This document shows positions 1 through 64,000 of a stretch of 64,000 nucleotides of DNA, piece by piece. The stretch is from positions 18,662,001 through 18,726,000 of the forward strand of contig JBHGNT010000010.1 in NCBI GenBank assembly GCA_043228905.1, written 5' to 3'. Positions within the stretch are counted from its first letter, which is position 1, and the number at the start of each line of letters is the position of its first letter. The stretch comes from Azolla caroliniana (lineage: Eukaryota; Plantae; Polypodiophyta). Position numbers and translations under genes: made by a program. The notes beneath the pieces were generated by a model that saw only the letters and a program-made list of their open reading frames with translations, ran no database searches and had not been told where the DNA came from.

Positions 1-1012
1 GATCGTAATAAAGTGATACGCCAAGAAATATGGCAAATCTACACTCGATACAAATGGATCACCCCACGAGAGCCACTCCCATCTAAAATGGTGTACTATA
101 AGGAACACTTCTTGCACTTCTCTAAGTTAGGGTTTATTACACGACCAAGATACCTAGATACTTTCTTATCAAATGCATTAAGGGTGGCCATTGGACAACT
201 TAGGATATCATCTCACCAACTTGAGATTGAGAATGGTCGAGCTAATAGAGTCCCTAGAGAGGAAAGGCTATGTAGGTTATGCCACATAGAGATAGAGGAT
301 GAGTATCACTTCACATGCAAGTGCCCAACTTATGCCGAGATACGGGCGGAATACCAAGACATACTAGGACCCTCTCCCACCCTCTCCAAACTATTAGATA
401 CCCCGAGTGTAAAGAGACTAGGTAGGTATATCTTAGAGCTAAAACAACATAGGGAGGATAAATTACAAAGTGTTAATCATAACCCTTTTACTACTCATCA
501 ACATGTACCTAGTGTAATTTTTCAGGAACATGGGGAGACGATGAATGTGGATACACTTATGCCGCTCGGCCTCTCCCTTGAGGAAGCAGAAATACAAAGA
601 GCAACCAAACGTCCTCGGATGTTGGGCTTCAACACAAGTCAACGTGGAGTAGAAAAGATTAAGAAGATAAGGGAACGTGAGCTACGTCGACTCGAAGCTA
701 TGGTTGGGGTACCTCTTACATGGGGACCACGGGCCACATCCACATGGCAACCCTTTGACCCCCCGCTTCTCTTCGAGAGACTTGGATGGAAATGAAATTA
801 GGCCTAGTATAGAATCATTCTCATTGTAGAACATGTTTTTTATATAGAACATGTTTGTTGTTTTCTTAGAACTATTTAGCTTAAACTCTATTTTATCTTA
901 TTTTTATTTTTACTTTCGATGAATGGGTAAATATCCCATTTTTGTTGTACACCATTTGTCTCATGGGCCAATTTTGGCCTTAGAAGACGTTAATATATCT
1001 TTCTTTCTTCTT

Positions 1013-1097
<85 letters not shown>
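1..1097 (+). mobile_element. 3' end of a non-LTR retrotransposon (RTE/RTEX-like LINE ORF2 C-terminus, 3'UTR and (CT)n tail); continues left of the window
   Basis: ORF 13..795 contains LRISSHQLEIENGR...PREERLCRLCHIEIEDEYHFTCKCPTY, the CCHC zinc-knuckle region typical of LINE ORF2 C-termini. An AT-rich UTR and a ~90-bp (CT)n tract (~1000-1097) follow. Confidence 0.8.
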
Positions 1098-1100
<3 letters not shown>

Positions 1101-1179
1101 AAAAGCACACCATTATATTAATTGTATGTAAAATCCACTTAGTTACAACACTTCTTAGTCTCCTCTACCTATCATATGT

Positions 1180-1596
1180 CTATGTAGGGAGAGGTACGTC
1201 ATGTAATGCTATTAAAAAACTTGAATATGCATTTGAGGAAATGATCCCCACATGCTCTAACATCCAAATATTCCACATGAGAATACCTTTCAGCTTCTTT
1301 ATATAGGCTTTCGCCCCATGTCTATTATCAAACATGAAAGCATTACGCATATTCCAATTGTGTTGTAGACCCCAATAACGTAAAAATTGGAACAATATCT
1401 CTATCTCATCATTTGAACCATTTTGAACATATTGAGAAAAAATCCATTGTTGAGGTCTCAAACAACAACGGGTTAAAACTTGCCAAATGTCCAATAAGTA
1501 CTTCCAATGGTACACATTATAGGACATTTAATGAACCTATGTGTAGTATATCCTCCAATGGACCGGTGCAAAAGAAACAAGTGCAAGATCCTAGTC

Positions 1597-1600
<4 letters not shown>
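1180..1600 (-). mobile_element. Degenerate L1/Tx1-like LINE ORF2 C-terminal fragment
   Basis: Encodes FLRYWGLQHNWNMRNAFMFD...KLKGILMW, a WxxWxxRNxxxF-type motif, preceded by a frameshifted CFFC zf-RVT remnant. It abuts (CT)n at 1598. Confidence 0.65.
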
Positions 1601-1637
<37 letters not shown>

Positions 1638-1739
1638 AAATCAATGTTTTGTTATTAAAACAAGATGATAATACAACCCTTGCTATCTTCACTACATCAT
1701 GAGTAGTGATAATGCATGGGAAACCCTCTCAAGTGTTGC

Positions 1740-2060
1740 AAAACTAGATGGCATACCTCTATCTCCTCTCAGGACAATGTCCTCAAACAACATAGTTGCG
1801 AAAATTGCCACATCAATTTCCCGTTCATCCTACGAAGTTGTTGTGTTACCCCATGAAGTCCATCAAACAAGAACCCATTTCTCATGGTCCAATTAAACCA
1901 TATCCCCCAATACCGAAGGTAGTCAAACACGAGCTTATATGATGGTGCAGGCCTGCCTTTATCGTCATCAATAAAAACCCAGTTAAAAGGTGACAAAATA
2001 TTGCTTGTTATCAATGCCCAATTTTGTGATATAATCACCCAAATGGCTTTAGCAACCGAA
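1740..2060 (-). mobile_element. Second degenerate copy of the same LINE C-terminal fragment
   Basis: YLRYWGIWFNWTMRNGFLFDGLHG...KLMWQ aligns by eye with the 1180-1600 copy. Confidence 0.65.
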
Positions 2061-2179
2061 CATGCAATGAACCAAGGTTGGTTGAAGATAGAGCTTGGTT
2101 AGCAACCAAGGTTGCAAACACATGGTATATTACTCGGCATGCAAAGTGGTGGACTAGAGTTTTGAATGCAGGATGACAA

Positions 2180-2322
2180 TCTCATCTTCCGTTTCGTGCT
2201 AAGGTGTTTCTTTGGCATGCGATTGTTGGTGGGTTGCCTTTGGCGATGGCTTTAAAACGGCGAAATATTTCAAATGGGACATGTTTTTTTTGCACGGTGG
2301 TTGAGGAAGATGCCAAACATAG

Positions 2323-2325
<3 letters not shown>
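2180..2325 (+). mobile_element. LINE zf-RVT fragment
   Basis: LPFRAKVFLWHAIVGGLPLAMALKRRNISNGTCFFCTVVEEDAKH matches the zf-RVT pattern. It is cut off by (CT)n at ~2324-2374. Confidence 0.7.
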
Positions 2326-2377
<52 letters not shown>

Positions 2378-3000
2378 CCTTATCTTCCCTATATAAACCC
2401 CTCAAATTCTACATGGTCATGTGCATTGATGAGCTCCTTAGGAGCGAAACTAGTTTGCCACATCCACCATTTCTTTGTATTACCTTTTCAAGTTTCTTAA
2501 TATGAATTAGTTTTTAGTGTCTCTCTCTCTCTCTAAACTTTGTATATATGTCTCTCTCTCATTTGTATTCTTTAGCTAACACTCTCCCTCTCACATACAC
2601 CCATTGATTGTATACCACTCACACTCCTTGCATCGACGTCACAGTCTAAAACCCGAAAACTAAATCCTAAGCCCAAAACCCAAACCCTAATTCCGAATTC
2701 CTTTCTCTAATCTCTCACTGTCCCCCTCCGTCTTACATATTCACACCCATTGATTGGACGGCCGTCTTACATATTCACACCAATTGATTGCTTACCGTCC
2801 GCACTCCTTGTTTCGACCTCATGGTCTAATAAAGTAGTGCTTTTTACACACATTATTGTGTGTTTTCACCAAAGAGAGAGAGAGAGAGAGAGAGAGAACC
2901 TTGATCAAATTTCTCAAAATTAAGGTACATTTACAACTAGAATCTTAATGAATGTTTTCACATTACAAGCGAAAATGCCAGATGGATAATTCATCTCATC

Positions 3001-6000
3001 TCACCAAACAGCCCGTTCACCAGCTCCCTCGAGAAACAAATCTGTATGCCATCCCTTCTCCTTCAATCCAGATAAAAGAATTGAAATCTTACCCTCCATT
3101 TGCACGTAAGCATCCACACAAGCTTGTGTTTTTTCAATATTAGATGCCTTTACACTTGGTTCCATTGAATCTTGAGTTAACTTTGCTGCATATGCACTTA
3201 AAAGCCATCCCCTGACCACATCCTCTCCCGAAGCATCTTGTCGTAAAACCATATCTGTTTGCTTGTCTTTAAAACTCAACAAAAACTTCTCTTTTGCAAA
3301 AAGTTCTTTCAATTGGTTTAAATCAGATGGCTTCTTAATTGCTCGTTTCAGTGGGACACCCGCCACTACACTTCCAGCATCATGGTTAAGACCAACAGGC
3401 AATAAAATGCGTTCCTTATACCGAATTTCAGCCGGAGATGCAATGTAACCCGTCTGCATTTATTGATCGATGCAAAGACATTGAAACCCATTGGAAAAAA
3501 AACATCAAAAATGTCTCAGTCAAATTTGTTATGCTTTGAACGAGGAAAAGCATCATTAGGGACGTTTACAAAGCTAAAAATATAACAAAATGGGAAGTTT
3601 TGTTACTTTTTTGTAAATGGAAGATTCATCATTAGGTTTAAATCAGCAGTTATTCATCTTCAATCTACAAGATTAGAATTCAACTTTTCGAAAACCCTAA
3701 CCCTTAAACTAAGCATAGGTAGGAATAACTTTTTGAAGATTGAAATCCTACTGTTCTGGAATTTGAATGATTAATTGCTAATTGAAATCAAATGATGACT
3801 TGGTGATTAAGGAAAATTAACTTGCCCTGCCATTTTGGGAAATATTGAAAATATGGTAATCTAGACTGACATTTTGATCATTTTCCCTCCTTAAAACCCA
3901 TAGAAAAGTAGTATACACATACTCCATCATGGTTTCTAACCAAATCATTATGTAACAATTTTGTGGCATTTTGGGAATTCTGTAATCTACAGTGGCATTT
4001 CAATCAATCTAAAAACCTTAGAAAAGAAAGATACTTGTTCTTCAAACCATACCTTAACAAATTCTGCCACTAAGCTTGAGGTCCTCTGTGCATTCAGTGT
4101 GTTTACTGGACAAGCTCGCATTTCCTGAGCTATACTGAACAAGTGTACTGCTGAGAGCAAGGGTGAGACAATAAGCTGCATGCAAAGTTTAAATGTGAGA
4201 ACTAAGATGTTGCAAATTTAAGATACCTAGTCAAATATAACATGATTTCCAGAAATTTAAGAAAAAATAAACCTAACGTATCACAGAAACCTCCAACCAT
4301 AGCCTTTGTATAATCTAAACTTGCAAAACACCCCTCTACAACTCTTCCCTCCACACTTCGCCTCTCTAGAAATTGAGCATAAACCATAGAGAAAGATGCT
4401 CCAGAGACAGAGTGGAGAGTGTTGAGAATATGAGGGGTAGTTTTGGGATAAATAAATACATTTAATATAAACCTCGGGAAAAAAGAGGAGGTATATTGAT
4501 AAATTTTCCAATGGTGATAAATGTATCTACCTTCCCTGGCATGGATGAGCACACAGTTGAAGCTAGTTGAATACCAACACCCAGACCCAAGACATTAAAT
4601 AAGGTGGATATCGCCTCGCCTTTTGCGTATAAGTCACTTAAATTGCCTTCCTTGGCAAAGGCAGAATAAATAGGTAGCCTTGTTGCTCTTGCAGCAACTG
4701 TGGCCATCCCTGTAACCATAGCAAACACAAACGTGATTAATTAAGAAGATAAGAGATTTGCATATAGAGAAAGTAAAGACCAGAAGAAGCATTTTCGTTA
4801 AACATCTAATTGAATGTGCGATTTCATTTGTGTATTGAGAGGGCCATTCAGCCCCGATGTGAAGTGATTCTCTCAATAGAGAGACTTTCAATCTTAACTT
4901 ATCATGCAAGTATAAAGAAAATTCGGGAGAGTTTAAAGTAACTCAACGAGATATTTTATATTTTCGATATAATAACATATATATAGTGCAGCCCATCTAA
5001 ATAGTTTGATGCAGAAAATATATATCTGATTTATGCAGAGGATTTGTTTGCTGTATCCAGAACTCAACTCTTAATTAAGTTGACCAGTAATATCACCTTT
5101 GTGACATTAAACTGTCGTATACAGAACCATTTCCTACCATGAAAAAAATCTAATTAAGAATTACTTTATTGTATCACTATGATTTTGCAAATAAATGTTC
5201 TATACAAAACCTTCATTATGAATCTATGAAACCATAAGGGGATTCTATACACACACATACAACCATATGTGTTCCATTACCCCTACCATAAAACATTATT
5301 ATTCTATTTACCAGTCACAAGGTATGTTAATTCCCACTGAAACATGGATATAGATGAATACCTTATAATTATATCGCTTTAAATAATCAACAACCATCTC
5401 ATATGTAATTATAATCTATAAATTCCACATATCCATTCACCCAAACTACACGAAGCCAAGTTTTATTAGTAGCACCAGAATGAGATTTACCTTTTGCAAG
5501 GTTGGCGGTGCCAGCAACTTCAAGAAACAAGTGCGGACAGAATGGTGAAATAATTTCTAATCCAGTACCCACATCATACAATATGTCAGCTGTCACGAGA
5601 TGAATTGCATTTAGCAAGTGACATTTTCGTATCAAAGTTATTGTCGTATACTTGCACATACTACAGACTAGACAAAGTTAAGTGCAAAGTACAGTTGAAA
5701 ATACACAATTCAACATGAAGTTCAATGAAAACTCTGCATACCAACCAATTAGCCTCCAACGCTTCGGTTCAGCATCCATGCGAGCACCCCATGTACTACA
5801 TACCAGTTTTCCTACATGTTGCATCCCGTCCTTTAATACCTGTATAAGAAAATGAATACCTCAGATTCACCCTGATCTTAATAACAAGAAATCTACTCAA
5901 AATAAAGTGTTTGGGTTTTATATGGTCAAATCAAAACACAATCCATCTGTAAAGAACGACTTACCCAGCTAACAACTGTAGCCTGAGCAGGAGTCGGCCT

Positions 6001-6609
6001 CAAACCAGCTGCATATAGCAAGGACTACAATAGAAAATACAAAGAGATTATGTTTGCTTCTAACATGCAGGTGTTGCATATCTGTGCATAAGCATACAAT
6101 TACACATTCACAAAAACACATGCATTCACTTTCACATAAATAGACATGAACGCACACATTACCTTTCACTTTAAAATACAAAATACACATTTTTTTTACA
6201 TTCATAAATACATAAGCAAGAATGAATCCAATTTTACCTGCGTAGACAAGACTGACAGCATTGCACTGGAGAAGTGTTGAAGAGCACGAAACTGAGAATA
6301 TGCCACATATCCCTCTGAGACGCTGTTTAGAGGGAGCGAAAGAAAGCAAAGGAATATACTTATTGAACCAAAGAAAAGGCAAACAAACAGATCAAAAGAT
6401 TCGACGGTAATATGAACAGAAGGAAAGAAGAAAGGGAACTAACCTGTTAGGATAACCAACAGGGAAGAAACGCTGAAGAAATGATTCAGCCATGCGGCTG
6501 GGGAGGGGGCGATGGTCAATCAGGGTCTTGGCCTGCACAGGGGGAAACGAAAGAAGGAACAAGAAAAGAAGCCATAAGACAACGATGGAAAGCTTCACGA
6601 TATGATTCA

Positions 6610-6655
<46 letters not shown>

Positions 6656-6771
6656 CATACGCGAAGGATGTCGAGGGATGAGCCTTGGAAGGAGAATTCT
6701 GTCTTGACAGACTCGTTCTGCTCGATCCATCGGGAGCACAGGCGAGCTGGACATGGCTGCTGCGACGCCAT
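3001..6771 (-). CDS. RUS2: ROOT UVB SENSITIVE 2-like protein (DUF647/RUS family), 9 exons
   Basis: Exons 6771-6661, 6532-6444, 6322-6238, 6024-5965, 5839-5746, 5589-5491, 4709-4531, 4175-4053 and 3453-3001 are all GT-AG and phase-compatible. Peptides FFPVGYPNSVSEGY, FRALQHFSSA, AAGLRPTPAQATVVSWVLKDGMQHVGKL, RMDAEPKRWR and ARATRLPIYSAFAKEGNLSDLYAKGEAISTLFNV match RUS2/WXR1. Confidence 0.93.
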
Positions 6772-6799
6772 TGTCTGTGTGTCTGCAGGCAAAACCAAC

Positions 6800-7280
6800 A
6801 CACAGACAGACAGACAGACAGACAGCTACTCTGTATGTATGTATGTATGTATGTATGTATGTATGTATGTATGTATGGTATGTATGTATGTATGTATGTA
6901 TGTATGTATGTATGTATGTATGTATGTATGTATGTATGTATAAGGACTCTGCAGGTTTTCTGGGCTTTCTTTCTTTCCTTCCCTTTTCTGTGAAGTCTCT
7001 CTCTCTCTCTGTTTGCATTTTCTGTGTGGTCTCACATACACATACATACATACATACATACATATTTCTGAAATGGATGATTGAATTGGATTGGATTGGA
7101 TTGAATAGAATAGAATTGAGTTGAGTTGAGTTGAGTTCAATTGAATTGAAATGAGTTCACATGAATTGAGTTGAATAAAGTTGAATTAAATTGCAGCCCG
7201 CCCGCCTTGGATTGGATTGGATTGGATTGGATTGAGTTGAGTTGAATAAAGTTGAATTAAATTGCCGCCCGCCCGCCGAA
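6800..7280. repeat. Compound microsatellite block in the RUS2 5' region: (GACA)n, (TATG)n, (ATTGG/AATAG/GTTGA)n
   Basis: Visible directly: (TATG)n at ~6833-6941 and pentamer runs at 7080-7260. Confidence 0.95.
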
Positions 7281-8289
7281 TTGTCGCATCCGGGAAGGAA
7301 CCATATGTTTACATCACGTGTCGGCGCAACAATGTTTGACATGTGTATGTCTTGCACTTCTCCTCTCCCCATTTGCATATGATTGGAACCACCAAAAATC
7401 TGCTCTACTCCACGATTGTACGCATGCACGCGAGCTATGTGTAATCTGAATCGCCTCGAACAATATTTGTTTCGGCATGAGATTAATACTTTTTCTTTCC
7501 TTAATTCTCTTCTTATTCTTGTTCGAAGGGGGGGAGAGGGTTGTCATGTCAGCACACAAGGAACAACACTACCTACTACGTTCACTCACTCACTCCAAGC
7601 GAAGAAATGTGAACATGTTTAGGACATCTACTTGAATGAAGCTCGGATACGATGAACATGCACACACAGATTGTGCTCTCAATTTAGTCGATTGTTTCAT
7701 TTAGGGATCAAACAAGTGGGAGATATAGTTGAGGTCCAATCTCAAATAATTTTGGAGTTTGTTGAAGTGCGACAATTATTATGCATCCCGCCCGCAACAA
7801 CTACAAAATATTGTGCCGATACAAGGTCCTTTACATTTACAAACAAATCAGCAATCATGGGTCGATTGGTGTTTACGGGGTCAAAGATCCTCTTTACAAG
7901 TGACTGTTATTTTATTGCATCATTGTTTTGTCGAGTCTCTTTGAGTGTTATTGTCTAAGGCTTAACAATAATGGAAAGTACATAACTCTGATAATGGATG
8001 GTGGCAAATCTTAAATCGTAGTTAGCATTCTAAAATGCCACGTTTAGTGAAGATTTTCATTTAGAGAGTTTCGATCGGGGGGTTGCATTTGGGTTTAGCT
8101 CTAAAGTGACGCAATCTAACCACGGGCAAATGCTTCTTTTACATTCTTCAAATGGAAGATAGTAATCATCATTTCATACACTATTTGATTGCTTGCTAGA
8201 TTTTGAGTTGCATTTCTCAATTTAGGCCAGTTTTGTCACGTTGTTATTTGACGCCAATACATAAATCACACAAGTTGACCCAAAATCAA

Positions 8290-8470
8290 GGATGGACATT
8301 GTTTTCCTATTTATGAGGTATTAGATATCGTAGCATAATTGGGATACGTGCAGTGCTTTTGAATTTGATGGTAGGGATAGAGTAAAAGCAATTCTACAAA
8401 AGTTGAAGGCAATTCTAATGTGGCAATTGTCTTTATTAAAGCAACTTGCAAGTAGAAAATCTTTCCTTGG
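8290..8470 (+). mobile_element. Degenerate LINE C-terminal fragment (same family as 1180-1600)
   Basis: Translates, with stops, to ..MRY*IS*HNWDTCSAFEFDGRDRVKAILQKLKAILMWQL, collinear with the other copies. Confidence 0.55.
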
Positions 8471-8984
8471 TGGAGTGTTCGTCTTGCCTATTAGCAATTC
8501 AACATGTTCCACTATTTCATGGTGGGTGACCATATTTCATGGTGACACTCATTTTGTTTTTCATGCACATTTATTAATATGTTTGTGTGTTTTCACCGAG
8601 AGAGAGATAGATAGATAGATAGATTATATTATCATCTTCGAAGGTCAAATATGACCTATGAGACCAAAAATATTACATTTCACGTGATACATGTGAAGGT
8701 GAGTAGCGACTCTCGATGTTCAAGAACTTTACCAATGAAAGTTGCAATCGAGAGTGCACATCATGGTTGTGAGAGAAATTCGTGCAAGGATTGGGCTCGA
8801 TCGAAGAGATGTGGAAAGCATGGTCGAATATGATCAAAGGCAGAGCATTGTATCAAAGTGTGATACTCAGACTCTCAAACTTGTTTAGGGCAAAGTGTGC
8901 ATAGTCGGCCACTCTCATCACTTGTGCCCCAACGCCCCGTCTCACATTTCAATGCGTGCGAGCTAGAGAGAGAGAGAGCCCAGA

Positions 8985-9056
8985 TAGATTTAGCTCAGTT
9001 GCTAAGGTTGCCCAATAGAGACCAGTGGTCGTGGGTTCAACCCCCACTTTTCACAG
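8985..9056 (+). pseudogene. tRNA-like / SINE head remnant
   Basis: A-box-like TAGCTCAGTTG and B-box-like GGTTCAACCCC occur at tRNA spacing. There is no intact cloverleaf. Confidence 0.5.
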
Positions 9057-9099
9057 TGGCATTTAGTGAATTAAGAGATATATAAGAAGTACATAATAA

Positions 9100-9172
9100 A
9101 GAGGTGAGGAAGTTGGGTTTCAAACCCAGAGCGCGGTGCTTGTAGTGCTAACAACTTACCACTAGGGTAAAG
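9100..9172 (-). pseudogene. Second tRNA-like / SINE head remnant, convergent with the first
   Basis: The minus strand reads ...CCCTAGTGGTAAG...CTGGGTTTGAAACCCAAC..., i.e. degenerate A and B boxes. Confidence 0.4.
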
Positions 9173-11388
9173 TAATTACGAAAAAAAGAAGAGAATGAGT
9201 GATTATGGCTTCAACCCACTCATTGTTTGGAATAGATCAACATCGTTCAAGCCACACCTCAGTTTGTCATGTAGCCCAACCTCGGCCACATGAATCCTCC
9301 AACATTGTTGCTACACTCGTTCCATTTGGGTTCCACTCTATATCCATGAATTTACAATGACTTTAACACATATGGTTCAACTTTTTGAGACTCTTTATGT
9401 AAGTCCTATGAATCAAAGGTATTCGTATTTTAAAGCCCCAACACTTATGTGCCTTTTGGGAATGTACTCATCATGGTCATGGAAACACATAATAAGTCAC
9501 CAATTCAATTGTTCATACAAAATATACAATACAAAGTATTCAAGATAGTCAAGTGGTGATGGCTACTACTAGGAGATCAAAGTAATCGTGATGCGTAAAT
9601 AAACAAATAAATATGTATATACACACACACATATGAATAATATATAGTTGGATAAGGTAAGGTGTCATATCAATTGGCACCATCTCAAGGTCAATAAATA
9701 ACATTATGCATCAATGACGTTACCGACAAGATAAGGCTTCAAAGCAATGATGAAGCTACCAACAAGTGAGGTCCATGATGCCATGATGAAGTTGCTAATG
9801 AAAGTTTGCATTGTATTTTTTCACTACAGGAAACAACGACCATCGACAAGTATATTTAGAATTTGTAATGCATTAAATACAATTAGTGGCACCAATTGGA
9901 CCCATGACTCTCTATTGATTATCTTGGGTATTGTTGATTATGGATTGATAACCTCGATTGTTGTGTATCGTGCTATAGTGTTATGTTTGTGTACGCCACA
10001 TGGTGTGTGTGTGTGCGCGCGTGCTTATGTATATGTATATATATATATAAATTATAATATGTATGAATGCATAGAAATGTCAAATAGCTTCGTAAATATT
10101 CTAATTGCCAAACCATATGCATGGATTTCAATGCCTTAAAAAATATAGCAATATGTATTGGGGACCATCATGACATTTTAAGGATATGGTTGTTTGTGTA
10201 TGGCATTGAAAAGTACTACCTATGAAAACATTGGCGTGTAGATCTTGACTTGTTATGTAAGTCAATGTCAACTCTTGGGGCATGGCTAAGGTCCCTAATA
10301 AATTGTTTATGTTCCTCAGTGCTCACCTCTAGTCAATGTTGCCTTTATGGGGGAAACATGAATATGTACATATATGTAATGGTGGTTTGTAGAAAGGCAC
10401 ATGATATGCAACCATAGATTGGTTAGACATACATGTACATTGCAAAGCCTTTTAACCCTAACATGGTGGCCACTGGCAACAATTCCATAAGACTATTGGT
10501 AGCTATTTACTTTTTTCTATGTTCTTGAGGGATGAAAATTAAATAAGGTTTTAGAACATGGATGGCGAGAGAAGCAATACCTAGCCATTACCTTATCTTA
10601 CTTGGAGATCATGTTTGATGGTTGGAAGCAATGAAGTGAAGCGCTAAAATTGCACTACAAAAAAACTTTGTAAAGTTTTTAAAAGCACAATGAATCATGC
10701 AAATGCCGCTTACATTAAGTGAAGTGTTCCAATTGTGTTGCATTGATGTCATCATGAAGGGTGGTGGAGACAATGAAGTATGGCATAGAAATCATATTTT
10801 ACACTAAGACTCGTAAAGTTGATGAGATCATTTTGAAGTTTTATGTTTTCAAGGACAACAATGGGAAAGTGTTGCTACTCAACTTTTATTCTCTTAACAT
10901 TTCCTCTCTTCCTTGTTATTAAAGTTTCAATAAATACAAAGTCTAAAAAGGTTATGGTTAGATGTCATTTTCCATATATATAAGTTATAACATGAGCACC
11001 GAGAGTTTGTTGTGGATGTTTGTATGAAACATACAAAAGTTTGTCATGCATATGTATATGTTGGTTTTGTATGTTTGCGTGTGGATGTACTCTGTGAAGC
11101 ATGTTGTTCATATTGGAAAAAATGAGTTCAGATCATTGCTATAAGTACCTAAAAAGTTTTTTATTTCCTACCGACATTGAATTATGTTACTATTCAAATG
11201 TCAACCTAAGTTAACGTTGCCTCTACATATGCATTCAAAAGCAAATAAAAAGAAGTTGATGCAATGTGGTAAGTTGTGAGACATCATGGTGGGGTTTTGC
11301 TCATATTGGTTGGTTTAGGAAGAAATTAAACAAAGTTCTTTCAGTCATTGTCCCTTGCATTTTTGCTCTTGTTTTCTTAGATGGCTAC

Positions 11389-11620
11389 ATCATCTTCGTT
11401 TTCTTTTATCATCGGTGTTTGGGCTTATTCACATAATGCCACCCATGATCTAGATAGTGTTAAATTAAGGTAGTTTTAGATTGGTGGCTTAGAATTATCA
11501 TAAAATCATCTTCGTTTTCTTTTATCATCGGTGTTTGGGCTTATTCACATAATGCCACCCATGATCTAGATAGTGTTAAATTAAGGTAGTTTTAGATTGG
11601 TGGCTTAGAATTATCATAAA
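11389..11620. repeat. Near-perfect tandem duplication of 116 bp
   Basis: ATCATCTTCGTTTTC...GAATTATCATAAA starts at 11389 and again at 11505. Confidence 0.95.
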
Positions 11621-12554
11621 TTTGTCATTAAATCACGTGTTCTTAATCCTTAGTGCTCCGCTATAACTTCCAATTGATCTAAATAAACAACATGAATTAG
11701 GATGATCAATGACTCATTAGAGTCAACAACAAACCCTCTCACTATTTCTTAACCTTGCAAGCCATCATTCGTTGTTTTTCAATGTAAATCTTTGTGCCTA
11801 TACTTACTTGACTTCAATTCCTATGTTTATGAACAACCTTAGTTTGCAAAAGCAAAATGAACACGGGGAATGAACAAATTGGTGATAATGGGCTTGTGAA
11901 GCATCCTCATCATGGCATATATTCTTGCTCATCCTCACTAGTTTCTACGGTACTCTGGTCAAACGTCCCAAACATAATGGATGAATAAGCAAAATGAACC
12001 AAATCATCGGGCACATTAGCAATAATGGGCTCGTGGAGCAAAATTGTCGCGACGTATGTTTCTTGTTCATGCTCACCGATCTCTATAGTAGTTCAATCAT
12101 GCATCTCATGTTCGATCCCAAACGTTATGTTGCATGTGTGTGCTCATGCACGAAGAAGACCGAGGGCTATAAGCATCATCACGGAGGTGTCATTAACGCT
12201 AAGGCTACCAGTTCCACGCCATTTTAGCTTTTCCTCGCAACTAATTAACTTCATCGGTTAGTAGCAGCTATAGCTATATATAGCTGGTGCAGGGCAACCA
12301 AGCAAGAGTGTTTTCTCGGGCGCGTTTTTCTTTTTCGTTTCTTTCTGAACCCCCTCCCCCCCAATACACACACAGACACAAGACACAGACATAGACACAG
12401 ACACAGACACAGGGAAGGGAAGGTCTAACAGGCAGGCAAATGCATTGGTTGGCCTTCGGGGTTCTCCCTAGGGGTGTCCAAGGGGACACGAGGCGGACGG
12501 AACGAAGACCAAACACTCTCGCCTTAGGATCTCGACAATAAGGGGGTTGGGAAA

Positions 12555-12745
12555 TGGACGGCCAGATTGAGCACCCCTAGTTGACCACCAAATGCATCTG
12601 GGCCGTCCGATGCAATCTTAGATCTGTTGGCTCCCCTCTCCTCTCCCCCCCCCCCCCAACCACTATATAAAGCTCATCCCTCTCCCTCCCCAATCCTGTT
12701 CTGCAGGACAGTCTTCTCCTCCCTCCCTCCCTCCCTCCAGGTGAG
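12555..12745 (+). promoter_or_regulatory. SAMS core promoter and non-coding first exon
   Basis: An inverted pair GGACGGCCAGAT/ATCTGGGCCGTCC (~12556-12608) precedes a TATA box CTATATAAAG (~12663-12672), a pyrimidine-rich leader and a strong donor CAG|GTGAGT at 12740/12741. Confidence 0.75.
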
Positions 12746-13295
12746 TCTCTCTTCCAAGGTTTAGGGTTGCATCTGTGAACTCATCTGTTGTTTTTTACAC
12801 CTCAATTTTAATGTTTCAGCCATGTGTACTCGATCTGACTGCTTAATGCATCATGGTCGCTGCTCACATCGTGATCTGTCTTCTTCTTCTTTTGTTTCAA
12901 TCGCATTGTGAAACCCTGAGCTACCTCACAATGTCCACAGGAACCAGTTTAGTACCTCACAATGTCCAAAACTGGAACCCTAGATTATTTCACAACCGCT
13001 CCAACTATGTCACACTTCTCCAAAAGCAAATCCGAAGCTTCTCTATTTAACATATTTCTCTATACATCAGATCTGGGTTTCCGCACTTTCAATTAGAATA
13101 CTTGCTTAAAGTTCACTAAATATGTTTATATGTATAAGACTTTCAATTAGAATAACTAGCTTATTTATAATACAAATGCTTGGTTAAAGTTTAGGGTTTT
13201 TAGTCATCTCGAAACTTAAGATTAACTCGTAATTATATTTGTGTTCTGGCTTTATGCTAGTTTTTTCTCACAACTGCATGCATTTACATGAAACT

Positions 13296-14257
13296 GAAAC
13301 TTGATTTGATCTTTCCACTCTTAAAAGCTTGAACTGATCTTTCCACTCTTAAATCTTGAACTGATCTTTCCACGCTTAAAGCTTGAACTGATCTTTCCAC
13401 TCTTAAAGCTTGAACTGATCTTTCCACTCTTAAAGCCTGATCTGATCTTTCCACTCTTAAAGCCTGATCTGATCTTTCTTCTCTTAAAGCCTGATCTGAT
13501 CTTTCCACTCCTGAAGCTTGATCCGATCTTTCTTCTCTTAAAGGTTGAACTGATCTTTCTACTCCTAAAGCTTGAACTGATTTTTCGTCTCTTAAAGCTT
13601 GAACTGATTTTTCGTCTCTTAAAGCTTGAACTGATCTTTCTTCTCTTAAAGCTTGAACTGATTTTTCGTCTCTTAAAGATTGAACTGATTTTTCTTCTCT
13701 TAAAGCTTGAACTGATCTTTCTTCTCTTAAAGCTTGAACTGATCTTTCTTCTCTTAAAGCTTGAACTGGTCTTTCTTCTCTTAAAGCCTGACCTGATCTT
13801 TCTTCTCTTAAAGCCTGATCTGATCTTTACACTCGTAAAGCTTGATCTGGTCTTTCTTCTCTTAAAGCTTGAATTGATCTTTCTTCTCTTAAAGCTTGAA
13901 CTGATCTTTCTTCTCCTAAAGCTTGAACTGATCTTTCTACTCCTAAAGCTTGAACTGATCTTTCGTCTCTAAAAGCTTGAACTCATTTTTCGACTCTTAA
14001 AGCTTGAACTAAAGCTTGATCTGGTCTTTCTTCTCTTAAAGCTTGAATTAATCTTTCTTCTCTTAAAGTTTGAACTGATCTTTCTACTCCTAAAGCTTGA
14101 ACTGATCTTTCGTCTCTTAAAGCTTAAACTGATCTTTCGTCTCTTAAAGCTTGAACTGATCTTTCGTCTCTTAAAGCTTGAACTGATCTTTCTTCTCTTA
14201 AAGCTTGAACTGATCTTTCTTCTCTTAAAGCTTGAACTGATTTTTCTTCTCTTACAG
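13296..14257 (+). repeat. 27-bp minisatellite (~35 copies, consensus CTTGAACTGATCTTTCTTCTCTTAAAG) in the SAMS 5'UTR intron
   Basis: Directly visible, with a HindIII site at most unit junctions. The last unit ends ...CTTACAG at 14257. Confidence 0.97.
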
Positions 14258-14360
14258 GTTGAGCTTATATTTTTTTTCTTAAGATTTTCATTTCTGGGTT
14301 TTTGGTGCTTTTGTGTAAGCAGTTGGAATATCCATAAAGTGTGATCATATATAGAGGGAG

Positions 14361-15827
14361 ATGGAAACATTCCTTTTCACATCCGAGTCTGTGAATGAAG
14401 GCCATCCTGATAAGCTATGTGACCAAGTGTCGGATGCAGTCTTGGATGCTTGCCTAGAGCAAGACCCCGAGAGCAAAGTTGCATGTGAGACATGCACAAA
14501 GACCAACATGGTGATGATATTTGGAGAGATCACGACGAAGGCCGTGATCGATTACGAGAAGATCGTGCGAGACACGTGTCGCGAGATTGGTTTCGTCTCT
14601 GCTGATGTTGGCCTAGATGCTGACAATTGCAAGGTATTGGTGAACATTGAGCAGCAAAGCCCGGACATTGCCCAAGGAGTCCATGGGCATTTCACAAAGA
14701 AACCCGAAGAAATCGGGGCTGGTGACCAAGGCCACATGTTCGGCTATGCCACCGATGAAACCGAGGAGCTTATGCCTCTTAGCCATGTCTTAGCCACTAA
14801 GCTTGGTGCTAAGCTCACGGAGGTACGGAAGAATGGCACGTGCTCTTGGCTACGGCCCGATGGGAAAACTCAAGTCACAGTTGAGTACAAGAATGAGGGA
14901 GGTGCAATGGTTCCGATTCGTGTTCATACTGTCTTGATCTCGACCCAACACGATGAGACGGTGACTAACGACAAGATTGCGGCCGATCTCAAGGAGTATG
15001 TGATCAAGCCCGTGATTCCGGAGAAGTATTTGGATGAGAAGACCATCTTCCACTTGAACCCATCTGGGAGGTTCGTCATTGGAGGCCCTCATGGTGATGC
15101 CGGTCTCACTGGTAGGAAGATTATCATTGATACTTATGGTGGGTGGGGAGCTCATGGTGGTGGTGCTTTCTCTGGCAAAGACCCTACCAAAGTGGATAGA
15201 AGTGGAGCTTACATTGTGAGGCAAGCTGCCAAAAGTGTTGTTGCATCAGGACTCGCCCGCCGATGCATTGTCCAGGTCTGCATAAGTTCTAAACTGATAG
15301 CCCTATATATTATATTATATATATATAATGTGCATTATAAAGGATTTTAGGATCTGGTTAAGGATTCCTGAATCAGATTTAGGATGGTAGGTCTAATTCT
15401 TGACCCCTTTAGAATTAGGATCCCTGTGTAATGTCAACTTCATAACAAACTTTGATGTGCATACATATTTAATCCTTGTACAGTTTAATTCTTGTATGGT
15501 TTAATTCCTGTATGATTTATCCTTGTATACATACATTACATTCGTGGTTTACATTTGTGCATATAGGTCTCTTATGCTATTGGTGTACCCGAGCCGCTGT
15601 CGGTGTTTGTCGACACTTATACTACCGGCAAGATCCCGGATGCTGAGATTTTGGAGATCATTAAGGAGAACTTTGATTTCCGACCAGGGATGATGGCCAT
15701 CAACCTTGACCTTCGCAGAGGCGGGAACAAGAGGTACCAGAAGACTGCGGCGTATGGACACTTTGGCCGAGATGACCCCGACTTCACATGGGAAATTGTT
15801 AAGCCCTTGAAGAGTTCCAAGGCCTAG
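14361..15827 (+). CDS. SAMS: S-adenosylmethionine synthetase (methionine adenosyltransferase), 391 aa, 2 coding exons
   Basis: Exons 14361-15275 and 15567-15827 are joined by a phase-0 GT-AG intron. Motifs [47 protein letters not shown] and TAAYGHFGR are present. Confidence 0.98.
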
Positions 15828-17784
15828 GCTTTCAGAGAGAAACAACACAAATTTGCTTAATGTATGATGATCTTTATCTTCTTTCTAAGAATTATGCAAC
15901 AATAAAACGGTTTTCCAAGTAGAGGAAGGAGGGAGGAGCACATTGGTTCCATCATGTATGAACAATCAATTATTTCATTTGTTTAAGCTCCGTAGAGCTT
16001 TTCATATATATATTTTTTAACCCCTTGCAGAAGAGATGATATTGAGTCAATGTAATGACTTCTACCTTCCATTAATTTATTTATCTTTTGGTTCATTCTC
16101 TTGGTAACCATTAAGGTAAGCATAAGGCGGTGAATCTTTACATCACCATGTTATGTCACAATCTTTTGATAACTATCTGCATGATCCATGGGTAATTTTT
16201 CTATGTCTTTACATCGCCTTGTTATATTTCACAATATTTTCAAAACTATCTGCATGATCCATGCTTATTTTTTTATATGACAAGCTTGTACAAGAAAGTT
16301 TGTTTTAGATTGCTTGGTAATACAAACAAACTACATCTTAAGACAATGAGAAGTATGTTGCATATGGCCAAGAAACTACTAAAGCTATTGTATATAATGT
16401 TGGACAGGTAGCAAGAATGGAAGATTGATATTCATTGTATGAATAGATTGTGTGATTAATCTTTAAATTTACATCTTGATGTCAAAGAAATGTGTAGGGA
16501 TAAGAACCTGGAAATCGTAACAATTAATGGAACGTTGAAACAACTTTAATGATGTGAGCTGTTGTGAGGATGCATTGCTTTGTCATATCTCAACTATATA
16601 TCAAGACAAACCACTTGGTTGAAAATCAATGAATCAAGGTGTGAATCAATCAATTCATCTTTTCATTGGTGGATGAATGACATGAAATTATCATGTTAAA
16701 CTGAAGAAACATATCTTATCTACAAGCTTCCTTGTCAAGAAATTTGCAAAGAAGGAAGCTTCCAACCACTTGTAGATGTTTCTCCTCTATATCATAAAAC
16801 TAACATGATCTTTGTGAGTGATAATCATATAAGATATGCAACGTATCTACTAAAATTTTGATAATGCATTAGCCACTTTGTTATATACCTCCAAATCTTT
16901 GGCATATGCAATATTTGCACAATCCAATGAGGTGTATATTGTTCACTTAGAAAAAGATTATATTTTGATACCGTCTCTCAAGACATGAATGGTAGATAAC
17001 ATTTCTTGTCCATACATACACGTACGATTTTTTCTTTAGATTGTCACATCATCTGCCTAACAACACTGTACAATTTCTACCTAACAAGCTTCAAGTTCTG
17101 AAGGCATTATATTGGCATCATAAAGAACACATCTTTTCATAGTCATTTGAAGTTGATGTGGTGTCGGATAAACTAAGATAAAGTAGTAGGTGCCACATGA
17201 TTTAATACATTCTTTAAGCTTAGTTCCAATAGTTATGATACATTTTTCTATTTGAACAAAGAAGTCACTTGAAGGGAATTTACATTAAGGTACACCGACC
17301 CAACTAGTTATTGGTACCTTTATCCCACTGGCACAAATGTTTGGCGCAAGGAAGTCACTAGCACCATCAACTACATATTATAGTTTGGTTGTAGTTACAA
17401 GGTACCTTTTGTCTTGCTCGTGAAAAAGTTCAACACAAGAAGACAATGCCGATATGTAGGCATATTTATTTAGTAGTGACAAGCATCCTGGGCTATAATG
17501 TGGTCCCATCTAGTTCCTAGTATCTTTCTCAATACTTGCATTGAATTTGTTTGGTTGGAACACGAAGACACACTGGCAATTGTTGGTTGGGTTGTGGACA
17601 CATCTAACAATCGGCAATGGTTTGGTTTGAACCGAACCAAACTGTGAAACCTCTGCTTAATGGCTTAACGGTTTAAATGGTTCTGTTCATTCAGGTCTAT
17701 GTTTTAATGGTTTAAAGATTTGAAAACTTGAAAACCAAAACCGAACCGCGAAACCGCCATTTTAACAGTTGGTGTGTGGGCCAG

Positions 17785-17976
17785 CCGTACTTCTGGCTAT
17801 TGGACTTTCATCATCTGGGGTGCAACACTCAACTGCTTCGCCTAGCAAGACAAAGCTCTCATCGCTCTCCCACAACCCTGCTTTCACGGTTTAGGCTATT
17901 CCCGTTTCACTCGCCGTTACTAGGGGAATCACTTTTGCTTTTTATTCCTCCGACTACTAAGATGTTTCAATTCGCC
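17785..17976 (-). pseudogene. rrn23: NUPT: fragment of plastid 23S rRNA (5' domain)
   Basis: The minus strand reads GGCGAATTGAAACATCTTAGTAGTCGGAGGAATAAAAAGCAAAAGTGATTCCCCTAGTAACGGCGAGTGAAACGGGAATAGCCTAAACCGTGAAAGCAGGGTTGTGGGAGAGCG...GAAAGTCCAATAGCC, recognisable as plastid 23S with substitutions. Confidence 0.9.
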
Positions 17977-18191
17977 TTTGCGAATGGTATTAACCCCTTC
18001 GCGAAGCTAGGAAAGGTTTGAGCTAAAAGATCGCGATTTAGAATAAGCTCATGAGGAAGGGGTATCTCTTTGGGATCAACTCCTGCATCTAATAACTTGT
18101 TAATCAGTAGTGAAACGTGTATTTGATGTCCCGTCCATGCGAGAGAACCTAAACCCAGAAGATCTGCTAGGTGGTGATTCAACATGGATTC
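17977..18191 (-). pseudogene. psaA: NUPT: fragment of plastid psaA (photosystem I P700 apoprotein A1)
   Basis: [70 protein letters not shown] is a mutated internal PsaA segment. Confidence 0.93.
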
Positions 18192-18578
18192 TTTTAAAGG
18201 TTTGAAAGTCTCTAAAACCGTTTGGTTTGAGCATGACTTTTTTTGTAAGTGTTTGATTTAAACAATTTCGTGATTTAGTTCAATTCGGTTTAAGTTTCAA
18301 AAATTTTAAACGGTTTGAGTTTGACACTCTCGAACCAAACCAAACCGCACCATTGTCAATTGCTAGACGCATTGAGGTATGGTGGGGCAAGGTGTTATAA
18401 ACAGGTGTCATTAGATGTACGAGCACGAGGTTTGGAGACACGTGGAGAATGATCGGAATCCAAGTGGTGGAGGGTACTGTCAATGCAGCTACGAGAGGGT
18501 CAAGAAGCCACGCATTTCATATCTTGTCTAGTTCCCGGCACTCGCGTGTCGTACCGTGGAGAAATGGGTTGGCATGTC

Positions 18579-18710
18579 AGGGTATTCTCGTAATTCTGAA
18601 AATATAGGGGTATTCTCGTAATTCTGAAAATATAGGGGTATTCTCGTAATTCTGAAAATATAGGGGTATTCTCGTAATTCTCAAAATGTAGGGGTATTCT
18701 TGTAATTTTG
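18579..18710 (+). repeat. 28-bp tandem repeat (~5 copies, GGGGTATTCTCGTAATTCTGAAAATATA) just upstream of the P-class PPR gene
   Basis: The TATTCT core recurs at 18583, 18611, 18639, 18667 and 18695. Confidence 0.95.
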
Positions 18711-18784
18711 AGAAACTTTAGGAAATATGCTGAAGTTTAGAACCAGGAGGAGGAGACGGAGGAGGAGGAGGTGTAGTGTGAGCT

Positions 18785-20422
18785 ATGGATCCTTCTCTTC
18801 TCTGCAGATTCAGTACTAGGGTTTCTCGTCTCATAAAATGGAACGCATATTCAGTCAGATACCTCAGCGATGCAGTCTCTGCTTCTTCTTCACTATCATC
18901 CTCTTCACCTTGGAACCTCATAGACCTTCTTCATGAGGATGATTCGGCGGCCACAGCGTCGAACAAGGCGAACCTTTATAACCCTTGCCTTACCATTTCC
19001 AATTGGTCTTCAGCGAAGAAAGATCATCATACCCACTCTCTTTCGTCTTACTCTGATTTGATACAAAAGCTGTGTGATGCCAAAATGTTTGCAAAGGTAT
19101 GGCAAGTGTTAGAAGATATGAGGTCGAAAAACTATGAAATCCCACCCTCTATGTTTGAGAGGATTGTAGAAGGGTATTGTGATGCTGGACAAGTTAAGCC
19201 GGCCATAGATGCATTTGATAAAATGTCTGGTTACAATGTTCGCCCGACCATCAAGATGTACTCGTGCCTCATTGCCCATGTTGTGCGTGTGAAACGACAC
19301 CATGTCTCTCTCCGCCTCTACAGGAGAATGATCAGTGAAGGTTTACCACCTAATGTCATAGTCTTTAGTGCCCTTATCCATGGTTATTGCCATGTGGGTG
19401 ACATAATGGAAGCTCATAAGCTTCTTGATGAGATGAAGAGAGAAGGATTGACACCGAATGAGCCCATATATAATTGTCTTATCGAAAATTTAAGCAAAGC
19501 ATGTCGGTATTATATGGCAAAAAACTTGGTCATTGAGATGAGGCAACAAGGGCTGGTACCTTCATTGATTGCTTATAATTCACTCCTTGAAGTTCTTTGC
19601 AAAGAGAGAAGGATAGTGTCAGCGCATCGGCTTTTCCAAGACATGAAGCAAGCGGGTATTTCACCCAATGTCGATACATACAATATTATGATAGATGGTT
19701 TTTTTCGAATGAATGGCGTTACAAGGGCTATGAAGCTTTACAAGCAAATGGCGAGAGCTGGATGCCCCCCTGACATCCACACTGACAAGGTCTTGTTGTC
19801 TGGTTTCACACGAACTGGAAAGCTAAGCCGGGCTATGACCTTATTAGATTCATTGGTCTCATCTGGAAGAAAAGTTGACATTATTGGTTGTAATACTATT
19901 CTTCATGACCTATGCTCGAAGAACATGAAAAAAGCTGAGGAATTTTTGAGCAAAATCTCGAATGGTATTTGCATACCCAATGCCATCACTTACACTACTT
20001 TGATGCATGGATATTGTAAGACAGGTCGGATTAATGATGCTGAACGTACTTTTCTCTTAATGAAACAGAAACAATGCAAGCCCACGAGTGTAACATATGA
20101 AGCTTTGATTTGCGCATATTGCCGAATAGAAAGAGTGAAGGCAGCCTCAGATCTTTTCGAAGAGCTAATGCAAGAAGGATTGCATATGAATAGTTCTACT
20201 TGTAATGCACTTCTTGATGGATTAAGCCGTGCTGGATTAGTTGATCATGCATTGAAATTGCTCGATTATGTTCTTGATAAGAGGCTAGTTCTTGATCCTG
20301 ACAAACTTGTTACGTTTCTGAGAGCGCTGGGGAAGCGAGGAAGAGGGCCAGAAGGGAAAAATGTATTAAGGGAAATGGCCAAAAAAGGTTGTCTAAAAGA
20401 ACCTTATGCATCGATGTTTTAA
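18785..20422 (+). CDS. P-class pentatricopeptide repeat protein, 545 aa, intronless, probably mitochondrial
   Basis: About 12 consecutive 35-aa P repeats (e.g. PNVIVFSALIHGYCHVGDIMEAHKLLDEMKREGLT) follow an Arg/Ser-rich N-terminus (MDPSLLCRFSTRVSRLIKW..RYLS). Confidence 0.95.
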   Translation: MDPSLLCRFSTRVSRLIKWNAYSVRYLSDAVSASSSLSSSSPWNLIDLLHEDDSAATASNKANLYNPCLTISNWSSAKKDHHTHSLSSYSDLIQKLCDAKMFAKVWQVLEDMRSKNYEIPPSMFERIVEGYCDAGQVKPAIDAFDKMSGYNVRPTIKMYSCLIAHVVRVKRHHVSLRLYRRMISEGLPPNVIVFSALIHGYCHVGDIMEAHKLLDEMKREGLTPNEPIYNCLIENLSKACRYYMAKNLVIEMRQQGLVPSLIAYNSLLEVLCKERRIVSAHRLFQDMKQAGISPNVDTYNIMIDGFFRMNGVTRAMKLYKQMARAGCPPDIHTDKVLLSGFTRTGKLSRAMTLLDSLVSSGRKVDIIGCNTILHDLCSKNMKKAEEFLSKISNGICIPNAITYTTLMHGYCKTGRINDAERTFLLMKQKQCKPTSVTYEALICAYCRIERVKAASDLFEELMQEGLHMNSSTCNALLDGLSRAGLVDHALKLLDYVLDKRLVLDPDKLVTFLRALGKRGRGPEGKNVLREMAKKGCLKEPYASMF

Positions 20423-22254
20423 TTTGTGAAGTGGAGCCACAAACATGTGGGGAAAAGCAATTCTTGGTTGCAATATCATCATTCTAATGGGATGATGGTA
20501 CAGACCTCATTAAGTTGCCAATTTGGATATATGATCAGCACTTTTTCCACAGCAATTCATCGTTTTGTATGAGGGACATGTAAATAAATCAGTCCACATG
20601 CAATGTGAAGACATAAATTTAGGTATTGTCTATTGACACTCTACCAGTTATGAGGAGAAATGATGAGGTTGATACATGTCGTTTTCAATACCTCTATAAT
20701 ACGGATTCTAGATAATGTGTGGCTTTTAGACTTGTCATAACCTGTGAAATTCCAGTGGATATTTCGCATTCACTTTATAATACCAGAACATTGATATACA
20801 TTGATTCAAAGGTAACCATAGAAAAGAGTGCTTGTACACAATGGTGATCTATTTATTCCTCCAAGCTCCTCATTGGTAAGCCATGTATATAATTCTCGAG
20901 GTTGGTAGCAAGTTCTACATAGCAGTTCTTGAAGTTGAAGTTCATACCTTAATTCATGCCTTCACTTTACTAGTTTATTTCTTCCTCAATGAACACCTGA
21001 ATGACTTTATCTGTAGCTTGTCTAAAATTCTGTGTCTTCATCAAAATACCATTTCTTTTAGCAAACTTCTCTCCCAATAATTCGGGCAAATTGCATAAAA
21101 TGGTTTAAGAACTGCCTCACACAAACCATATATTGGGTATGAACCAAATGGAGGTTATGAAGTACTGCCTCACATAAACCATTACCGGGGTATTAAACAG
21201 GCAGAGGTAATGATGAGTGGGCTGAGTCCAGGGTGGGATGTCACTATAAACTATCTGTAGAAGTGGTATAACTCGTAGGTTTGTACGTGATGCGAGTACC
21301 ATGACATACAATCAATGTTGCTGCCAGCAGATAATGGATTGGCAACAAAATAACTCCGTTGGTTTAGTAATCAAATAAAGATGAGAGATACTCAACACTA
21401 AAATAGTTACGAAAAGTAGGTTCCCCTCTTTTGAAATTTGCAAATCAGTAGAAATAAGCTCAGTGGTTTCAATATCTTGATTTGATGTTCATGTGCTTAA
21501 TGGATTCTAGCAAATAATCACATTGATACAATGTAGGCATCATTTTATAAAATAATGTCCCTCCGAAGCCTTAATCCAAGTACGCTTTTACTTCAATTTA
21601 TCAAGAACAAACACAAGTGCACCAACACAAAGTGATGCCATTTGAGGTTTGTTGAAATGCCATTTGCATGATGGTTAATACTTGTTTACTGGTTGGATTC
21701 AAAGTGCACCAACACAAGTTATCATTGATTTTGTTTTTTGTCGGGGAAAATTGTCTTCACCCAAATAGTATTCTGCAACGGGATTGCATTCTCTTTCTCA
21801 AAAACATATCTTAACAGTGATAGCATTCACAATCAAATACTACATGGATCTTTCAAACAGCCATCTCTTCAACGATAGCTTTCAAAGCTTACTACATGCA
21901 TGTTTCAACCCATATAAGAGTTTAAAACCCTCTTAGAATAATGCATTGGCCTCATCTTTTACAATTGTTGTCACTGAAGCCTCCAAAGATGTTCAAACTA
22001 TTTTTTTTGACTGCATTCACCCATGATCCATGTCTAGAGCTTCATTTGGGCCATATACCCACTATCTGTGCAAGCATTCTTGGATATGTGTAATCTCTTG
22101 TATGACTTCAACTGGATAGCATTCATCTTTGAATATTGACTATGCCTCCTATCTTTTCTCAAAGATGGTCATGTCATAGTAGTTCATGAGAGTTCCAATG
22201 TATTCATTGATAGCTCATCGATCCATTTCTTGGTAAACATCCAACCACTTTCCT

Positions 22255-25200
22255 TTAATCATAATCACACAGGCACCTACTGCCTTCAAAGATGTGAACA
22301 CAGTTGGCATCACGCACTAGAATTCGGCGCTTCTCAACCATTGATATAAGTGAGATGGTTGAGTGGCAGCTATTGCAAATCCGCATGTTCATTGTAACAC
22401 ATATAGGCATGCCTTTAGGTGTATTAATGAGAGCACATCCAATAGCCATCTTGCTGCTGTGGCCACACAAGTCCTTCCTTTTATTGTCTGAAATGGTTTG
22501 TCTATATACCCAATTTGAATGTTGGAAATGGTCTACTTGTGACAGTTTCCTATGGATCTCGTCTATCTTCGCATGTATGAGAATATTTTGAGGATGGCTC
22601 TTATCATCTTCAACAAAAGAATGCATATTTCCAAGACAATCAATCCACTGACAACATCCATATATTTTTGATGCTTTATTCTTAGCTCTCAAAACCTCAA
22701 TTCTTTCTGCCTCTGCTTGCATTCCAGCAGTTGCATATATTTGCTCCATGCAGAAATATGCAGCTGAACATGTTTCATCCAATCCCACTGATTTTTCAAA
22801 CGTCCATCTCCCGTAAGTCACATTCCTCCATTTTCTACAGGCAGCCAGCATTGTTAAAAATGGAACAATATGGCCACAATATGAAACTTTCTCAAGCAAC
22901 GCTTTTGCCTTCTCAATATGTCCAGCTCGACCAAATAAATCAATCATACACGTGTAGTGCTCTACCACCGGATTGAGATTGTTAACGATATGCATTTCAT
23001 TGAAAAATAACTGTTCACCCTCCTTCAGAAGGCCAGCATGACTGCATGCAGTCAACAGAAGAATGAACGTAACTGAATTTGGTACTATATTAGCTATCTT
23101 CATCATTGTATAGAGGTATAAGACAGCATTGGCTTGACCTAACTGGGCATATCCACCTATCAGGACATTCCAACATACAGCATCATGTACTGGAAGTTGT
23201 TCAAACACTTCTTGTGCTTTCTTCAGTGCACCACACTTAGAATACATGTCTAGCAATGTATTACCAAGAACCGCATCTTTTTGTAATAATCCTTGCTTTC
23301 CAATCTCTTCAACTATACCCTCCCCAATCTGTAGTGAACCCAGAATACTACAAGTTTTCAAGATACAAGCATAAGTTACTGCATCAGGAGAGACTCCCTT
23401 AGCTTTCATCTGTCTGAAACATTGAAAAACTTCATCATTGAACCCTTGGTGTGCATACCCAGAGATAAGGGCATTCCAAGCCACCACATTATGTGTTGGA
23501 AGCAGTTCAAATACTTCTTGTGCTTTCCTTAGTTCCCCACACTTTGAATACATGTCCACCAATGCAGTGCCGAGAACAATGTCTTTTTGCAATAGCCCAT
23601 TCCTCCTGATCTCAGAATCTATCTCTTTTCCAAGTTCTAGACACCTAACTATGCCACAGGTTTTCAAAATGCATATATAAGTCACTGCATCTGGATTTAT
23701 TCCCTCTTCTTGCATTTGTATGAAAAACTCTAACGCTTCATTACCGAGTCCATGGTGGGTATATCCAGCAATAAGGGCATTCCAAGAGACCACGTCTCGT
23801 ACTGGAAGCTGTCTAAACATGTTATATGCCTTCTGTGGTGCACCGCACTTAAAATACATGTCCACCAATGCATTACCAAGTACAATATCTTTTTTCTCAA
23901 ATCCTTGCTTTCTAATATCAGCATCTAGCTTATCTGCAATCTGTAGAGACCCTACAATGGCACAAGCTTTCACAATGCAAACATAAGTTACTATATCTGG
24001 ATGCACTCCTTCATCCTCCATTTGTCTGAAACACTTCAATGCTTCATCCCCGAGACCGTGTTGGGCATACCCAGTAATGAGAGCATTCCAAGAAACAACA
24101 TCTCGCAATGGAAGCTGTTCAAAAACGTCACGTGCTTTTTTCAACTCTCCACATTTGGAATACATGTCTACCAATGCATTGCCGAGTGCAACATCTTTTT
24201 CCAATAACCCTTGCTTTCTGACCTCTGTGTGTATGCCTACTCCAATCTCTAGAGACCTTATAGCACCACAAGCTTTCAAAATGCAAACATAAGTTACTAC
24301 ATTTGGACGTACTCGCTCATCTTTCATCTTCAGGAAACAACCCAATGCTTCATCACCTTGCCCATGTTGGATGTATCCAGCAATGAGAGCATTCCACGAC
24401 ACTGCATCTCGCATTGGAAGCTGTTGAAATACTTCTTTTGCTTTCTCCAGTGCCCCACACTTTGAATACATGTCCACTAGTGTATTTCCAATGGCAATGT
24501 CAGTTTGCAAAAGCCCTTGCTTTCTGACCTCGGCATCAATATCTTTTCCGATATCTAGAGATCCGATAATTCCACAACATTTCAAAACACATATATATGT
24601 TACAGAATCTGGACGAACACCATCATCTCGCATCTGTTGAAAGCACTTCAATGCTTCATGACCAAGTCCACAATGGGCATATCCAGCAATCAAAGCATTC
24701 CAAGTCACAACATTTTGTATCCGAAGTTGGTCGAACACTTCTCGTGCTTTCATCAGCGCACCACACTTGGCATACATGGCTACTACGGTGTTGCCAAGAA
24801 CCACATCTTTTTGCAATAGCTCTTGCTTTCTGACCTCAGCATCAATTTCTTCCCCAATCTCTAGAGATCCAACAATGCTACAAGCTTTTAAAATGCAAAT
24901 ATAAGTGACCGAATCTGGACGAATGCCAGTAATTTTCATCTGCTTCAAACATTTTGAAGCTTTGCTGGCAAGGCCATGTTGTGCATATCCAGTGATGAGA
25001 GCATTCCAAGAAACAACATCTTTTATGGGAATTTGTTCAAAAACTTCTTCGGCTTTCTCCAGCACCCCACACCTAGCATATGCAGTAACCAGGGCAGTCG
25101 CAATATAAGCATCCTTTGAAATCAAGCTTTTCTTCAGAATCTCGTTATGGATTCTCTTTGTTTGCACGAGATTCTTTGATTTTCCAGATGATTTAATGAG

Positions 25201-25763
25201 ATTCAAAAGTGTGATTCGATCAGGAAATTCTATTTTTGGAAGCTCGTGTGCCACTTCCGCATGAAAGATTAGGTTTTTTACCTTGTCTTTGACGCAAGGG
25301 GGGTTGTGGTGTGCATCTATCCATAAAGCTTTTCCTGTTTTTTTGTGTCTGAAATCAGGGGATTTGGCACTTCTCTGTCATGAAACACCATTAAAGCTTA
25401 ACATATAGCGCACAACGCAGGGGTGATGATGCATGATTGCCAGCAATCGTTTGTGATACTGGTTTGAAGTGCTGATTATGTATGATATTTTGTAGTCCTG
25501 CTGTATATGCGGTGGTGATAGCATATGATAAGGTATGGTGAGTGTATGGTGATGATGATAATGTATGATGAAATTTGGTGATGATGCATAATGATGATAG
25601 ATGATGCATAATTGTGAATTAGGGTGGTAGTGATAATGTATACTGTATGATGTAAATGTGATGATTTTGATTTGCTTACTTTGTAGTGACGATTATCCCA
25701 AAAGCTCGAAGGATCCCTCAAGAGCTCTTCCCACAGGAACTGCGTATCTTTGCATACATTCAT
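22255..25763 (-). CDS. PLS-class PPR protein with N-terminal OSB-type PDF motif and C-terminal E/DYW-like domain (~1067 aa; start uncertain)
   Basis: Exon 25763-25680 (donor AAA|GTAAGC) joins exon 25374-22255 (acceptor TGACAG|AGA) in phase 0, in frame with the 999-aa ORF. It encodes 7 P-L-S triplets, E motifs and a DYW-like tail (GHSSKMAI...NMRICNSCH...CLCDYD). Confidence 0.88.
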
Positions 25764-27134
25764 CTCCACTGTCTCCGCCTCCGTCCGTCTGTCTGTCTGT
25801 CTCTCAGATCATTCCTTGGAGAGAAATACACGGCAAGCATTTTTAATCAAGAAATCCATAGCTCGATTATATTCTTCTTCTTCTTCTTCTTCTCCTGAAG
25901 CTTTCCATTACCAACGCTCTGCTCAAAATTAGGGCCAAACGCTGTAAGCCATGCCCCTAAGGTTTTGTGATATTTACAAGACTACCCCTTTATCATTCCT
26001 TCACCACCAATACTCGGGAACTAGAGTCATGAGATTTATTACTATAAATAACTCGTAGGAGGCTATATTTTGGTAAGTTTGCGGGGGCGTTTTCAGTAAA
26101 CTGTATGCCATTCGATTCGACCCGCCAACTCATGGATAGTTAGCCTTCGATTCGATTTCCTTTTACGTTAATCGTCTTTTACTATGGTTCGAGTTTCATA
26201 AAAGCCCCCGAGGAATCGAGATTCTAATCAAGTTCCAATGCTTTGCTATATTATCTCATGATTTCCTTAAATGCCTTCAGTTATTTAATCGTATTCAACA
26301 ACATTCTTCACTTAAAGGGCAATATCGTTTCTGTTTGTTGTAATGGTGGAAAATATGTCACTGTCAAGGTTGCGAACCCATTTTTTACGTGTCATTTTGC
26401 CATTCTGCATATCATGAACATAAAACCCTTTGTTCAAGACATGGCTTAGGCTAAATTTATGAAAGGGATTTACGATGTACCCCATGTTATTAAACCCATT
26501 CTCACGTGTTACATTACACCAACATTTTAGGTTTTTGGTAAGCTATTTGTGTGGAGGTGTCCTCCTCATAGTCTAAATAAGATCCTACATATCAAGCCAC
26601 GTGATAACCATAATCATCCATAATCATCGTGACAGGTTGAACACACATAAAATGCTTATTTCACATTATGTTGTAGCACCTCATGCCTTGTTACTAAATT
26701 GCAAGCGCGAGCAAATTGTATAAATTCCACTTCTTCATCATTGATTGAGGTTTGGACCAAATTCATGGAAAGGACAAATGCAACACATCATTATTACTTG
26801 TCCCAAGCAAATTTAACAACACAATTATCAATGGATCCAATTGTTGCAATTAAAGAATTGCCCTTGATTTGTTGAGCACTATGTCTCTCCCATCAAGATG
26901 GAGAATCAACCCTTTAAAACATGACCAACGCCACTATATTGTGACAAACCTGAACTATCATTTTCTGAATCTTCATGTGAATCATTTATGCCTAGTATAC
27001 ATATAAACATAAACATAAAATTAGACTGTATTAAAAGGTGCCTTATGCAATACTATATTGAGCCAACAAGTAGACACAAAATTTACATCATTTACAAATT
27101 TAACGTACAAAACAATTAACAAAATTATTAGTTT

Positions 27135-30014
27135 TTACACCATTTCCATACAAGCTGATGCATATATACTTTCAATACAAACATATGCAGCCTCATAGTC
27201 CTCGTCCATATGTATCTTTGATTCCTCAAATGTCCATTGTGCAAGCTTCACGTTCCCCCATTTCCTACAAGCACCCAACATGGTTAAGAACAACCAAAAA
27301 TGACCACCCGAACATGACACATTTTTTAGCACTGCTTTTGCTTGATCGAAGTATCCAGCCCGACCATATAGATCAATTGTACAACTATAGTGTTCTATGG
27401 TTGGAAAGACACCATACACACTACACATTTTGATAAACAACTTTTCTCCCTCCTTCAAAAGACCTATGTGACTGCATATAGCTAGCAAAATCGTGAATGT
27501 GACCGCATCTGGAACAATATGTTCCAATGTCATTTTCCTGCATAGGTCTGAAACTAAATTAGCTTGACCTAACTGAGCATATCCACCTATGAGGGCATTC
27601 CACGAGACCAAATCACGCATTGGGAGCTGTTCGAATATCTCCCGAGCCTTCTCTGTTGCACCACATTTGGCATACATGTTTACTAATGCATTGCCAAGCA
27701 CAACTTCTTTATGCAGTAATCCTTGATTTGTAACCTCCACATATATGTTTTCCCCAGTCCCAAGAGAACCTATCATACCACAAGCTTCCGAAACGCAAGC
27801 AAACGTTATTGCATCTGGATGAATACCCTCGCCTTCCATCTCTTGGAAACATTTTAATGCTTCTTCTCCGAGCCCATGTTTGGTGTACCCAGCAATGAGG
27901 GCATTCCAAGGAACAACAGTGTTGGTCAGAACATATTTGAATACTCCTCTTGCTTTCTCTAACTCACCACATTTGGCATACATGTCCAGCAATGCTGTGC
28001 CAAGCACAGTATCCGTTTGTAATAGTCCTTGCTTTCTAACCTCGGCATCTATAAATTCTCCAACCTCTAGAGACCCTACGTTGCCACAAGCTTTTAAAAC
28101 ACAGATGTAAGTCACCACATTTGGACAGATGCCTTTATCTTGCATCTCCTTGAAGCATTTCAATGCTTCATCACCAAGCTCATGTTGCGAATAACCAGAA
28201 ATCAATGCATTCCAGGAAACTACATCACGCATTGGGATCTCTTCAAATACTTCTCGTGCTCTCTTCATTGCACCACATTTGGAATACATGTCCAACAAAG
28301 CATTTCCAATCATGATATTTTCTTGCAATAATCCACGCCTTCGGATCTTAACTTCTATATCTCTTCCTATCTCGAGAGACCCTATAATGCCACAAGCTTT
28401 TAAGATTCCAGTATAAGTTATTATGTTTGGACAAATTCCTTCATCTTCCATCATTTGGAAACATTTTAATGCTTCATCACTGAGGCCATGTTGGACATAA
28501 CCAACAATAAGAGCATTCCAAGACACAACATCCCGTACAGGAAGCTGTTCAAATGCTTCTCTTGCTTTCTCCAACACACCACACTTGGAATACATGTCCA
28601 CCAATGCGGTACCAATCACAACATCATTTTTCAGTAGTCCACGCTTCCTGACCTCAACACAAATTTCTTCCCCAAATTTTAGAGACCTTACAATGCCACA
28701 GGCTTTCAAAGCACATATATAAGTCACAGCATTTGGACAAACTCTCTTATCTAGCATCTTCTTGAAGCAGTCCAGTGCTTCATCAGCTTGCCCATGTTGG
28801 ACATAGCCAGCAATGAGCGCATTCCACAACACAACATCCTGCCCTGAAATCTGCTCAAATACTTCCCGTGCTTCTTCCAATGCACCACACTTGGCATACA
28901 TGCTTACTACAGCAGTGCTGAGAGCAACATCTTTATCCATTATCCCAAGGTCTCTAACCTCCACATGTATATCCTTCCCAATATCTACAGATTTGACAAC
29001 GCTGCAACTTCTCAAAATGCACATATACGTTATCGAATCGGGAGAAACTCCATCATCTCGCATCCGTTGAAAGCATTTCAATGCTTCATGACCAAGCTCA
29101 TGCTCGACATATCCATTGATGATGGCATTCCACGACACGACATCACGTACTGGAAGCAGATCAAATACTTCTTGCGCTTTCTCCAACACACCACACTTGG
29201 AATACATGTTTACCAATGTGTTCCCAAGCCCAACATCTTTCTTCAATAATCCTTGTTTTCTAACTCTAGCATCTATAACTTCTCCGATCTCCAGAGCTCC
29301 TGTAATGCCACAAGCTTTCAAAATACAAACATAGGTTACTATGTCAGGCATGACTCTAGCAGTTTCCATCCTTCTAAAGCAAATTAATGCTTCATCCCCG
29401 AGCCCATGCTGGACATATCCAGAAATCAAAGCATTCCACGTTACAACATTATGAATAGGAATGAGATCAAACACTTCTTGAGCTTTATCAAAAGCACCAC
29501 ATTTTGAATACATTGCAACCAGCGTATTACCAAGCAGCACATTCTTCTCCAGTAAACCTTGCTTCCTAACCTCACGATCAATATATTCCCCAACATCCAA
29601 AGACCCATTAATGCCACAAGCTTTTAAGATGCAGATATAAGTGACTGAATCGGGGAAGATTTCAGAATCCTCCATAAGCATCAAGCACTTCAATACATTG
29701 TCATGGTGGCCATGTTGGGCATATCCAGAAATCAAGGCCGTCCACGTAACAACGTTTGGAATAGGGATCTTCTCAAACACTGCCTGTGCTTCTTGAAGGG
29801 CACCACACTTTGTGTAGGTTGTAATCAAGGCTGATGCAATATAAATATCTTCAAAGATCAACCCCTTCTCAAGGACGAATCCATGTAGCCTTCTGGCTTG
29901 ACAAAGATTCTTCTCTTTGCCACAAGACTTTATCAGATTCAAAAGCTTCACTTGATCATGGTGGCACAGTAGCTTACCTTCGGGGGATGCAATCATGTCA
30001 GGCGTGGGTTTCAT
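27135..30014 (-). CDS. PLS-class PPR protein (959 aa) ending within the E region, no DYW; tandem paralogue of the adjacent gene
   Basis: 8 P-L-S triplets with the same LLNLIKSxGKxKNL N-terminus and KQGLLxKD L-motif ends as the neighbour. It ends ...AYVCIESIYASACMEMV*. Confidence 0.92.
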   Translation of the reverse strand: MKPTPDMIASPEGKLLCHHDQVKLLNLIKSCGKEKNLCQARRLHGFVLEKGLIFEDIYIASALITTYTKCGALQEAQAVFEKIPIPNVVTWTALISGYAQHGHHDNVLKCLMLMEDSEIFPDSVTYICILKACGINGSLDVGEYIDREVRKQGLLEKNVLLGNTLVAMYSKCGAFDKAQEVFDLIPIHNVVTWNALISGYVQHGLGDEALICFRRMETARVMPDIVTYVCILKACGITGALEIGEVIDARVRKQGLLKKDVGLGNTLVNMYSKCGVLEKAQEVFDLLPVRDVVSWNAIINGYVEHELGHEALKCFQRMRDDGVSPDSITYMCILRSCSVVKSVDIGKDIHVEVRDLGIMDKDVALSTAVVSMYAKCGALEEAREVFEQISGQDVVLWNALIAGYVQHGQADEALDCFKKMLDKRVCPNAVTYICALKACGIVRSLKFGEEICVEVRKRGLLKNDVVIGTALVDMYSKCGVLEKAREAFEQLPVRDVVSWNALIVGYVQHGLSDEALKCFQMMEDEGICPNIITYTGILKACGIIGSLEIGRDIEVKIRRRGLLQENIMIGNALLDMYSKCGAMKRAREVFEEIPMRDVVSWNALISGYSQHELGDEALKCFKEMQDKGICPNVVTYICVLKACGNVGSLEVGEFIDAEVRKQGLLQTDTVLGTALLDMYAKCGELEKARGVFKYVLTNTVVPWNALIAGYTKHGLGEEALKCFQEMEGEGIHPDAITFACVSEACGMIGSLGTGENIYVEVTNQGLLHKEVVLGNALVNMYAKCGATEKAREIFEQLPMRDLVSWNALIGGYAQLGQANLVSDLCRKMTLEHIVPDAVTFTILLAICSHIGLLKEGEKLFIKMCSVYGVFPTIEHYSCTIDLYGRAGYFDQAKAVLKNVSCSGGHFWLFLTMLGACRKWGNVKLAQWTFEESKIHMDEDYEAAYVCIESIYASACMEMV

Positions 30015-33000
30015 TAACTGTGTCTCTTCTCATCACAGACCACAGAATGCGCGTCAATTCTGACCGCACTGTGTGGACCTACACCACTTACATCCTCTGA
30101 GAAGCACAAAATTACAAGATTGTGAGCAACTGAGCTTCACAGATATATCATTTGAATCCATTTGAAACAACTGTGCGAAACGAAGGGGTAACTAGTCTCA
30201 ACGTCAGATAGCAGGAATCTGATCATTTCAAACAAATTTATATTTCGGCGACTGATCTCCCCATGTCTCAGTAATACGAAGTAAGCGTATTTGTAGGCCC
30301 TTCACAGGATTAGTTTTATAAATCCCACAAGTTTTTACCAATTTACTGCTAAATGCTCATAAAATAATCTACAATACAATTCACAGTTTGGAAAAAGCGT
30401 TTAAAACTGAACCACATAAATTTACCAAAGATAAGATATTGGGAAAAAAAGTGAAACAGTTTCAGCAGTTTACACCATATTCGGTTGGATTCGCAAAACC
30501 ATCTTGGACTCTGCAATTGGAACTTTTACCCTACATATGTACAATAATTCCAAGCCTACTAAAGCTAAGAATCTGCCTCTTCTTTGATACACATTATTGC
30601 AGTTCTAATAAACACTAATCATTGGACACATTAACCACCTCAAATGACAGCATTTATTTGCTATTCTAAACTACCATTGGAAAAACAAGACACTTAATAG
30701 AGTTCAATCCACTCAATGACACCATGTCTTCCCCGTGATTTCCGTTAAATCTCTGGTATTAGCTACATTTTTAAAATAACTGCATTCATGATCCGGGGAA
30801 TTAACTCATTTTTTGATGGTAAGTAGAATTACATTCTTGAGTTGTTGATTGACAGTTACAATTAGGAAAATTTTTCTTCTCTACTCGACTTCATCTACAT
30901 TAAATTGTGGATGCCACATTTCTTTGCACGTGATAACATAAACAGATAAAATCCAAAACAGGATCATGAAAATGATTAAAATCCTATAATGTATTCCAAG
31001 GATTAAAATTCAAAGGATTAAACTATGAATAACGGTTTACTGGAGCCATAAAGCATCAATGGTTATGAAGATAAGGGTGTTTTCCAGGAGGAATTAAAGG
31101 TAAATGTTTGAACAATAAACATTCTTTTATATCTATTTGAAAGGTATATATAGAACCACAATCCCTTCAATTTTATGAACATATTCAGGGATCGCCAACA
31201 GCACAGCTCAAACGTAAAAGTTTTGGGTGACACATGATACGATTGGACTTGGGCCCTAGCTAACGTTATAAGCTCGGCTTAGCTTCAGGGTTGCCCTAAC
31301 CATATCTAATTTCTCAACATTTCAACCCAAATCTGGTTTTAGCCTTCGCACACCGTAAACACCTTGCAACACAATTCATTTCGTGGTGTTTTATATATTC
31401 TCTTTACCCACAGCGTTAACGAATACGATGAAAACACCCGCCATTTCTACAAAACCTTCAATACAAAATCTAACTTTCATACATTCTAATTCGATTCCTT
31501 TTATCTTCGACTTTGTATATTGTTCTCATACAAACTAAATGCCTGTGTCATGCCCCTACTTTCCCATGTGTTAATAACAATGAAATTCCTCAGAATGTAA
31601 CAATATACAAAGAGCTTCTGAAATCGTAAAGTGCTCTTTTATATTATCATGTTGATGTCCTTCTGGGCCAGTAAAAAGTGTACGACAATTTGGCGGAATG
31701 AGAGGGTTTTTCTATTTCACTAGCAATTCAAGGTCCATTACTTCATAGCTAAACAACAATACAACATACTTCCAGCTCTTCTTGCATATACAGTTACATT
31801 CGTCACATATTATCATTTACTCTACCACGTTTACAGGAAGCAAATCGACAAATGTTTATGCAGAACACCTTGGTCCAGAGTTTCCAAAACTTTCAAAAGT
31901 TGAATTAGAGATGAAGAATTCAGGATTAAAAGAATAACTGCCTCAAAATCAATACGGACTCTAACCAAGAACATTCATAATATAATAACATAACCAGTGC
32001 TAAAAATATGGGTATGTGCATCCTTTGGAACTCTTACATTTACCAACATGGAAATGTTAGTTGTAATCTTATGTAACATAAATAATGCGATACAGGTTCC
32101 TCGCCCACCTTCACCACTCTTACGTCCAACTGAATCCATAAGTCAGTTAATAGCACTGTGGTTTTGATTCAAGCTGATTCAAAGATCCTCTCACTTTGGT
32201 TTGGTTGACTTCCATTCTGAATGAATGGAAATATACAATCGTTTCCGACCAGCTACATTAACGAGTACAGGAATGCGGATTACAGTGCCCGATTACGTAT
32301 ATACAATGGTCTTCTACTAATTAAATTAATAGATACTGGAGTGCGAAATACAGAAGCCAGAGTCCGTCTATTTAGTCGTCTCCCTCTAACTAGATTCATG
32401 TGTACTGCAATGCAAATTCAGGAGATTTTTTCTTCTTCATAACAAACATCACCAAGGAAGTGTCCAGTTAGACACAAAAAAAGAACGATTCGCAGCCAGA
32501 ATCAGAGTCCCAACACTGACACCAAGGCGAACGAAACAAACCATTTCTAGGTCATCCTGTACAAGTCGGTTACACTAGTCCTAAATGTCTCACATGTAGA
32601 ATGTCGACTGTTTGTGATTCTCGATTGAAGTCTATACCCTCGATTCAACATTACACCGAACTTTCAGACAAGATCAAAAGTACGCACTACGCATTGTTAT
32701 AGTCCTCACAATCGGCATTAATGTGCGAATTCTACGGATGTCAATTAGTGCTAATTCGGAAGACGAAAACAATACACCGGCATCTATATCAAGCACAGAT
32801 ATTTTCTTGAAGGTGATAAAGATTTGAGATAGCCGATCGGTAATTTTAAATGCTGTAGATAGAAGAGATAAGCCTGTACGAAAAGCATCGCTAGAACATG
32901 CATTTCACCACATTTGGACATCGTCTGGAAGCAATCGATCATTCGGAACTACCTATAAGAAAACTTAGCTACAGATAAACCTAATATCGCAGTTCGAAGA

Positions 33001-33414
33001 AGAACTCCACAAGCGAAATAAAAAACCACGTTCGCACCTAGGGCAGCCCTACACTAACTCGGAGGTAAAAGTTCAGCAATTTCTTGAATACCAAAAGGCT
33101 CCCATTAAGCAGGAAAGGAGAATCAACCAATACAGAAAAAGAGAGCAGGTTAAAAGAACTGTAGCAAAGTGTTCGAGGATTCGTGCAGATGAGATTAGAC
33201 TACACGATCACGGAGGCCTCGCTCAAAACCGAGTTGTCGATCTGTCCCAGACATCAACGCGTAGAAGCCATGGCATCATCCTTACTCTCTCTCTCGTCCG
33301 GAGACAGGAGAGGGGTAAAGAAGAAAGCTACTACGATCTGCCATAGCCGGGCCTTCATTCAACTGCAGAAGAACTCATTGGGTCTGCATTTATGCTGCTG
33401 CTGCAGGAGGTAAA

Positions 33415-33520
33415 CGGAAACCCTAAAAACCAGAGCGCTTTCACATTTGTCCGCCTCCTCCTTCACATTTGTCCGGCCAATATTGACCCCATCGGACCTA
33501 ACTAAGCCCTAAAGCCCAAT
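33415..33520 (-). promoter_or_regulatory. Putative promoter/TSS region (telo-box plus site-II-like motif), possibly for the PPR gene at 27135-30014 via a long 5'UTR intron
   Basis: AAACCCTAA at ~33418-33426 and AAGCCCAAT at ~33511-33519. An acceptor TCTCAG| lies at 30097/30096 upstream of the PPR ATG. Confidence 0.4.
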
Positions 33521-36500
33521 TGTTCTTCTCGATAATGTGTCTCCTTCCTAAGAAAGGGATATTCATACTCTGATAGTGAGCGAAGTTTTCGCGCGTTTTT
33601 TTTCATGTGACAGCCACTGGGGGGGAGCTCTCTCTCTTGAGGATTGATTGCATGAGTTGGTTTTTTCGAGCTGTGCATGTTCTGGTCGCACGGCCTAAGG
33701 ACTTTCAAAAAAACTTAGCTTCGTTGCTTGATCTTCCGATCAATCGAAGCTGTTGTGCATGGTTTTAGGCACGTCATAGATCAGTCGCGTAACTGCTTTG
33801 CCGCCTGATATAATGCCAATCTCGACACCTAACTTAGCTCAATGCGTATATTGTTAAACCATTCTCGATGAAATGAAGAATCGTTTACTTTTGTTATCAC
33901 TTGGCTTATGGTATGTGAGTGTTGTCATGTTTTGGTGTCTTTTGTAGTTTTTTCTTCATCTTTATATTTACCGTTGTTTCGATAGATACTTATGTAATTG
34001 TGTGCCCTAAGGGTTTACCTTCGAGGTTTCTTCCTTGTCTAGGAAGTGGATATTTTATTTATTGCTTCTCGAGTACTAAAATCCATGTCCCACGTAATTG
34101 GGCTAATGGCAATGGGAATTGAAGATACAAACAAGCTAAGAAGCATTCAAGGGTTTTAGAGAGATAAAAGAAGTTCGAGATATACAAATTAGCAATTAAG
34201 AGCTAAAGAAACATAGAAATGGATTCAGGGGATGGAAAAGAAAAGGGTTATAGAGACATTTAGTTAGGCAGACGAGAATGGTTGTAATAAAAATATTTTA
34301 GATTATGCAGCATGTGGGATAATGATGTGTTTGCGCCATACTCATGCACGTCGTTTAAAAGAGTCATCATTCTTCTTTGGCAACATGTAAATGATTGTTC
34401 ACTTAGGCAAATGGATTGTTCCATAACCATCCACTCGACATGAGCTATTTTTTCATCTTACAAAGTGGATAAATTGTAGGCACTAGCCCTTGGTTCTCCG
34501 ATTCAAATTTCTTGATTGTAATATTGTTAGTGTGATTCCTCGAGCTTGCAATGTTTCGCGTTAGTGTGTGTACTTCCAATATTCCACTATGCCCCGAATT
34601 ATGTTACCAACTATCAGATGGGTAGTAGGTTGTATGTATGCATAATATTACCTACAAAAAAACATAAAGGATCAGTGAAACATTGTCCCTTAATTGAACT
34701 TCTATGGCCATGAGCTACTTATTTAGGGATATTAAACGAACATAAAATAGTTGTTTTTGTGTAGTAACAAGTTTTCTTTGCTCTTATCTCGTATATCGTA
34801 CATTTTTCTTATATATTTTGGTGGTGGCCAAATTATTTAAGGTTCCATAAGTTTCAAGTTTGCGAGGAATACAATGCTCCAAATTGTTTCATGTGAGTAT
34901 AGCTCGAACTCTTTTTCCTCTCTCAAAGCCTTTTCAACTTTTCAACCCTTTATGTGCATGAGAAAAGAGTCAGAGTCCTAGAATTAAATCGTCAGTAGGT
35001 GGTTGTCGAACATGAGAGCTTAGGGAAGAAGTAAGATTCGAGTGGCCCGACTTGACTATGTAGTTCATCTAGGTGCCCCTTGCAATCAACATGGTCTCGC
35101 CTCACAATATATAATTTCTCTAGGTATATTAAATACGCATTGTGAATCAGTATTGTTCGTGTATCGAGATCAAAAGGACAACACTCAAGCAACGTACTCA
35201 CATTGAAATGCACAAACATCTACATGATAAGGGCCGATATCAACTGCCACCCATGATTATGATTCTAGTAGTTGATTCAAGCAATGGGCGAACGAAGTAA
35301 TACATGTCAATCTAGAAGGTAGTGTTCTCGGTTAAGGGTGACATAAAAACACAATGCCAAGAGCTTTAAAATAGCTTGCATATATAAGTACAGTTGCTAA
35401 CAAAACAAACTACATACAAGGAGAAGTGAGTACCACAAAGGGAGATTTGCTCATGTTGTGGGCCATGTAGATGTGCTTAGGCATGTTAGTCTAGGCTCTT
35501 CAATCATTGTGCTTGGGTGAAAAATTGTTGGCATAGTTCAATGCATGTTGAGGTAAAAAACAGGAGAGGTGATAATTGCTATCATTTTCAATAAATGGAA
35601 ATCGAGTTTTAGAAAGGATGACGTTAGATAACAATTATCGAGAATGTAAAAATGATGGCCATTTATAGGGGAAATCTACCCACACCCCAAATAAATGACA
35701 AGTCAAAAGGAGGAGATAAGTGCGAGTTGTTAAGTTCTACCTCTCTTGAAACGCAAAAAGCAAAAAGCAAAACCTTGATTGGGCGATCCAAGTTTTGGCA
35801 AAAGACGACAATGCCATCAGATAACAATCATTAAGAATGTCAAAGCTAGGGGGCGATTGACAAGGGAGATAAGTCCATACTGAAAGTAAATGCCGAGTCA
35901 TCATTACGAGGAGATGGGTGCTAGGTATTGTACAAATTAAAACTTCGATTGATTGTTGTGATAAGGCGAAGTCATGGCATGAGATCAATATCTCAAATAA
36001 AGTAATGGCGAAAAGGATGAGGTATTATGAGAATTACGATGGATGATACAAGATAATAACTAGATGGATGATACAAGATAATAACTAGCCTGTCGGGAAC
36101 CGACAAAACGTGGGTAACTTGAGGTAGACAAGGTCCTTCCCCCCCCATACTCCAAATGAAGTATGTAGAAGAAGGTGAAGAAGGTAAAGAAGAAGATGGA
36201 GATGGAGATGAATAATCAAGATGAAATTATGGTAGTGGTGGTGGTCATTAATCCAAGGTCAAAAAAAATTAAAGACATTTTATTTTATTTTATGTATATA
36301 TAAAGGGATCAAATTTAGAGACTTTAAAAAAGTTAGTTCTAACTATTTTTAAGGGTGAAAAACAGGGGAGGAGGTAATGATGATGGGTGCTATCTCAAGA
36401 CAAGAATACTCTTTTCTTCCCCATTCCCTCTTCAATACAAAGGTCTGATAGAACAGAGTCAATCAAGAAACAGAGTAATTTTAAGAGAATAGAGAGTACC

Positions 36501-36595
36501 ATCATCCTTCTCTCTCCCTCTCTCCTGTGTAGAAATTTATTTGGTGTTAGTATTATTTTAACCTTTAATCTCTTAATCTTCTTCATCACCTAAAC

Positions 36596-39500
36596 ATGGC
36601 AATAGATAGACCTCAGAATGTTGGCATCCTTGCCATGGATATCTATTTCCCTGCAACCTCTGTTCTTCAGGTAATTATTTGCTTATTTTCATTTCCTCTG
36701 GTTCTCTGTCTGTCTCTCCATATATATATATATATATATATATATACATTGTCTATCTATCTATCTATCTATATTTATATATTTATATATATATTCTTTC
36801 AATTATGAGAGCTCTCTCTTTTCTGCATTTTCTTGGCAACATAAAGCTTAAATCTTCAAGATATTTATGAATTACATATCAGATTTGAATAGAAAAAGAA
36901 GCGCTAATGAAATCGATTACGGGTAAAATGTAATACTGAGAATTCTGGTTTCAAGTTATAAATGTGCTTCCATTTTGAGTAAATAGAGTGCACTTGAAGA
37001 TTATGATGGGGTGAGCAAAGGGAAATATACAATCGGCCTGGGACAAGACCGGCTGGCATTTTGCACCGATCTTGAGGACGCGATCTCGATGAGTTTAACT
37101 GTGGTACAATCACTTCTCAACAAGTACAACATCTCCCCTATGCAAATAGGAAGGCTTGAGGTGGGAAGTGAGACTGTGGTTGATAAGAGCAAATCCATAA
37201 AAACATGGATCATGCAACTTTTCCAGGTAAAAATAAATAAATCTATGTCAGGTTTCGTTTCTGGGCAACGATATTTATAGAGAAGTTGTATAACAGTTGC
37301 TCTCTTCTGGCATAGAAATGTGGGAACACTGACATTGAAGGTGTGGATTCAACAAATGCATGCTATGGTGGAACCGCAGCGCTGTTGAATTGTATGAACT
37401 GGGTGGAAAGCACATCGTGGGATGGACGATTCGGGCTTGTAGTTGCTGCCGACAGTGCTGTAAGAAAGCTTATTCCATAGACACCTACCATATATAAACC
37501 CCAAACCCTAAAAATGAGAGAAAAATCTACTTGTTTCTCTGTAGTCCTAGCATATGATGTTTAGAAAAACCTAAAGAAACATTCTAAATAGTTGAAATTT
37601 ATTTTATTTGCTGTTTAAGGTATATGCTGAGGGTCCAGCAAGGCCAACCGGAGGGGCTGGAGCGGTTGCGATGCTAATCGGACCGAATGCACCTTTAGTT
37701 ATGGAGAGGAAATTCACAGGAACTCATATGGAACATGTCTATGACTTCTACAAGCCTCAGTTGGCAAGCGAATATCCGGTTAGTGGCTTTTATGAGTTAC
37801 CCAGTCTAAGCAGAGATTTTAATCATTTCTTGTTATGAGTTTTCTCAAATATTATGCCGTAGAAATTTGTGGATTGAACGTGTCTATGGGATGTTTGTCG
37901 GAATGTCGATACAAGATACATGAGGACATTGATTTCTTCTTAGTATCATCATTTGCATGATATAAATTTTCTCAAGCTTTATTATTTTGTAGGTTGTTGA
38001 CGGAAAATTGTCACAAACATGTTATCTTAAGGCACTGGACTTATGCTATGGGCGCCTATGTGAAAAGTAAATTTTCATGGTTGTGTTTTTTTTCCATGCT
38101 ATATTAAAGGTAGTAAAAAAATACGGTTAAACACTAATGAAATCTTGGATATTGGAATAGGTTTGAGAAAGTGGAAGGAAGACCGTTTTCTTTGGCTGAT
38201 GCAGACTATGTGGTGTGTCATTCGCCCTACAACAAGGTAACTAAAAGGAAACCCTTGTGTTCGAAGGCTAAAAATTTATACAATTTTCAAAGGACATGGA
38301 TGATCTTTCAATCCTTACATATAATTACTTTGTTGGGAGTTTCAGCTTGTGCAAAAAAGCTTCGGTCGTATCATTTACAATGATTTTCTTCGACATGCAA
38401 GGTTTGTGGTGGAAAGCTATCTATTAATTTTTTAGTATGCATACTTTTTCCAGTGTCTTGCTTACATGCTTGGTTGAACATTGAGTTGAACTAACACGTT
38501 TCACTTGGTTCAACATCTAGCTACTTAACAAAGTCTGCAGTTGCATCACTCGAGCCATTCAGGACATTGTCTATAGAGGAAAGCTACACTAATCGCGATC
38601 TCGAGAAGGTTATTTTCTCTTCAACACAACACACATACACACATACACGATTTAATTCAACAGGCTGTGTATTGAAGAAGCAAAGTTTCATAATGTGGTA
38701 TTCAACGATGTTTTTTCTGATTTTTACGTTTCTATATGTAGGCTTCGCAGCAAGTAGCCAAGCCACTTTATGATTTGAAAGTGGAACCAGCTACATTGCT
38801 TCCGAAACAAATTGGAAACATGTATTGTGCATCGCTTTATGCCGGCCTAACATCTCTCATTCATCAACAAGCCCAGCTGGTTTGTCTCTTTGATACATTG
38901 TTTTACTTTATCTTGTTTTTTCTCGAGAATTTACCAATGTTATAGATTCTAGAACAAAACACTGGAATGCCAAAAATACCCCAAAAATGTCATGTTCGTA
39001 TCTCTAACTCTTTTGGAGATTTACCAAACATACCCCAACTATTTCAAAAATTACTGGAATGCCCTTATGTGCAAGATTTGTTTTCAAATGACAAAATACA
39101 CCTACATAGTAGAAGTATTTATCAACATAACCAAAGTATCCCTATGTTCCTCGATGTGTTGCAAAAGAATATTCGAGTAAACATTTTAAGACTTACAGCT
39201 TTTTTAAAATCCTGAATATTCTGGTAAACTTTTTTAAGACTTCACAGCTATGTTAAAATCCTGGAAATGTTAGGGGTAGTCTTTTTTAGATTGTAACTGT
39301 GCTTGACTATTTTATGTTTTTTGAGAATTTTGCGACATAATCTAATTTTATATGCTTGACACAATAGGATGGAAAACGTGCACTCTTGTTCTCCTATGGA
39401 AGTGGCCTTGCATCGACCCTCTTTTCAATCCGCTTTTTTGAGGGCGATGGATGTTTCAGACTCTCCCAAATCGCTTCTGCCCTTGACATTTCGAGCAAGC

Positions 39501-39816
39501 TAAATTCCACCGTTGTGGTATTGAAAACAGAATACTGAGATCTAAATTTCCTTTTTATGCCATCTCAATTGATGTTTAAGTATTTCCTCTACCATCAACT
39601 TGATCAAGGGTTCTTTGTGTGTTATAGGTCCCCCCAGAAGAATTTGAGAAGACAATGAAGTTGATGGAGACTCGATATGGAGCTAATGATTTTAAACCAA
39701 TTAGTGAAAAGAACATACTCCGGCCTGAAACCTTTTACCTAGTGGAGGTTGATTCCTTATATCGACGTTTCTATGATGTGATGCAATTGGACGGGGTTGC
39801 CAATGGTTTCCATTGA
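36596..39816 (+). CDS. HMGS: 3-hydroxy-3-methylglutaryl-CoA synthase, 11 exons
   Basis: Exons 36596-36670, 36987-37226, 37316-37459, 37620-37778, 37993-38066, 38161-38236, 38346-38401, 38521-38608, 38742-38879, 39368-39517 and 39628-39816, all GT-AG. Catalytic motifs [31 protein letters not shown] and FSYGSG are intact. Confidence 0.96.
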
Positions 39817-41142
39817 GGCGTTCTTTATCCTTACATTCTCCTACATTGATTAAAAAGTTGATTCTTACAAATTGAAGCCTATTTGTCAACCAAATTGTAT
39901 AGGCATTCCTCATTATAATAATATACTTGGGCAAGATTGATCCCCATACAAAATTACACTCAAGGGGATGAAAGCCTTTTATCTTAGTTGCAATTCGAGT
40001 GATAAGATAGAAGGGTTTCATGGCTATCGATCAATTTTCATATTTTTTGACTCACAGAGCTATACCTCTAAAAGGACCTACAACTTAAGTTTTAATGAAA
40101 AGTCTTAAGCATTGCAAGCATTACAACTTTGTGAAGTTCTCATGTTGAATTACAACATAGGAAAGATGAATGAAAAGTAGCTATCCACGTATCGTAAAAA
40201 TTGATTCCAATTCTTGTTTGCATTCTCTAACTATGGAAGTCAAGGGAGACATGGAAATTCTATTGTCTAATGCTTATGACAAATTCCCATAAAATATTGC
40301 TATCGTACACTAACATGGTATCATACAATACAATTATGTGACACTCTTATGGATGTAACTTGTACATGACCTAGGATTGAATTTTTTAACAAAACATTTG
40401 AGTGTGATTGTGTAACTACAAAAATCTTATTTGAGTATCCCAACCCACTCAAGAGTCAATACCTCCAATATATATTGATGTAAGAAATTCCAAAACCCTA
40501 TTGTGCATGCTTATGTCCTACCCTCAAGAAATACTTGTATTGTACACTCACATAGTACTATCCAATACGATGATGCAACTCACTTACAATGGAACTTGTA
40601 CATGGCCCATAACAAGGTATTTGTTCCGTACATGACCAGATGTGTAGATTTCCTATGTGCCCTTTAACAAAAGAAATAAGGACGAACAAAGTTAATACTG
40701 TAAGAATGATTTGAAGATGCATTAACATGTTATATTAGTATGGGTATATTTGAGAAAGTTCAATTTTAGTCAATTGTAGTGGCTCAACATGTAAGGTTAG
40801 GACTCCTAAACAATGCCCAACCATCCATTAGCAATAACCATAGATATTCACTCTAATATAAGAGCTAATGTGGTTGAAAGTTATGTTTTTCTATTTGTTC
40901 TCTCATGCAGAACAAAACATCAATTTCGAACAAATTCGAATGGATAAATATTTAATGTGAAACGAGCCATTCTAGTTTAAGTGGGCACTTAGTTAGACAT
41001 GTGCACCCACACTGACCATGGAAAGCATACCTTTGGAAACCACAAAAAGTCTAGGGTTCTAAGTTCCACAGAGCGAGCATGTTAGACATGCAAGTATGTG
41101 CGTGTGAGGCGGCATGTACATAAGCAAGAGGGTGCACATGCC

Positions 41143-41174
<32 letters not shown>

Positions 41175-41361
41175 CATACAAAGCACACTAGTAGTAGAAT
41201 AAGACTTAGTTAAAACGGATTTTTACCAATATTTTATACACATTCTTGACACCCCACCCCCCTCGAAGTGTAATCCACATGAAACCATTATTTAGGATGC
41301 ATTGTGTATACATAAGAGACATAATGTAATGTATAGATGGTATCGGGACTACGGGTGTTGT

Positions 41362-42576
41362 CTAAGAATCATGGTATCGAAGCCAACAATCATCCGAATG
41401 GAAGCTCGCGACCCTCGAGAAGGTGCAACTACGGGCGATGGTGGAGATAGCGAATCGAAGACAACTCGTGCAAACGAACCTCGGTAGGAAAGGCCTACAA
41501 AACGCGGCCGCAGAGCCGATGTCCCCCACTTTCACTTCCACGACCTCATGGGTTGTGGTTGTGCCCACACTTGCTTGTACCAATAGCTCCCCTAGGAGCC
41601 ATGTCACCTCCCTCTCGTAGTCGAACCTTGGCTCAAACTTGTCTAGCCCGCATATGTAGTCGAATGGCGTGGGTTGCACCAATTCGTGCCGTGCTCCGGC
41701 CAATGTGGATTGTGTGGGATCATCATTTGCTCCCCCGACACTCGGCTTCGGCACATCCATCCATGGTGCCTCGTGGTGGTGAGATGGCGAAAGAATGTCC
41801 GAGGAGGAGACGTTGGGGTTTGAGGCCGGAGGAGATGGTGGCGTCAACACCTCAGCCACCGCCGGAGATGGAGATGGAGATGGAGATGGAGATTGGGCGT
41901 GATATGTGTGGTGGATTGGGATGTGCATCCATGGTGCCGCAAAATGAGGCGGCGATGGAGAGGGAGATATAGAGAGTGGCATTAGGGTTGATGGTGAAGG
42001 AGGGGGAGAAGGAGATATGGTGGTCGGCATTGATGAGCTTGTGGGAGAAGGAGATATGGATGAGCTTGGGGGCGAAGGAGATGGAGATGGAGATGGAGAA
42101 GGAGAAGGAGAAGGAGAAGAAGAAGGAGATATGGTAGAGGATATACTTAATGCTGATGGAGAAGGAGAAGGAAATATGGTAGAGGATATACTTAGTGCTG
42201 ATGGAGAAGGAGAGATGGTTGATGGCATTGATGTGGATGTTGAGCTTGAAATTGAGCTTGAGGGGGATGGAGATGGAGATGGAGCTGGAGTCCCATATGC
42301 ATGTTTGAAATGATTCTTGTGTGTCGGAATACGCACCCAAGGTGATCTCCACCGAGCGGCCGATGGAGATGGAGATGGAGAGAGAGATATCTTTGCATGC
42401 TTATTTCGTTTAGAGTGATGGGAGAGAGAAGGAGAAGGAGAAGGGGAGATTAAAGGAGGATTTGATGCAGAAGAAATGTACATTGTAGTTGGTAGAGGAT
42501 GAGGGGAGAGGGGAAGAGAGGGAAGAGGGGAAAGAGAAAGAGAGGATGAAGGGGAGAGACCACCACCACCACCACC

Positions 42577-42609
<33 letters not shown>

Positions 42610-43770
42610 GGTGGTGGTGGTGGTGGTAGTAGTAGGAGGAGGAGGAGGAGATGGTAGGATGGAGGGGGAAGGAGAAATTCTTGAAGGCTCCGCATTCGAA
42701 GGGGAAGGAGAGCTATCGGACGAGGCAATTGTGGTTGAAGGGGGTGGAGAAGAATCCAAGCTTGTTGGGGAGGGTGATGCATTGGACCTTGATGGAGATG
42801 GAGATGAGGTAGAGGCTAATGTGGGAGAGGGAGAGGAAGAGGGAGAGGGAGAGTTGGAAGCCAACCCCACTGAAGAAGTCAAAGGTGGCATCGAGTGTGA
42901 AACGGACGAAGAACCCAATGTCAAGATGGAGTGAGGGGGGATCGAGCTTGACAAAGTACTAGTAGGAGGCTCGCTCGACAAAGTAGTAGTAGGAGACTCG
43001 GGAGAAGGAGAGAGAGACTCGGCTGGAGAAGGAGAGGGGAAGGGAGATGGGGAGGGTGAGGGTGAAGCTAAACTTGTTGAAGGAGTTGAAGTGGAACTAG
43101 TAGTAGAATCCAATCCGAAAATGGAAGGGGGGAAGGTCAAGCTTGACGAAGGACTTGTAGGCGTCTCGACAGAGTGAACAATTTGTTCTATAGATGGAAG
43201 AAGAGGGGGTGGGATGGGAATAAGAGTAAGATAACAATTGGGAATAGGAGAGCGAGAGGGAGAAAGGGTAATGAAGCACGAAAGATAGAGGGATCCAAAA
43301 GGAGAAGAAGGAGAAGGAGAAGGAGATTGGGAAAAGGGGTCGGACAAAGGTATGGAAATGTATGGGGGAATATGACTGGACAAATACGGAAGGGACGATT
43401 CGAAGGAGGAGTTCAACGAAGAAGTTGCAAGAAAACGATTGAGAGATGCTAGTGCATATGAAAGGGGGGAAGGGAGGGAAGAAGAGGGTGAGGACGAGGG
43501 AGATTGGGTAATGGACGATTGAGAGGAGGACATTGAGTGAAAGTGAGAATGTGAATTGGAGTGGTAATGTCTATGAGGGTGGGAGTGGGGATGGGTATGG
43601 GGATGGGTATGAGAATGGTGAGCATGAGTGTGAGGGTCTCTAAAGGGCATGTTACTACTACTCGAAGCCGATGGGCCGCTTGCTTGGAAGGACATACTAT
43701 CTTGCGCTATCACATTTGTAATTGCGACCTGCATGCTTATGATCAACATAATCACCATTGTAGCTTTCAT
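41362..43770 (-). CDS. Secreted Ser/Pro-rich (AGP/extensin-like) His-rich protein with one C-terminal DUF26/Gnk2 domain, ~802 aa, intronless
   Basis: Signal peptide MKATMVIMLIISMQVAITNVIAQ, a His-rich tract and long SP dipeptide runs. The C-terminus has C-X8-C-X2-C (CRPFLPRFVCTSC) followed by C...CWLRY, the DUF26 signature. Confidence 0.85.
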
Positions 43771-46700
43771 GATTATGTGCCCATGTATTGTCATTTCGAT
43801 CCTTTGGCAAAACAAAAAGAAAACGGAGTTTGTTAAGAGTTAGTCGACCATGTTGGAACTGAAAAGACTATTAACTTCATCATTGTTACGAAAACAAGAT
43901 CAATATACACCACCTTCAATTAGTCTCACATTCATGCATGTTTGAAGCCACTTTTCCCAAAAACATGAATGAATTATATATCACTTAGGTGCAATGACCA
44001 TGCCATCTATGTCTCCATGGAGTAATCCTTATTAGTTTCACAAGGTATATACTCGTTTCCTAAATCACATTAATAAATTTTGAAATACAAGTTATGACAC
44101 ATTCGCATTCCCTCTATCACATTGTACTCTCACATTTTTTATGATTTTTGTCAATCTAGAAGGCACATCATCATTGCGCAAACATGTTTTGACAACATCA
44201 TGATAAAAGTCAATTGAAATGCCATAATAAATGAGCTTGAGTAAATTGGAGCTTAACCACATATCATCGCATGAGAATATGATCCTTTGTAACGAGGACA
44301 TAAGTGAAGTTGTAATATGTTCAAAGATCATGTTCACTATTCATACAAATTTGAACTTAATTGTGTATGTTACCTAGCAATACAAGCATTATCTTTGTCA
44401 CAAGTTTATGAATATAAGTTTTAAACACTATAAGGTTATGAATAATGTAGGTTCCATAAATCTTTGATACAATGCAAGGATTCAAACATTACACATGCAA
44501 GAGTAAAGAATGAACCTGTTACTAAATGAATGCATATATTGCTAACCGAGACGTCAAACTTGAATTGGCAAGGTGTTCATTTATGCGCATCTAGAAGACA
44601 ATGTTGATCATCGGACCACATACTAAAGAATAATGGATATTAAACTTTTGTATACCAGTCGATGATATTACCATATAAATTGTTCACTTATGAAGTAATT
44701 CTTAATGTTAAGAAGATGTGAATTATTCATATAGCTCAAAACTTACGTAAGAGAACATATAAAAGTTTGAATTTGAATTCTGATATTCTAATGCAACATA
44801 GATTACATGTAAGTATGACTTCAATACCCTTCTGTGAATGCACGCTACACGTATGGATCACCCAATGTTCCCATTTAAGTGCATGCTCATTTTCAATTAT
44901 TTCAAAAGTGAAAAAGGCTGCATATATGAGAGTAAAGAACCTGATAGTACATGAATGGATATAATTTGATGATCAATGTGTCGAACCTCTATCAACAAAG
45001 CTCATGAGCGCTATATTCTATTTATAACGAAAAATCATTCATCAATGAAATGAGGCTAAAAATAATTCTCGATGTTCAGGTAGCTACACCTTTATTTCAT
45101 GTAGGTTTTATTTGTTTGACATGTTCACTCAATTTAATACGCACATTCTCTTGGTGTGAGTATATGGTAATGAACTTTTTGTTATTGATTTTTCAAATAC
45201 TACAATTTTGTTTTCTCTGTTTGAGTTTTCATCCCGTAGTTTTAGTATTAAATTTACCAAACCCTCTAAGTTACTCTAATGAGATTGTGCAACTGACAAT
45301 GATGAATGTCATAACACAAAATGAAAGGTGATGTATAAGCTTCGTGTGATTGCATTGTTAATATTTTTATACTAATAATTATAGACATATTATCCATGTT
45401 AAATCTCCATAGTATACATATATAAAAGCAACCACTTTCTCAAGCAAATCATATTTCTACCAAATAAAGGAACGAGAAGAACATACATACATTGTTCCAT
45501 ATTTCTAGGGCGATCAATAATTCAGTGATAAAATATTTTAGATTCATTGTCAAATTTGGTCCATTAGAGTGTGACGAGTATGAATATGACACTAATTTGA
45601 TTAAAAATGAGAAACTTATGACTAGTAGTGGGTAACCCTGGCAAAGGCAAACAATACTTGTTCTTGGAATAAGGCATGTAAGCAAAGAAGCATGATCCAC
45701 CCCCCACCCCCATCCCCTCTCTCTCCACGCCTCGCTCTCGCTCTCTCTAAATGTCAAGCAATGAGTTTAATATGATGCAAAAACTTACATCAAATGTAGT
45801 ACAAAAAGATACATGTTGGTCACATATCATCTAACGTATTGATGGAAACAATATAGAAACATGATATATACACATGCATGAACATACATACATGCATGCA
45901 TACATGTATATATACATGAATATGTGTTACACTCTTTCTACAATGTAGTTCGATTATGTTGAAGTAGGGCAAACATTTTTACTTAGAATTCAAATATATG
46001 ATTGCTTTGCTTTGTGCTATAAGTCAAGAGATGTTTAAAGTTATAAGAATTCCCTCAAATTACCATTAAAAAAGAATTTGGTTTGTCCTAGTCAACTCCT
46101 CTGTGTGTGTTTCAGTGGGTGCATGTCTTGCCTCTCCTAAGTGATGTGCACAACGTAAAAATATAATATCTATGTCTTGTGTTATGAAATAACTAAAGTT
46201 GTCATGTTTGTCGAAGTTAACAAGAATATATATAAAGAGTAAACAAATGTTGGTGGATGTGACCTTTTGAAGCTAATGATTTTTTCTTTATAGTTTATTG
46301 TTTGGATTTTGATATCGAAAGTCGATGCTTTTGTTAATAAAGAAAGAAAGCACGCACACACCAAGCTAGACTAAAACATTGTCGACAATTGTTGTTTCAA
46401 GTTAAAGCAACTCAGTGTATATGATGTTAGCATATAGACGCGAAAAATGTATTTTCAAAGTATGTTTGCTATGGTTTAGTGATATAAAAATGTATTTCAA
46501 AGTATGTGGGCGATATAAAAAAGCATACCACCCAACCGAATTGAATTTCCATATCATACAACATAGCTTTTGAGTCGAATGTCCAAACCCCAAACTTCAT
46601 TGTATATAAGACTCTTCCTTTGGAAAGCTCTAAGAGAATATTTGTAAATCAGCAATTTATGTATAAAACGTAATCTTATTGGGAATCAACAAAATTCGAA

Positions 46701-47323
46701 CCTTATACCTTTAATTGACAAAGTATTGTAACTACTAAAATGTAGAAATGAGAAACACCATTAAAACATCTACCCCAAGAGACAATATATGCCGACCCAT
46801 TCAGTGCACGAGGAACCCTAAATAAAGGCACCTCATTAAGTGAGAATGGGTCACATTATACTACCGAATATCCTACTAAAAATCTTATGTAGCCTACAAG
46901 CTATACTTCTATTTTGCAACCAAATCTTTTTATTCATAATACATATATACATCTACTTGTTTCTCATCTTATCTACATTCCTTGCTTAGGTTGTTTCAAC
47001 CTCTTGTTTCTTATTCGAAAGTTAGACGTTTAAAGGCTCATTCGCCAAGATCTTGATCAACATAATCTTTGTCTCAACACCTATTAATGACTTATTTACG
47101 ATATCTACGATCATTGTACCCATCTCCTGATCCATAATTGATGGATCCACAAACATTTACACAAACCCAATATGATTTTTCAGACATAGGAGTTGATTCT
47201 TAAAAGTGGTAGCAAATCGTGATGAACTAACTTGTACAATGGAGAGAAGATGTTGATAACTAACTTGTACACCTTGATGCCACGTAAAGAACTAGGGAAT
47301 CGATTGAGTAAAATTATGCATGT

Positions 47324-47358
<35 letters not shown>

Positions 47359-47799
47359 CTCACATGCATGTGAATTAGAGGAGACAAAGAGATCATTATA
47401 CGCCAAAGACAATAGCATTAAGCAAAATGGGAGAAGATAAACAAATCTAGGATAATAATGAATGATAAATCAACATTTGATACAAGAATAAGGGCTTAGT
47501 TTATATGGGACACATGTATAAGTGTATATATATAAGTTTTTTTCCAAAAAAGGAGTAGCCTACCATTAGTTAAGAAAAGTCATATTAGCTAGAACATACA
47601 AAGTAGGTGGGAAGGAGGCGAAGATACTTCCAAAACCCTCTTGTGAAACCCAATGACCAACCACGGATCCTTCCCTTAAACGGGTTGAGGAGGTGAATGT
47701 ATACACATTCAAACAGTAGTAGAGAACAACCAACAAGGGAAGAAAATTGTCAAATCACCTTACCATCCATCAACCGAAAAATTGGAATGCAACTCCAAA

Positions 47800-48200
47800 G
47801 CTTTCAAAAAGCAATTTGTTGTAACAATCCATAATTTGTATGTGTAGGAATACTATCATGTTCAACTTTTAATGAACTCACGAATTCTGACAAAATAGAC
47901 ACAAAGGTTTCTTCAACTAGCACTATTTGACCCTGAAACATTTGGCACACACACTGTGCTTTCCATAAAGACCATACAACCATTGGAGCCAATCTATCAC
48001 ACAATCTTAGCCATTTAGCGAACATTCGATCTTGCAAGAATCCTAACATCCAATTTGTTAGTTCTAAAAGCTTGATTGTAATCCATCACGTAAGAAGAAA
48101 ACGAATCATGAAATGAATTTCATACCACATTGCACCAACCCCATGAAATGAAGCCCAACCGCCTTGCAATCACAAAAGTTCTCACAAGCCTACTCTAGAA
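47800..48200 (-). mobile_element. Degenerate LINE C-terminal fragment
   Basis: WLRLCDRLAPMVVWSLWKAQC..MFQG resembles the WxLWxxRxxxxF motif of LINE ORF2. Confidence 0.45.
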
Positions 48201-49328
48201 CTTTGTTTACCAATGAACATTCCTAAAAACAATGATGAATTGATTCCTATGATACGACACATAGTTGATTGAACTTGTTATTTTAACTTGTCATTGGTTT
48301 CTTTCCTTTATCCTTTAAGACAAGGATGACCCTCTTGATGTCATGATACTTGTTGTATTGGTAGCAAGAGTCTTTTTAGCAACAAGTCAAGCTTTTTGCA
48401 TCATCCTTCATTATTTCAACAAGCAAATTGATCATCATCTCCTCTTATCTACTCTACTTTGTGATTGGTGTTTCTTTATCTATCACGATCATACGTTTCT
48501 TCTTCGATCTTCTTTCTCTTTTAACACTATTTTTGTTTGGCTTCCTTGGACACTTCAACTCTCTTTTGCCTTTTTCACATTTTGTTTTCTCTACTTCCAC
48601 ATTCTTGTGAGTTAATGTTGCTTGCTTTTTAAAATTGCTCTTTGCTTTTTGGAACCACAACTCTCTCTTGTGTTGTAGTCCCCTCTCTTGCTCAAGATTT
48701 TGGTCTCCTATTTCATCTTTAGATTCATAGTCTCCCCGTTGAGAATATAGGATGGGTTCACAAATGAATTACCACATAATACCGGTGAATTCATGAGCTC
48801 CTTGTCGAGGAATAGATATAGTGTTTAAGAATGAGGTGCTTGAGCTCAATAAGAAATATGGGTCAGACCGGTTAGAGATACTTACTAGAAACGAAACTTA
48901 AACCTCACCAAAACATATGAAGTTTTCTAATAAATCCATATACAGTATCTAGAAAATTCTCCTAAATTCATATGATTTGAAATGTAAATTGGGGAATTCA
49001 TTAAAGAAAGGTTACTAGGACATACATACATGATGGGAAGGTGTGAGATTTATGATGCTTTATGTCATGTTGCAAGGTTTGAACTATGAACTATGAAAAA
49101 TAGTTCACCATAATTCCGGAGATTCCATCAAGTTAGAGACTAGAGTCTTTGATATTCATTCAAATCCTAAAAACACTAGTATAACTTGCGGAAGGTAGTG
49201 AGCATTATGATATGATTTAAAGAGTTTAAACGCTCTAAATCAAGAGCAGGGAATGGGTCATTATTAATTGCCAATCAGTAGCCCATCAAAGATGCAGCAA
49301 AGAATAACCATCGGTAACTATTAAATTA

Positions 49329-49520
49329 TAGGAGTCTGCAACGGCTTGACGCAAGCCTGAACTGAGTTGTTTAAACCGTTTTTGAAGGGTTGGCGAGTTT
49401 GGTTCGGGTTGGTTCAAGCTTGAGCTTCCTTAACCGGTTTGAGCCTTACAAACCGGTTCCCAAACCGATTAAGGCCTAATCGGTTCGGACAAACCGGTTA
49501 AGCCTTAACTGGTTTAGGCA
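49329..49520. mobile_element. hAT/MITE-like end rich in AAACCG/CGGTT repeats upstream of the JmjC gene
   Basis: Begins TAGGAGTCTGCAACGG and contains repeated AACCGGTT/AAACCG motifs. No matching second TIR was found. Confidence 0.4.
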
Positions 49521-49898
49521 TAAGGTGAGTGGAGTGTAATTGTGAGGGGTATATTTTGGAATTAGGGAAAAGGAGAGAGTGGCATTTCAAGAATTAGAGG
49601 AGGGCATGGCCCCATGCCACACAGAGAGACAGTCTGACAGAGACAGAGAGAGAGAGGCAGAGCCCCAGAGACAGGGGAATGGCGAGAATAAGAGACGGAT
49701 AAAATGATATAATAAGGCCATATATTTGTATTCTCTATCGTGGGTTCTGATTTGTTCTCCTTAAGATGTGAAGCTTCAAAAGATCCCTGCCTCTTTCTCT
49801 TTCCGTGTTTTTTTCCTGAAGTGTATCTCATCTGTACATAAATCTGCAGAACATATACAAAGCGTTGCATGTATTAGCCATACACCATTGATGAGATA

Positions 49899-54458
<4,560 letters not shown>

Positions 54459-57196
54459 TATGAGTGGACCAGATAAACCATTTGGATAGGCAAAGAAGTT
54501 TCGTTGTAAGGATGTTGCTTGTAAGTATTGATCCAAATTTTTGTCTATATTTGGACATCCAAAGGCATTTGAATTGTAAAAAGAGAGTTTTAGTTAGAGT
54601 TGGTTGATTTATTTTTATTTCTTCTGATGAAGAACATCATTGTTTCCTCTTTACTTAGATCATCTGATTGGGGAAATATCAATAATACCCTTGGTATTTT
54701 TGTAAATAACAATGTTCTAGTAGAAATAAGTAAGCCCATCAATCTTTTAATTTGATCAATCAAATACATCATTAAATCTTTTTATCCAAAACTAACTGGG
54801 TGGATGATTACAATGTAATCTTGTCTCTCAATTACCCATTTATTTATGTTTAGTGTTTAAGTTTTCAGTATCTATGTTAATATAAATACACTTGTTATTG
54901 TTTCTGCATGCTAGTGACCTAGTACATTATGTATATACATTTGTGTTACAGAATGTATAGTCCAATTCCCTTGCACTTTTTCCCTCTACAAACATGAATT
55001 ATATTACTGGAGACAACCTCAGAAATGTGTTGTGAAAACACACACGTAGTAAAGTGAAGTGATCATGAGATCTTTAGTTGAAGAAATATAAGCTTCAATG
55101 TCTTGCTCAATTTGTATATGGTTGTGAGATATCCCTTCTATCCCACATGTAAGCATCCCGCAAATAAGAGGACCCTAGTTTAAACACCCAAATGTTGACA
55201 AACTTTAATCAATTTCCAATGAACTTCCTCTTTGTTATCTAGATAGATGAAGGCATCCCGTCCCCTCTACATGCTTCTCATCTTGTGTCACTCATTTCTA
55301 CCATTTTATAGCTCTATCATTTCCTAGTAATCAATATATATTTGCCTCGTCTTCATCTTGTCCTTTCTAGTGAAATGTTAAATTTGAGCTTGCGCCAAGG
55401 AGATGATGTGGTAAATGACTTGCTTGGGTGTCATGATGTATTATAGGTTTGTAATGCATCTGAGATCGGGTTGAGGGACTTCCGTTAGGTATTATAAAGA
55501 AGGGCTCGTGTTATTTGTAAGAATTCCAGATTAAGCTGATATAAAGCCCTATCATGTGAAATACGGTAAATAGGAACAAAACCTCAAATTTTAGAGAAAA
55601 GGAAAAGGCAATTATATTTAATGATGCTGTCGTCTGCTGAATCAGAAATGATAAAAGTGTTTTACAAGTCATCAACTTCAAAGTTCAAATTTCATCAAGA
55701 GGCATGGATAGCTAATAATGGAATTCGCTTTTAATTTGGACATCAAATCTGCTAAGGTCCAAATAGAGTTTTCATTCCAGAATCAGGTTCCATTGGTCAT
55801 TTGATTCAAGCCTAAAATCCTGCATTGATTGAAACATAATTAAATTATTGTTTGATAGAATTTCTAAATCATCAAGGGTTTCATACTCCTGGAACAGTCA
55901 GTTTGTATAATATTTCTTAAAATGATCAGATTTTACCAAAATACAAAATTGTGTATGCTAGACATACTTTTTATTTGTAAAATCAGTACATTTTATATGT
56001 ACTCTACACATTTCTGTGCATACGATAGAATATTTTCATTCCTCACCAGATTTTGTACATTGGACTACTTAAGCCACAGCACTAAAATAAATACATGATG
56101 CAAAGTAGCCTCGTAGATCAACCTAGTGTCACGCATAGAAAGCAAATTATTTCTGAACTTGAGATATGATCAACAATGCAAAATGATCTACTTTCATTGG
56201 TTTCCTATGCAAAAATGTGAAAAGTATTTTCACAATGTATTAGATTCATATTTGCGAAGCCTTCAAAATCAAACCTTCAGAGTTACAAACGTACTTAAAA
56301 TCACCCATCAGAGTCAAATGATCCCTAAAATAAACTCAGTCAAATAAGTGATAGACTCACAATTACATACTATGATTCAATCCAATAAATTTGATAATTA
56401 CCATTGAGTACCATGTACACCATTCACTTGAGCATCACAATCTTCATTGAGTATAAAACTTTTTTACTTTTTTCCTCCAATTAATTACCCAACTATAGTG
56501 ACCTCGCATTTTCCTTCATTTTGTTATTGGTTTGCTATCTCCCATGCCATACAAGAAAACAGATGGGTAAAATCTAACAGAAAATGTTCGCCCTTAAATT
56601 CATTTAAATGTCAAGCCAACACTCCCTTGCAGTTATTCTTTTGATCTTCTCAGCATGGAGATAACATCATAAATTGTCTTTTGATTACATTAGCTTGAGA
56701 TAAACAGCTTAAAATTCATATTTACTGCTCAAAAATCCACAAAAATTGTCCTAGTGTTAAGGCAAAACATCCAGATAGATAATTGACAATCCATTACATA
56801 AATACATTGTCAAACTACCAGAGTTGGTTGAAAGGGATACATACCTTGATTATATCTCAATACAACTAGTTAAACTTAAGTTCTCATACATGCACAAGTA
56901 CCTCATTATTAATGCAATCTCAACATACTAGAAATAGCACAAAATACTTATAGGTCATCATGAACATTCTCACACGCATGGTAAAGTAAGTAACACATAC
57001 ATAGTTCCGACTCAAAATGCTAATAATTATAAAACAATCATTGAGTTCATCATGAACGAGATAGTGATTGACCAAGGCATCTCGAAGTCCAAAATGTGAT
57101 TGATAACTTTCATCTCTTAATACATGGGATGAACATTGAAAAGTATAGATTGCAAAAGGTATCCACGGTTGAACATCCACTAAGTGATCTGGTGTT

Positions 57197-60100
57197 TTAT
57201 GCAATGTTCAAAACCTCAATCTCGAACACAAGAACTGAATTAGGTTGGATTCCCCACGCTGGGAAACCACCTGCTCCATAGCCATAATCAGGTGAGCACT
57301 ACATAATAAAAAACAACAGACAAAACAAGATTAAGAAAAAATTATCAGGTAGAGGCAAATTTTAAAGAGGAATCATTTAACATTCAAAAAAATTTGAATC
57401 ATATGCATGATGTATGTTTGAGCTAGCAGTGCTGTCATCCAACCAATGATCGATCTCAAACCAGTCAAACAAAAACTATCAGAAAAACAAAAACTAGAAA
57501 AGTATGGCAAACTTCAAATCTAGGGTAGATGCAGGATATTTATCTTCATAAACTATAGAATTTAGAGCATCATCAACAAATGTCAGAATGCCATATTGTA
57601 TGAATGGATATAAGCCAATGTAAGCCTGTGGGATCAAGGAAGGAAAGCTGTAATATAATGATACACCATTTATAAACCTACCAATAAAGCTTCCAATATT
57701 GCATAAAATAGTAGCAAATTACAAACACATCAATCAAACTTCCAATATAGAAAAAAAAGACCTTCTCTACCTTTATATGATATTAGAAATGGCTACATTA
57801 GAACATTAATAAGCATATTGCAGTATCAAGCATCCATATAAGATACATGTCAGGTATCCTAGAACCCTCACATTCATCAAAATCTAGAAACAAATAGCAA
57901 GAAAATCAAAACCATATACGTAACTAATCAGGTAACAATAACAAATACAGCATAAAATGCATCCTTCAATTGAACATTTGTAAAACTATCCACAATCCAG
58001 AAAAGATACATTCTACATGTTATACACATCAATAAAATCTCATCAATATAGAAACCAGTGTCTCAGAAACAAAATATGCACTCCTAAACCAATGGAATAA
58101 CAATAAATAAACAACAAGGTGCATCTTGCAATCCCCAATCGAAGAACCCTGTAGGAATGATCCATAGAAAAAACCACATTGTAATTGTAAAGAATACACA
58201 AAAGAAATACCTAGCTAGCTATCATGTAAAATAAATACTAGTATCAAAAACAAAAACAGTGTGCATATGCATACATAAAGATATATAAGTGAAAATGATT
58301 AGAAACCAAATAAAACTTATGCCAGTCAGCATAAACCATAAAATCACATTACGATCATGGGAAAAATGAGAAAGCAAACCCGTAGACGAGCGACTTCTCC
58401 AAGTTGCATACTTAAGACGCCTTCATCCCAACCTGACACCAAAACAATATCATGTAAGAATCTTTTGGCATGAATAACCAATTTAAATCATGTAAAACTC
58501 TCTAGCATAACAAGAATATATACAGTCGTGACTTGATTGACTTGGATTGCTAACAATTCTTAATTTGGATTTCTGAAAACTTCTCTCTATCATATTCAAA
58601 TATAAGTACAATGAACAAAACAGCCTCTTGAAAGAAATAGATGTTAATGTAAGCTTGAAGTGTTTGCAAAAACAATTTTTCCTATAATACGCATAGGTGA
58701 AATTGTGAGAAAATAGCACAAAATGCAAGGAAATTTACAAGGACTGTATAAATATTCCAATTGGAGTTTTGTTCACTTCATAACATAATATTTCCTTCCA
58801 AATAGTTTGAAAAATCCATCAGACATCTTAGTGAATAAGGACTATTCTTTCCCAAATAATGCAAATCAAATTCTCCATATACATTTTTAAGTCAGAAGAA
58901 AATCAAAAACTTTGACGAAATTCAATAATCTTTTACAAAACTTGAGCGTTCAGAAGAAAGTATACCTTTGATAACTTTTCCTTGTCCAACTTGAAATTTG
59001 AAGACCTGCTGACCAGGGTCTTTGGTGCTGTGCCAAATTGAAACGCAATAGAAACAGAATTAGACAAAAATCTTTCTGAGAGAGATTTAACAGAGCTCCC
59101 AGATGCCCTCGAATATTCCTTTACTCCCCTCAAATGCTCCCGAGCAATACAGTTCACGTTTACTTCCTAATTCCTGCATTTACTTTCTTTTCTGTAAATG
59201 CTACTGTTCTTCATTATTAGAAAACAAATATTGTTGGGGAAATACTCCCAAAAGCCCCTGAATTTTTCCAGTATTTCCCGCAAATGCCCCTAACTATGCT
59301 TCTCATTATTTCCCCAGATATACCCTTGCCCAATCCCCACCATGCAATTATATGGTCAATTTCAACCATTTTCTTTCTCTCAAAAGCTAATATTATAATT
59401 TGAATCTCAATAATAAGAATTAAAGATCCATTCACCTCCAGAACTTCTGTGACAGGTCTCCATTCTTTCCTGTGAAAAAGAAGAAGAAGAAGACAACAGA
59501 ATAAGGTGAAAAAAATCCGTGCAGAAGGTATAAAAAAATCCATCAGAAGGGTTTTTGCCTGAATTTGATATTGCAAAAGGGTTTTTTCTACTCCTATTTG
59601 CAATTGAGTTTCTTCTTTACATTGATAGCAAAATTTAGCCTTTTCCTCTGACTTCTTGCTGGGCCTTTTTTCTACGATGATTTTCCGATGCTTTGTGTTT
59701 TACCCTGGAACTCGTCAATGGTTTATTTTATTCTACTATGATTTTTCAATGCCTTTCTCTTATCTACTATTATTTTGCAATGATTTCTTTTTATTCGGCT
59801 CTTGGAATGACTTTTCTTTTTCTCCTCTGATTTTTCAAAGGTTTGTTCTTTCGTACAGACATTTTCCAGTGGTTTCTTTTTTGAACTGTAACTTTAGAAA
59901 TGTTTCTTTCTTTCTCTTACTCTGATTTCGCAATACCTTTTCTTTTTCTACTCAGGATTTTCTATTATCAGTATCACAATTGTTACCTGCAAAGAATTTT
60001 TTGTCATTCTTCCCTGCAATTTCCACACAGAGTGATTTTCAAAGAGATTGTGGTTTCTACATAATGGTTGTTTCCCCCCCTCCCCAATCACATAGAATTT

Positions 60101-60392
60101 AAATCTTGTAAAAATGGTTACACTAATGACAGGATATTTCTACCGCGCCTAGAAAAACAGGGTATTTCTACTCCGTTTTCTCACAAACATAAGCAGAGAA
60201 GACATGCAAGTCGACCATAGCAGGGCAAGGTAAGCAAGAAATTTTAACTCAAAGAACACAAAAAAAGGTGTGTGTATTTGAGAGAGAGAGAGAGAGAGAG
60301 ATACCATAGCCAGTGCAGTGGACGGTCACAGTTTGTCCTGGAGAAGGCTTGGGTCCATGTCCACCTCTCAACACCTCCTTCTCCACACCCAT
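57197..60392 (-). CDS. FKBP12: FK506-binding protein 12 (peptidyl-prolyl isomerase), 112 aa, 5 exons
   Basis: Exons 60392-60305, 59469-59436, 59027-58966, 58432-58380 and 57298-57197 give [112 protein letters not shown]. Confidence 0.97.
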
Positions 60393-60494
60393 CTCTGTCT
60401 CTCTGTCTCTCTGCAGAAAAAACACCTTACCTCTCTCTGCTTTTGCTTCTGATTCAAATGCTGCCTCCTCTTTCCTTTTGTTGGATATTCATAT

Positions 60495-60526
60495 GAATAC
60501 ATATACATATGTATGTACTATGTATG

Positions 60527-60618
<92 letters not shown>

Positions 60619-60687
60619 ATGTATATGTATATGTATATATATATATGTATATGTATATGTATAATGTATATGTATATGTATATGTAT

Positions 60688-60719
<32 letters not shown>

Positions 60720-60738
60720 ACAGTATATGTATATGTAT
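60495..60738. repeat. (TATATG)n microsatellite upstream of FKBP12
   Basis: Directly visible hexamer run of ~240 bp. Confidence 0.95.
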
Positions 60739-61559
60739 AGCTCGTGACTAACTACTACCAAAAATTAAAAGAGGGCAAGTGAGGGAATCGCGGGCGCGGA
60801 CGGTGCAGGTCGCTCAGCTGATGGCGCATGCGATCTCCACCGTCCAATCTGGATTAAAAAGCTGACAACGTCTGTCACCAGGAGCCCCGACTCGGACACA
60901 AGGAGCCCTCCATCATTAATCCTTCTATGGGTAGTTGAATAGTATGTCATATATGTATGTCACTAGGAGCCCGACCAACTCTGGGTAGGAGCCCGACTCT
61001 CAAAAAAGTAAAAGTAATAAAGAATAATATAGCAATATAATAAAGTAAAAATGAATAGGGTATTGGTTAGAGTTATCCTTAAGTTTTGCTAGGTTTATGG
61101 TCCAAATCCTTCTTCTTTTTAATTCTTTCTCTTTGGTTTTTTTTCCTTCCTCGATTACTTTCTTTATTAGCGTTTCAACATTTGGTTAGTCACTTTACAC
61201 TTCATTTTTACATTTAAGGGTCGTACTAGTGGTATTGAATTCTCGTCTTTACAAGTTACAACGTGATGAATTCTTGTCTTTTGCAATTGTAGATCTTTTA
61301 CCCTATGATCCTTCTAATCCGTGCATCCTGGCCTTAACACTTTTGTTTAAGTAAAATTAGCTCTTACCATTTGGGCTATGTTGATTGTCACTTTAATATG
61401 CAACTCACTCATGTTCCAAGTTAACTCTCGTAATTTGGGCTTTCTTCTTGATTCTTTGACTTTATACCATGGAATACTCTACCTATGGATCATGAGCCAA
61501 AACAAGAACAAATGACACAATGACACATTCACATTTTCAAACTCACTCATTCACTCTAT

Positions 61560-61659
61560 TCACAATAGTATGCAACTCACTCATTTTCCATGTAAAGTTA
61601 GCTTGTTTACATGAAATCGCATGTCTACCATCCCACATGAAAGCATCATTATATATACA

Positions 61660-61702
<43 letters not shown>

Positions 61703-62130
61703 AATTGTGTTGCAATCCCCAATACCATAAATTTCGCAACAATTTCTCCAGGCTCGTCATTCGGAGGAACCCATCTTCAACATAGTGGGCAAAAAAACCC
61801 ATTGTTGTGGCCTCAGATAACACAACGAGGTTAAAATCTTGCCGAATCTCCAATAAGTACTTTATGAAGGATATGCGTTGTAGGGCATTTTTAATGAACC
61901 CTATTTATTGTACTGTCTATCCTCTTATGGAATGGTGCAAAAGAAGCGCGTACCTAACCCTAGTCCTCTTCTCCTTTGAAGCCGAACCTAATGGGAGCCT
62001 ACTAATTATGACTCTCCATATGAAATAGTGTTGCACGAAAATGGGAAATGGGAGAGCCAACCATGTTGAGATATATTGTCAACACCTTGCATTTGACTTA
62101 CATACATTCCACACCTTTTCTGCTTTAGGT
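61560..62130 (-). mobile_element. Degenerate LINE ORF2 C-terminus (zf-RVT plus LWYWGLQHNW) interrupted by (TA)n
   Basis: PFPIFVQH..WRVIISRLPLGSA...CTIP*ED followed by LRNLWYWGLQHNW; same family as the copies at 1180-2325. Confidence 0.6.
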
Positions 62131-63379
62131 GAAAGCCAAGATACTGATGCCATTGCATGTTGTTGCCTCTCTTCTATGTACTTTTCCATGTGATATATAC
62201 ATACATCACATTGTTCATTATAGTTTACGAGGGCATCCCTTCACATGCCTCTCATCCATTCTTGGATTTTTTTTTCGCTTAGTTGCCCTTTAAAAACTTG
62301 GTTTTTCTATCATGTTTTCTTCACACGAAGAAACTTCAAAGTTAGGGGATCTCCCTAGTTGGACACATATATGCATATATGTATGTTCTCTTTACTCATG
62401 ATTGAGTTCTCTATTGTCTTTATTGCAATACCTTAAAACTAGGGGACACATGCTTACATTCTTAAATGTATTTTTACGCATTGTACTTACGTATCATAAA
62501 ACCTTGCAACTATAACCAAATTTATGTCTCCATTATGGAAAAGGGAGAAATTGCTAAGTTGACACATGTGGTTTTGTGGAATTGGTTGGTAACATCGAAC
62601 ACACATCTTAAAGCTTAGCTGAAGTTGTGCTTCCTCACCCAAATCATGTGGGGGGGCTTGGTCAAGCGACATGGGTAGAAATAGTCATCAACCGTTCCTA
62701 TGCTAACTAATGATCCCATTATCACTAAGACAAACTCCACTAATTTCCGTTATAACGATAATTTAGCTAATAGATTACTTGTTTTATCTAAGAACTTATC
62801 TAAACACTCAAGTGGCAAGAAAGAACATAAATAGAATAATTACAACTCTATTCATTAATTTACCCAACTTCATACAAGTGATTAGCATAAGGCTTAGAGC
62901 AAAATCCTTAAAACTAATTGTATGTGCCCTTGAATCGTGAGAGAGAGGGGTGATGGAGCACCTCAAGCCTCGAGTGGAAAAAAGTGAGAAAAGCCAAAGA
63001 GTTGGTTTTCATATTTCCCTTGCAATTAAATACTTTTGTCGTTGTCCCCTTTCACATTAGGGGAAACAATACCCTTTTCTATGCTCTCTCTCTCTCTCTA
63101 TCATGCGAGGAGACTCGTTGCATACGCATATTTGGCCTTGAGAACTTCCGGAATGTAACATTGCATCTGGCCACATTCAAGTTTAATTTCCACACATTGT
63201 CAATTTGGTCTACTTCCTATAGAAATTCCTCTCACAATCACAATGAGCACTCTTGATTGCAACTTTTATCATTAAACTTCTTTTCGAAGTTGAGAGTCAC
63301 TTCTCTAAAATCTAGATATATTGTTTCACTTTTGGTTCCATCTGTCATATTTGACCTCCAAGGATGATAATAAAATCAA

Positions 63380-63620
63380 TCAATCTCTTCTTGATGATGC
63401 CAATGTGTATGTTGATGAAGTGTATGGCAAGTACTTAATACAAACGAAAGCAAGTCATTTCTCATACTCCAATTGAGCCATAGCACCAAGATAAAGCCAT
63501 GTTGAATCCCGACACCTTTATAACTCTCTCATCCATCTACATATGTCTCCCAATGATCTTATAGTAAACATCATTTGTTGATATTTTTGGAAGACTCCCA
63601 TTCCCAACAAATGTTCAATC
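63380..63620 (-). mobile_element. Further degenerate LINE fragment
   Basis: FILVLWLNWSMRND matches the WxNWxMRN motif of the other copies. Confidence 0.45.
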
Positions 63621-64000
63621 AAGCTCTTATGATCCTTCATCCAATTCTAGGGTTGGACCTTGCAATAGCCCTAAACCTTGAGCCTTATCTTGAATATGAT
63701 TATATCTTTTTGTAATAGCAAATGTCGACCTTCTTATTCTAAACATCACGAATCGTTTTGCTTGACCAACTTGGCATCTTGCATTGTTAAAAATCCTAAT
63801 GGAGCCACCCAATATAATTGAAGATAAAAGAGCCTCCTTCCATATCATCTAACTGTGGTGTTGCCAAAACCTCAAATTGCAAAGCATTAGCACACATCCT
63901 CCCTTGATAAATTTTAACACTCTACCAAATTGCTACTGTCATTGTGTAAGCCACATATCCTCATCGTTTCTTTCTTTAGAAATTCCTAATTTTCAAGAAT

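Follow-up and report, generated by a model that had tools for sequence, protein, structure and literature searches.

The PDF motif is best described from the organellar ssDNA-binding (OSB) proteins of plants, of which it is the ssDNA-binding part, with ssDNA reported to be preferred over dsDNA and RNA (PMC4166229, PMC6963530, PMC6451138). For OSB1 and OSB2 the preference for ssDNA over RNA is reported individually, and the same review describes the motif as confined to green plants (PMC4166229). Another closely related group consists of the PLS-class PPR-E-DYW editing factors, of the DYW:PG type (such as OTP86 and PPR56) and of the DYW:KP type. PPR proteins fused to RRM, MORF or RanBP2 zinc-finger domains, that is, to an accessory nucleic-acid-binding or cofactor domain, have also been reported (PMC13386178).

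Within the 64,000 nucleotides of Azolla caroliniana DNA analysed here, which we call the window, we identified a gene that combines the first two of these systems. PDF-PPR proteins, as we call them, share with OSB proteins the same 50-residue PDF motif with the same core residues, often in tandem, but they have no SSB/OB domain, and their PDF is N-terminal rather than C-terminal and is followed by a PLS-PPR array with E/DYW. With the editing factors they have in common the P/L/S array, the E motif and a DYW fold with its H and CxxC, and most of the DYW-bearing members keep HSE and a PG-type box. They differ from them by the added N-terminal PDF, and the Azolla copy differs further in being without the catalytic Glu, a KP box, HAE or an evident transit peptide. 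Unlike the accessory domains of the reported PPR fusions, the PDF derives from DNA-maintenance proteins, and the main text of that 2026 survey of editing-factor fusions (PMC13386178) contains no mention of OSB, PDF or SSB. In a search that was largely confined to the open-access literature, and did not extend to the main subscription surveys of PPR proteins in seed-free plants, we found no description of a PDF-PPR fusion. The architecture is real and conserved, made of two known parts, and apparently undescribed. Catalogues of PPR editing factors go by the PPR, E and DYW regions, and Pfam has no model for the PDF motif, so that the motif can go unnoticed.

Gene structure and identity of the PDF motif

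An earlier note on this DNA had proposed that the PDF motif is split by an intron and spliced in frame onto the PPR protein. The gene lies on the minus strand and is composed of an 84-nt exon and a long exon beginning at 25374 (Table 1), and joining the two by their coordinates gives a single frame of 1067 codons whose sole stop is the terminal one at 22257-22255. The joint 25374>25680 (305 nt skipped, with CT..AC ends on the plus strand) is present in contigs of all four runs, from three studies, these runs being from close relatives (about 95-97% alike, with no more than 0.30 of the window's words in common) and not from the window's own sample. A wider contig alignment found single records that span the joint in two of the four runs, and one contig (X13 record 19) extends from 25862 to 24551, passing through the splice and deep into the PPR array. 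The RNA status of these runs is guessed or unrecorded and none is recorded as RNA; the exact skipping of the intron, together with the absence of cover over 26104-27100, makes the contigs consistent with an RNA origin. The proposed splice and its reading into the PPR array are thus borne out in these relatives, and the PDF-PPR-E-DYW gene is spliced with its frame intact.

Table 1. Features of the PDF-PPR gene and of its upstream paralogue in the window
Feature	Position	Strand	Remarks
Transcribed 5' leader	25764..25862	-	Likely untranslated
First coding exon	25680..25763	-	Likely ATG start at 25763, 9 residues, then first half of PDF; covered by spliced contigs
Intron inside PDF motif	25375..25679	-	305 nt, GT-AG, phase 0; skipped in contigs of relatives
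PDF motif, second half	25282..25374	-	Profile alignment; the motif is residues 10-59 of the joined protein
Variable linker and probable degenerate first PPR motif	25111..25281	-	Motif parse; differences in relatives
PLS-class PPR array	22972..25110	-	21 parsed S/P/L motifs; Pfam
E motif region	22642..22824	-	Pfam PF20431, 22.8 bits, under the cut-off of 27.3
PG-box-like stretch and DYW domain	22255..22641	-	Zinc ligands H and CxxC retained; catalytic Glu replaced
Tandem upstream PLS-PPR paralogue	27135..30029	-	58% identical to the PDF gene over 839 aligned residues; ends in E region

The first 70 residues of the joined protein scored 50.4 bits on a profile made only from OSB sequence (the three motifs of a protein named OSB3 at NCBI), against 11.8 bits for the best of 1000 shuffles and 17.5 for the unspliced ORF alone, so that the OSB-type identity put forward earlier also holds. 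The motif has about 50 residues, the Pro-Asp-Phe signature and the conserved Trp, Asp, Arg and Lys positions. The Azolla copy retains 11 of the 13 core columns, and two of the four most conserved Trp are changed, to Phe and to Cys. We could not find an SSB-like OB domain before the PDF: neither frame scanned had an SSB match in Pfam, and just 9 residues lie upstream of the motif. By contrast, OSB-type loci from metagenomes match PF00436. A chance motif or a mis-splice was considered and is ruled out by the junction in all four runs and by the profile score relative to the shuffles; a single decaying locus is ruled out as well, since the frame has no internal stop and the 53 listed differences that were tested introduce none.

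An AlphaFold2 model of the isolated motif reached a pLDDT of 92, and in the model of a full Sphagnum member the PDF remains ordered, with pLDDT of 75-91 over residues 91-160, through the PDF/PPR junction. No relatives of the fold were found by sequence, by Foldseek or by VIA-align (best result Z 2.4, rmsd 3.5, 50 aligned); a model of only 54 residues tells little on novelty. A protein atlas search gave no match for the motif, while the ORF matched PPR-DYW clusters only, and one exact pattern run against prokaryote genomes gave 73 matches, with none confirmed as PDF.

Two further arrangements of the motif were observed. Dinoflagellate (Cladocopium) proteins, those of cluster P0006 and many matches to the profile, carry up to nine PDF motifs in tandem and no OB domain, in contrast to the confinement to green plants described in the review (PMC4166229). 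Two metagenome loci (L068, 3146-4384, and L079, 2396-4375) encode an SSB domain with one PDF and an SSB-like acidic C-terminal tail, on high-GC, gene-dense eukaryotic contigs that are likely from small green algae. This is plausibly an ancestral form of OSB.

PPR array, DYW domain and N-terminus of the Azolla copy

PPR, E and DYW regions were all recognized by Pfam in the downstream ORF, the PPR families far over the cut-off and the DYW domain (PF14432) with 70.4 bits. PLS arrays repeat triplets made up of P (35), L (35-36) and S (31) motifs, and the 21 parsed motifs follow each other in S-P-L order, as expected of this class. The code pairs of the P and S motifs are mostly N/D, and since N/D pairs specify U in the PPR code, a U-rich RNA target is predicted.

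The PLS-PPR-DYW label given in the earlier note stands as far as the domains are concerned, but that note had missed two features of this copy. One is the active site, which reads HSS in the window and HSN in the relatives instead of HSE, so that the HxE(x)nCxxC catalytic signature is incomplete; the His and the CxxC zinc ligands are retained. The Glu of HxE is reported to be essential for editing (PMC7611903, PMC9478123), and having lost it, the Azolla copy would bind a U-rich RNA but leave it unedited. We also looked for the features of U-to-C editing DYW:KP domains and found neither HAE nor a KP box, the box being of a degenerate PG type by pattern (compare PMC9478123).

The other feature is the N-terminus. 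Just 9 residues precede the PDF and no transit peptide is evident, so that the Azolla copy may not reach an organelle. A longer N-terminus beginning from an upstream in-frame ATG at 25859 was rejected: that frame is closed by a TGA at 25811-25809, with no difference listed in relatives, and the 5' leader of one relative has a frame-shifting 8-nt insertion. One contig, from run X16, crosses the splice and has a different 5' end of 575 nt joined at 25776, with no canonical acceptor and with the 30 letters shown open in frame. An 18-base search for this alternative end gave no match in the window. The X16 end is probably an assembly chimera, the alternative being a first exon outside the window. 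Given a DYW domain predicted to be dead and an unclear targeting, the Azolla copy is a poor test case for what the PDF does on PPR proteins.

Of the differences that relatives show in this gene, the five that fall within the PDF are all synonymous, where a share of 0.19-0.26 would be expected without selection (p about 0.001), and the relatives show 7 non-synonymous and 3 synonymous differences in linker residues 60-80. For the DYW region 8 of 24 differences are synonymous (PDF versus DYW, Fisher p 0.011), a rough figure, being based on the 40 best-supported of 391 rows, pooled over relatives. Left out of these counts are rows that fall outside the coding frame and row 25345, whose contig is paralogous. 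Judged by these substitutions, the DYW domain of the Azolla copy appears to drift while its PDF changes synonymously only. The relatives also have other PDF-bearing contigs, up to three per run, that match 25314-25376 at about 80-88%; in one of them, 2030 nt long, the motif lies close to the 5' end and is followed by about 1900 nt, as expected of another PDF-PPR gene.

A family of PDF-PPR proteins in seed-free land plants

Searching with the first 60 residues of the ORF gave one match among 16 candidates, a Diphasiastrum PPR-E-DYW protein with three PDF motifs. When the PDF region of that protein was used as the query, 193 proteins of 581-1850 residues were found. Among the 120 of these listed, 108 are Diphasiastrum clusters (103 gene names), 7 are from Sphagnum, 2 from Calypogeia and 1 from Ceratodon, the remaining two being an OSB3 and a dinoflagellate protein with PDF repeats only; 118 of the 120 listed are thus PDF-PPR proteins, and no seed-plant PDF-PPR protein is among the named matches listed. 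A search with the Ceratodon region added a second Ceratodon PDF-PPR protein (3 of 3 matches), and an Adiantum PDF-PPR protein with two PDFs was also found. The suggestion that plant proteomes should be searched for PDF together with PLS/DYW thus had a positive outcome, with at least 118 such proteins among the listed matches, while the idea of a lone hybrid did not survive it, PPR proteins that begin with PDF being present in Diphasiastrum, Sphagnum, Ceratodon, Calypogeia and Adiantum. These results confirm that PDF-PPR proteins are a conserved family spread over seed-free land plants, not a one-off.

The arrangement is constant within the family. In every one of the 119 PDF-PPR proteins parsed, the first PPR anchor comes after the PDF, and 48 of the 108 Diphasiastrum clusters have the PDF in 2-4 copies, as in OSBs. 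At least 40 residues come before the PDF in 87 of 117 members, rich in S/R/T, poor in D/E/K and resembling a transit peptide; 14 of the 117 have fewer than 20. In thirteen columns of the motif, conservation is 93-100% among the 188 OSB motifs and likewise among the 162 PPR-borne ones; these conservation counts are dominated by Diphasiastrum paralogues. The conserved core includes basic residues (R, K, K), and the flanks vary.

Nearly every family DYW domain parsed has a complete catalytic site, with HSE and CxxC retained in 32 of 33. Standing beside an ssDNA-binding motif, such a domain might be aimed at ssDNA or R-loops, so that members would edit or mutate organelle DNA, and the active sites of DYW and APOBEC3A are reported to superimpose (PMC7611903). 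We consider this highly improbable. Most members have no DYW, PDF and DYW are located at opposite ends of a long RNA-reading array, and the Azolla DYW is without its Glu in the window and in the relatives, so that the DNA-directed deaminase suggested earlier is unsupported for the Azolla gene.

A wider search with a PDF profile gave 1344 clusters at E <=0.001. Local tests on the best 150 of these, a selection that favours multi-copy proteins, found an OB domain in 74, PPR in 8 and neither in 68. Among the best 80 of 532 metagenome loci, many of which are one gene repeated, 45 encode PDF and PPR together in a single frame without introns, in 17 the PPR follows downstream, and the other 18 are without PPR; among the latter are 14 OSB or SSB-PDF genes (8 of the 14 were checked against Pfam). 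Four metagenome copies (L051, L055, L059, L061) have stops in or near the PDF, and such broken copies point to a family that turns over fast.

The intronless frames and the broken copies would suit a PDF that is merely a passenger, captured from an OSB gene with a promoter and transit-peptide cassette, copied in a retroposition-driven PPR expansion and functionless on PPR proteins. The PDF of OSBs is C-terminal, so that such a cassette would require a rearrangement. A passenger is improbable in our view. Across the 162 PPR-borne motifs, which come from a liverwort, mosses, a lycophyte and a fern, the core residues are 94-99% conserved, in contrast to the variable flanks. Tandem multiplication of the motif has also occurred, and its changes in the Azolla gene are exclusively synonymous.

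Some indication of the age of the fusion comes from its intron. Three loci of one Sphagnum-type gene (L067, L070 and L071, matching P0107) carry a GT-AG phase-0 intron whose place in the motif, behind the same Lys, is that of the Azolla intron. No genomic OSB with a split PDF motif was found among the 80 loci, a set that favours unbroken matches. A tree of 86 motifs and 53 columns, which sampled 39 of 163 PPR-borne and 47 of 188 OSB motifs, grouped 36 of the 39 PPR-borne motifs, including that of the window, with a single OSB motif (support 89/85). This group adjoins three SSB-PDF sequences, and three motifs of P0204 sit apart. The bootstrap of this tree is not settled, 11 of its 83 branches are starred, and 4 label changes are needed. 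We infer that the fusion of an OSB-type PDF with a PLS-PPR gene goes back to an early land plant and took place once or a few times. The simplest reading is one early fusion followed by intron loss, consistent with a report of retroposition in the PPR expansions of early land plants (PMC13386178). The intron-bearing form would then survive in the Azolla gene and in the Sphagnum-type gene, whereas the majority of the copies found have no intron, an outcome expected of retroposition.

Possible roles of the PDF motif on PPR proteins

The retention of the core residues and the multiplication in tandem, both as in OSBs, make a single-strand grip the likeliest role of the motif. The N-terminal PDF would hold the PPR factor, independently of sequence, at organelle nucleoids near nascent RNA. 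Most DYW-bearing members would then be ordinary C-to-U editors with an added tether, and the Azolla copy may confer specificity or stability, perhaps in partnership with a DYW from another protein, as DYW donors acting in trans have been proposed for ferns (PMC12548569). On present evidence, the chances that the PDF is a non-specific grip tethering PPR factors at nucleoids seem to us evenly balanced. Sequence cannot separate ssDNA from ssRNA binding; the Azolla copy, with its two changed Trp and its short lead, fits the proposal less well, and its 58% identical neighbour has no PDF, so that such arrays exist without one.

PPR arrays bind RNA with their N-terminus towards the 5' side of the target. 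Perhaps, then, the PDF grips ssRNA just 5' of the PPR site, unfolding the RNA or raising affinity, as a cis version of part of the job done by MORF/ORRM in seed plants. The invariably N-terminal position of the PDF agrees with this, as do the 16 members with a single PDF, mostly from Sphagnum and Calypogeia, in which the motif abuts the first repeat at a fixed spacing; the Sphagnum model that is ordered through the junction points the same way. However, PDF-PPR linkers are long and variable in the other members, the Azolla copy included, OSB1 and OSB2 favour ssDNA over RNA (PMC4166229) and OSB and PPR motifs do not differ in their core residues. The absence from seed plants, for its part, rests on the 120 of 193 matches listed and on a small part of the 1344 clusters. 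We regard an RNA grip as rather unlikely.

A third possibility is that the PDF binds protein and not nucleic acid, recruiting a partner such as another PPR protein, a DYW donor or the transcription machinery. It is a small Trp-rich domain that folds alone in the model, and 84 of the 108 Diphasiastrum members parsed without a complete DYW signature and would depend on a partner for catalysis. We nevertheless give this little credence, given that ssDNA binding is the sole published activity of the PDF (PMC4166229, PMC6963530, PMC6451138) and that the conserved R, K and K suit nucleic acid.

Returning to the tether at the nucleoid, a more far-reaching form of it can be put forward only tentatively. 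PDF-PPR proteins might be an ancient, undescribed class of editing factors of seed-free plants with its own ssDNA-binding module, in which hundreds of PPR editors would dock on the displaced strand of transcription bubbles or R-loops, coupling editing to transcription at the nucleoid as a cis counterpart to the cofactors of seed plants. Whatever its role, the PDF is an easily overlooked module, carried by more than 100 proteins in a single lycophyte and maintained in plants as far apart as liverworts and ferns. Should it bind single strands as in OSBs, it would be a physical link between organelle RNA editing and DNA maintenance, where and when editing occurs would become testable by one deletion in a moss member, and a small portable domain would be available for synthetic PPR editors.

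The neighbourhood of the gene was also inspected. The upstream paralogue has no DYW and no PDF, and local alignment found no PDF remnant upstream of it. A single-frame P-class PPR gene of about 545 residues (18782-20422, plus strand) is convergent with the PDF-PPR gene, and 12 kb of DNA here hold three PPR genes. An ORF at 14355-15350 (plus strand) resembles S-adenosylmethionine synthetase in its motifs. The stretch 13284-13972 is a head-to-tail repeat of about 27 nt with open frames on both strands, and a long Ser/Pro-rich ORF at 41362-43839 (minus strand), in a region of strong local GC skew, has a signal-peptide-like start and a Cys-containing end, as in a cell-wall glycoprotein.
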